A stretch of 64,000 bases of DNA, taken from the NCBI RefSeq assembly GCF_009914755.1, contig NC_060947.1; one strand, 5' to 3'. Shown here one piece after another: positions 1-64,000 of the stretch (position 1 is the first letter of the stretch; every line of letters starts with the position of its first letter). The notes beneath the pieces are model-generated. The model had not been told where the DNA came from. It worked only from the letters and a program-made list of their open reading frames with translations, and searched no databases. Source of the stretch: the human T2T-CHM13v2.0 reference genome, Homo sapiens. The position numbers and the translations under genes are program-made.

Positions 1-383
1 ACAAGAACAGATTGTTAAATTTTCAGAAACTTTGTAAGCTGTTTTTAAATAGTTATTAAAAATTAAATTATTTCAACTTACAATTAAACAAATTACATTA
101 GAAACAAAGTAATAATGAAAACAAAGTAATTTCCTATTTATTTTACTTCATTTACAGGAGAATCTATGCTCCTGAGGTTATTTATATCTATTGTATTACA
201 TATGTTGTAGAAATATTACATATGTTGTTAACTTGAAATTGGCCATAGCGGGAGTATATATACAATATAAGTTGGCAAATGCTATAAATCAGTGCTAGAT
301 TTACTGTTCTGTCGACAGTTTAGAATTAAAGAAGTGATGAGGAAAATATTAATAATGCATATTAAACTTAAAAGTGTGTCATG
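1..383 (+). mobile_element. MER63-type hAT-Blackjack DNA transposon, piece 1 (left end outside window)
   Basis: GATTGTTAAATTTTCAG...TTGGCAAATGCTATAAATCAG...ATTAAACTTAAAAGTGTGTC matches the recalled MER63 consensus; continues colinearly at ~6822 and ~14376. Confidence 0.75.
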
Positions 384-1770
384 GAGGGGATTTATACTTC
401 TGGCTAAAATAGAGTAACAGGGACTAAATTTAATCTCCTACTTGAAACAACCAAAAAATAAAATAAAACATATTATATGGTGATTTTCAGGACACAGGGC
501 ACTAGCCAATGAAAAGCAGTGGTCTCTGAGTGATGGGAAACAAGGTAGAAGGGTTCTATAATTTTCTAAGCTTGCTACCTTGAGAGAGTTTCCAGGTCAT
601 GGTTCAGGGAGAGGGAACTGAAGCAGAGCCTGGTGGACTTCTGGTGAAGGTAGCTAGAGATCACAGGAGAGGGTAATGGATAAGAGATAGTTGTACAGAG
701 AAAGTACCCCAAATATCTGCACAGGGTCTTCCATAGGTATTAAGGAGAACATTAATCTGTTCCCCCATAAAAGCAATGAGAACACTAGGAAAAAAAAAAT
801 GACTTTTCAGAACTCTGGAAATTAACCAAACACTTGCAACAATCTAAGAAGCATTTATTCAAGAAAAACAGTTAAATCTTTATTGGAACAGATAGCACTG
901 TGGCATTTTTACTTGCTGTAGTCTGATAATCCACTCTCCTGCTTGATGGTAGCTTTGAAAACGTGCAACTTCAGAAATACAGCAACTGGAAAATTCAGCA
1001 GGCTAGTAACCACTGGAGAAGACAGAATGGGTTTGGAGCTCCCCAAAGACCCATCACCAGAGAGCTGTGACTATATGAGCTGTCTGGAAAATCCCGGGAA
1101 AAGCTTGTCTTTATTTTGACCTTACTCCAGGGCTTTGTCAGTGAGGAAAACCCTATCCGTAGACTGTCTGTACCCACAAAAATTGTTTTTAAAATAATTT
1201 ACAAAATCCATGGCAATTGTTTAACACTATAGTTCCCTGAGGAAATAATACTAGTTGGAGCAAAATAGAGGATGACAAAAAACTTAAAAGGAAAATATCG
1301 GGAATGAGATGTTTACAGGGAGCTTTAAAGAGCTCTGAAATTTTCCTGGGATTCTGAAGGGTGGGGGACAAATGTATGGCTGTGTCTATGCCCAGAAAGC
1401 ACCTGAGAAGGCCCTAATCACTCATGTAAGAGTGACCTTGATGCTCTGCACAAACAAGAAATGAAGATTAAGGCAGAATTATTAACTGCTTGCCAGGGAA
1501 TTGAGGGTTGCTCCACGTCAGCAAAAGGTGGGAGAATTATTAGTTCAAGGCATTTAAATAAATCTCTGTCCAATCACTGGCGACTAAGATAATTGAGCAG
1601 AGACTTGAGTGACTGTATACAATAAAGAACACAAACTTTTTAAAATTAGTCCGGGAAATTCACTAAATAGAAAAAAAAAAAACAGCAGCAACAACAAAAT
1701 AACAAACAGCAATAGCAATAAACCCTGGAAGGAGGACTAATATGATTTCCATAGGTGCCATATTATATAA
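384..1770 (+). mobile_element. Old LINE-1 (L1M/L1ME/L1MC-type) 5'UTR region, possibly two elements
   Basis: Start ACTTCTGGCTAAAATAGAGTAACAGGGAC and TTTTCAGAACTCTGGAAATTAACCAAA resemble L1M 5'-end consensus; 1500-1760 is homologous to the minus-strand L1 5' region at 61.5-62.4 kb. Confidence 0.65.
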
Positions 1771-1940
1771 TTATTATTATATATTATTACTTTAAGTTCT
1801 AGGGTACATGTGCACAACGTGCAGGTCTGTTACACAGGTATACATGTGCCATGTTGGTTTGCTGCACCCATCAACTCGTCATTTACATTAAGTATTTCTC
1901 CTAATGCTATCCCTCCCCCAGCCCCACACCCCCCGACAGA
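1771..1940 (-). mobile_element. L1PA (about PA5-7) 3'-end fragment
   Basis: TACTTTAAGTTCTAGGGTACATGTGCACAACGTGCAGG...CTATCCCTCCCCCAGCCCC; no TSD visible. Confidence 0.92.
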
Positions 1941-1959
1941 CTAAAAAGATCATGTTACA

Positions 1960-2298
<339 letters not shown>

Positions 2299-2303
2299 TT
2301 ACA

Positions 2304-2484
2304 TGATGAAGTAGAATTTATCCCTAAGAAAGGAGAATACAACATATACATATGAAAATTAATCAATGTCGTATACTATATTAACAGAATAAAAAAGCTG
2401 CATGATCATCTCAATAGATACAGAAAAATTTTTTTATGAAATTCACCATCTATTCATGATAAAACTCAACAAAATGAATATGGA
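2304..2484 (+). mobile_element. Old L1 ORF2 fragment (host of the flanking Alus)
   Basis: AATCAATGT...ATGATCATCTCAATAGATACAGAAAAA...ATGATAAAACTCAAC = degenerate RT region of ORF2. Confidence 0.8.
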
Positions 2485-2812
2485 GGCTGGGCATGATGAC
2501 TCACACCTATAGCCCCTGCACTTTGGGAGGCTGAGGTGGGAAGATTGCTTGAGCCCAGGAGTTCGAGCCTAGCTTGGGCAATGTGGCAAAACCTTGTCTC
2601 TGTAAAAAATAGAAAAATTACCCAGGTGTGGTGGTGTGCACTTGTAATTTCAGCTACTTGGAAGGCTAACATGGGAGAATCACTTCAGCCTAAGAGATCG
2701 AGGCTGCAGTGAGCCATGTTTGTGCCACTGAACTCCAGCCTGGAGTGCCACTCTCACTGACAGAGTGAGACCCTGTCTCTGAATAAATAAATAATAAAAT
2801 AAGTAAATAAAT
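2485..2812 (+). mobile_element. AluJ-like SINE
   Basis: GATTGCTTGAGCCCAGGAGTTCGAG and GAGGCTGCAGTGAGCCATG diagnostics; (TAAA)n tail. Confidence 0.9.
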
Positions 2813-2819
2813 ATAGAAA

Positions 2820-5254
2820 AAGCTTACCTTAACACAATAAAGACCGTATGTGAAAAACTCGAGGCTAACGTCATAATCAATGGGGAAAAACTGAAAACTT
2901 TTTCTATATGATCCAGAAGAAGGTAAGGATTCTCATGCTCACCACTGCTATTTAACGTAGTACTGAAAGTTCTACCCAGAGCAATTAGGCAAGAAAAAGA
3001 AATAAAAGGCATGAAAATTGGAAAGGAAGAAGTAAAATTATTTGTTTGCAGATAATATGATCATGTATGTAGAAAACCCTACAGAATTCACACACAAAAA
3101 ACTGTTAGCACTAATAAATAAGTCAGTAAAGTTGTAGAAAAATACATCATCATACAAAAATCAGTGGCATTTCTATACACCAACAATGACCTATCCAGAA
3201 GAAAAATTAAAAAAAAAAATCCCATTTACATTAGAGACAAGAACAAGCAAAAAGAAAATACTTAGGAATTAACTTAACCAAAGAGTTGTAAGACGTATGC
3301 ACTGAAAATCATAAAATATTGATGAAGAAATCTAGAAAAGACACAAATAAATGAGATGAGATCCCAAGTTTATGGACTAGAATAATTAATATTTTCAAAA
3401 TGTCCATACTACCCAAAGTGATCTACAGATTCAATGCAATTCCTATCAAAATCCCAAATGGCCTTTAAAAAATAGAAAAAAAAATCCTAATATTTGTATG
3501 GAACTACAAAAGACCTGAAACAGCCAAAGCAGTCTTGTGCAAAAGGATAAGCTGGAGGCATCATATTTCCTGACTCTAAGTTATATTATAGTAATTAAAA
3601 CATTACGGTACCAGCATAAAAGTAGACATACCGATCAATAGAATAGAACAGATAACCAAAAAATAAACGCACACATTTATGGTCAACTGATCTTCGGAGT
3701 GTCAAAAACGCAAAATGGAAAAAGGATAGACTCTTCAACAAATGGTATTGGGAAAACTGGATATCCAAATGCAAAAATTGAAATTAAATTCATATCTTAC
3801 ACTGTACACAAAACTTAAATAAAGATTTAAACATAAGACGTGAAACTACAAAACTGCTAGAAGAAAACATAGGGAAAAACCTTCTTAACATTGATCTTGT
3901 CTATAATTTTTAGGATGTAACTCCGAAAGCACAGACAACAAAAGCAAAAATAGACAAGAGTTATTACACCAACTAAAAAGCTTCTGCCTGGCAAAGGAAA
4001 AAATCAAGAAAACAAAAAGGCAACTCACAGAATGGGAAAAAGTATTGGCAAACTATGTATCAAATAAGTGGTTAGTATCCAACATATATAAGAAACTCAT
4101 AACAACTCAATACCAAAAATACAAATAACCCAATTAAAAAATGGGCAAAGAACCTAAATAGACGCTTCTCAAAAGAAGAAACGCAGATGGCCAACAGGCA
4201 TATGCAAAGGTGTTAAACATCTCTAATCATCAGAGAAATGCAAATGAAAACCCCAGTAAGATACCACCTCACACCTGTTAAGATGGCTATTACAAAAAAA
4301 AACAAAATATAAGTGTTGGTGAGGATGTAGAGAAAGGGGAATTTTTGTACACTCTTGTGGGAATGTAAATTAGTGCAGCCATTATGGAAAACATTATGAA
4401 AGTTCCTCAGAAAATTAAAAATAGAACTACCATAAGATCCACCAATCCCACTTTTGTGTATGTAGCCAAAGGAATTGAAAATAGCATCACAAAGAGTTAA
4501 TATTCACTCCTATGTTCATTGCAGCATTATTCACAATAGCCAAAATATGGAAATAACTTTAATGTGTGTGTGTATAATTAAATATTATTTAGTCTTAAAG
4601 AAGAAGAAAATCTTGCCACTTGTGACAACATGGATGGAACTGATGAACATCATTCTAGGTGAAATAAGCAAGACACAGAAATTGAAATACTACATGATCT
4701 CATTTAATATGTGGAATCTGAGATAGTCAAATTCAAGGAAGAAGAGAGTTGGATAGTTGGAGGAGGGAAGAATTGGGTAATGTTGGTCAAAGGGTACAAC
4801 ATTTCATCTTTGTAAACCAGTTTAGCAATTTCTTTTAAAAGTAAGCATACACGTACCGTATGAGCCAGTCTAAAAGTACCTAAGTAGTTATCCCAGAAAA
4901 GTTAATGTATATGTCCATACAAAAAAATTGTTGGTGAATTTTCATAGTGGCTTTATTTTTAATAGCCCCAATTTCAGTCTTACAAGATGAATAAGTTCTG
5001 GAGTTATAATATACAACATGGTGACAATAGTAAAAAATGCTATATTATATACTTGAAGTTTGCTATGAGGCTGGATCTTAAATTATATCTCAACAGACAT
5101 ACACAAATGGTAACTATGTAAAGGTTACCATTAATTAGTTAATTAGCTGGTAATAATTTCACAATGTATATTTATAACAAAACATCAAGTCATACGTTTT
5201 AAGTATATATAATTTTTATATGTCAATTATATCTTAATAAAGTTGTTTAAAAAA
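2820..5254 (+). mobile_element. L1MA (about MA8/9) 3' half: degenerate ORF2 and 3'UTR
   Basis: ORF2 homology (ORF 4475-4726 ...LPLVTTWMELMNIILGEISKTQK); L1MA 3'UTR ending TCAATTATATCTTAATAAAG; contains a templated insertion at 4805-4971. Confidence 0.85.
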
Positions 5255-6821
5255 GACCCGCAGCTAACATCATACTTCATTATGGAAGAATGAATACTTT
5301 CCACCTAAGATCAGAAACAAAGCAAAGATATCCACTCTTGCAACTTTTATTTAGTATTATACTGGATGTTTTGGCTAGTGCTAGAAGGAAATAATAAGAA
5401 ATGAAAGATGTACACATTGGACTTTTGATAAAGGTATAGCAATCAAGAAATGTGGTAGTAGCATCAAGAGAGACAAATAGATTAATGGAAAAAAAGAGTC
5501 CAGTAGTATGCCTACACATATATACAAAACTGATGTCTGAAAAAGGTAAAGGCAATTCGTGGATAAAGAAGGGTCTTTTTCAACAAAAGGTGCTGGAACA
5601 ATTGGATTTCCATGTGAAAATAAGGACCTTTGAGCCATACTTTACACCATATGCAAAACTTAATTCAAAATGGATCACAGACCTATGTGTAAGGCCTAAA
5701 ATCATAAATGACTAGAATAAGATATAATGAAAAATCTTTGTGACCACGAGCTAAGCAATGATTTCTTCGATATAACATCAAAAGTATAATCTATAATAGA
5801 TGAAAGGAAAGATTAATCACACTCCATCAAAATTAAAATTATCTGTTGTTCTAAAGACACTATTGAGAAAATGAAAACATGAGTTACAGACTGGGAAAAT
5901 ATATGCAAATCATAATCTGATAAAGGACTCATTCAGAACATATAAAGACTCTTAAAACACCCCAAAATTGAAACAAATAATCTGGTTTTTAAGTTGGGCA
6001 AAATATTTGAAAAGATACTTCACCAAAAAGGATATATAAATGGAAAACAGGCATATGAGAAGTTGCTCAGCATCACTAGTTTTTAGGTAAATACAAATTA
6101 AATCCACAATGTGACACCATTATGCATCTATTAAGTTAAACCTAAAATTAAAATGACTGACCATACCAAGCGTGGGTGAGAATGTGAAGGAGCTAGAACT
6201 CTCATATACTGCTAGAGGGAATGAAAAAATGGTACATCTTTGTAAACCAGCTTAGCAATTTCTTTTAAAAGTAAGCATACATGTACCGTATGATCCAGTC
6301 TAAAAATAACTAAGTAGTTATCCCAGAAAAGTTAATGTATATGTCCATACAAAAAAATTGTACGTGAATTTTCATAGTGGCTTTATTTTTAATAGCCCCA
6401 AACTGGAAACAATCCAGTTGTTCTTCAACAGGTAAATGGATAAGTAAATTGAGGTGTATTCATATAATGGAATACTATTCAGCAGTAAAATGGAATAAAT
6501 TGTCAATGCATGCTACAATATTGATAAATTTCAAAATAAGTATGGTGAGTGAATGAAGCAAGAGAAAAAGAGTATACACATTATTATTCCATTTATACAA
6601 TATTCTTGAAAATTAAAATGAATCTATAGTGAGAAAAAGATCAATGGTTGCCTGTGGATGATGGGGATGCAGAGGCATTACAAAAGGGACAGGAGGAAAC
6701 TTTTGAGTGTGATAGATATGTTCATTTGTGGTGATTTCAGGAGTTTAATGGGATATATGTCAAAACCCACCAAATTTTACACTTTATGTGCAGTTTCTTA
6801 TATGTTCTATACCTTATTAAA
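5255..6821 (+). mobile_element. Old L1ME-type ORF2 and 3'UTR (resumed host element, internally deleted)
   Basis: CAGCTAACATCATACTT ORF2 region; 3'UTR GGAAACTTTTGAGTGTGATAGATATGTTCATT...TATACCTTATTAAA. Confidence 0.8.
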
Positions 6822-7184
6822 ATTGTAAATTGCACAAAAATTGAGGAAATATTCTTTTAGTATTTGAATTCAGATTAATCAATGAATTCATTCATGTCAT
6901 TGATGGATGAATAAAATTTCAACATACATCATTGTTTTTTCATTTTAGTTTCACTCATTAACTTAAATAAAAATATCAACCAATGTTCATATCAAAACTT
7001 GACTCCTTCATCAATTACAAACATAGCCCAGCTAAGGATACAAGCTTCAGCAAAAGTCATTGAAAGCATTTTGTGAGATTCAATAGGCTATATGGAATTT
7101 ACAATAGAGTATTGTATATTTCATTATTATTTCTAAATTGTGTGCTACACATCATTTATATCAATAAAATCTGCAATATATCTA
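6822..7184 (+). mobile_element. MER63-type hAT transposon, piece 2
   Basis: GCACAAAAATTGAGGAAATATTC...GGCTATATGGAATTTACAATAGAGTATTGTATATTT...TGTGTGCTACACATC continues the MER63 consensus. Confidence 0.75.
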
Positions 7185-7255
7185 TGTATTAGTCAGAGAT
7201 ACACATCCCATTAGCCTGAAGACTGTGACTAATATATATATATATTATATATATG

Positions 7256-7289
<34 letters not shown>

Positions 7290-7885
7290 TCCTGTTGGTC
7301 TGGAGAACTCTAATACATAAATTTATATGTATATGTATATACAGAGAAGACTATCTATGTGTATGTATGTATATATCCGTATATGTATATATGAGAGAGA
7401 TTTATTATAAATAATTGGCTCATGGAATTATGGAAGCTGAGAAATCCCAAGATCTGCAGTCAGCAAGCTGGAGACCCAGGAGAGCTGATGGTGTAGTTCT
7501 AGTCTGATTCCAAAAGCCTGAGAACCAAGAGAGCTGATGATGCATGTTCCAGTTCAAAAACCAGCAGGCTTGAGACCCCTAAAAAGCTGATGTTTCAGTT
7601 CAAGTTCAAAGGCAAAAAAAAGACTGATGTCCCAGCTCAAGTGGTCAGGCAGGAGGAGTCCCCACTTGCTCATAAGAGAGTCAGCATTTTTATTCTAGTT
7701 AGGCCTTCAACTGATTGGATTGAGGTCCACACACATAACAGGGGCAATCTGCTTTACTCAGTTTACCAATTCAAAGGTCAAGCTCATCCAAAAATACCTG
7801 CACAGACACACCCAGAATAACATCTGACTAAATATCTTGGCACCCTATGGCCCAGTTAAGTTGAGACATAAAATTAAGCATCACA
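7185..7885 (-). mobile_element. MLT2 (about MLT2D) 3' LTR of ERV-L provirus
   Basis: Termini TGTATTAGTCAG ... CATAAAATTAAGCATCACA; PPT-like minus-strand AAATGGTGGAC adjacent at ~7887-7897; internal (TA)n(CA)n. Confidence 0.88.
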
Positions 7886-8194
7886 TGTCCACCATTTGTC
7901 AATTTGGCACCTAAACACATCTCATTAAACCACACTTCATCCCCAAATAAAAACAATAACAAGGTCATAATTCAGCCTAACATGATGCAACTGTCCTGTG
8001 TACAACTGAAAATTCACTAACCCCTTTTCTAGAAGAGGAGGTAAAATCCTTGAGTGATGTTTACTCTTTGCCTTGATGTCTCACAACTTAATTACCACGA
8101 TGTAAAGTTAATACATTTTATATTTCATGATAAAGGAATAAAAAAGGAAATAATACAAAGATGGTTGCTTAATATATATAAACACAAACTTATT

Positions 8195-8581
8195 AGATAT
8201 GGTTTGGCTCTGTGTGCCAGCCCAAATCTCATGCCGAATTGTAATCCCCACATGTCAGGGGAGGGACCAGGTGGGAGGTGATTGGTTCATGGGGGCAAAT
8301 TTCTCCCATGATGTTCTCATGATAGTAAGTGAGTTATCACAAGATCTGATGGTTTTAAAGTGTGGTACTTCCCCCCTCGCTCTTGCTCTCTCTTTCCTGC
8401 TTCACCATGGTAAGACATGCTTGCTTCCTCTTCACCTTCTGCCATGATTGTAAGTTTCCTGAGGCCTTTCAGCCATGCTTCTGTACAGCCTGCGGAACTG
8501 TGAGTCAATTAAACCTCTTTTAGTCATAAATTACCCAGTCTCAGGTAGTCCTTTATGGCAGTGTGAGAATGGAATAATATA
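8195..8581 (+). mobile_element. THE1 (about THE1D) MaLR solo LTR inserted in ERV-L
   Basis: GATATGGTTTGGCTCTGTG...CCCAAATCTCAT...TGTGAGTCAATTAAACCTCTTT...GTGTGAGAATGGA; TSD TTATT/ATATT. Confidence 0.9.
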
Positions 8582-8882
8582 ATATTCGTTATAAAATAAG
8601 GAAGAAATACGCATGATAATTATAGTTCTAATTTCTGTAACTGGCCATGTGGTCACAGTTAGCATTTATAACTACCTTCTTCCACTACTCATTCTGTGTT
8701 CCCTTTGCCTTCACAAGCATCTCAGCTGGTCACGGTTGTTTATCTGGTGGGATAACTGAAACCTTTATTCCTGAAGGTTCTGGGCCATTAAGCATCCTGC
8801 CTGGATTGGGTTATAGTTTTTCACTGACCTTAATCACAGGGCATGGTAATATTAAGAGATCCTCTAAGGAATCTCCTGTGTT

Positions 8883-9130
8883 TCAGACATATTCTTCCTT
8901 ACCTTCATTATGGAGTAGTAGTTCAATTTTCCATTGGTATTCAGGCTCAATCACACCAGCCAACACCATGAGTCCCTTCTTTGCCTGCTGATTAAGATGC
9001 TTGAGGGGACCAAAGTGGCTGGGCAACAGTCTTAATTTCCAAGTCAATGGAGTTGTTGTTATGTCTTCTGGTAGAAGCATTCCTGCCTTTGGAACTAAGG
9101 CCTCTAGGTCAGCAAGGCATAAGGTCATGG
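8883..9130 (-). pseudogene. ERV-L dUTPase relic
   Basis: LEALVPKAGMLLPED...WKLRLLPSHFG...AKKGLMVLAGVIEPEYQWKIELLLHN, located 3' of integrase as in ERV-L. Confidence 0.85.
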
Positions 9131-9149
9131 GAGCAGGAAACAAAAATCT

Positions 9150-11530
9150 TGCTAGTGGGTTACTAGGGGTAATAATGAGCGATTCCACTCTCATTTGTAC
9201 CCCTAGATTTTTGGAACTGTGAATCTTGGCTATGGGAGCACAGCATCATATATTGGATGCTGATTCAGAGCATATAGACCCTTCTGGAGGAACCTGCCCT
9301 AACCTTAAAAGTATTGTTACCAAGTTGATTCTGTAACTGAGTCTTGAAAAGGCCATTCCACTGTTCTTTCAAGCCAGCTGCTTTAGGATAGTGAAGAATA
9401 TGGTAAGACCAGTGAATTCCATGACCATGGACTCACTGCTATACCTCTTTTGCTGTGAAGTGAGTTCCTTGATCAAAAATAATGCTGTGTGGAATAATAT
9501 GATGGTGGATAAAGCATTCTGTAAGTCCATGAATGATAGTTTTTGCAGGAGGTATTGGTCCCTGCTGCTATCAGATTGGGCACTCAGCAGTGACTGTAGC
9601 CAGGTACGCCTTGGTGAGTGGGAGTCCATGTTGCTGAGCCCATCGATTACCTCCATCACAGCCATCATGACCACTTTCTTCATAAACCCATTGGTGATGA
9701 TGGAAGTGGCTGAGTAAAGAGCCTGACTGCTATCTACAGAACAGATCATACTGTCCACTTGATTATTAAAATCTTCCTCTGTTGAGGTAACCCTTTGGTG
9801 AGCATTTACATGGGGAACAAAATCTTCACTTTTTTGCCCATTCAGAGAGGTCTATCCATATATTTCTTTCCCAAATTTCCCTGTCATAAATTTTCTAATC
9901 ATGTTCCTTTCAAGTCCCTGACCATCCAGCCAAACCATTGGCTATAGCTCATGAATTAGTATATAATCTCATGTCCAGCCATTTCTCCTTTCAAGCTAGT
10001 GAACAACTAGGTACACTACTCAACATTCTGCCCACTGAGAGGATTTTCCTTCACCACTCTCCTTAAGGGACATCCTAAAATGAACTGTAATGTGGCAGCT
10101 GTTTACTCTTGGGTGGTGCCTGTATATTGTGTCAAACTGTCTGTAAACCAGGCCTGAGTCTTCCCTTCTTGTGTCAACTGATAATAGAGAACTCCTCATA
10201 AGGCCATAGGTACAGGCTGGGAGACAGAAGACGGCGTAGCAGGAGAGGGAACCATGGATATTTGGGCCACTTCTTCATTTAACTTACATTTGTCCTCAGA
10301 ACCTGCTCAGGCCTTATCACGTATATATCACTTTTATTTGATGATGAAGTGACCCCCAACTTTATAGCTTGGTGTGTCAGAAAACACCAAGTTCATGATG
10401 TGCAGCTCAGGTTGCATGGTAACTTTCTGTCCCATGTTCAAGCATTCAGTCTCTACTAAGGCCCAGTAGCGGGCTAAGAGCTGTTTCTCAAAAGGGGATT
10501 AGTTAACCACAGAGGATGGCAAAATCCTAAGGGCCTGCGCTGTGATTCACTTCTAGGGGACTGCCAAAGGCACCAAACAACCTCCGTATCTGCTACTGAC
10601 ACTTGAAGCATCATTGGTTCGGCTGGGTGATGTAGCTCAAGCGACAGAGAAGCTTGCACAGCAGCCTGGATCTTATTCTGGGCCCCACTCAAAACTAGCA
10701 GGTTTACAGGTCACTTGGTAAATAAGATGGAGTAACACACTCAAATGAGAACTATGTTGTCTTCAAAATCTAAAGAGGTCCACTCAGCATTGTGCTTCTT
10801 TCATTGTAGGAAAGGCCAAATGTAGCAACTTATCCTTCACCTTGGAAAGGATATCTTGAAAGGCTTCACACCACTGGACTCCAAGAAATTTTACTGAGGT
10901 GGAAGGTCCTTGAACTTCTGTCAGATTTATTACCCACTCTCTGGCACACAAATGTCTTACCAATAAGCCTAGAATAGTTGCTACTTTTTGTTCACTGGGT
11001 CCAAGCAGCAGAATATCATCAATGTAATGAATTAGTGTGATAGCTCGTGGAAGGGAAAAGTGATCAAAATCCCTCTGAACTATATTATGACATAGGGGTG
11101 AACAGTTGATATACTCTGAAGTTGGACCAAGAAGTTGTATTGCTGGCCTTGCCAGATAAAAGCGAACTGCTTCTGGTGGGCCTTATGTACAGGGATGGAG
11201 AAAAAGACATATGCCAGACTAATACATTTATACTATGTATATATCAAGGGATGTGTTAATTTGCTTAAACAATGACACTATATCTAGTACAGCAGCTGCA
11301 AGAGGTTTACAGTAATACACTGTCATATGAAGATCCATCTGTCTTCTGCATAGGCCAAATGGGCAAGCTGAAAGAGGATATGGTGGGAATCACCATCACC
11401 ATTTTTCAAGTGCTTAATGGTGGCACTAATCTCTGCAATCTTGCCAGGAATGTGCTATTACTTTTGGTTTACTATTTTCTGAAGTAGAGGCAATTCTAGT
11501 GGTATTCACTTGGCCTTTTCCACCGTAATG
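9150..11530 (-). pseudogene. ERV-L pol relic (RT-RNaseH-integrase), with stops, frameshifts and deletions
   Basis: LIHYIDDIL at ~11010-11035; ORF 10474-10692 (AAVQASLSL...MLQVSVAD...RRPLGF) resembles the connection domain. Confidence 0.85.
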
Positions 11531-11532
11531 GC

Positions 11533-11820
11533 TCACACTCTATAGGTCTGGAAGCCACTGTGATAATTCTGCCAGCTGTTGAGTATATCTATTCCAATTA
11601 TGCATTCTGGAGCTGGAAAAATAAACACAAGATGGGTTTGAAGACACACTAGACCAACTGTGAGACAGATCTGAGCTAAAACTTCTTTGATCACCTGACC
11701 TCCATAACCCCCTACTGTGACTAGTGGACCACATTGATATTTTGGAATTATTTTCACTTCAGAGCCAGTGTCTTGTAGTCCCTCAAATATCTGATTATTT
11801 TCTTTCCCCCAAATGCACAA
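11533..11820 (-). pseudogene. ERV-L aspartic protease relic
   Basis: FEGLQDTGSEVKIIP...GGYGGQVI...PECIIGIDIL. Confidence 0.88.
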
Positions 11821-11829
11821 TTACCTTGG

Positions 11830-13545
11830 TAAAAGGTCATAGGCCCCATTGGGGAAGGCTGGGATAAAGATTAACAGAATAAATTTTTTCAGTGTATCAG
11901 GGTCCTTCCTCTAGGAGACCTGGTTTCCCCTTCATTCAAGGGGTTCTGGGTAGGTAAACTGGCTAAAGTCAGAAAATTGATTGACTATCTGTTTTTATGA
12001 TTCAGGTTAGACTTTGGCTCACTTTACCTAGAAATTTTCTGCTCATCCAGATTAAGTAAGAATTTAGTAGGCTTCCTAACTACTTCACTTTTAGGGACTC
12101 CGTGATTAAGTAGTTAATACCATAGGTCTGCACAAGTCAGATCATTCTGATGCTGCTTTGACTCTGTTGTCCCTTATGGTAACCATGCCCACCTTGTCTT
12201 TGGCAGTTGAGTGCTGCACTTGGCCCCTGCCACACCAGAATCTAGGTACTCCCATAGCATTTAGGTTTCCCAATTCAGTCACTGCAGTTTTCACTGTAAG
12301 GTCTGGCCTACAGAGAAGAGCAACCACAGAATTCTTCAAGAATGCTGAGACTCCCCTCACAAATTTATGTGAATGATATGTCTTCTGGACCTTTCAAGGA
12401 TAAATGAGAAGACCTTAAATGACAAATCCACTGAAACATCCCAATCTCTAAACTTTTGAATCTTTCCTCTACATTAAACTCTACATCAAACTAAGGTAGG
12501 TCTGGCATTTTCAATTTGCCACTGGAGGCCTTTTGGTCCTTCTTTCAGCTATTCACCCAAACAATTACAGTATTTTCTAACTCCATAAGCTGCAACATTA
12601 AATGCAGAATCTCTAGTTAGTGAGCCCATATCGACAAATTTGGCCTGATTCAACTTTATGTTCCAGGTACCATTATCCCAAATTCTTAATATCCATTCCC
12701 ACATATGTTCCCTGGATTTCTGTCTGTTGACAGAAAACTCAAATAGTTCTTCTGGAGTATAGTATACCTCCTCATGGTTTGTACCTCACTTTTAGGGGCC
12801 TGCTGGGGCTTGAATCTACTTATCAGTGTAGAAGCAAAAAGGAGTGGTGGGAGTAAGTTCTGAGAAGACTCAGCATTGTCCTGCACAGCAACTGCCTCAG
12901 GGGAGGCCGTTACACTTTTCCCAGGCAATGCAGGGTTAATCCTCTCAGACAAGGGTAGAGAAGTCGCTACCACTGGGGGTACAGAGGCCTACTTAACTGG
13001 CAAAGAAGTGTCATAATTTAGGAGCTCTATGTCCCTAGCTTCGTTATGGGCTTCCCACATATCCCCACTCCAAAATTCAGGACCTCATCTCTTCCCAATA
13101 AATGCCTTCACTTTATCAGTAGACAATCTACAAAGCTGGAAGTTTAACTTTCATTGTAATTCAGCCAGTTTCAGGTTGAAACTCTGGATTTGATTTTCAG
13201 CAATCTCAGTCCTATGGATACAGGAGATAAAGGTCTCCTTCAGGGCACATATAGAAGCTTTCAGATCATTTATGTGGCACTTGACCTGGGAATTTGAATC
13301 CCTGAGCTCATTCTTTTCTTTCTCTATTGTATCTAGCAACATCAGGAGCAGCCAGACAATCTCATTACATTTGTTGGTTTGCAAAAAAATGTTTGGGTGT
13401 ATCATATACAAATCATCCAGATCTTTGTTTCTTATAAGTGGTTGATTAGGAGTATTCAATATGATATTTTGCTTTTATCTATTGCCAGATCACACCATGG
13501 ACCATCAGTGCTCTCTTTACTACTGAAAATAAAGTCATTAGTGTC
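11830..13545 (-). pseudogene. ERV-L gag relic
   Basis: ORFs 13151-13459 (WLLLMLLDTIEKEKNELRDSNSQ coiled-coil), 12686-12973 and 12142-12360 resemble ERV-L gag. Confidence 0.8.
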
Positions 13546-13555
13546 TTTTTAGATT

Positions 13556-14078
13556 AAGACTTTTTTATTGTATAATGTAAGCTGTGCAACATGATATTTT
13601 GATATACGTATACATAGTGAGGCAATTGTTACTTTTAAGCAAATTAACATAACAGTCATCTCATATAATTACCTTTCTTTTTCTTTCTTCTTTATTTTTT
13701 TTGTAGTAAGAGTACCTAAAACCTATTCTCTTAACAAATTTCCAGTACACAATACAATATTATTAACTATAGTAACTATAGACCCCATGCTACACATTAG
13801 ATCTCTAGATTTATTCATCCTATATAACCACACCTTTGTACCTTTTGACCTTCATCTCCCCACACCCCAACAACTGTTTCTATTCATTCAACTTTTTTTT
13901 TTAGATTCCACATATAAGTCAGATCATGCAGTGTTTTTCTTTCTCTGTCTGGTTTATTTCACTTAGCATAATGTCCTCTAGGTTCTCCATGTTGTCGCAA
14001 TTGACAGGATCTCCCTTTTTAATGCTGAATAATATTCGATTGTATATGTACACCACAATTTCCTTATCCATTCGTCAA
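13556..14078 (-). mobile_element. L1MA (about MA9/10) 3' end
   Basis: AATACAATATTATTAACTATAG...CATTAGATCTCTAG...TTAGATTCCACATATAAGT...TTATTTCACTTAGCATAATG. Confidence 0.85.
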
Positions 14079-14375
14079 CAATAGTCTGAAGTCCAGAAAA
14101 GACTGATGTTGCAGTTCAAATAGTCAGGCAAGAGGAGCCCCCTCTTACTCATGGGAGGCTTATGGGAGGGTAAGCCATTTTGATCTATACAGGCCTTCAA
14201 ATGATTGAATGAAGGCCACCCATACTGGAGAGGGCACTCTACTTTACTCATTCTGCCAATTCAATTGTTAATGTCATCCAGAAATATCCTTATGGAAACA
14301 CATAGAATAATGTTTGACCAAATATCTGGGCATCCCACGGCCCAGTCAAGTTGACACATAAAATTAACCACCACG
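14079..14375 (-). mobile_element. MLT2 5' LTR of the provirus (only about 300 bp retained)
   Basis: Colinear with 7600-7885, ending CCCAGTCAAGTTGACACATAAAATTAACCACCAC. Confidence 0.88.
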
Positions 14376-14457
14376 ATTTATGTATAGCAATATAAAGCAG
14401 CAAATAGATATTTTTTCTGGAGATCTGGTTGTTAAACATTTACCAGAACACCACTGG
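14376..14457 (+). mobile_element. MER63-type hAT transposon, piece 3 with right terminus
   Basis: CTGGTTGTTAAACATTTACCAGAACACCACTGG = MER63-type terminal inverted repeat. Confidence 0.8.
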
Positions 14458-14929
14458 ATGGAGAACAAGTATTTGGCTTCTGATAAGTTTATCCTGGTGG
14501 TAGGCAGGGTTTCTACCTCTAAAGCAGATGCTTCTCTTTGCTCTGGATCTTAGGAAAAATAAAACACCTCATATCTAGACACACTGGCAACCCCTTTGTC
14601 ATTTTACTTACAGTCAGAGAACAAGAACCTGCTGACACCTTATATCAATTAGGTGCCATATGCCTGTCAGTCAGTTGGTGAAAAAAACTGTCTTGTCCCT
14701 AGCTCTATTGATTGCAATCTTTTATAGAGCACTCCAGTTTAATGGAGATGGTAGCTGATATTTAGTCATTTTGTACCTATTTCACCCTTCCTTTCTTCTT
14801 CCTCTGCTTGACACAAATTTACCCTTGTACCTGACAAGACAAATAGCTTGGAAACATGAGTTGTCACTTGAACTTGAACGTAAAGATTTTAGGCTGGTAT
14901 TCAAATATTGAGTGAACATGTTATACCCT

Positions 14930-15390
14930 AAGCATTCTTAGGAGTATGGAGCATCTTATTCATTTTTATATTCCCCTAAAGGGTCAGGCTCATTGCCTGA
15001 ATGTAGTAAGTATTCAATATATATTCGCTAAATAAATGAGACCTCAAGGTGCATATGATTTGCCTACTGTCCAATGTCCTTTACCATGCTTATCTTGGCT
15101 TGCTCATGGTACATATTTTCTTTGATTTTAATTCCATGAAGACAAAACTTGTTGTCTCATATTCACCAAAATATTTCCTCACTGAGCACAGATTCCGGCA
15201 TAGAGCAAAAGTAGCTGGAAAAAATTTTATTGAGGAAATGAATGAACAAATAAACTTTGGGCAAGTTATTTAATCTCCCTGAACTCTTGTTTCCTAATAT
15301 GGAAAGTAGCATTACTAATCCCATTGTGCAAATATATGTATAAAGTTCCTAGAACGTTGCTTGGCACATAGCAGGTAATCAATAAATGTT
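14930..15390 (+). mobile_element. Two L2 3'-end fragments followed by a MIR
   Basis: TAGTAAGTATTCAATATATATTCGCTAAATAAATGA (L2 tail); TTTGGGCAAGTTATTTAATCTCCCTGAACTC (MIR core). Confidence 0.6.
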
Positions 15391-16433
15391 CATTTTCTTC
15401 CTTTCTTGTTCCCTTTGCCTCATCCTGACGATGTACCTGGATGCATATCCTATACCCATTTTCCATAATGACTTTGTTCTAGCAAGCAACCTAGTAAACC
15501 AAGCTATCAAGTGTCTGTTAATGGCCAATATCAATTTAATTCTCAGGGAATTTACAGATGAAAAACCTTCAAGATTCAAAGCTGTAAGTTGGAAAGAAAG
15601 GCTTTTCAGACCCCATGAGCAAAGTTAGAGGAAATATTTTGGGCTGAGGCATGATGCTTCTTAGAGTGTACAGTGTTCCAGCATGCTTTCCCTTATTCAC
15701 AAATGTAACTCTGTCACAGCTATTTTCTTTCTCAGGAGTGACCCCTGAAGATCTTTAGCACATAAGACCATGGGTTATGAGTTTTTTGGCTCGCCCACTC
15801 TAGGAAGTAAGAATGTTCAGAATTTTCACACTCTTAAAGCCAAGGTTTCAACTTCATATTGGACCAATTAAGACTTTCATGAATGAGCCTAACTCATTCA
15901 AGATAACTTTTGAGAAATTCATCTATTCATCTGCCTCTCATCTTAGATGTAGATTCTAGTTTTAGTTGTACCAAAGCTTATCTTGAGGCAATCCTGCAAC
16001 TTCTCTATGCAGTTCTCTCTCCATAAAGCAGATTTGTAAATATGAATCAAGAGAGAATTGGATAAAGAAAATGTGATGCTTTCACACAGTGGAATACTGA
16101 ACTGCAGTTAAAAGGAATGATCTAGATCTCAAAACGATGAATGAAGAAAGCAAGATGCATACTGTATGATATCTTTGAAACAAATTAAAACACACAAAAA
16201 TAATACTACATATTTTCACATATGTAGAAGTATCAAAATGTTCTGTAAGAAAATTCAGAAACCAATAACACTTTTTACCTTTGGGGGGAAAATGAAGGCA
16301 CAAGAAGGTTTCTTGGATTGGGAGAAAGTTGCCAGCTTTATCTGTAGTGTTCTATTCCGAATTAAAAATATTTTTATCTAGTTTTCTAAAATCAAGAACA
16401 TTCTATTTTTCTTTAAAAGGGACAGTTAGACTA

Positions 16434-16776
<343 letters not shown>

Positions 16777-18544
16777 AATTCTATGGCTTTAAGATACAAG
16801 GAGAAATTCAGTAGTGAAAGGTTGCAACAGTATCTCAAAATTCTCTTGAGATGGAGATGCACACTTCTCTGGGATAAATAGATCACGTTAAAATGGCCCC
16901 AAGACAGGGAGATAAAGAAGACAATCTCCAGGAGCCCACTTTGGGTAAATTTTTTTCTTGGGAGATCAGAGCAGACCACCTTTATTTCAACCCCGTGTGT
17001 CTATGAAAACAAGCAAAGATGTTCTCTTCAGCTCTCTTAAATGAATGATTGCTTTCTGGGATCCTGCATGAGCTATGTCTGGGCATCAGTGGAGGATCAG
17101 AAGTGCTTGGTTACCAGATGGCCTACTACAGAGAGATCGAATTGTCTCAGATATTTCCCACCATGGCATACTTCCATCTTTTGACAGAAAAATCAAGGAA
17201 AAATGTTTTCTCTGCAGAAATTCCTCGTGCGACTTACTTTTCTTTTATGCTAACTGCTGCTGCTAGTAGAAACTGCTCTAAGCAGAACTGCTTTATCTTT
17301 GATGGGTAGGCAAGGGCTTGTCTGAAATTAAAAGACCCAGACATCCGATTGCCACTGAATGAGGTAAAAGAGACAGAAAAATTGATCAGAAACTACTCTT
17401 TTACTCCCACCAGTTGTCTGTCTCTTTCCTCTTTCCTTCCTTGTGTCTCTATCTCTTCTAGGTCAGCAATGCAGGGCTGTTAGAGACCTTCAGTCCTGGA
17501 GATGCTCCCTTTCCCCTCTATACCAATTGCATTTGTTATACTCATTCCTGCCGGTACCACAGTGGTCATGCCAGTGGCTAGATGCATTTGGAATTCTTTC
17601 CCATTTTCCTCTGGGCCTACATCTAGCCCCTCCTTCAAGAAGCCTTCCCTGACCACCTCAGTACACAGTGACTGCTCTTTTCCCTGTACTCTTATGACTT
17701 ATTAGCTGAACCATACAGATTAATCTCTCATCATTTAGATAATGTTAACCTTCTTTCTCTATCATCCTATTTCATAAACAGGGCTGAGATTTAGACGAAT
17801 GGGGGACAGTGGCCAAAGGCAATGGTCCATCAAGGCTCAGATGTTCATACAATCCTTCACCACCATTTTTTTCTCCCACTTAGAGTGAAAATGTTAGGTT
17901 AACGTTTGGGTGGAGGACACCATGAGCAAATGAGCAAAGTAGATAGATGAATCAATTTGATAAAGAAAAGCCCTTTAGGGCTCCTGCACATCATTTTCTA
18001 AAAACCTGGCAGCAATCTATCACACCTAGGTCTATTCATCAAATAAATAATTTGATAGGTTTTTTTAAAAAAATGAATTTAGCTGCTGACTGGATATGCT
18101 ACCTTTGTCATAGCCTGGAAATCTCTCTACTGGGCAATATAGAGATTTTTTCAAAAGCTTATAAATACCAAGCCCATTTTTCCTAATACACAGGAGCCCA
18201 AAAAGATCCCTAGGGTTTCAGGCTATCTAATAAATAATCTACATCTTTTGTTTCTGAAAAGAAGAAATCAATCAGCCCAGCTGGCTTCTTAGATTAGCTT
18301 TCTAACTCAGAGAGAATTTATCATCACTCTTATTACTGTACTTAGCTTGGATGTCAGACTCAATTTAGGGTTCAGCACTGAGAATCACAAGTCACAGATC
18401 AGCTAACTGTGACATTAATCAAATGAATCCAGTATATGAGGGATAGAGCCAGTATGATCCTTTGGCAAGTAGAGACTTTCCCAAGTTACTACCTTGCACA
18501 TTCAAAAAAATAATTTGTGCTTGGGCACAGGGTAAGACTAGAAA

Positions 18545-18715
18545 ATGGTGGGAAGGAGGGCTTACAAAAGCATGGAAACTTTTGAAGGTGATGGATATTT
18601 CTATTTATCTTGATTGTGGTGATGGTTTCACAGGTGCATACATATGTCAAAACATATCAAGTTGCACACTTTAAATATTTTTACTGCATTTCAATTATAT
18701 CTCAAGAAAGCAGCT
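18545..18715 (+). mobile_element. L1ME-type 3'-end fragment
   Basis: TTATCTTGATTGTGGTGATGGTTTCACAGGTGCATACATATGTCAAAAC. Confidence 0.8.
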
Positions 18716-18800
18716 TTAAGCATTTGAAGATATACATTTTTTAAAATTGCATTTACTCATTGAGAAAAATTATCATATGGCATAATTTCTACCTTAACCC

Positions 18801-18922
18801 CAGTGGCTAAGATAACTGACTGTGGAGTTAGACAGACCTATGGCTGTCACTTACTAGCTGAATTTCTTTGAGGTTTTTATCCTCTTTAAATCTTATTCTC
18901 CCATCTGAAATATGGGAATTGT
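18801..18922 (+). mobile_element. MIR, 5' part (resumes at ~26015 and 26345-26415)
   Basis: CAGTGGCTAAGA...GGAGTTAGACAGACC...CACTTACTAGCTG...CATCTGAAATATGGG; 3' part AGGGTTAAATGAGATAATGCA at ~26371. Confidence 0.75.
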
Positions 18923-18931
18923 TTTTTAAAA

Positions 18932-18932
<1 letters not shown>

Positions 18933-18962
<30 letters not shown>

Positions 18963-19233
18963 TTGAGACTGAGTCTGGCTCTGTTGCCCAGGCTAGAGTG
19001 CAGTGGCACGATCTCAGCTCACTGTAACTTCTGACTCCCGGGCTCAGGCAATTCTCCTGCCTCAGCCTCGTGAGTAGCTGGGATTACAGGCACCTGCCAC
19101 CACACTAAGCTGATTTTTGTATTTTTAGTAGAGACAGGGTTTCACTGTGTTGGCCAGGCTTGTCTCAAACTCCTGACCTCAAGTGATTCATCACCTTGGC
19201 CAAAGTGCTGGGATTACAGGTGTGTGCCCAGCC
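18933..19233 (-). mobile_element. AluS SINE with (ATT)n tail
   Basis: Reverse-complement Alu dimer with small deletions near its 5' end. Confidence 0.92.
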
Positions 19234-19462
19234 TTTAAAATTATTATTATTATTATTTATTATACTTTAAGTTCTAGGGTACATGTGCACAACGTGCAGG
19301 TTTGATACATAGGTATACATGTGCCATGTTGGTTTGCTGTACCCATCAACTCATCATTTACATTAGGTATTTCTCCTAATGCTATCCCTCCCCCAGCCCC
19401 CCACCCCCTGACAGGCCCCGGCGTGTGATGTTCCATGCCCTGTGTCCAAGTGATCTCATTGT

Positions 19463-23383
<3,921 letters not shown>

Positions 23384-23446
23384 TATGATATTAGCTGGTT
23401 ATTTTGTCCGTTAATTGATGCAGTTTCTTCTTAGCATCGATGCTCT

Positions 23447-24463
23447 TTACAATTTGGCATATTTTTGCAGTGGCTGGTACCGGTTGTTTCTTTCTATGTT
23501 TAGTGCTTCCTTCAGGAGCTCTTGTAAGGCAGGCCTGGTAGTGACAAAACCTCTCAGCATTTGCTTGTCTGTAAAGGACTTTATTTCTCCTTCACTTATG
23601 AAGCTTAGTTTGGCTGGATATGAAATTCTGGGTTGAAAATTCTTTTCTTTAAGAATGTTGAATATTGGGCCCCACTCTCTTCTGGCTTGTAGGGTTTCTG
23701 ACGAGAGATCTGCTGTTAGTCTGATGGGCTTTCCCTTGTGTGTAACTCGACCTTTCTCTCTGGTTGCCCTTAACACTTTTCAACCTTGGTGAATCTGACA
23801 ATTATATGTCTTGGGGTTGCTCTTCTCAAGGAGTATCTTTGTGGTGTTCTCTGGATTTCCTGAATTTGAATGTTGGCCGGCCTTGCTAGGTTGGGGGAAG
23901 TTCTCCTGGATAATATCCTGAAGAGTGTTTGCCAACTTGGTTCCATTGTTCCCATCACTTTTAGGTACACCAATCAAACATAGATTTGGTCTTTTCACGT
24001 TGTCCCATATTTCTTGGAGGCTTTGTTCATTTCTTTTTACTCTTTTGTCTCTAACCTTGTCTGCTTGCTTTATTTCATTAATTTGGTCTTCAATCACTGA
24101 TACCCCTTCTTCCACTTGATCGAATCGGATATTGAAGCTTGTGCATGCGTCACGAAGTTCTCATGCCATGGTTTTCAGCTCCATCAGGTCATTTAAGGTC
24201 TTCTCTACACTGTTTATTCTAGTTAGCCATTTGTCTAATCTTTTTTCAAAGTTTTTAGCTTCCTTGCAATGGGTTCAAACATCCTCCTTTAGCTCAGAGT
24301 AGTTTGTTATTACTGACCTTCTGAATCCTACTTCTGTCAACTCATCGAAGTCATTCTCTGTCCAGCTCTGTTCTGTTGCTGGCTAGGAGCTGCAATCCTT
24401 TGGAGGAGAAGAGGCACTCTGATTTTTAGAATTTTCAGCTTTTCTGCTCTGGTCTCTCCCCAT
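23447..24463 (-). pseudogene. L1 ORF1, disrupted
   Basis: ATG at 24463; RNEQSLQEIWD.VKRPNL and ARREWGPIFNILKEKNFQPRISYPAKLSF in different frames. Confidence 0.93.
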
Positions 24464-24795
24464 CTTTGTGGTTTTATCTACCTTTGGTCTTTGATCCTGA
24501 TGACCTCAGTTTGAAATGCAGAAATCATCCATCTTCTGTGTCAATCATGCTGGGAGCTGCAGACCAGAGCTGTTCCTAATTAGCCATCTAAAATTATTTT
24601 TAATTTTTAATTGATACATAATAGTTGGACATATTTATTTATATGTATGTTTATGGGGTACATGTGATATTTTGATATATGTATACAATGTCTAATAATA
24701 AAATCAAGGCAATTGGGATATCTACCACCTCAAACTTATCATTTCTTTATGTTGGGAATGCTGTATATATTCTCTTCCAGCTATTTAAAAATATA

Positions 24796-25210
24796 TAGTC
24801 ATACTTCAGTATATGTGAAGGGTTGGTTCCAGGACCCTTGTATTCCAAAATCCAAACATCCTTCTGTCTGCAGTCAGCCCTGCCAAACCCACAGATACAA
24901 AAAGTCAGCCCTCTGTATCCACGGATTCTCAAATACTGTACAGTTGACTCATTAACAATATGGGTTTGAACTGCATGGGTCCACTTATACACACATTTTT
25001 TTTCCAACCAATCATGGGTCAGAAATACAGTATTCACAGGATACAAAACCTGCACTTTTTAAATATGGGGTTCCACAGGGCCAGCTTCAGGACTTCAGCA
25101 TGTGTGGATTTTGGTACATGTGAACATACTGGAACCAACTCCCCATGCATACCAATGGATGAACGTATGTTCAGTCTGAGTTTGGTTGGAAAAAAATCAA
25201 GGGTTAATTG
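24796..25210 (+). mobile_element. MER8 (TcMar-Tigger MITE), outer copy, interrupted at 24940/25168
   Basis: GGTTGGTTCCAGGACCC...CCAAAATCC...CAGTCAGCCCTGC...AATACTGTA / TTTGGTTGGAAAAAAATCAAGGGTTAATTG; TA flanks. Confidence 0.75.
24941..25165 (-). mobile_element. MER8, inner copy in opposite orientation
   Basis: CAGTTGACTCATTAACAATATGGGTTTGAACTGCATGGGTCCACTTATAC...GGAACCAACTCCCC; TA duplication 24939-40 / 25166-67. Confidence 0.78.
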
Positions 25211-25271
25211 TACAATGAATTGTTAATTATATATAGTCTCCTGACAGTGCTATTGAACACTATAAGTTATT

Positions 25272-25536
25272 TATTTTATTTTATTTTACTTTAAGTTCTG
25301 GGATACATGTGCAGAACATGCAAGTTTTTTACCTAGGTATACATGTGCCATGGTGGTTTGCTGCACCTATCAACCCACCATCTAGGTTTTATGCCCCACA
25401 TACATTAGGTATTTGTCCTAAAGCTCTCCCTCCCCTTGTGCCCCAACCCCTGACAGTTCCCAGTGTGTGATGTTCCCCTCTCTGTGTCCATGTGTTCTCA
25501 TTGTTCAACTCCCACTTATGAGTGAGAACATGCAGT
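25272..25536 (-). mobile_element. L1PA (about PA8) 3'-end fragment
   Basis: TTAAGTTCTGGGATACATGTGCAGAAC...; perfect 16-bp TSD AACACTATAAGTTATT (25256-25271 / 25537-25552). Confidence 0.92.
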
Positions 25537-26027
25537 AACACTATAAGTTATTATTCCTTCTATCTAACTGTAGTTTTGTATGTGTTCACCAACCTCTCCA
25601 CACACCCTAGTCCCCCCTGCCCTTTCTAGCCTCTTGGAAACACTATTTTACTCACTACCTCCATGAGATGAATTTTTTTTTTACTCCCACGTATGAGTGA
25701 GAACATGGGATATCTGTCTTTCTGTGCCTGGCTTATTTCGCTTAACATAATGCCCTCCAGTTCTATCCATGTTGCTGCAAATGACAGGATTTCATTCTTT
25801 TTCATGGCTGAAGAGCATTCCTTTGTGTATATGTACCATATTTTCTTTGTCCACTCATCTGTTGATGAGCACTTAGATTGACTCCATACCTTGACTATTG
25901 TGAATGGGGCTGCAGTAAACATGGGAGTGCAGTATCTATTTGATATACTGATTTCCTTTCTTTTTGGTATGTACCCAGCAGTGGGACTGCTAGATCATGA
26001 AATAGGGGAATTGTAATTAGAGTATCT

Positions 26028-26360
<333 letters not shown>

Positions 26361-26824
26361 TCATATTTTCAGGGTTAAATGAGATAATGCACAGGAAGCA
26401 CTTTGCACGGTATAGTTGTTTAGGACAAATTAAATCTTAAAGAAATGGCAGCTATTATTTTACCTGCCACTGTGATATTAATCTTGTCTTGGATGAAAGC
26501 ATACCAGATTTAGAATCACCAGCAGATTTCTAAAACAGTTTATTGCAGTCAATCAGCAACCTTTATTAGACACTCACTTGTGGGGAGATGCCCATAAGTA
26601 ACACCACTGGAAAGTAGCAAGATAAGCAAATCAGGGCCCCAACCTCAGTGAGCTTATAAAATAAATGGGAGAGAAGGAACATACGTTTGAATGAGATGGT
26701 ACCAAAGCACGTACAGAAATATACAAAGAAGTACAAATTTAAGTGTTAGAAACAATTCAAATATAGGTGAGTAGATGATCTGGACAGGGTTCACTGGGGA
26801 GCACAGCAGGAGAATTTAACCTCC

Positions 26825-27070
26825 TGGGGAGCAGCGTGGGCTTTGGAGTCAAACAGATGTGTGTTTGCGTCCCACTGCTACCACATTTGAGCTAGGAGAG
26901 CCTGGGCATGTCACCAAACCTTTCAGACCCCCAGTTTTATACATGGAAATACTAATATCTTCTTCCTAGGGTTGTTGCGACGATTAGATGATGTAATACA
27001 TTGCCAACACTTAGGATAGGTACATCCTGTCCTACAACATGTAGATACCTACAACATGGTAAGCACCTAA
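26825..27070 (+). mobile_element. MIR
   Basis: GGCTTTGGAGTCAAACAGATGTG...GGGTTGTTGCGACGATTAGATGA...ATGGTAAGCAC. Confidence 0.75.
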
Positions 27071-27554
27071 CAAAAATGCAAGCAATTTCTATCAGTATAT
27101 CTCCTAATCTCAGGTTTCCTTATCACTTTTGTTCCCATATATTTCTACCACATTTGATGGTAGATTTCTGTGAAAGAATCCTAGGGCGATTTCACTGACC
27201 AAAGCCTCCTGATTTGCCTGGCAGTGTGTCAGAGTCTCAGCAAGCCTGATAAATTCTGCCCTTTTGAATGCCACTTAACCATTCTAGTGGATAATTAGAG
27301 CTAACACTTACATGGTGCTATGACACAACATTTTTGTGTCAAATAATATTGGACATTTTAGAGAGTACTCACTGGCCCAAATCTTTCTGTGCCCAGGCTA
27401 CCAATTTATATTCAGAATCAAGCTCTTGTAAATGTCAAGTACATTCTTGCAGTTTTTCAGGCCAAAAAACTTTGAGTCATCTAGCAGTTAGATCCCTAGT
27501 TTTCACCCAGGTGGTCCAGCTTTGCTCCTGTTGTGGGAATACTGGCCTGGTAAA

Positions 27555-27805
27555 GAGGCAGTAGAATGAAGTGCTTTGAACTCAGACTCTCAAGCATAAT
27601 TTCCTGGGTTGGAAACACAGCTTCACTACTTATCAGCTGTGAGACCTCAAGAAACTTGCCTCTCTGTGCCTTAGTTTCCTCAGCTGAGAAATGGAGGTAA
27701 TACCATACACACATACATTATTGGGTTGTAGTGAGAATTACATAAGTTAAGAATGCAAAGTGCTTGGAACACAGGAAGTGCTCAAAACATGTTATCTATT
27801 ATTGA
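27555..27805 (+). mobile_element. MIR
   Basis: CTCTCTGTGCCTTAGTTTCCTCAGCTGAGAAATGGAGGTAATA core. Confidence 0.78.
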
Positions 27806-27817
27806 TTAAAAAGTAAG

Positions 27818-28130
<313 letters not shown>

Positions 28131-28149
28131 TCAAATTAGATGGAGATTT

Positions 28150-28655
28150 TTGTTTGTTTTGTTCACTGCTATATCCTAAGCACATAAAACAGTACTTGGC
28201 ACATAGTAGGTGTTCAGTAAATATTTGTTGAATAAAAAATGAATCCTTGATTTCTTTTCTCTCGCACGTCACGTTCTACTTTCAAAATATATCTAAGATC
28301 CAATCAGGTTTTACTGCCTTCTCTGCTACCATCTGGTCAATAATTTCCATCTCCTTTCACCTGAATTATCACAATAGTCTCCTAACTGGCCTGGCTGCTT
28401 CTGTCCTTTATACCCTGCAACCTGCTCACACATCACCCCTCCTCCACACATTTTTTTCTTCAAACAGTACTGAAAGTGATCTGTTTTCAAAACAAGTTAG
28501 ATCACACTGCTCCTCTGCTCAAAACCATCCCATGGCTCCCAGCCTACTCACAGGAATGGACAAAAATTTTCACTGACCTGGTCTTAGCTACGTCTATGAC
28601 TTCATCTTCGATTACCTTCCCCTTTGCTTACTGGGTTCTAGTCACACTGGAACAG
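28150..28655 (+). mobile_element. L2 fragments
   Basis: GGCACATAGTAGGTGTTCAGTAAATATTTGTTGAATAAA tail; AATAGTCTCCTAACTGG...CTCCTCTGCTCAAAACCATCCCATGGCTCCC. Confidence 0.78.
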
Positions 28656-28666
28656 AATCAGCATTT

Positions 28667-28800
28667 TTTTGGGGGGTGGGGCATACAGGGTCTCACTGTG
28701 TTGCCCAGGCTGGTCTCAAACTCCTGAGCTCAAGTGATCCTCCAGACTCAGTCTCCTACTGAGTAGCTGGGACTACAGACCTGATCCACCACACCCAGCT
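28667..28800 (-). mobile_element. FLAM/FAM monomeric Alu
   Basis: Single Alu arm; TSD AGAATCAGCATTT (28654-28666 / 28801-28813). Confidence 0.85.
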
Positions 28801-29424
28801 AGAATCAGCATTTCTTTTATGCACCAAACACATACTCCTGCTCTTTCTTTTTCTCGTTCTTTCTTATTGCCTGGACTATGGCATTAAACATACAAACAAA
28901 CCAACTCCAAGCTACTTAGAGCTGAAGCAGCCTATTGTCTTGATTTTTAATGCAGAATTCACTAGAGAGTTGAGGTATAAGTAGCTCTATCACATGTAGT
29001 ACCATGTTCCAAGACTGTTGGACTCTTGACAGGGTATTTTTCAAATTTGACAAAAATTGGACAGGTACCCCGCATGTCTTAGAAGCATCAAAAAGTAAAT
29101 ACACAACATGCTTTAAACAATCTTTCATTTGTTTTAATATATTTAGGATTGGGAGCAAGCAATCAATCAGAATGTCTACGTGTAGAAATTGGAAACATAA
29201 ACATTGTGACCAACCATTGCATTCTAATAAGCTTGAATGCAAACAGAATAATTACATGGAAGCACTTTTCTACTCTATCTAGGTCCCCCTCCTACCTCAA
29301 AGAGTTCAGTAGGAGCCAGTTGTTCTAAGACCTCTAAGAGCAGAGCATGTTAATAACTGCCCCCTCTCCCTGGAGACTTGATTAAGACTAGGGGCTGCTT
29401 ATGTGGGTATTCATTTCTCAGAGA

Positions 29425-30260
29425 GAGAGTGAGTACCTACTGCTAGCCAAGCATTGGGCTAGGTATTGCGTATATAATGGTGAGCAAAAACAGACGTGAT
29501 GCTTGCTTTCTTGGAATTTGTGGTCTTATGTGTGAGGCAAACATTAATCAAATAATTCAAAAAACATTACAGAGTACACAATTATAAACGAAGATAAATA
29601 TTCTGAAGGCAAGGAATACAGTTCTAAGGAGGTATATACTATAATGGGGAGTGAATTATGGCCTCCATGAAGCAATATCACTTAAGCTGAGATTTGAAGG
29701 GTCAGTAGGAGTTAAATGATCCATCAGAAAAGAACTGCTTTCCAAGTAGAAAGAACAGAATGTCCAAGGTGCTGTGGAGGACTAAAAGCAAGGCCAGGGT
29801 GGCTGGAGTACACAGAGCAAGGAAGTGATAGGAGGTGAGGCTAGAGAGTTTGACTCGGGTGTTTCTTAATGTGAGTGCCATTGGCTTTGGGGTGAGACAG
29901 TTTTCCATAGGGGTGGGGAGTGCTGGTTTGCATATGCAAGGTTGTAGGAGGTTTAGTGTCCTGGTCCCTGCACACTAAATGGTAATACTGCCCCCCTTGG
30001 TATTTATGACAACCAAAATGTCCCCAAACTTCCAAATACTCCCCAGTTAAGAACCACTGAATATGGGGGCATATAAGTCATTTAAGGATTTAGGGTTTTA
30101 TTCTACAAGCAAGAGGGGAGCAATGAGAAAAAGTTTAAGCAGAGGGACAAAGTGATTCAATTTATATTCTGAAAAGATCATTCTGGCAACAGTGCAAAAA
30201 TGGAGGGTTTCCCCAGAGATCCTCACTAAGAAGGTTGTTGTTAAAATGCAACGGCTACCT
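29425..30260 (-). mobile_element. L2, interrupted by a MER117/MER20-like hAT MITE at ~29855-30059
   Basis: GAGTACCTACTGCTAGCCAAGCATTG...TAAGCTGAGATTTGAAGG (L2); GACAACCAAAATGTCCCC...GTTAAGAACCACTG (MITE end). Confidence 0.7.
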
Positions 30261-30309
30261 AGGCAATCTCTCACCAGTTACTAATAGTAAAGTTTTAATG
30301 CATTTGTAA

Positions 30310-30535
30310 TAGCAACTATTTATTGAATGCTTAACATATGGCAGGTTTGTTCTTTACATACATTATTTTATGTTATTCCTCATAATTACCCTGCAAACTA
30401 TGCATGACATCCTCATATTACAGATGAAGAAATGTAGCCTCAGGGAAGCTTAGTGATTTTGCAGTGCTATGCAGCAGAGAAGTGGTGGATCCACAAGTCC
30501 ACCAGACCTGTTTGACCCCAGAGTCCATGTTGCAC
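30310..30535 (-). mobile_element. MIR
   Basis: TTTATTGAATGCTT...TTACAGATGAAGAAATGTAGCCTCAGGGAAG. Confidence 0.72.
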
Positions 30536-30879
30536 TTAATTAACCATAGAGTTATCTGTATGTTCTGTTGTTATATTATCAACAGAACATCTTAGTAGAG
30601 TATGGAGACCGGAGGGCATAAGAGTCTGGCTGGAACACAAGAATGCTTGCTGTGGAGCATTTTGAACAAGTAGTAACCAGTGTGAAAACCTTGAGTGCTT
30701 GGAAGTAGGAGGGTGGCAATTAGGAGGTAATGAAGTGAGATAGAAGAATGCTGAAGGCAATCCTGTTCTTCCCCAAAGTTTGCCAAGGGCAGATCCCACT
30801 AGAGTCATTTCTTCCTGGAACCACACTATCAATTTGCAAGAGGCCATTTGGAAACTTGAGGAGAGAGCAGCACAATGTG

Positions 30880-31040
30880 ATCTTTTGCCCAGCAGCATCA
30901 CTTGGGAATTTGTTAGCAGGTCAAATCTCAGGTCCATATTAGACCTTCTAAATCAGACACTCTGAGATGGATCCCAGCAAGTTGTATTTCAGCAAGCCCT
31001 CCAGGAAATTCTGAGGCACACTCACATTTGAAAACCACTG
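30880..31040. mobile_element. MER5A hAT-Charlie MITE
   Basis: CAGCAGCATCACTTGGGAATTTGTTAG...AAGCCCTCCAGG...TTTGAAAACCACTG. Confidence 0.78.
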
Positions 31041-31305
31041 CTTTTGGAAAAGTAGTGGGGGTATTCTAAGTCAGGGAAACAGTGTGAGCAACATTTCAAT
31101 GAGATTAATATAGGTGTTGTGTCTGTGGACTGGGAAAGAACCAGGTGTGGCTGGAGGGTAGAGTGCATGGGTAGGGGCGGCAAAAAATAAACAGGGTCAT
31201 ATTGGAGGTTTCTTGAACTTTACATTTCAAGTAATAAGTGACATAGGTTCAAGGGGGAGAACAACATGGACACCAGGAAATTGGTTAAGAAGCTACATTT
31301 CTCAT

Positions 31306-31955
31306 ATAGTCTTGTTCTCTGTCCTGGCCACACATTAGAATCACTTCAGGAGTTTGTCAATGTTACCAGCTTCATGTCATTGCTATCGTGAATTTTACTA
31401 CAATGAACATCTGCGTGCATGTGTCTTTATGATAGAATGATTTCCATTTCTTTGGGTACGTACCCAGCAGTCATAAAAAAAGAATGCGATCATGTCCTTT
31501 GCAGGGACATGGATAGAGCTGGAAGCCATTATCCTTAGCAGACTGACACAGGAGCAGAAAACCAAATACCACATGTTTTCACTTATGAGTGGGAGCTAAA
31601 TGATGAGAACACATGGACACATAGAGGGGAATAACACATACTGGGGCCTTCTGGAGGATGGAGGTGGGGAGGGAGAAGATCAGGAAAAATAATGGGTACT
31701 AGGCCTAATACCTGGGTGACGAAATAATCTGTATAACAAACCCCTGTGACACAAGTTTACCTGTGTCACAAACTTGCACATGTACCCCTGAAACTGAACC
31801 TAAAAGTAAAAAAAAAAAAAAAAAAATATCTTACCAACTCCAGGGTCCCTCTCCCAGACATTCAGATTTAATTAGTCTTACTGGTGGCCCAACATTGGTA
31901 TGTTTCAGAAGTTCTGCAGGTGACTCTAAAGTGCAGCCGGAGTTGAGGATCCCTG
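31306..31955. mobile_element. MER5B MITE interrupted by an L1PA insertion
   Basis: CCTGGCCACACATTAGAATCAC... then ...CAGGTGACTCTAAAGTGCAGCCGGAGTTGAGGATCCCTG. Confidence 0.72.
31375..31826 (+). mobile_element. L1PA (about PA13-15) 3' end with 5' inversion
   Basis: 31375-31470 is antisense L1 and 31467-31826 is sense with poly(A); degenerate TSD TTACCA(G/A)CT(T/C)CA. Confidence 0.87.
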
Positions 31956-32689
31956 TTCTAAGAGAAGTATAAAGCACATCTGTAAATGGATGGGAAGGAA
32001 CTGGGAGTGACCCTGCTGGGAGCTGTTTTCCTCACCACAGCTGGGGTGTGGCAAAGGACCCATGCAAAAAGCTTAAGCTGGGGTCCTTAGTCTTTATATA
32101 GGGTGAGCCACTTCTGTGACTACTTTGTGAATTACTTCAGCAGCTCAGGATGAACCTTTGCTGCAAATTTGAAATTGACCTGATATGATAGAGGGAACTG
32201 TCCCGGAGCTGTTTCATGCAGATGCCTGGACAAATCTCATCCAAAATCTCTATGTATCCCCCAAGGCCGACCATGGGTTCCCAGGAGAATGGACAGATCT
32301 TGGCAGGGGGAAGGTGGCGGCGGGGGGCAGGGGTTGGTCAAAGCCTGAACGTCAGTTCCCAGAGCTGCTTCCCTCTGAAACCCAGTTGGCAAATGTGCTG
32401 CTTCCTCTCCATGTCTGCCTCTGCAGCTTCTGCTGGCCCATCAAGTTGCTCCCACACTAGCAGAGAGCAAAAAGAGGGAGGTGGTGAACACAGCTCAACA
32501 ACATGCAAATTATAATCATCTCCATCCAGAGGATGGTGGTTGAGAGGTACATGAAAGGGAAGTAGAGGGCCATGGCAGGTCACTGTGAGTTACCTGAAAT
32601 CCAGCCAGCAATATGGCCAATTAGATAGGCATTAGGCATAGTGACTTTTAGAACTACTCAGCTTTGTAACAATTACAACAAATAATATT

Positions 32690-32925
32690 AGTAACTAATA
32701 CTTATTTAGTGTTTACTAAGGGCCGGCCAGATACTATGCTTAGAGACTTATTTCTATTGATTATATCATTTAATTCTTATATTGACCTTATGAGATAGGC
32801 ACTGTTGGTATCTCTTTTTTACAGATGAGGAAACTGAGGTTCAGAGAGGCTACGGAATTTGCCCAAAGTCATACAGCTAACAAGTGTAGAACCAGGCCCC
32901 TCAACTGGGTCTGACTCCACAGTCA
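32690..32925 (-). mobile_element. MIR
   Basis: TTTTACAGATGAGGAAACTGAGGTTCAGAGAGG...TTGCCCAAAGTCATACAGCTA. Confidence 0.88.
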
Positions 32926-33181
32926 GACTCCACAGCTGTTAATCATTCTGCTGAAGTTGTTAATAGTAAAACCATCCTCCATTCTGGAATGAGTAGAATT
33001 TATATGGGATGTATGGGAAATTAGATGGAGGCCAGGTAACAGAGGGCCTTGAAGACCAGGCTGCGAGGTTTGGGTTTGATTCTGGAGGCATCGGAGAGCC
33101 ATTAGATGCATTATTATTGGCATTAGCAAACAAACTCTGGCAATAAACACTATGTGTAAGATGGGTCCAGATGGGGAGAAA

Positions 33182-33350
33182 CAGGCAGGAGTGGCTACAT
33201 AATTTGCAGGGCCCAGTGCAAAATGAAATTGCAGGGCTCCTTGTTAAAGAAAAAAAAATTAGGACTTTCAAGGTGGTAACAGCAGAGCATTAAACCAAGT
33301 GTGAGTACCTATGAGCCTGCTCAGATAGCATGACTATGAAGCTAGTCCTG
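33182..33350. mobile_element. MER45A-like hAT-Tip100 MITE
   Basis: GGCTACATAATTTGCAGGGCCCAGTGCAAAATGAAA...AGCAGAGCATTAAACCAAG...ATGAAGCTAGTCCTG. Confidence 0.78.
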
Positions 33351-34653
33351 AAGATAGGAAGGCAGTCAAGAAGGTATCCAGTATAGGGAGGTGGGGTGGA
33401 GTGGGGGTGGAGTGGCATAGATAAGGTCTAGGACTGGGGTGGTGGTGGTGAGGCTAGGAATAATAGGATGGAAAAGTAGAATCAATAGGTTTTGATGAAC
33501 ATTCCTCTCTCACCTCCCAACTTCAGTGAAAACTCTGAGATTGAGTCTGGATGACTGAATGGAAGGACTGGAAGGGGAGCTAATCTGAAGGAGAAATTGA
33601 TAAATTTGCTTTGGAAACCTACTCAGTTCCATCTGCATACTTGGTGTTTAGATGAGTATGGATGTTACTATTTCACATGGGATACTGTCCCTTAAGTGAC
33701 ATGGTCTCTTGCTTTGCCATGAAACTATGTTTTGTTTCCTCCCTGTGAGAAGAGAGATTTAAGAGATTTTTTTAGTTTGTTTCAGGGAGCCAGAGCCAGG
33801 ACAAGTAAGCTTTCCTTCAATATGCTTTCTTTGGACTATAAAGGGAGTTCCTACATGGGCTTCAGTTACAGAGCACACAGCAATCAATTCTCCCTCCCTC
33901 CACACCTAAGGGTTTGTGCAGATCCTGAAGATCATTCCAGGTACACTGTGGTAGGCCGGCATAACAGAGTCATTCATTACCTTGACTTCTAGTCTCCCCT
34001 ATATTCTCAGCACTTCCTTGGCCCTGTTCTTTCTAATCTGCCCCTTAGGACACAGAGGTACTCTAGGAGCCTTTAAATGGCTCCAAAGCAGATGCCCTTG
34101 CTCTCCATCCAGGTCACTCTGATAAAGGGACTGACTGGACCCAGAAGAATAAGAGAGGTTTCAGTCCCAGCACAGCCTGGCAAGTCTGCTTGTTAACCAG
34201 TGGTAGGGTAGTTCCATATTAAAGGACCAGAATGGCGGAGTTTACCAATTATGGGCTAACCATATGGGTGGTAGGGGGAGTTAAGGGGAGAGGAATTTCA
34301 TCACATAGCCACCGTACATCCTGCTGGCCATTCCCTGTTTGTCTCCTGTCTTGTAAAGTGTCCAGCTATACTCTAAATAGCACCCTACAAAGAAAGTAGC
34401 CCTCCACTATATCCAAGGTGAAACCCACCAAACACATGCTCATAGATTAGTTCCTCTCATAAGAAGAGCCTGGCTTGGACATAAGTGAGGAGATTAGTGC
34501 CTTGGTGGATGATGTGAGTGGCCTTGGCCAACTTCCTCCTTGATCCCCAAGCTGCTGGGTCCTTGATGAGAGATAAAAGACCAATAGAGCCTCATGCAGA
34601 AATCACCTCCTTTTGTATGAACCTTATTGTATTTTAGAAATAGAGAAGGTGAT

Positions 34654-35174
<521 letters not shown>

Positions 35175-36096
35175 TTAATCATAATCTTAATCATATTGAG
35201 AGAAGCTGAGTCGTTAGAGTGTGTGGGCTGTGCAACCACAACCAGCTGGGAATCTGGGTTGTAACCGTCTGAGAGGATCTGCCTGTCACTGCCACAGTCA
35301 ATAACCCTGGCTTATCCAGACCATGTGAGGGTTTTCTTGTGCCTTCTGACCTGGATGCTTTAATGTTGCTTTGTTTTCTCAAATGCTGCCCTAGCGTGGG
35401 GGAGCTAGGGACAGGCTTCACTGAGGACTGTATCTTTGACACAGCCAAGAAGAGGACAAGTGTGAGTTTGGACACTTGCCTAACCACGGGCCTTCTTTAT
35501 TAACCTGGGATCCTCTGCCACTGCAGAAGAGAACCTAGCTGCCATGTGTCAGGTTTGAGTTGGGTGTAGTTTATGAATCGAGATTGCGGGGGCCAAACCG
35601 GGAAGGAGTAAAGTCTGTTTTCAGTGTAGTCTTATTTCCTCCTGTAGGGTCTTGCTGCTGAGGCACCCAATATTTTCATAAAATCCCTTAGGCTGCTTCG
35701 GGTATCTTCATCATGATCATCCTCAGGCCTTTCTCTCCTAGGCAGCTTTGACAGCCATAGACCTTTCTTAAACTCTCTTCCTCATCTTCACAACTTGCCT
35801 CTTCAGGGACCCAGATTCTCAGAAGTCTGCCTGACTTTGAATGTGATAACATGCTTTGGGTCTGGGTGTTAATGACCAATGATAACTGTACTGTTCCTGC
35901 CAAGTTTTATTCATAATTAAGTGAGGACCTTGGATGCCTCAGAAGAGGGAGCACAGCATGAACTCTGACGCATAAAGGCAAGGGAAAACCATTTTAGAGC
36001 AGAAGTCTTTAGTGCCTCTCAATTCAAGACCTGGTGAAAGTGGCTGCATCTGTGGGTAGAGCCTCTGCCCTTCCCTCTGCCTCTACCTATCCCTTA

Positions 36097-36345
36097 AAAA
36101 CACTGCATGTTCTCACTCATAGGTGGGAATCGAACAATGAGAACACTTGGACACAGGAAGGGGAGCATCACACACCGGGGCCTGTTGTGGGGTGGGTGGA
36201 GCAGGGAGGGATAGCATTAGGAGATATACCTAATGTAAACGACGAGTTAATGGGTGCAGCACACCAACATGGCACATGTATACATATGTAACAAACCTGC
36301 ACGTTGTGCACATGTACCCTAGAACTTAAAGTATAATAAAAAAAA
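36097..36345 (+). mobile_element. L1PA (about PA4/5) 3'-end fragment
   Basis: GCATGTTCTCACTCATAGGTGGGAAT...CCCTAGAACTTAAAGTATAATAAAAAAAA. Confidence 0.92.
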
Positions 36346-36723
36346 TCGTACTTCAAGAGGTAGGATACTCTAGTAGTTTAGAGAACAAACTCTGGAGCTA
36401 GGGTCAAGAAAAACCCTACATACAGATTATCAGGAAGAAATGCAATAGTGAAAAGAGCTAGGGCAACGGAAAGAGGAAAGACCCAGATTTAAATCCCTGC
36501 TCCACAGTAGCTGTGTGAACTTAGACATGCCATTTAGCATCTCTAAGCCACAGATTCATCTGTGAAGGGGAGATAATTACAGCTTTCCCACTTACCAGCT
36601 CAAATCGTAGCCTGGTCAAATCCTAGCTCTCCCACTTAGCAGCTCTGTGACCTTGGGCAAGTTACTTCATCTTTCTCTGCCTCAGACTTCTCATCTGTAA
36701 AATGGGCTTAATAACTGTACGTA

Positions 36724-37128
36724 CAGCCATGCATTTCTTAATGACAGGGATATGTTCTGAGAAATGTCTCCTTAAGAAATTTTTTCATTGTGTGAACATC
36801 ATAGTGTGTACTCATAGAAACCTAGAGGGTATAGCCTACTAGGAACCTAGGCTATGTGTTATGGTCTATTGCTCCTAGGCTACAAACCTGTACAGTATGT
36901 TACTGTACTGAATATTGTAGGCGATTGTAACACAATGGGAAGTATTTGTGTATCTAACACACAATATCATTTATACACAATATAATTTATATATAATAAA
37001 AATGATAAATGATATAAATGATAAAAAATGGTATGTCTGTATAAGGCAGCTCCATTATAGTCTTATGTGACCAACGCCATATATGTGGTCTATCCTTGAC
37101 TGAAATTTCATTATGCAGCATGTGACTG
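36724..37128 (+). mobile_element. Tigger3a/MER7-type DNA transposon inserted in a MIR (36600-37235)
   Basis: TIRs CAGCCATGCATT...ATGCAGCATGTGACTG, TA TSD; GCTCCTAGGCTACAAACCTGTACAG. Confidence 0.85.
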
Positions 37129-38145
37129 TACTTCTCAGGGTTCTTATGAGGATAATAAATGAGTTGATATGTGTGTAGTGGCTAGACTAGTGCCTGGCAC
37201 ATGGAAACTGTTACATAATTGTTTGTTAAGTAAATGTGAAACCGAGGATGTATGGCAGCCAAACTTCCTGCCTGTGAGAGGGCCAGCCAGAAAACTACCC
37301 ACTTCCCTCAGGGGAGAGCATGAGCAGTGTCCAGGCTGGAAACTGTGTGGTTTTAATCCTCTGCAGAAGGGACATGCTACCCTCCCCCATTTGACAAGGG
37401 TAAAATACAGGCTATGTCTGAGCAGGCTGTGTAGGGGGAAAAAAGGATCAGCTAGACACCATGTACATGGTAGACTGGTTCATCAACTGGGATGGGGCTG
37501 TCTTTGAGCAACCTCTGGCTAAGAAAGTGCCCCCCAATTTCTCCTTATATGTAGTGGACCTTATTAATCTCTTTGCCTGGTTTTGTTGCTTCCAGGAGGA
37601 AAGGACCTAAACTGACAGTGCCTGAACAAGTCAGAATGTATCTAATCTGGCGTGTGTGAAACCTAGCAGCCATCCAAGAAAGCGCAAGTAAGTAGGGTTC
37701 TGCGGGATATGCATATATTTTTATAATAAAAAGGTTACAGGCATCATAATGACTGTGACTTGGAAAGAGTCATTTGCTGCCTCTTATCAGCTGAGACTGG
37801 CCCTATGAAACAGCCTGTTCCCGTTGGAGGCTCCCGGGATCTCAAGGAGTAAATCCAGTTATTCATCTCAACCTTGCTTTGGCTGTGCTGAATTCCTTTG
37901 CCTGGAACTGGGAGGCTCCCCAGTGGGGGGCTTTGGCATGCTAGGGCTTCTGCAGCAGGGGCTCAGTGTTCCACTGCCCTCATATCCATGACTGAGAAAG
38001 AAAAGAGTGGGGTCAGGTGGGTGGCTAAAAGGTGGCTATTTTGATATCAAAATAGTGGTGAGTCCATTCATTCACTAAGCCAAAATAGAGCATTTGCTAC
38101 CTCTAGGGTCACCAGCTGCCTCCCTGCACTGCACATTTTGCTTTA

Positions 38146-38457
38146 CAGTACCCTGGAGGGATATGTTCCAAGACCCCAGTGGATGCCTGAAACTGCAGAT
38201 AGTATCAAACTTCATGTATACAGCATTATGTTTTTTCCTATACATATATACGTATGACAAAGCTTATAAATTAGGGACAGTAAGAGGTTAACAACAGTAA
38301 TCAAAAATAAAATGGAACAATTATTACACATACTGTCATGAAAGTTATGTAAATGTTCTCTCAAAATATCTTACTGTACTCACGTATTTTCAGACTTCCA
38401 TTAACTACAGCTAACTGTAACCACAGAAAGAGAAACCATGGATAACGGGGTCTACTG
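38146..38457. mobile_element. MER44-type (Tigger7-derived) MITE
   Basis: TA-CAGTA...GTTCCAAGACCCCAGTGGATGCCTGAAAC...GGATAACGGGGTCTACTG-TA. Confidence 0.8.
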
Positions 38458-38570
38458 TATATTCAACTTAGGACTTGGGTAGACATTTGGGGATTGATAT
38501 TGTTTTCCTGGGCATCAATCATTTCCTGACAGGATCAGACTTTATATAAAATAAGGGACAGCCTCCTATC

Positions 38571-38646
38571 TTAGGTTGAACCACATAACATTGGTGGGTT
38601 TGTCGGTAAAATGGTCAAATACTGCAGTTCGGTGTGATTCCACCTA
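38571..38646. mobile_element. MADE2 mariner MITE
   Basis: About 76-bp imperfect palindrome TTAGGTTGAACCACAT...GTGTGATTCCACCTA. Confidence 0.7.
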
Positions 38647-39460
38647 CCATTTCTTGGCTATGCCTCACAATATCCTGTACAGAGTAGGCAGCAGGTTCTT
38701 GTCAAGTCTCTTTTTTTTTCTTTTCTTTTCTTTTTCTTTTTCTTTTTTTTGATGAAGTTGCAGGCAGCCAGGATCTCACAATTCTCTTTGCTTTCACATG
38801 CAAAGGCAATTCAGAATAATAACATCATCTCTAATTGATGGAGCATTTCAGCTTGGTGGGATGGGGGTGTGTCTTTACTGGGCTCTTATGTAGTCCATTG
38901 TTCTACTTAATGCTCAGAACAGCCTTATGAGGCAGGTGTTATTATCTCCTCTTCACAGATGAGTCTGTGGCTTAGAGATGCTAAATGGCATGTCTGAGTT
39001 CACACAGTTACTGTGGAGCAGGGATTTGAATCTGGGTCTGGCCTCTTTCCATCGCCCTAGCTCTTTTCACTATTTGCATTTCTTCCTGTTAATCTGTATG
39101 TAGGGTTTTTCTTGACCCTTTGCTAATACTTTTCACCTTCAAAAGTTTAAAGGTTATTGAGGGGTTCCTCCAGTTCTACGATCCTAATGAACACAAGCAG
39201 CTTGCCCCAGTTATTTGTGCATAATGTTTCCCAGCTACTCCAAACAACTTCCTACCATGAGGAAATACTCCTGTGTACTACTCAGACAATTGAAAGCTCT
39301 AGTTATTAAGCCACTTCCTTTGGTGTTAAATAGCAGTATTTTGCCGGGTGCTGGAAATTGATCCTGTATATAAAATGTATCTTGAGGCTTCAGTACATTT
39401 TGTATTTATATAGCCCTATCTTTATAGAAATTGGATCACTAAACTGTCTCAAGATCATAG

Positions 39461-39793
<333 letters not shown>

Positions 39794-40327
39794 CATTTTG
39801 AAACAGAACAGTTTAGATGTCAACAGAGCCTATAGAGATCATGTAATCAGAATCTCCCTCCCTCATCTTATAGCTGAGAAAACTGAGGCTAAAATGGGAA
39901 GTGCCTTGCTCAAGATCAGAGAGCTAGTTCAAAGGCAGAGGCAGGGCCCAAACTGAGATATGTCTGACTCCTGCTTCCTTCATTGTATCCTGTCTCCTTC
40001 AGCACTATCATCCTTACAGGTATTTAGCTACCAAATCTTTACTGAACACCTGCCATGTGCTAGATTTTGACTCAGAGTTGTTAGGTAATCTTTGTAGGGT
40101 CACACTACAAGCACATTATATGATTTGGAGCCTCAGTCTCTAGTATTTCCTGCCAGCCACATTGCCAGTCCTCCCTGCAGCCTTGCATCTCTTAGTTTTC
40201 CAGTACAATTCAGAGAAGGGCATCGTTGGGGTATAGATAGGCAGGATCCTCAGTGAATACTTGCTGATGTGAAAAAAATTTTAAAAATGACTCCTCCCTT
40301 GAGGATCAGTTGAACAAACTCAGTAAA

Positions 40328-40521
40328 CTGTGGTTCTAAAACCGGTTCTCAAGCATGCATCAGGGTTGCCTGAGAGAATGTTAAAACACAGATTGCAAGG
40401 CCCCAAGCTTGGAGCATCTCATTCAGTAGAAGTGGGATGGGGATGGGGAATTTGCATTTCTAACAAGTTCCCAGGTGCTGCTGGTGCTGCTGGTCCAGGG
40501 ACCATACATTGAGAACCACTG
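40328..40521. mobile_element. MER5A MITE
   Basis: TTTGCATTTCTAACAAGTTCCCAGGTGCTGCTG...TTGAGAACCACTG. Confidence 0.85.
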
Positions 40522-41155
40522 TTTTAGTCTATAAAATGGGTGTAATACTTAACCTCGTTCCTCTTTAAGGTTGCCTGAGCCAGCTCAAAGTTTTCAGTGA
40601 GAATGGTTTGGGAGATAGTACCTCAGTTTTCTCCATCATTTTGAATGTGCAGAAATAGCTTCCAGATTGTATCTGACATTATGCCTTTTCATAGTATTCT
40701 AGAATAAATTTTGAAAAAATATTAGGTCATTTAGTCCAGCCTTCTGCATCTAAACTGGGATCTACCTAACTCATCCCAAATATATGCTTGGCTCTTTACA
40801 GTTTTTTGTTCGTTTATTCCTTGAGTGGTTATAATGAGAAGCTTCTCTGCATGTGCTCCTGTGAACTAATCATCTCCTTATTCTAATTCCTTCCCTTGGA
40901 TGCTCAACAGCGATTGCTGCCAGCAAATCTATCTGTTCAAGGATGTGTGGATATAGTGCCTAGCATAGTGCTTGGTGCATAGCAGACATTCAGTGCATGT
41001 TAGCTGCCTTTCCTTCCCCTTCTCAAACTGGTAATACCTCCTGATTTCTCATGAGCCATCCTAGCACTCCCCTGATCCAAAACAGGGCATGGACCAGGTT
41101 ATAACTGAAAAGGTAAAAGATCTCCAGATGACATCCTCCCCTATATTTCTAAAAA

Positions 41156-41333
41156 TAGTGGCTCTCAGTCCTGGTTGCACATTAGAATTACCTGGGTAGC
41201 TTTGAAAAAATACTAATGCCTAGGCCCCATACCAGACCAACAAAGTCAGAGTTTCTAGGAGTAAGACCTGGGCATCAGTATTTTTAGAGCTCTCCAGATG
41301 ATTCTAGTATGCATCCAATGTTGAAAACCACTG
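41156..41333. mobile_element. MER5B MITE
   Basis: AGTGGCTCTCAGTCCTGGTTGCACATTAGAATTACCTGGG...GTTGAAAACCACTG. Confidence 0.82.
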
Positions 41334-41377
41334 TTAAAAATAAAGCCGCTTTTCCCTCTACTCTGCCTTCTTGCCAT

Positions 41378-41576
41378 TTTTTTTTTCTTTTTGACATAGT
41401 CTCAGAGTCTGGCTCTGTTGCCCAGGCAGGAATGCAATGGCATGATCTTGGCTAACTGCAGCCTCCCCTTCCCAGGTTCAACTGATTCTCCTGCCTCAGC
41501 CTCCTGAATAGCTGGGATTACAGGTGCCTGCCACCACACCTGGCTAATTTTTTGTATTTTTAGGAGAGACAGGGGT
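41378..41576 (-). mobile_element. 5'-truncated Alu (right arm plus linker)
   Basis: TSD CTTCTTGCC(A/T)TTTT on both sides. Confidence 0.88.
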
Positions 41577-41616
41577 CTTCTTGCCTTTTAAACACAGGTT
41601 CTCTAACTCTAGATTC

Positions 41617-41931
41617 GGTGGTCCTGAAATTTTAGCGTGCTTCAGAGCCACCTGAATCATGCAGATTTTCCCCCTCTCAGAGTTTCTGATTCAGTAGGGC
41701 TGGTGTGGGGCCAAAGAATCTGGATTTTTTTTTTTCTTTGGTAGAGATGAGGCCTTGCTTTCTTACCTAGGCTGGTTTCAAACTCCTGGCCTCAAGTTAT
41801 CTTCCCACCTTGGCCTCTCAAAACGTTGGGATTACAGGTGTGGGCCACCATGTTTGGCCAGAATTTAGAGTTCTAGGTTTCCAGGTGGTGTGAATGTTGC
41901 TGGTTCAGGGATTACACTTTGTAAACCACTG
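41617..41931. mobile_element. MER5A with a FLAM_C inserted (minus strand, ~41727-41859)
   Basis: CAGAGTTTCTGATTCAGTAGG...TTTGTAAACCACTG; FLAM flanked by AGAAT(C/T)T(G/A)GA. Confidence 0.78.
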
Positions 41932-42701
41932 TTGGAAGGGGCACAATTCGCGTCATCCGGTGCCCCTTAAAAGACAATTTAGATGGCTGATTTTTTTAGA
42001 CCTCAATCTCCATGACAATTTTCAAGCACTATAAGGGTTTGCACACCCACACAGCTGTGTTGGGTAGAGCTGTATCAAAGTTACCAAGTATCCATTTGCG
42101 AAGACAGATGAAATACAAATGGTGTGCATTAGAGGAACTAAGCAAATGTTCTCCTGGGTAATAGGAGGAGGCCAGTAGCTGAAGAAAGAGTTAAATAATT
42201 AGGATGTTTATCCTGATTCAGTGTCTGTAGAGCTTGGGCGTCTTTGCCTCCATCTCCCCCTGCCATGGTTAGAACTGTCTTCTAGTATTTAAAGAGAGTT
42301 GTTGTTAAAGCACAATGGCAAATTAGATATCACAGGCAGCAAGAAATCAGAACAAAACAAAGCCACCCTTAATCCAGGGCAGCAGACCAGGAAAAAAAAT
42401 CTTTGGGGTTGTTTTTGAATATTGCAGTTAGCTTTAAGTAACAATGCCCAGTGCTTGCAAGTTTAATTATTCTCTACAAAGATGGGGGTGGGGAACAACT
42501 AGACAGAGATGATGAGGTTGGGAGGAAATTGGTTAGTGATTCTGTTTGCTTAGAATGACCGGCAAGGCGGCTCCTGCATTTGCCATCCATCACCTCTTCT
42601 CTAGAGGATCAAAGGCAAGAACAGAGGCAATAAATGGGCCCAGTAGCCCTGAGACACCAATTACATTACAATGTACAGAGAAGCACCTCTGGAAGGTTGG
42701 A

Positions 42702-42729
42702 GTGTGTGTGTGTGTGTGTGTGTGTGTGT
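42702..42729. repeat. (GT)n microsatellite
   Basis: About 14 perfect GT units. Confidence 0.95.
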
Positions 42730-43349
42730 ATCTCAAGGAGAGACTGGCCCAACAATATCAACTTTAATAGCAATTCAGTCTTTCTTACCTGTGTTTCTCT
42801 TATATAGTCCAAGGTAAGGATGAGCTGGCATAAATCCTGGCCCAGACAGGGGTGCTCAGAAAGCATAGTTGGCAGGTCAGTCCTGATACCCTTTCTCTTC
42901 CTGGTCCCACATCCTAGTACTTTAAGACCATCTTCTCATCTCTCTTTCCTCAGAATGACCACCAGCTCACCCTCCTGAGGGCTCGGTCGAACTTGACCAT
43001 GTATTTCCCAGAGCCTTAGCTTTTGCTCTGTGTGTACTTGTGCATGCACCCATGTGTGCATGTGTGTGTAGAGGGAGGTGAAGCACAATAACTTAATGTA
43101 AACTATCCAAATTTAGACTCCTTGGGTTTGAATCCCAACTGTACCTCCTATTTGCTGCATTACTTTGATGAAATCACTTCACTACTCTAAGCCTCAGTTT
43201 TTGCCTGTAAACAAAAGATAATGAAGCAGCCTGATATAGAGGGCTCTTGTGAGGGTTAAAAGAGGTAATCCGTGTAAAGCACTTAGCTTGGCACATTTTA
43301 AGTACTTAATACGTGGCAGTTGTTGTTTATCATTATTACTCCTTTTTAA

Positions 43350-43653
<304 letters not shown>

Positions 43654-44196
43654 ACGATTATTACTACTTTTACAGAGGAAGAGAGAAACTTCTGGGGCAG
43701 GTAGAGAAGCCCAGAGTGGTGGCAATACAAACTAAATGTCTGAGGCACTGCAAAACTATTTTCGGCCCCAGTGATAGCCTTTTCCTTGGGTGATTGCCAC
43801 TAATAATGTGGCAGAATTAAGCCTACTATTTTACGGGATATGAGAGGTTAGATATTCTTGGGAGGAGAGGTTTAGAGAATAAAATTTCCAAGCAGAGAAA
43901 GGAATATACTTATGAGGGACCTAATGTAGAAAGAAGCAGAGCTGACAGAGTATCTCAGCAGGAAGTGAGGTGTTGGGCCTTGGACCTTGGGGCGCTGGGC
44001 CTTTCTTCTTCCTTCCCCATCCACACACCAGCAGCGTCTGAAATACTTGTGTTTTTCTGCAAATGTTCTGCTTTCTTTCCTCTAGCCTTTGGGCACATTC
44101 ATCTTCTTGCACTGCTGGTCCTTTGCTTATGCTATTTCCTTCTTCTAGAACACCGTTTTACCTGCCATTCATCTGGTTAACACTTATTAAACTAGT

Positions 44197-44527
44197 ACAG
44201 TAGCTATGAGCCACATGTGGCTATTGAGCACTTAAAGTGTGGCTAGTATGAAGTGAGATACATAGTAAGTATAAAATACAGACCAGATTTTGAAGACTTA
44301 GTACAATAAAAAAGAATGCCTAATATCTCATTGATAATTTTGTATACTGATTACATGTTGAATGATATTTTGGATACAGTGGGTTAAATAAATTACATTG
44401 AAATAATTTCACTTGGTTTTTATTGACATCTTTGAAGGTAATAAATGCAAATGGCAAAACCACAATTACTTTTGCACCAACCTAATACAAATGTGGCTTG
44501 TATTATATTTCTACTGGACCACACTGC
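44197..44527. mobile_element. MER33/MER3-type hAT MITE containing half of a MADE1 (44446-44487), within L2
   Basis: CCACATGTGGCTATTGAGCACTT...AAAATACAGACCAGATTTTGAAGACTTAGTAC; AATGGCAAAACCACAATTACTTTTGCACCAACCTAATA. Confidence 0.8.
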
Positions 44528-44974
44528 ACTAGACTGTCAGCTCCATGAGGGCAGAAACCTTTTCTGTCTTGCCCATCATGGTGTCCCTGCTATCTGACAT
44601 AGTGCTAGCTAAATATTTCTAAATAATTGAATAAAGGAATTGATATTATATCTAGGTTTGTATTGAACGCTGAAACTTTGGCTAAAAGGTTCATGGAATC
44701 ATTTTGGATTTATTTTTCCATTCCTCTGGGTGACTGAGTATTTAACTCATATTACTATATTTCATGTCTTTAGTTTCACTAATGACAGGAAGTTGTGGCT
44801 GTGGCTACGTCATGTAATGTTGTTCCATTTACAAATATATTATCTGTAAATCTTTCTCATGTCTTTTCAGAGAAGAGATGTGAAGAAGAATAAATAATTC
44901 CCAAGCTAAGGGAAATTTAAAGCAAGAAAAGTGGGGAAGCCAAGAGAAGCCAGGCCTTGATGGTTAAAAGGACC

Positions 44975-45568
44975 TATATTAGTTTTTTATTGCGGCATAA
45001 AAATTAGTAAAACTTAAAGGTTTAAAATAGCATAAACGTATTAATTCACAGTTTCTGTGCGTGAGAAGTCTGGGTACAGCATGCTTTGATTTTCTGCTCA
45101 TAGTCTCACTGAACTGAAATCAAGGTGTCTGGCAGGGGCTGAATTTCTCATCTGGGTTCAAGGCCTCTTCTCATTTCATTCGATTTGTTGGCAGAATTTG
45201 GTTTTCTTCTAGCTGTTGGCTGGCGACCTCTCAGCTCCTAGAAGCTTCCCACAGTATCTTGCCATGTGGCTCCCAAAGGCAGTTCACAAGATAAATGTTT
45301 GCTTTCTTCCAAGTCAGCTGGATCCTGTCTCTCTGACTTCCTCTCTCACCAGCCAGATAAAACTCTGCTTTTAAAGCGCTTATGCAACTGTTTAGTCCCA
45401 TCTAGATAATCATACCATCTTAAGGTCCTGATTTGGGACCTTAATTACATCTGCAAATACCTTCATAGCAGTATCTAGATTGGTGTTGGATTGAATAACT
45501 GGGAGAAGGTGTATATACACCAGCGACTGAGAATATTGGCAGGCCATCTTAGAATTCCACCTATCACA
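44975..45568 (-). mobile_element. MLT1 (about MLT1E) MaLR solo LTR
   Basis: CTGAAATCAAGGTGTCTGGCAGGG...CTTAATTACATCTGCAAA...CATCTTAGAATTCCACCTATCACA. Confidence 0.8.
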
Positions 45569-45756
45569 GAAATTCTGACAAGGGCCTCCATCATTTCAGT
45601 GAGAAATAAATTATGAGAAGAAACTTTGAGTCTACAGAAGGAGGCAATTCTTTCGAAGCTAGAGAAAGCCTATTGAGGAAGTAGCCACAGGAACTGTGAA
45701 GGGGCATTTGAATTAAGGCAATGCCAGCACTGGAATGCATGGCATGTTAAATATAA

Positions 45757-46075
<319 letters not shown>

Positions 46076-46409
46076 AATAACTCCGCCATTTTTCAGATGA
46101 GGAAATGGAGGCCTAGCAAGTGGAAGCCTTCTGGTAGTGATCATTGGCAGCCATCTCATGTTATTTTTTTTTCTTTCTAGAATCTATTGACTGTTGGAAG
46201 GGCTGGAAAATGGAGCATTTGAGATCTGATGAGCTTAAAATCTCTCATCAAACTAACTTTCTCATCTTCTCCATGACTACCTGCATTCTGAAATAACTTA
46301 AAGCCTAAAAACACTTTTATTCTTCAAGTTTTAGAAAAAGAAAACTACTTTGTATATAACATTGGATTCATCCTCGCATTCGTATCTAACATTGAATATA
46401 CTAGGTTTT

Positions 46410-46532
46410 TCTCTTTTGAGACAGGGTCTCACTATGTTGCCCAAGCTGGTCTTGAACTCCTGGGCTCAAGCAATCCTCCTGCCTTGGCCTCCTAAACTGC
46501 TGGGATTACAAGTGTGAGCCACCATGCCCAGC
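46410..46532 (-). mobile_element. FLAM_C monomer
   Basis: GAGACAGGGTCTCACTATGTTGCCCAAGCTGG...GAGCCACCATGCCCAGC. Confidence 0.85.
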
Positions 46533-49231
46533 AATGCTAGTTGTTAAATCATGAATTGTGCTGAATCTTCCATTTTTCAGATGTATATTTTTATTTAAAC
46601 CAATTGTTTAAGAGGTGAGTAACTTGGGCAAAGACACAGCTCTATTTCTCTTTCAGGACCAAGTAGTGATGGAATTATTTGAGAACAGTCTTTTAAGGAC
46701 AGGGACTCAGAGGTTCTGGGTCTTTGAAGGCGAGTAATCATAACAGCTTAGGATGGAAATTACCTTTGAGCTTCAAAGTTCTCTGATTAGACCATTAAAA
46801 AGGATCTGATGAGGAACACAGAAGGAAATGTAATATCCTAGGGTCTTGAAGGAACCTTACCTGAGTGACATTCTTAGGCCTGAATGTAAAAAACACACAC
46901 AGTTTGTTTCTCCAGTGTTGACAGTACATTATCAATGTGATGAGATGAGCAAGTATTATTTTTGCAGAGGCAGAAAAAATAATGAAATCTAAAAATAATG
47001 AAATCTCTGGGGTGTGACCGTCAATGATCATATCTGACTCTGTCAAAGACTGAATTTAAAGGTATGGCTGCCTCCTATATTTCTTACCTTTGCAGGGGCC
47101 TGATTCAGATCCCTGTCAAATCAGCTTAGGTTATTTATTGAAAATCTTTTCTTTTCATTGTTCATTTTTCCAAGGATTCAGACACTGGGGATAATTTTTC
47201 TACTACAAAATAATCAATAATCTGACTGCAGCTGACTTTTCCCACTCATGACAGCAGTCAATTTTCAACTCTTCTGGGGATATTTATCTAGTTGCCTGAT
47301 GCTTCAGGCCACTTGATAACTTCCATTTGCTACTGGACTTTAGGGTCTTTATCTTCCTCGTTACCACCTCCATCACAGGGCCACAGGAGAATGGAAGAAA
47401 CTGGCAGAAAATCAGTTTGCTTTCTGGTTGTTAGAAGCTTTGTGGAAAGGTCCTGTGGGAGCTGGGGTAGAAACAAACAGTTGATTCCACTGAGCCATGA
47501 AGAATTATTTATCACCTATAGCTTTTTCTCTTTTTTTTCTGTCTTCCCCATCCTTACATATAATTGAGAACAGACTTCGTGGTCCACAAAACCCTCTGGA
47601 TTCACAATATCAAATGATGTCCACTATGTCAACCCATACAGTAAGTATAGTAGGCAAGTAGAATAAACGAAACAAAAACAGAACACAGGGAGGCCTGCGG
47701 AAGATTAGTATAGGTGCTTCCATCTAATTAACTTCTGAGGTTGAGTCATAACTGAAGGCTTTTCCCTACTAACCAGTGGTACAATAGAATATTCATAAAT
47801 TTTGCTACTCATACAGATGTCTGGGGCTTTTCCTCTGATTTTGCATGAATCTCTACTGAGAAACTGCTCAGGCCTCAGATTTACCAATACCAAATGGAAT
47901 AGGGAAAGATGTTCAAACTCTCAGTCATATACTAGTGAATGGTCTTTTCATTATCACCAATACCTTGCTGTCCCCACTTGATGTTCCCATGCAAATGTGG
48001 AATCTAAAGGAAATAATAGACATTGAACAGTCAGGATAATTGAATATACCTGTTCTAAATAAAGACCAAGGCTACTGTGTGTGTTATGTCGGCATGCATG
48101 TTTTCAATGAAGGTGATCAATAGGGAAAAAGAGTCCCCCATAAGAACACTGGGAGGCAAGATCATAGAGTCAAAGAATGATTTTCATATTCCAATGGAAT
48201 GCTTACTGGTTTATAGATCTTGGGTAAGTCATTGCACATCTTGCTGAGAAACCGAAAGTCTGTGAAGATTAAGAATACCTGTTCTTTACCTTTTACAGAA
48301 TTGTTGTGAGGAATAAACGGGATGATGATTTGATTGTGTCTAGCCATGTGACCAGCACTTAATGGGTGTTCAGTAAATATCTGTAGATTCTGAATGATGG
48401 CCCCTAAAGGGTCTGGTTTCAGCAGGCCCAGGAGCTTGAAGTCAAGCCCAGGTATACATTCTGGAGTATATAAGAGTACAAGAAATCTATGGAGGTAGGA
48501 TATACTGTATTTATGCAATAAGAAGTATGATCTAAGTCACATTCAGATTTCTGTTTTTCCCAATCTTATATCATTTTTGATGGAGAATAGGAATGCTTTT
48601 CTAAAACTGAGATATTCCACTAAACCATTAAAGTACAGGCAGAGAGGAAAGAGCTTTTGGTTGAAACGAAAAGCTGATTTTTCATGTGTGTACCATGATA
48701 GGCCAGAAGTCCTAGTTATCAGGTCCTCTAAACAGCACGTTAGAAAGTTCACCAGAACATGAGCTTTATGAGAGAGGAGAGTTTTGTGTGCATTTTTCCA
48801 CTGCTGTATCTCCAGAGCATAGAACAATGCCTGACACATAGTAGAAGCTCAATACCTGTGTTGCATGGATGAGTGAGTGTTCACATTCACCGTTCCAGAC
48901 AGAACATCATAACTAAAACCTGTACATTGCTTTGTAGTGTAATTGTCATGGAGTGGGACTATGGACTCTAGAAAAGGCATGGTTATGAGAGGAAGAAAAG
49001 TTTACAGTAGTTTCAAAATTACAACCACAAAAAGAAAATTCGACTGGTAATGCCCTTCACTTTTGCTTAAGCTCAAGAAAAGAAATAAAAACATGTTAAT
49101 GGCCAGGGGATATACCATAAGTAACATTTTACTGGGACAAGATTAACTGCTATGAATTTTACTGACAACAATACTAACATTTTCTATCTTTTATTGTTTA
49201 GCATTTATGTAGTCTGATTACAACAATGTGA

Positions 49232-49573
<342 letters not shown>

Positions 49574-49587
49574 AGTTTTTTTTTTTG

Positions 49588-49621
<34 letters not shown>

Positions 49622-50505
49622 CAGGACTTAGTTACTTTAAAATTCTTTTCTGTCTCCTTTCTTTTTGGCCTTCTTTTTACAAATTTACCTCCTTCTACTG
49701 AAATCTGTTTCCAACCTCCAGCCTCTTGTGGGTTTCTCACAGTCCTTGGCAGGTACTTCTGACAAAGATCGTGATTCTGTGACTTGCAGCAATGTTGGTC
49801 CTGAACTGGCTAGATCCTGGCAAGCAGGCCCCAGACTACTATAAAAAAAGTATAAGAGGCTTCCTGTCAGAGACAGAAGTTGTCTGGTTTATAAATCTTC
49901 TTGTCTTTGGAGCCTTGTGTCAATTTATACTATTCTGACTCTTTCCTTGGACTTGGCTTGCCATTTAGCTTCTAGAGTCTGCTATTGATTACTTGTCAGG
50001 CTCTGACCTATTATCTCATTATTATCTGCAATTGCCATGAACTTCCTATATCTGGACTATTTTCCTGACATGTTCCTATATTCTGCATCTATAATCTGCC
50101 TCCATTTACAGCTATATTTCCATGTTTTTCCATGGCTTATGGTTCCCTTGCTGAATATCCTCATATATTTGCTACTCCAAACTCTGCCCAAACCCCAGCA
50201 GAGGGAAAAATGCATGGTGAGATCAGCCCAAATACATAAAAATTGAAAAGGGGGTGAGAGCAGTTCCAACTAGCAATATTACACCCCTCCCTCATTTATA
50301 GAGTTAGGGAAATGGTGCCTTCAATCTCTAGAAATCTCTTTTATAGGAACTCTGGTCTTGGAAGCTTCATCCACCTTTAAATCATCTTAAAAATGAACCT
50401 GCCTGCTTGGAGATGCTGGTCATTCTATGAGTGGAAGGACAGAAGACTAATGATTTCCCAAGTTCTATCTCCCTTTACAAAAAGAAGAGTTTCCCTCATC
50501 TTGAC

Positions 50506-51004
50506 TGTGATGGTTAATTTTATCTGTCAACTTGACTGGGCCATAGAGTGTCCAGATATTTGGTCAAACATTATTCTGGGTGTGTCTGTGAGGGTGTTTT
50601 GGAGTGAGATTAACATTTGAATTGGTAGACTGAGTGAAGCAGATTGCCCTACCTAATGAGGATGGCCCTCATGCAATGAATTGAAGGCCTGAATAGAACA
50701 AAAGGCTGACCCTTCTGAGAGTAAGAGGGGACCCTTCCTGCCTGACTACTTGAACTAGGACATCAGTCTTTTCCTACCTGCAGACTTGAACTGAAATATC
50801 AGCTCTTCTTGGATCTCAAGCCTGTGGCTTTTGGGCCAGAACTTGTACAATCAGCTCTCTTGGTTTTCAGGACTTCAGACTTAGACTAGAACTATACCAT
50901 CAGCTTTCCTAGGTCTCCAGCTTGCAGGTCTTGGGACTCTCAGCCCCCATAATCATGCAAGTCAATTTTTTAATAAGTGCCTGCAGAGGCCCCTGACTAA
51001 TACA
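50506..51004 (+). mobile_element. MLT2B-type ERV-L solo LTR
   Basis: TGTGATGGTTAATTTTATCTGTCAACTTGACTGGGC ... CCCTGACTAATACA. Confidence 0.9.
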
Positions 51005-51879
51005 CCTACCCTTCCACAGTCAAGTTGTGCTGCTCCATGAACAGCACAAGAAAAGATGAAAGAAAGTCTCAAGCAGTCTTACTAGACTTCAGAAAATATT
51101 TCAAATTAGGGTGATTTTAGAGAAAGGAAGTTTTGTGAATGATTAAGAGACCTGTAATCCTGACTCAATTTATGTGTGACATGACTTTGGGTAAGTCACC
51201 TCCCTGGGATTACTTCCATTTAATAAAGAGAGAAATTATTCTAATGAACTCTCTCACTCTATGCCTATGCCATAGTAAAGCTAAAAAAGTAAAGCAACTA
51301 AATCATCACTAGTATGCAATAATATCAACTCCCAACATTTCTTTCTTTTAGCCAAGAATCATTTGTTAATCATCCCTGAAACTATTCATACCAAATACAA
51401 CACAAACCCCTTGCTTTCTTTGGTGTCTTTTAAATAGAAATGGGGATACAATGCCTTTCAGGAAGAATGGTCTTTGTGGTCATGACAATTAAACAGAATT
51501 ATGTGTTGGAAGTGGGTACCCAGATATTATGAAAAAAGTCTAGCTGCAGATAATCAAAACGCACTGTAAATAATGGTATTTCAGTATATGGGATAAAATT
51601 TGGTATTTTATCTCTAAGCTTGCTGATGGATATGAAAAGAAAAATTAGCCAGTTATGCCAATTATAGAAATTATAGCTTATTAAGGTTCATACCAAAGCT
51701 GATTTGACAGAATCCTCCAGTACAGACACCATTCTGAAAAGATCAGTAGCAACAGATTTTGTCAGAATGAGAATCAAAATGTTTGGTGAGCAGGAACCAT
51801 AGGTCACTAACACCATGTCGTAAATTTGTTTAATATAATCACTGCCTTGGCATTCATTTTTTTTGGCCTGACATAAGTT

Positions 51880-52331
51880 ATTGGTAACCTAGTCATGCCC
51901 CCATCACCTTTGACCTAGTTAAAACTTCCACTCTCCATGTGTTTGTTTGTAATATAGTTCACAAATTCCGCATCTCATTAACCCCAAACCCAGCACACTC
52001 CACAGCTGGTAATCATGATAAAACCTAATGAACACCAGAGTCATGTGAATAAGATCCCTCTTCATGTGTGTTTTCTTTAAACTAGCCAATCCACAATTCT
52101 CACAGGAAAACCTAAGAGATAATGCCCATGGACCTTAATAAAGCCATAGTCCCACAGATATACCCCCTTTCTCACTCCCCATCCACTGGTTGAGCACTCT
52201 GCTATCCCCAGGCTTCCTATTAGCCTCCTGTTGGCACCCTCAACCTCTTGAACCTGTGAGTAATAAACTTCTTTCATTTCAAGCATTTTGGTTTTACTTC
52301 CTCATTGTGTCTCACCTGACACAAACACACA
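51880..52331 (+). mobile_element. ERVL-class LTR fragment (MER54/MER73/MER88-like)
   Basis: AAACTAGCCAATCC CCAAT box, GAGTAATAAACTT poly(A) signal, CCTCATTGTGTCTCACCTGACAC. Confidence 0.55.
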
Positions 52332-53213
52332 ATAGTGTTATTCTCAATATTATTTAACAGCTTTCATAATCATACCGTTTCCACAAGAAACAGTTATAAG
52401 AGCACTCCTGGATGCATCAGTGCCCCTGCACCTTCATTTAGACTGTACTTCTGCCATGATACCCTCCTTCCAACTCTTGAAACTCTCCTCACAGGTCATA
52501 GCCCAGTTCAAGCCCAATCTCCCTTATGAAGCACTCTCTGTCCACTGAAGTCCCCCTGTGATTGTATCCACCTACATGATTTGTCTCCAGCACTTATTTG
52601 GCACTTGAAAGAAGCAGAGATGTCACAAGGTAATGTATCTTTTCTTCAACACTTCATGGCTTGGCTAGTTACAGAAAAACTTTGGACAGATTGCTGGACC
52701 CTTTCAGGGCCTTCATTTCTTTATATTTTAATTGAAGAATTTGAATAAGAGCTATGGTTTTCAAGCATTTTGTTTTGGTCATGGAACCCTTTCTGCTAAC
52801 AATATAAGTAGAACTAAATAAGATAAAGTAAAAGTTAAATAAAACAATAAATAAAGTTAAATAAAAGAAGGTCATGAAGCTAGAGCCTCCTAGGTGCAAA
52901 GAAATGCCCTAGACTCTTTTTCAATAGTTTGAGGCCCTTCTATGGAACCCTAAAAAATTCTACCAAAAAGTACGAAAACCACTGGACTAGATTATCTTAA
53001 CCTCTTTCAGTTCTTATAGTCTATGCTTGTTGTTTTTTAATTTTGATTTTCTCATTCCTGACCATCATGGAACCCTATAGTCAATGCTTCTATTTGTATG
53101 TGTAGAGTCCTGGCTGGATTGAAAGCTTCTTAATGGCGGTGATTGTGTATGACATTGAATTTCTAGATTATATATTGCCTTGTGGAGAGAAATTGCTACA
53201 TTAAGATATTTGG

Positions 53214-53294
53214 CACTGCACTCCAGCCTGGGTGACAGTGAGACCATGAAAAAAAAAAAAGAAGAAGAAAAAGAAAGAAAGAAAGAAAGAAAGA
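53214..53294 (+). mobile_element. Extremely 5'-truncated Alu (~35 nt) with A/(GAAA)n tail
   Basis: CACTGCACTCCAGCCTGGGTGACAGTGAGACC; TSD AAGA(T/A)ATTTGG (53203-53213 / 53295-53305). Confidence 0.85.
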
Positions 53295-53579
53295 AAGAAA
53301 TTTGGGTCAAGGAGGACAAGCTTCCATGGAGGCATTTAGTTTTCTGTTCATCTGAAGAAATTTCTTGCCTTTTTCCTGGACTAGGGAGACAGAAGCAACA
53401 GTTACCACATTTCTGCCCTTGATCCTGAGACTCTGAACTTGCCCTTTAGTGACCTTCTCTAAGTTTTGGCCTTCTAGAAGCTCTATTCTTGGTAGTATTG
53501 GTAAATTGCTCCACCTATAGGGTGAAGATAATTCATGTGTTCTTTGAATCAAATCTTACTGATATAATTTGAAAAATAG

Positions 53580-54136
<557 letters not shown>

Positions 54137-54611
54137 GAGTACCTCAAAGTTATTTCATACTGCAGAGCCCATCATGTCTCAGAATATAGGTTGATTCACT
54201 GCATCAGTGCAGTGACTATTATATACTTATGATATTTGCATACTTTACTTATTCCGTACATATAAATCACAGAGGCTTACTTTCAGGGAGAAAAACCTTA
54301 GAGAACATCAACAAAGAATGTATGGGATCTCTATCCCAGGTGTCAGACTTAAATCATCCTAGCATTAAGCAAACTGGTTGACTTCTCAAGGTCCCTCAAA
54401 TATCCCCATGTACATATTTCTTTTCTTCTTGCTAGCAAAGTGGTGACTTGTCTTTTATTGTTGGCCTGAATAATTAGTTTCATGCAAGTTTAAAACTGGA
54501 AGGAATACTCAAGTTCAAAGATCCTTATTCACTATATACAAACACAGGCCCAGAAAGATGCTGTGCTAGTTATTAGAAAAGCTGGGATGAAACTTAGTGC
54601 TTTTAACTTTT

Positions 54612-55290
54612 TTTTTTCTTTTTTTCTAAATTATGCTTTAAGTTCTAGGGTGCATGTGCATAACGTGCAGGTTTGTTACATAGGTATACATGTGCCATGT
54701 TGGTTTGCTGCACGCATCAACTCATCATTTACATTAGGTATTTCTCCTAATGCAATCGCTCCCCCAGGCCCCCACCCCATGACAGGCCCTGGTGTGTGAT
54801 GTTCCCTGCCCTGTGTCCATGTGTTCTCATTGTTCAACTCCCACCTGTGAGTGAGAACATGCAGTGTTTTGTTTTCTGTCCTTGTGATAGTTTGCTTAGA
54901 ATGATGGTTTCCAGCTTCATCCATGTCCGTACAAAGGACATGAACTCATCATTTTTTATGGCTGCATAGTACTCCATGGTGTATATGTGCCACATTTTCT
55001 TAATCCAGTCTAACATTGATGGACATTTGGGCTGGTTCCAAGTCTTTGCTATTGTGAATAGTGCCACAATAAACATACATGTGCATGTGTCTTTATAGTA
55101 CCATGATTTATAATCCTTTGGGTATATACCCAGTAATGGGATCGCTGGGTCAAATTGTATTTCTAGTTCTAGATCCTTGAGGAATCGCCACACTGTCTTC
55201 CACAATGGTTGAACTAATTTACACTCCCACCAGCAGTGTAAAAGTGTTCCTATTTCTCCACATCCTCTCCAGCATCTGTTGTTTATCTGT
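54612..55290 (-). mobile_element. L1PA (about PA6) 3' fragment
   Basis: ORF2 C-terminus (ORF 54834-55205) and 3'UTR; TSD TGCTTTTAACTTTT (54598-54611 / 55291-55304). Confidence 0.93.
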
Positions 55291-55352
55291 TGCTTTTAAC
55301 TTTTAATTTGTTGAATTTTCTGCTGACAAAAGCTTCTTGCCTTTCAACTTTT

Positions 55353-56042
55353 AGTTATTTTAAAATACGCAATGTATTATTGACTCTTGTCACCCTGTTG
55401 TGCTATCACATAGTAGGTCTTACTTATTTTTTCTGTTTTCTTTTTGTGCCAATTAACCATCCCCACCCTCCCTCCAACCCCCCGTTACCCTTCCCAGCCT
55501 CTGGTAATCATCCTTCTACTCTCTATGTCTGTGAGTTCAATTGTTTTGATTTTTAGATCCCACAAATAAGAGAGAATATGTAATATAATGTCTTCTGTGC
55601 CTGGATTATTTCAATTAACATAATGATCTCTAATTCTATCCATGTTGTTGCAAATGGCAGGATCTCATTCTTTTTTTCTGGCTGAGTAGTACTTTATTGT
55701 GTATATGTACCACATTTTCTTTGTTCATTCATCTGCTGATGGACACTTAGGTTGCTTCCAAATCTTGGCTATCGCTAATAGTGCTGCAACAATCATGGGA
55801 GTGCAGGCATCTGTTTGATGTACTGATTTCTTTTCTTTGGGGTCTATACCCAGCAGTGGGATGGCTGGGTTGTACAGCACCTATATTTTAGTTTTCTGAG
55901 GAATCTCCAAGCTGATCTCCATAGTGGTTGTACTAATTTACATTTCCACCAGCAGTGCAAGAGGGTTCCCTTTTCTCCACATCCTCACCATCATTTGTTA
56001 TTGACTGTCTTTTTGGTGTAAGCCATTTTAACTGGAGTGAAC
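55353..56042 (-). mobile_element. L1MA fragment lacking its 3' terminus and poly(A)
   Basis: CCCTTCCCAGCCTCTGGTAATCATCC...TTAGATCCCACAAATAAG; TSD TG(C/T)CT(T/C)TCAACTTTT (55338-55352 / 56043-56057). Confidence 0.85.
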
Positions 56043-56159
56043 TGTCTCTCAACTTTTAAATTGAGACAGAATAATAGGTAGCTATATAACCCAAAGTAGA
56101 GGACCCTTAAATGATACTCAAAATTAGAAGAAAGGTAGAATAATGAGTCGTTTTCATGA

Positions 56160-56508
<349 letters not shown>

Positions 56509-57194
56509 TAGAATTTTATGTGATTAAAAAGAGAGCAGAAATGAATATTTTTTGGTCATTGACTAAGTACTAGGCATTGTGCTAAGCACTTTACATGTAT
56601 CATCTTGTGTAATACATACAATAACCCTCCAAGCTAAGTATTATTATTTATAAATGAGAACTCTAAGCCTCGAAGATATGTGACTTGCCCGAAGTCCATA
56701 GCTAGTAAGTGAGAGATCTGGAATTTGAACCAACATCTTTCTCAACCCACACACACATTCTTGTTAATCGCTATAGCATTCCGAATCCTGGAGCCTCATA
56801 AGGAGGATAAGAAAACCATTACTCTTCTTGCTCAAATGATTGTGATGAATCTGTTTGTTGAGCTTCCCATTGCTTATGGGATGTGGATAGCTTTTGTTTC
56901 TTGTGGGGACAATAGAAAAAAACAGGAATTCTGGGATGGATTTGTCCATCAGCCTTGTCTTTCTCTCATTTTGCTGATCTCTCCTGGAGGAATCTGCTTC
57001 TATCCTTTCGCACAGAATGTTTTACTATGTGAAAAAGCATTGCATCCATCACCTATATAATTGTTTAAGTATCCTTTGTAATTGAAATTTTGGCCTACTA
57101 TACTTCATCATCAATCAATTCTAATTACTATTTTTGCAAGGGAGGTGGAGTGGGATGGAGAGGACATCTGTTATTTGACTGAAGAAAAATAACT

Positions 57195-57425
57195 AGTGTT
57201 GAGTACCCACTGTGTGCCCAGCTTTGTGCTAGGTATTTTATATCTATCTCACTTAATCCTTACAAGGATCCTGCAGGGTTATACATCTACATGTAACAGA
57301 AGGGGAAACTGAAGTTTGAGTCAGCTAAGTAAATAGCTTGACATCACATGGCTATTAAGGGGCAGAGCTGGGATTTGAAATCAGGTCTTTTTGGCTCTAC
57401 AACCTAATGTCTATTCCACTATACT
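57195..57425 (-). mobile_element. MIR (a second MIR lies at ~56545-56740)
   Basis: TTGAGTACCCACTGTGTGCC...GGGCAGAGCTGGGATTTGAAATCAGGTCT. Confidence 0.8.
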
Positions 57426-58269
57426 ACTCAGCCTTCATTAAAAGCACAGTTATTGCTTTCCATAAGAGTTCTGATAAGCAGGGAAATCTCGATCTTTCTT
57501 AGTTTTTTCTAAATCCTGGCTCCAACTCTCCGGAGGTTCCCCTAGGGCAGATGAACACAATGAACTATCTTCTGCAGAAAAGAAAAGGGGACAAAACCCC
57601 CAGCTCCTTGAGACATGGAATTAAAGGATTATTTCCTGCTCCCTCCAGTCCCTGCCTTGAATGAAAGGTCTGAGTAATAGCTTCCCTGCTCTACTCAAAC
57701 CAAGGACAGGCATCTGGGAATTGCTTCTTGGCTATGAAACTCAGACAGTGCTTTTATTGTCATTTTAACTGTGAGCATTCCCTCCAATCTTACTGTTTCC
57801 AATTTCTGCACCTGTTTATTGGCTAATTTTGTTTTCAGTTTGCTGAAGCTGTGTATTCTTAATTATGTTAATAGGAGTTAACTAAAAAATAAACATTTAA
57901 AATACATATTGAGCACCAGCAAAGTTTAAAAAAATAATTTATTGAGGTGAAATTCACCTATTATGGATATAGATAATATTATCATAGATATAGACATAGA
58001 TAAATAGATATATATCTATATACATAGATGTATATATATCTATAGATATAGATAATATTATCACCTATTATGGATATTTCACATGAATGAAATCATACAA
58101 TATGTGACCTTTTGTATCTGACTTCTTTTACTTAGCATAATGTTTTCAATGTTCATCCATGTTGTAGCATGTATCAGTAATTCATTTCATTTTAAATCTA
58201 GGTAATATTCCATTGTATATATATATATATTTCATATAGACTTTGATATTACATATATATATATATAAT

Positions 58270-58840
58270 CTCAAAAAACAATAAACAGAGCAAAGAGACA
58301 ACCTGCAGAATAAGAGAATGCATTTGCAAACTATACATCTGATGAAAGGTTAATATCCAAAATAGGTAAGGAACTCAAGCAACTCACCAACAAATAAACC
58401 AATAACCTGATTTAAAAATAGGCAAAAGAGCTGAATAGAGATTTCTCCAATAAAGACATACAGGTGGCCAATAGGCATATGAAAAAATGCCCAGCATCAC
58501 TAATCATCAGGGAAATGCAAATAAAAACTACAATGAGATATTACCTCACTCCAGTCAGAATGGCTACTATCAAAAAAATCAAAAGACAACAAATGTTGGC
58601 AAGGGTGTGGAGAAAAGGGAACTGTTACACACTGCTGGTGAGAAGGTGAATTAGTACAACCATTATGGACAACAGTATGAAGGTTCCTCAAAAAAAAAAA
58701 AAAATAGAACTCTCATATGATCCAGTAATTCCACTATTGGATATGTATCCAAAAGAAGGGAAATCAGTATGTCAAAGAGATACCTGCATTCCTATGTTTA
58801 TTGAAGAACTGTTCACAATAGACAACATATGGAATCAACC
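58270..58840 (+). mobile_element. Internal L1 (MA/PB-type) ORF2 fragment without 3'UTR or poly(A)
   Basis: [34 protein letters not shown]; stops abruptly at GGAATCAACC. Confidence 0.85.
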
Positions 58841-59314
58841 AGACTTTGTTTATCCATACATAAATCCACTGATGGGCATTTGGGTTGTTTCCATCTCTTG
58901 GCTATTATAAATAGGGCTGCTAGGAATGTATGTACATATGCTTGCTTGAGTACCTGTTTTCAGTTACATAGCGTATATGCCTAGGAGTAGAAATATGGAT
59001 TCATATGGCATTTCTATGTTTAACTTCCTGAAGAACTACCAAATTGCTTTTCATAGTGGCTGAACCATTTTACATTCCCACCAGCAAGGTGCAAGAGTTC
59101 CAATTTTTGTACATCTTCATCAATGCTTGTTTTTGTCTTTTTTAAAATTATGAAACATCCTGATAGGTGTGAGCTCTCTCACTGTGGTTTTGATTTTCAT
59201 TTCTCTAATGACTAATGATGATAAACATCTTCTCATATGCTTTTTGGCCATACATATATCTTCTTTGGAGAAATGCATAGTCAAGTTTTTTGCCCAATTT
59301 AAAATAGAGGTTTT

Positions 59315-59717
59315 CAAATGTCCATCAATGATAGACTGGATTAAGAAAATGTGGCACATATACACCATGGAATACTATGCAGCCATAAAAAGGATGAGTT
59401 CATGTCCTTTGTAGGGACATGGATGAAGCTGGAAACCATCATTCTCAGCAAACTATTGCAAGGACAGAAAACCAAACACCGCATGTTCTCACTCATAGGT
59501 GGGAATTGAACAATGAGAACACTTGGACACAGGGTGGGGAACATCACACACCAGGGACTGTAGTGGGGTGGGGGGAGGGGGGAGGGATAGCATTAGGAGA
59601 TATACCTAATGTAAATGACGAGTTAACGGGTGCAGCACACCAACATGGCACATGTGTAGATATGTAACAAACCTGCATGTTGTGCACATGTACCCTAGAA
59701 CTTAAAGTATAATAAAA
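59315..59717 (+). mobile_element. L1PA (about PA4/5) 3' fragment
   Basis: TSD AAAATAGAGGTTTT (59301-59314 / 59718-59731). Confidence 0.93.
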
Positions 59718-60129
59718 AAAATAGAGGTTTTATCTTTTTGTTATTGAGTAGCAGGAGTTCTTTATTCTGCATACCAGATCCTTATTAGAGATATGATTTG
59801 AAAATATTTTCTCTCATTCTATAGGTTGTCTTTTTACTCTCTTGATAATATCCTTTGATGCACAGAAGGTTTTAATTTTGATGAAGTCCAAATTATTTAT
59901 GTTTTTCTTTTGTTGCTTATGCTTTAGGTATTCATATCTAAGAATCCTTTGTGAAATTCAACTTCATGAAGATTTTACCCTTATGTTTTCTTGTAAGAGT
60001 TTTATAGTTTTAGCTCTTATATTTAGGTTGCTGCCCCATTTTGTATATGGTGTGAAGTATGTGCAATTTCATCTTTTTGCATGTGGATATTTAGTTATCT
60101 CAGCACCATTTGTTGAAAAGACTATTCTT

Positions 60130-60240
60130 GCCAGGCACAATGGCATGTGCCTGTGATTCCAACTAATAAGGAGGCTGAGGCAGGAAAATTGCTTGAGCCC
60201 ACAAGCAAGTTTGAGCAAGACCCCCATCTCAATAAAAAAG
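60130..60240 (+). mobile_element. Short FAM/FLAM monomer
   Basis: GCCAGGCACAATGGC...GGAGGCTGAGGCAGGAAAATTGCTTGAGCCC; TSD AAG(A/G)CTATT. Confidence 0.75.
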
Positions 60241-61893
60241 AGAAGGCTATTGTTTCCCCCTTGTTAAAAAGCAATAGGCCATTGATCTATGAGTTTATTT
60301 CTGGACTCTCAATTCTATTCCATTGATGTGTATGTCTCTCCTTATGCCAGTACCACATTAGTTTTTAGGACTATGCTTTGTAGTAAGTTTTTAAAAACAG
60401 AAAATGTGAGCACACGAAACTTATTCTTATTTTTTAAGATTGTTTTGACATTTTTGGGGACCCTTGCAATTTGATATGAATTTGAGGATAAGGTTTTCCA
60501 TTTCTGCCAAAAAATGCCATTGATTTTGATATAAATTGCACTGAATCTGTAGATCCTTTTAAGCAGTATTGAAATCCTAACAATATTAAGTTTTGCAATC
60601 CATGATGCAGAATGTCTTTTCATTTATTGAGATTTTCTTTAATTTCTTTTATCATTTTTTGTTTTTTTTTTTTTTAGTTTTTGGTATAACACTTGCACCT
60701 CTTTTGTTAAATTTCTTCCTAGACATTTGATTTTTTTGCATACTATGGTGAATTAAATTATTTTTATATTTTCTTTTTGGATACTTCATTGCCAATGTAC
60801 AGAAACACAACTGATTTTGTATGTTGATTTTTGTTCTGAAACTTTGATGCATTTGTTTGTTAGCTTTTTCTGCATCATTTGAGATGAAGATGTGGTTTTT
60901 CTCTGTCCCTCTCTTAATGTAATGTTTTACATTGATGGATTTTTTTTTTTATGTTGAACCACACTTTCATTCCTGGGATAAATCTCATTTAGTCATAGTG
61001 TATAATGTTTTAATATATGATATTTAATATGATCTTTTTGGTAATTTGTGTGTTTCCAGTAATTTTTCCATTTTATCTAGGTCATCTAATTTGTTGTGAC
61101 ATAATTATTCATAGTAGTTTCTTATAATCCTTGTTATTTTCTGTAAAGTTGGTAGTAATGAAGTTGCTTTCACTTCTGATTTTTTCATTAATATCTCTTC
61201 TCGTTTTTTTTTTCAGTCTAACTAAAGATTTGTCAATATTGTTGATCTTATCAAACAACTAACTTCTGGTTTCATTGTTTCTCTTTATTATTTTTATGTC
61301 CTTAATTTTACTTCTGATTAATCATTATTAATTTCCTTCCTTCTGCTAGCTTTGGGTTTGCTTTATTCTTCTTTTTCTATTTCCTTAAGATGTAAAGTGA
61401 CGCTGTTGATTTTAAGTTTTCCTTTTTTTTTTTTTTTAAAAAAAAATGTAAGAGCTTAGAGCTATAAATCTCCCTAACAATGGACTTCCTCAGGGACAGT
61501 TTCTATTCCCCACAACCCCATGAATGGGTCATACTTACCTGTTTCTCTGTATGCTTCATGAATTTTTGTTGAAAACTGGATATTTGAATATTATAAGGTG
61601 GCTACTCTGGATATCAGGTTCTCCCCTTTCTCTAGGGTTTGCTATTTTTGATTGTGGAAAGCTAGAGTCATCCATTTGTTTAATTACTTTTCCAAACTAT
61701 TTTTGTAAAGACTGTATTATCTGTCACGTGTGGTCAGTTAAGTCTTCTGTTTCTTTATCTTGTGTTTAGCTACTGCTTTGACAGAGATGTCCTTGAACTC
61801 ATATATATATATATATGTTTTGCACATACTTAGAGAAGCATATGGTTTGGTCATATCCCTATGTTTGAACATTGCAACAGAGATGATTTCTAA

Positions 61894-62270
<377 letters not shown>

Positions 62271-64000
62271 TATATTATGTTATATGTTATACACACACAC
62301 ATATATATATATGTATATATATAAGATTAGCTCTGTGTTGGGGCATTCCTTCAACACTTAGCCAGCTGTCTGAAACTGCCTTAGCCTTCACTTCCTGCTT
62401 ATACTGAGCCCAGAAAGCAGCCAGATGTGAAAGCTTAGAGTCTTCTTAAGTCTTTTCTGAACATGTGTCCTACTCTGGGGATATGCATAACTTTTTAATT
62501 CCCCAGTATACATGGGTGATTTTGAATCTCCTAATTTCCCAAAGAAAATTTATGCCCAGATTTTTCTTCTAGGCTTTAGGTGGTCTACTATTTGCCTCAA
62601 CCATAATCTTTCACCCCAGTTGGGTACAGGATTTTCATTTGCCTTACAACACCTTTGAGAAATGTCCACCACTTTCACACTGAGTGACTTCTGAGTTAGG
62701 TGAAATGAAGATGAGTGCCTTGCATCAGCCCTTTGGGGAGCCCATACATAGATTAGAACAGACAAACACAATAATCCTTTGATAAGGTCTGTTCCACTCC
62801 CTCTGGAATCAGGGACCAGGGTCCCACACAAGAAATGTGATTTGCCACCTTCAAGACCACCGCCAAACTAGGGAGGAGGTGGGACAAGAGCTGGAATAAA
62901 TGCCACAAAAGTTTCCTAATGTGTAGGAAGTTGCCTTTTTCTTGATTCAGCATATACCTGGTTTCTGTACATCTTTGACTATTTTCCAGAGTTTTGACAA
63001 GGTTGTGACAGTTTCTGCTTGCTTTTCAATGTTTCTGTGGAGCAATGGGAGTTTGGAGCTGCCTATTCTGCTATTTTGCTGATGTCACTCTTACCAACAA
63101 ACAGTTATCTGGGCCACTGAATCCAGGGCTTGTTTTGTAAGGCTTGGCTTGAGAAGACTATCACTTCTGCCAACTACAGACCCTTCTCTCCACAGAGACC
63201 CTTATAAGCAACGCTGGTCTCCATATGTCTTCCCTACACAGAAACCCTTGCTTAGACTTAGAGGATACTCATGGGTATTTGACTGTTGCTGAGTAGTGAG
63301 AAAGACTCTACTAATGATCAAGGCAATGGGAAAGGAAATTGAGCAAGGCTTCAAGCAAAGTCTGGTGACTAAATTGCAGTCTTCTTTCAAAATGTGTCCC
63401 CTCAAAATTGCTTTCAATGATGCATTTATTATCTCCTTGGGTCATTTTTTCTTCTTTCTTCCTTCTTTCTCTATCAATTGTAAACATTGCTTGTTCAGTG
63501 AAAAATATACTTCTTTCCTAAGCACAGCTCTGAAATGTTACATTCCTATCATCCTAGGTAATTCCTCTGGTATTCTAGGTTTACCTGGTGGATCTTCTCT
63601 TAGACCCTACTTATCCTTTTTTCACAGTTCACCTAGCTTTTCTAGTCTGGACTCCTTAACACTAAAGGCCCAGATCCATTCAAAGATTATACCTGCTGCT
63701 TCTCTAATGCCCCTATGCACCACTGTCACCAAAGATTGGCAAAAATAGTTAATCATATTTGCTCTATCCGGCTTGTACTGGCTACTTCCTCTAGAATCTG
63801 ACTATTTTATTTATTGGGACATTCATACCAATTTTCTTTTGCCCTCTTGACCTTATCTTTTTCCCCCTAAATCTTTCTTCCAGCATTGCCATCCCCTATA
63901 GGTCCCTTTTTAGCCCTCACAGTAGCTTTTAGAACTAAGTTATACAATTTCTTGTCTTAATTCTGTTTCCCTCTGCTCTGGGTCTATTACTCTTACCCTT

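What the first reader, a model, noticed from the sequence alone, without database searches (positions are those of the whole stretch)
24460..24590. Candidate new class of spliced, retrotransposed LINE-1 (SpIRE): +97 donor joined to an acceptor 41 nt upstream of ORF1
Seen: on the minus strand this TSD-flanked L1PA reads AGATGGCTAATTAGGAACAGCTC...GATTTCTGCATTTCAAACTGAG|GTCATCAGGATCAAAGACCAAAGGTAGATAAAACCACAAAG-ATG(ORF1). The junction is at 24505/24504, so only ~84 nt of the 5' end and 41 nt before the ATG remain, and roughly 0.8 kb of 5'UTR is missing. Established: CTGAG|GT at about +97 is the known L1 5'UTR splice donor, and described SpIREs use acceptors at about 622, 790 and 976 (Larson et al. 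2018). From recalled consensus, older L1PA read ...CCATCTGTAG|GTCACC... at this point (an AG acceptor), whereas L1HS reads CTGTAC. Inference: a GT-AG intron was removed before reverse transcription, using an acceptor later lost from the lineage. The spliced RNA would keep both ORFs, so it could mobilise in cis, but the integrated copy would lack most of the internal and antisense promoter.
Basis: partly seen in the sequence, partly recalled or inferred. Interest (0 to 1): 0.8.

Follow-up and report, generated by a model that had tools for sequence, protein, structure and literature searches.

The report
Spliced LINE-1 copy using unreported acceptor
An old LINE-1 copy in a TRPC5 intron lacks about 0.9 kb of its promoter region exactly between a known splice donor and an AG just before its first gene, and two other human loci carry the same join, so it is most likely a retrotransposed spliced RNA of a rare, undescribed type.

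Summary
On the minus strand, the L1 at about 19241-24589 reads ...CTGAG|GTCATCAGG... at 24505/24504, and the ORF1 ATG follows 41 nt later.

In 29 of 29 intact L1PA loci the same CTGAG is followed by GT. In 17 of 26 the base pair before GTCACC is AG. The 7 copies that read AC or AT form a well-supported younger clade. The missing 875-920 nt therefore begins GT and ends AG.

Junction patterns (up to 3 mismatches) found three loci in the T2T genome: this one, chr3:43.51 Mb and chr12:47.64 Mb. Their flanks are unrelated. The reversed-pattern control gave 0 hits. The three copies share no private variants. The chr3 copy is about 2.5 times more diverged and lies outside the clade that holds the other two. 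At least two separate splicing events are likely.

Larson et al. 2018 list acceptors at 622, 790, 853 and 976 only. This one falls at about L1.3 position 869.

The type is rare: 3 spliced copies against 8,313 unspliced donor sites.

Verdict: a new, small class of SpIRE, and a modest extension of known biology. RNA evidence and primate orthologues were not available.

The parts
19246..24589 (-). Whole L1 copy: 5' segment, join, 41 nt of 5'UTR, decayed ORF1 and ORF2, 3'UTR and an A-rich (AAT)n tail at 19246-19258
   Evidence: Searches give the sequence. One search shows it is colinear with the chr12 copy over 5.3 kb at 89.5-92.5% identity. One search shows only ORF fragments of 185 aa or less, so the copy is old and decayed.
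24505..24589 (-). First exon remnant: 85 nt of the L1 5' end, ending in CTGAG, the exon side of the known 5'UTR donor
   Evidence: In 29 of 29 intact loci the homologous CTGAG is followed by GT.
24504..24505 (-). Exon-exon join (CTGAG|GTCATC)
   Evidence: The same join occurs at chr3 and chr12.
24464..24504 (-). The 41 nt of 5'UTR kept in front of ORF1, which is the start of the acceptor exon
   Evidence: Intact older-type copies read AG immediately before the homologous GTCACC.
24461..24463 (-). ORF1 start codon
24589..24598 (-). 5' copy of the putative target-site duplication, AATAATTTT(A)
   Evidence: local alignment of the flanks. The sequence is low complexity, so this is only moderate support.
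19236..19245 (-). 3' copy of the putative target-site duplication, directly behind the A-rich tail

Best explanation
This is a spliced integrated retrotransposed L1 (a SpIRE) of a type not yet listed. A transcript of an older L1PA element was spliced from the known 5'UTR donor (CTGAG|GT, G98U99 in L1.3 numbering) to an AG that lies 41 nt before the ORF1 start. That removed about 0.9 kb of 5'UTR. The shortened RNA still carried both ORFs, so its own proteins could copy it back into the genome by target-primed reverse transcription (inferred). The integrated copy keeps only about 85-97 nt of the promoter region and none of the middle of the 5'UTR. It was therefore probably unable to drive further rounds. 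This last point is inferred from Larson et al.'s promoter assays on the smaller 97/622 deletion. The same splice happened at least twice. The AG was later lost (AG to AC or AT) in the younger L1PA lineage.
For: - Exact boundaries: the window join is CTGAG|GTCATC, 41 nt before the ATG.
- Donor side: 29 of 29 intact loci have GT after the homologous CTGAG.
- Acceptor side: among the 26 loci picked by 5'-end likeness that had both seeds, 17 have AG before GTCACC, 7 have AC or AT, and 2 have AA. Three intact near relatives of the chr12 and chr3 copies also read GT...TAG|GTCACC.
- Recurrence: three junction patterns with up to 3 mismatches each found the window, chr3:43507283 and chr12:47635480 as the only loci with the L1 5' segment joined at this point. 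The reversed controls gave 0 hits.
- Independent loci: 900-nt flanks on each side show no cross-matches.
- Retrotransposition marks: poly(A) or A-rich tails at all three copies.
- No common spliced ancestor is visible. There are 0 private shared variants in 689 columns and 0 between the window and chr12 copies in 2,004 columns. Window-chr12 identity is 92.8%, against 92.3-93.5% to 8 unrelated copies.
- The chr3 copy is older. Its end branch is 0.098 against 0.036-0.041. It has 110 odd sites against 41 and 32. It lies outside a starred 27-row clade that holds the other two.
- The donor is experimentally proven, and the SpIRE route is established (Larson 2018, PMC5860796, sections 6, 7, 16, 17 read).
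- A crude home-made score ranks this AG 1st to 7th of 76-89 AGs in 14 intact 5'UTRs. This is weak support.
Against: - No RNA evidence exists for this splice.
- Both boundaries share the 4-nt string AGGT. A microhomology deletion or a reverse-transcriptase template jump would leave the same scar.
- The AU test did not reject holding all three copies in one clade (p 0.074), nor the window and chr12 copies together (p 0.34). Independence rests on divergence and tree position, not on a formal rejection.
- Target-site duplications are low complexity at the window and unclear at chr3 and chr12.
- The type is very rare: 3 copies against 8,313 unspliced donor sites.
- The chr3 copy also has a second, non-GT-AG internal break.
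- No primate orthologue could be examined.
- The acceptor score is ad hoc, not MaxEnt or HSF.
- Genome DNA searches scored only 40 of 551 to 19,863 candidates.
Confidence: 0.85

Rival explanations
1. A full-length L1 inserted here and later lost about 0.9 kb through a genomic deletion between the two AGGT strings (microhomology-mediated end joining).
For: A 4-nt AGGT is present at both boundaries in intact relatives. No orthologue was checked.
Against: The identical join occurs at two other loci with unrelated flanks. The 5' break falls at the base of the proven donor. Three identical independent deletions among about 8,300 elements are very unlikely.
Confidence: 0.03
2. The join was made during reverse transcription. 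The L1 reverse transcriptase jumped from the acceptor-side AGGT to the donor-side AGGT on an unspliced RNA, without the spliceosome.
For: The microhomology is the same as above. The chr3 copy has a second internal break that is not GT-AG, so non-splicing rearrangements do occur in these copies.
Against: It would have to recur at exactly the same two bases in at least two events of different age. One of those bases is the known donor that all published SpIRE classes use.
Confidence: 0.06
3. One source element acquired the shortened 5'UTR once, by splicing or by deletion, and was transcribed from an outside promoter. All three copies are its offspring.
For: The AU test does not reject one clade (p 0.074 for all three, 0.34 for the window and chr12 copies). 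The chr12 copy may carry 40 nt of foreign 5' sequence, which hints at an upstream start site.
Against: There are 0 private shared variants. The chr3 copy is about 2.5 times more diverged and sits outside the clade of the other two. The 5' segments are only 69-73 of 84 identical to each other, while each has 39 other genomic matches at 91-95%.
Confidence: 0.06

Closest known systems
SpIRE97/622 (Larson et al. 2018, PLoS Biol, PMC5860796)
   Same: Same donor (G98U99). The splice lies within the 5'UTR and both ORFs are kept. The element is otherwise full length with a poly(A) tail.
   Different: The acceptor is about 250 nt further downstream, at about L1.3 position 869. I worked that position out from the paper's statement that A974G975 lies in codon 22. 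About 0.9 kb is removed instead of 524 nt. The copies are of an older type. The paper found no 97/622 copies in L1PA7 or older, and its 116 copies are in L1PA1-6. Here there are only 3 copies.
SpIRE97/790 and SpIRE97/853 (same paper)
   Same: Same donor, and the splice lies within the 5'UTR. They are examples of an acceptor that is used only while a given 5'UTR version exists.
   Different: The acceptors differ. Those have RT-PCR support from reporter constructs and this one has none.
SpIRE97/976 (Belancio et al. 2006, not held here; Larson 2018)
   Same: Same donor. Nearly the whole 5'UTR downstream of +97 is removed.
   Different: The 976 acceptor lies inside ORF1 and truncates ORF1p. Here ORF1 stays whole, with 41 nt of leader.
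L1 copies with internal deletions or 5' truncation
   Same: Part of the 5'UTR is missing.
   Different: Those breakpoints are scattered. Here the same GT...AG boundaries recur at three loci.

Membership tests
SpIRE (spliced integrated retrotransposed L1) | The 5' boundary of the missing segment lies at a splice donor (G98U99, CTGAG|GT) | tested here: met
   29 of 29 intact loci have GT after CTGAG
SpIRE (spliced integrated retrotransposed L1) | The 3' boundary lies directly after an AG in unspliced relatives | tested here: met
   17 of 26 loci picked without regard to the acceptor have AG, and 3 of 3 near relatives of the chr12 and chr3 copies have it
SpIRE (spliced integrated retrotransposed L1) | The same junction at several independent insertion sites | tested here: met
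   3 loci; flanks unrelated
SpIRE (spliced integrated retrotransposed L1) | Marks of target-primed reverse transcription (target-site duplication, poly(A) tail) | tested here: inconclusive
   Tails are present at all three copies. The duplication is 9-10 nt and low complexity at the window, and unclear at chr3 and chr12.
SpIRE (spliced integrated retrotransposed L1) | The spliced RNA is detectable and promoter activity is reduced | not testable with these tools
   Needs RT-PCR and reporter assays
Published SpIRE classes 97/622, 97/790, 97/853, 97/976 | Acceptor at A620G621, A788G789, A851G852 or A974G975 | tested here: not met
   The acceptor exon starts 41 nt before the ATG, at about L1.3 position 869. 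Larson 2018 sections 7, 16 and 17 list no such site. Its supplements contain no 'L1PA7', 'L1PA8' or 'TRPC5'.

The most novel reading that the evidence does not exclude
The AG 41 nt before ORF1 was a live acceptor, used repeatedly in L1PA elements of roughly 20-50 million years ago. Its change to AC or AT on the branch leading to the younger families was favoured because it removed a splice that strips the promoter. After that change the 97/622 route became the main one. On this reading L1 purges harmful splice sites as its 5'UTR evolves.
Probability: 0.15. Interest if true: 0.5.

Novelty: new member of a known kind. Interest (0 to 1): 0.33.

Why it matters
This finding extends the SpIRE catalogue to older L1PA elements and adds an acceptor that modern L1 no longer has. 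That fits the published idea that changes in the 5'UTR shift L1 splicing over time. It also flags three 'full-length' L1 annotations that actually lack nearly the whole promoter. The effect is small: 3 copies, about 0.04% of elements with this donor. The mechanism is already known.

Tried and rejected
- An 83-nt junction probe as a DNA search matched in full only to itself. The other 39 scored hits covered one side only, and only 40 of 798 candidates were scored. I therefore switched to pattern searches.
- Of the 47 matches to the acceptor-side pattern, 3 carry the join. The 27 fetched as L039-L065 are uninterrupted 5'UTRs. Two more were fetched later. One is intact (L085). The other (L084) is a different, imprecise deletion. 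The remaining 15 were judged only from their matched letters.
- I searched for the source of the 40 nt of non-L1 sequence at the chr12 5' end. Only the locus itself matched.
- The three best 3' matches of the chr3 copy might have shared its second break. They do not. They run on into ORF2.
- An AU test of one clade for the three copies did not reject it.
- Belancio 2006 and 2008 are not held, so I could not check whether they list this site.
- Literature searches found no paper describing this acceptor.
- No primate genomes, Dfam, or MaxEnt/HSF scoring are available here.

Full report
**What is there**

Read on the minus strand, the window holds an L1 copy from about 24589 down to 19246. Its 5' end (AGATGGCTAATTAGG...) runs for 85 nt to CTGAG at 24505. 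The next base, 24504, starts GTCATCAGGATCAAAGACCAAAGGTAGATAAAACCACAAAG, and the ORF1 ATG follows at 24463-24461. Exactly 41 nt of leader therefore remain.

The 3' end has the usual L1 terminus and an A-rich (AAT)n tail. A 9-10 nt repeat of the 5' flank, AATAATTTT(A), follows the tail. An Alu sits directly behind it.

The ORFs are broken into fragments of at most 185 aa, so the copy is old. The missing piece is nearer 0.9 kb than 0.8 kb.

**Are the boundaries splice sites?**

The window's own genome (T2T, 3.1 Gb) could be searched. An 83-nt probe across the join brought in 29 other L1 loci that matched only its 5' half. In 29 of 29 of these, the homologous CTGAG is followed by GT (GTACC... in most).

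In 27 of those 29 loci an ORF1 start could be located. It lies 916-961 nt after the donor in 26 of them and 665 nt after it in one. With stricter seeds, 26 of these loci gave both boundaries:

| Bases before GTCACC | Loci | Notes |
|---|---|---|
| AG | 17 | Mostly ...CCCCATCTGTAG\|GTCACCAACATC |
| AC or AT | 7 | All in one younger clade |
| AA | 2 | Single G-to-A changes |

In a tree of 44 rows, the 7 AC/AT copies all fall in one strongly supported clade (100/98). That clade also has ATCATC instead of AACATC. No tool named the subfamilies.

The removed segment is 875-920 nt in 40 of 41 intact loci and 1041 nt in one. It starts GT and ends AG.

**Is the join unique?**

It is not. Three patterns laid across the join, each allowing 3 mismatches, found the same three places with the L1 5' segment fused at this point:

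- the window;
- chr3:43,507,283 (plus strand);
- chr12:47,635,480 (plus strand).

The reversed control patterns gave 0 hits in these calls.

The acceptor-side pattern matched 47 places in all:

- 3 are the spliced copies.
- 27 were fetched and are all ordinary uninterrupted 5'UTRs.
- 2 more were fetched later. One is intact. The other is described under "Other things seen".
- 15 were judged only from their matched letters.

The 900 nt on each side of the three copies show no cross-matches, so these are separate insertion sites and not duplications.

The chr12 copy is colinear with the window copy over the full 5.3 kb (89.5-92.5% identity) and ends in A11. The chr3 copy ends in A12. It has a second internal break that joins ORF1, about 93 nt in, to the last 1.3 kb.

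Target-site duplications at chr3 and chr12 are not clear.

**One event or several?**

The evidence favours at least two separate splicing events.

- The three 5' segments are only 69-73 of 84 identical to each other. Each has 39 other genomic matches at 91-95%, and the two lists do not overlap. Only 40 of 1241 and 40 of 551 candidates were scored.
- In the 44-row tree (5' segment plus up to 600 nt after the acceptor), the three copies do not group. The window and chr12 copies lie in a starred 27-row clade with different intact partners. The chr3 copy lies outside it.
- No pair of the three shares a variant that is private to the pair, or carried by at most one other row. Among intact pairs, 29% share at least one such variant.
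- Over 2,004 columns of the 3' part, with 8 further copies added, the window and chr12 copies share 0 private variants. They are 92.8% identical, no closer than to the unrelated copies (92.3-93.5%).
- The chr3 end branch is 0.098 against 0.036 and 0.041 for the other two. In a three-way comparison of the last 1.3 kb, chr3 is the odd one at 110 sites, against 41 for the window copy and 32 for chr12.

Against this, an AU test did not reject forcing all three into one clade (p 0.074) or the window and chr12 copies into one (p 0.34).

My reading is that the chr3 copy stems from an older event. The other two come from a younger, star-like burst. Whether those two are separate events cannot be settled here.

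**Mechanism**

- Shown: a GT...AG-bounded gap that starts at the donor used by every published SpIRE class, found at three unrelated sites, each with a tail.
- Established (Larson et al. 2018, PMC5860796; sections 6, 7, 16, 17, 21 and 22 read): spliced L1 RNAs retrotranspose. G98U99 is a working donor conserved in L1PA1-10. Loss of 5'UTR sequence cuts promoter activity.
- Inferred: the RNA spliced here kept both ORFs and was copied in cis. The product, with a leader of about 138 nt, lacked the promoter and left no offspring. This fits the absence of any shared lineage marks.

A crude score of my own (pyrimidine share, -3 base, +1 G, no nearby AG) ranks this AG 1st to 7th of 76-89 AGs in 14 intact 5'UTRs. 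It is not a validated method.

**Rivals**

The string AGGT occurs at both boundaries. A microhomology deletion or a template jump by the reverse transcriptase would therefore give the same sequence. Recurrence at identical bases, in copies of different age and at a proven donor, argues against both.

A single shortened source element is not formally excluded, but the divergence data argue against it.

**How common**

An unspliced-donor pattern with up to 3 mismatches matched 8,313 places, so the spliced form is about 0.04% of such elements. Larson et al. report about 2% for L1PA1-6. The pattern searches will have missed copies with more than 3 changes, on both sides of the ratio.

**Comparison with print**

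Larson et al. list acceptors A620G621, A788G789, A851G852 and A974G975. They used L1.3-based probes at more than 95% identity and state that no 97/622 copies occur in L1PA7 or older.

Their statement that A974G975 lies at positions two and three of codon 22 puts the ATG at 910. The present acceptor exon would then start at about 869. Their 8 supplementary files hold no 'L1PA7', 'L1PA8' or 'TRPC5'.

Searches of the held library found no description of this site. The passages shown from the 2025 preprint on L1 chimeras mention acceptors at 622/625, beside position 89 of L1PB1 and upstream of position 5203 of L1PA5. Belancio 2006 and 2008 could not be read, so an earlier mention there cannot be excluded.

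**Verdict**

This is a new, rare class within the known SpIRE phenomenon and is of modest interest. Primate orthologues, subfamily names and RNA evidence remain open.

**Other things seen**

- The non-GT-AG second break in the chr3 copy.
- Possible foreign sequence at the 5' end of the chr12 copy.
- An older-type L1 at chrX:75.69 Mb whose 5'UTR gap ends at the same GTCATC.
- An Alu inserted into the L1's 3' target-site duplication.
- A short tandem duplication in ORF2 of the window copy.

Noticed in passing
L034:1150-1180 (chr3:43,507,450-43,507,480): The chr3 spliced copy has a second internal break. ORF1 stops about 93 nt after its ATG (...CAGAACACCTC) and the sequence resumes in the last 1.3 kb of ORF2. 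The ORF1 side is not followed by GT in relatives, so this is not a canonical splice. It may be a later deletion or a template jump.
   Followed up: partly
L035:901-969 (chr12:47,635,400-47,635,468): An A22+GT run that matches the 3' flank (A11+GT) is separated from the full L1 5' end (GGGGGCGTTCCAAGATGG) by about 40 nt of non-L1 sequence. This could be a 5' transduction from a source transcribed from upstream. A genome search found no second copy of it.
   Followed up: partly
L084:150-260 (chrX:75,692,230-75,692,340): An older-type L1 (ORF1 starts ATGAGGAAAAACC) has a 5'UTR that breaks at ...TCTGAACTGGG and resumes at GTCATCAACAT, the same acceptor-exon start. Intact relatives read ACTGGGC(G/A)GAATTC or ACTGGGTGGAATTC. 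The break fits GT/GC...AG only if one G is discounted. It is a single locus and remains unexplained.
   Followed up: partly
window 18933-19233 (minus strand): An Alu lies directly behind the L1's 3' target-site duplication. It has its own TTTTAAA duplication (19240-19234 and 18931-18925), so it inserted into the L1's flank after the L1 did.
   Followed up: no
window about 21215-21309: The window L1 carries a short tandem duplication of about 45-60 nt in ORF2 relative to the chr12 copy. It shows as overlapping alignment blocks and an extra 34-nt self-match.
   Followed up: no
L024, L025, L026 (chr2:98.06, 96.55, 96.28 Mb): Three intact L1 copies on chr2 are identical or nearly so over the 689 columns compared. 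They probably lie in a segmental duplication and should count as one in the tallies.
   Followed up: no
L050 (chr3:122,288,028): A younger-type copy reads CCATCATCAAAG|GTCACCATCATCAAAG. A local duplication has recreated an AG at the acceptor position.
   Followed up: no
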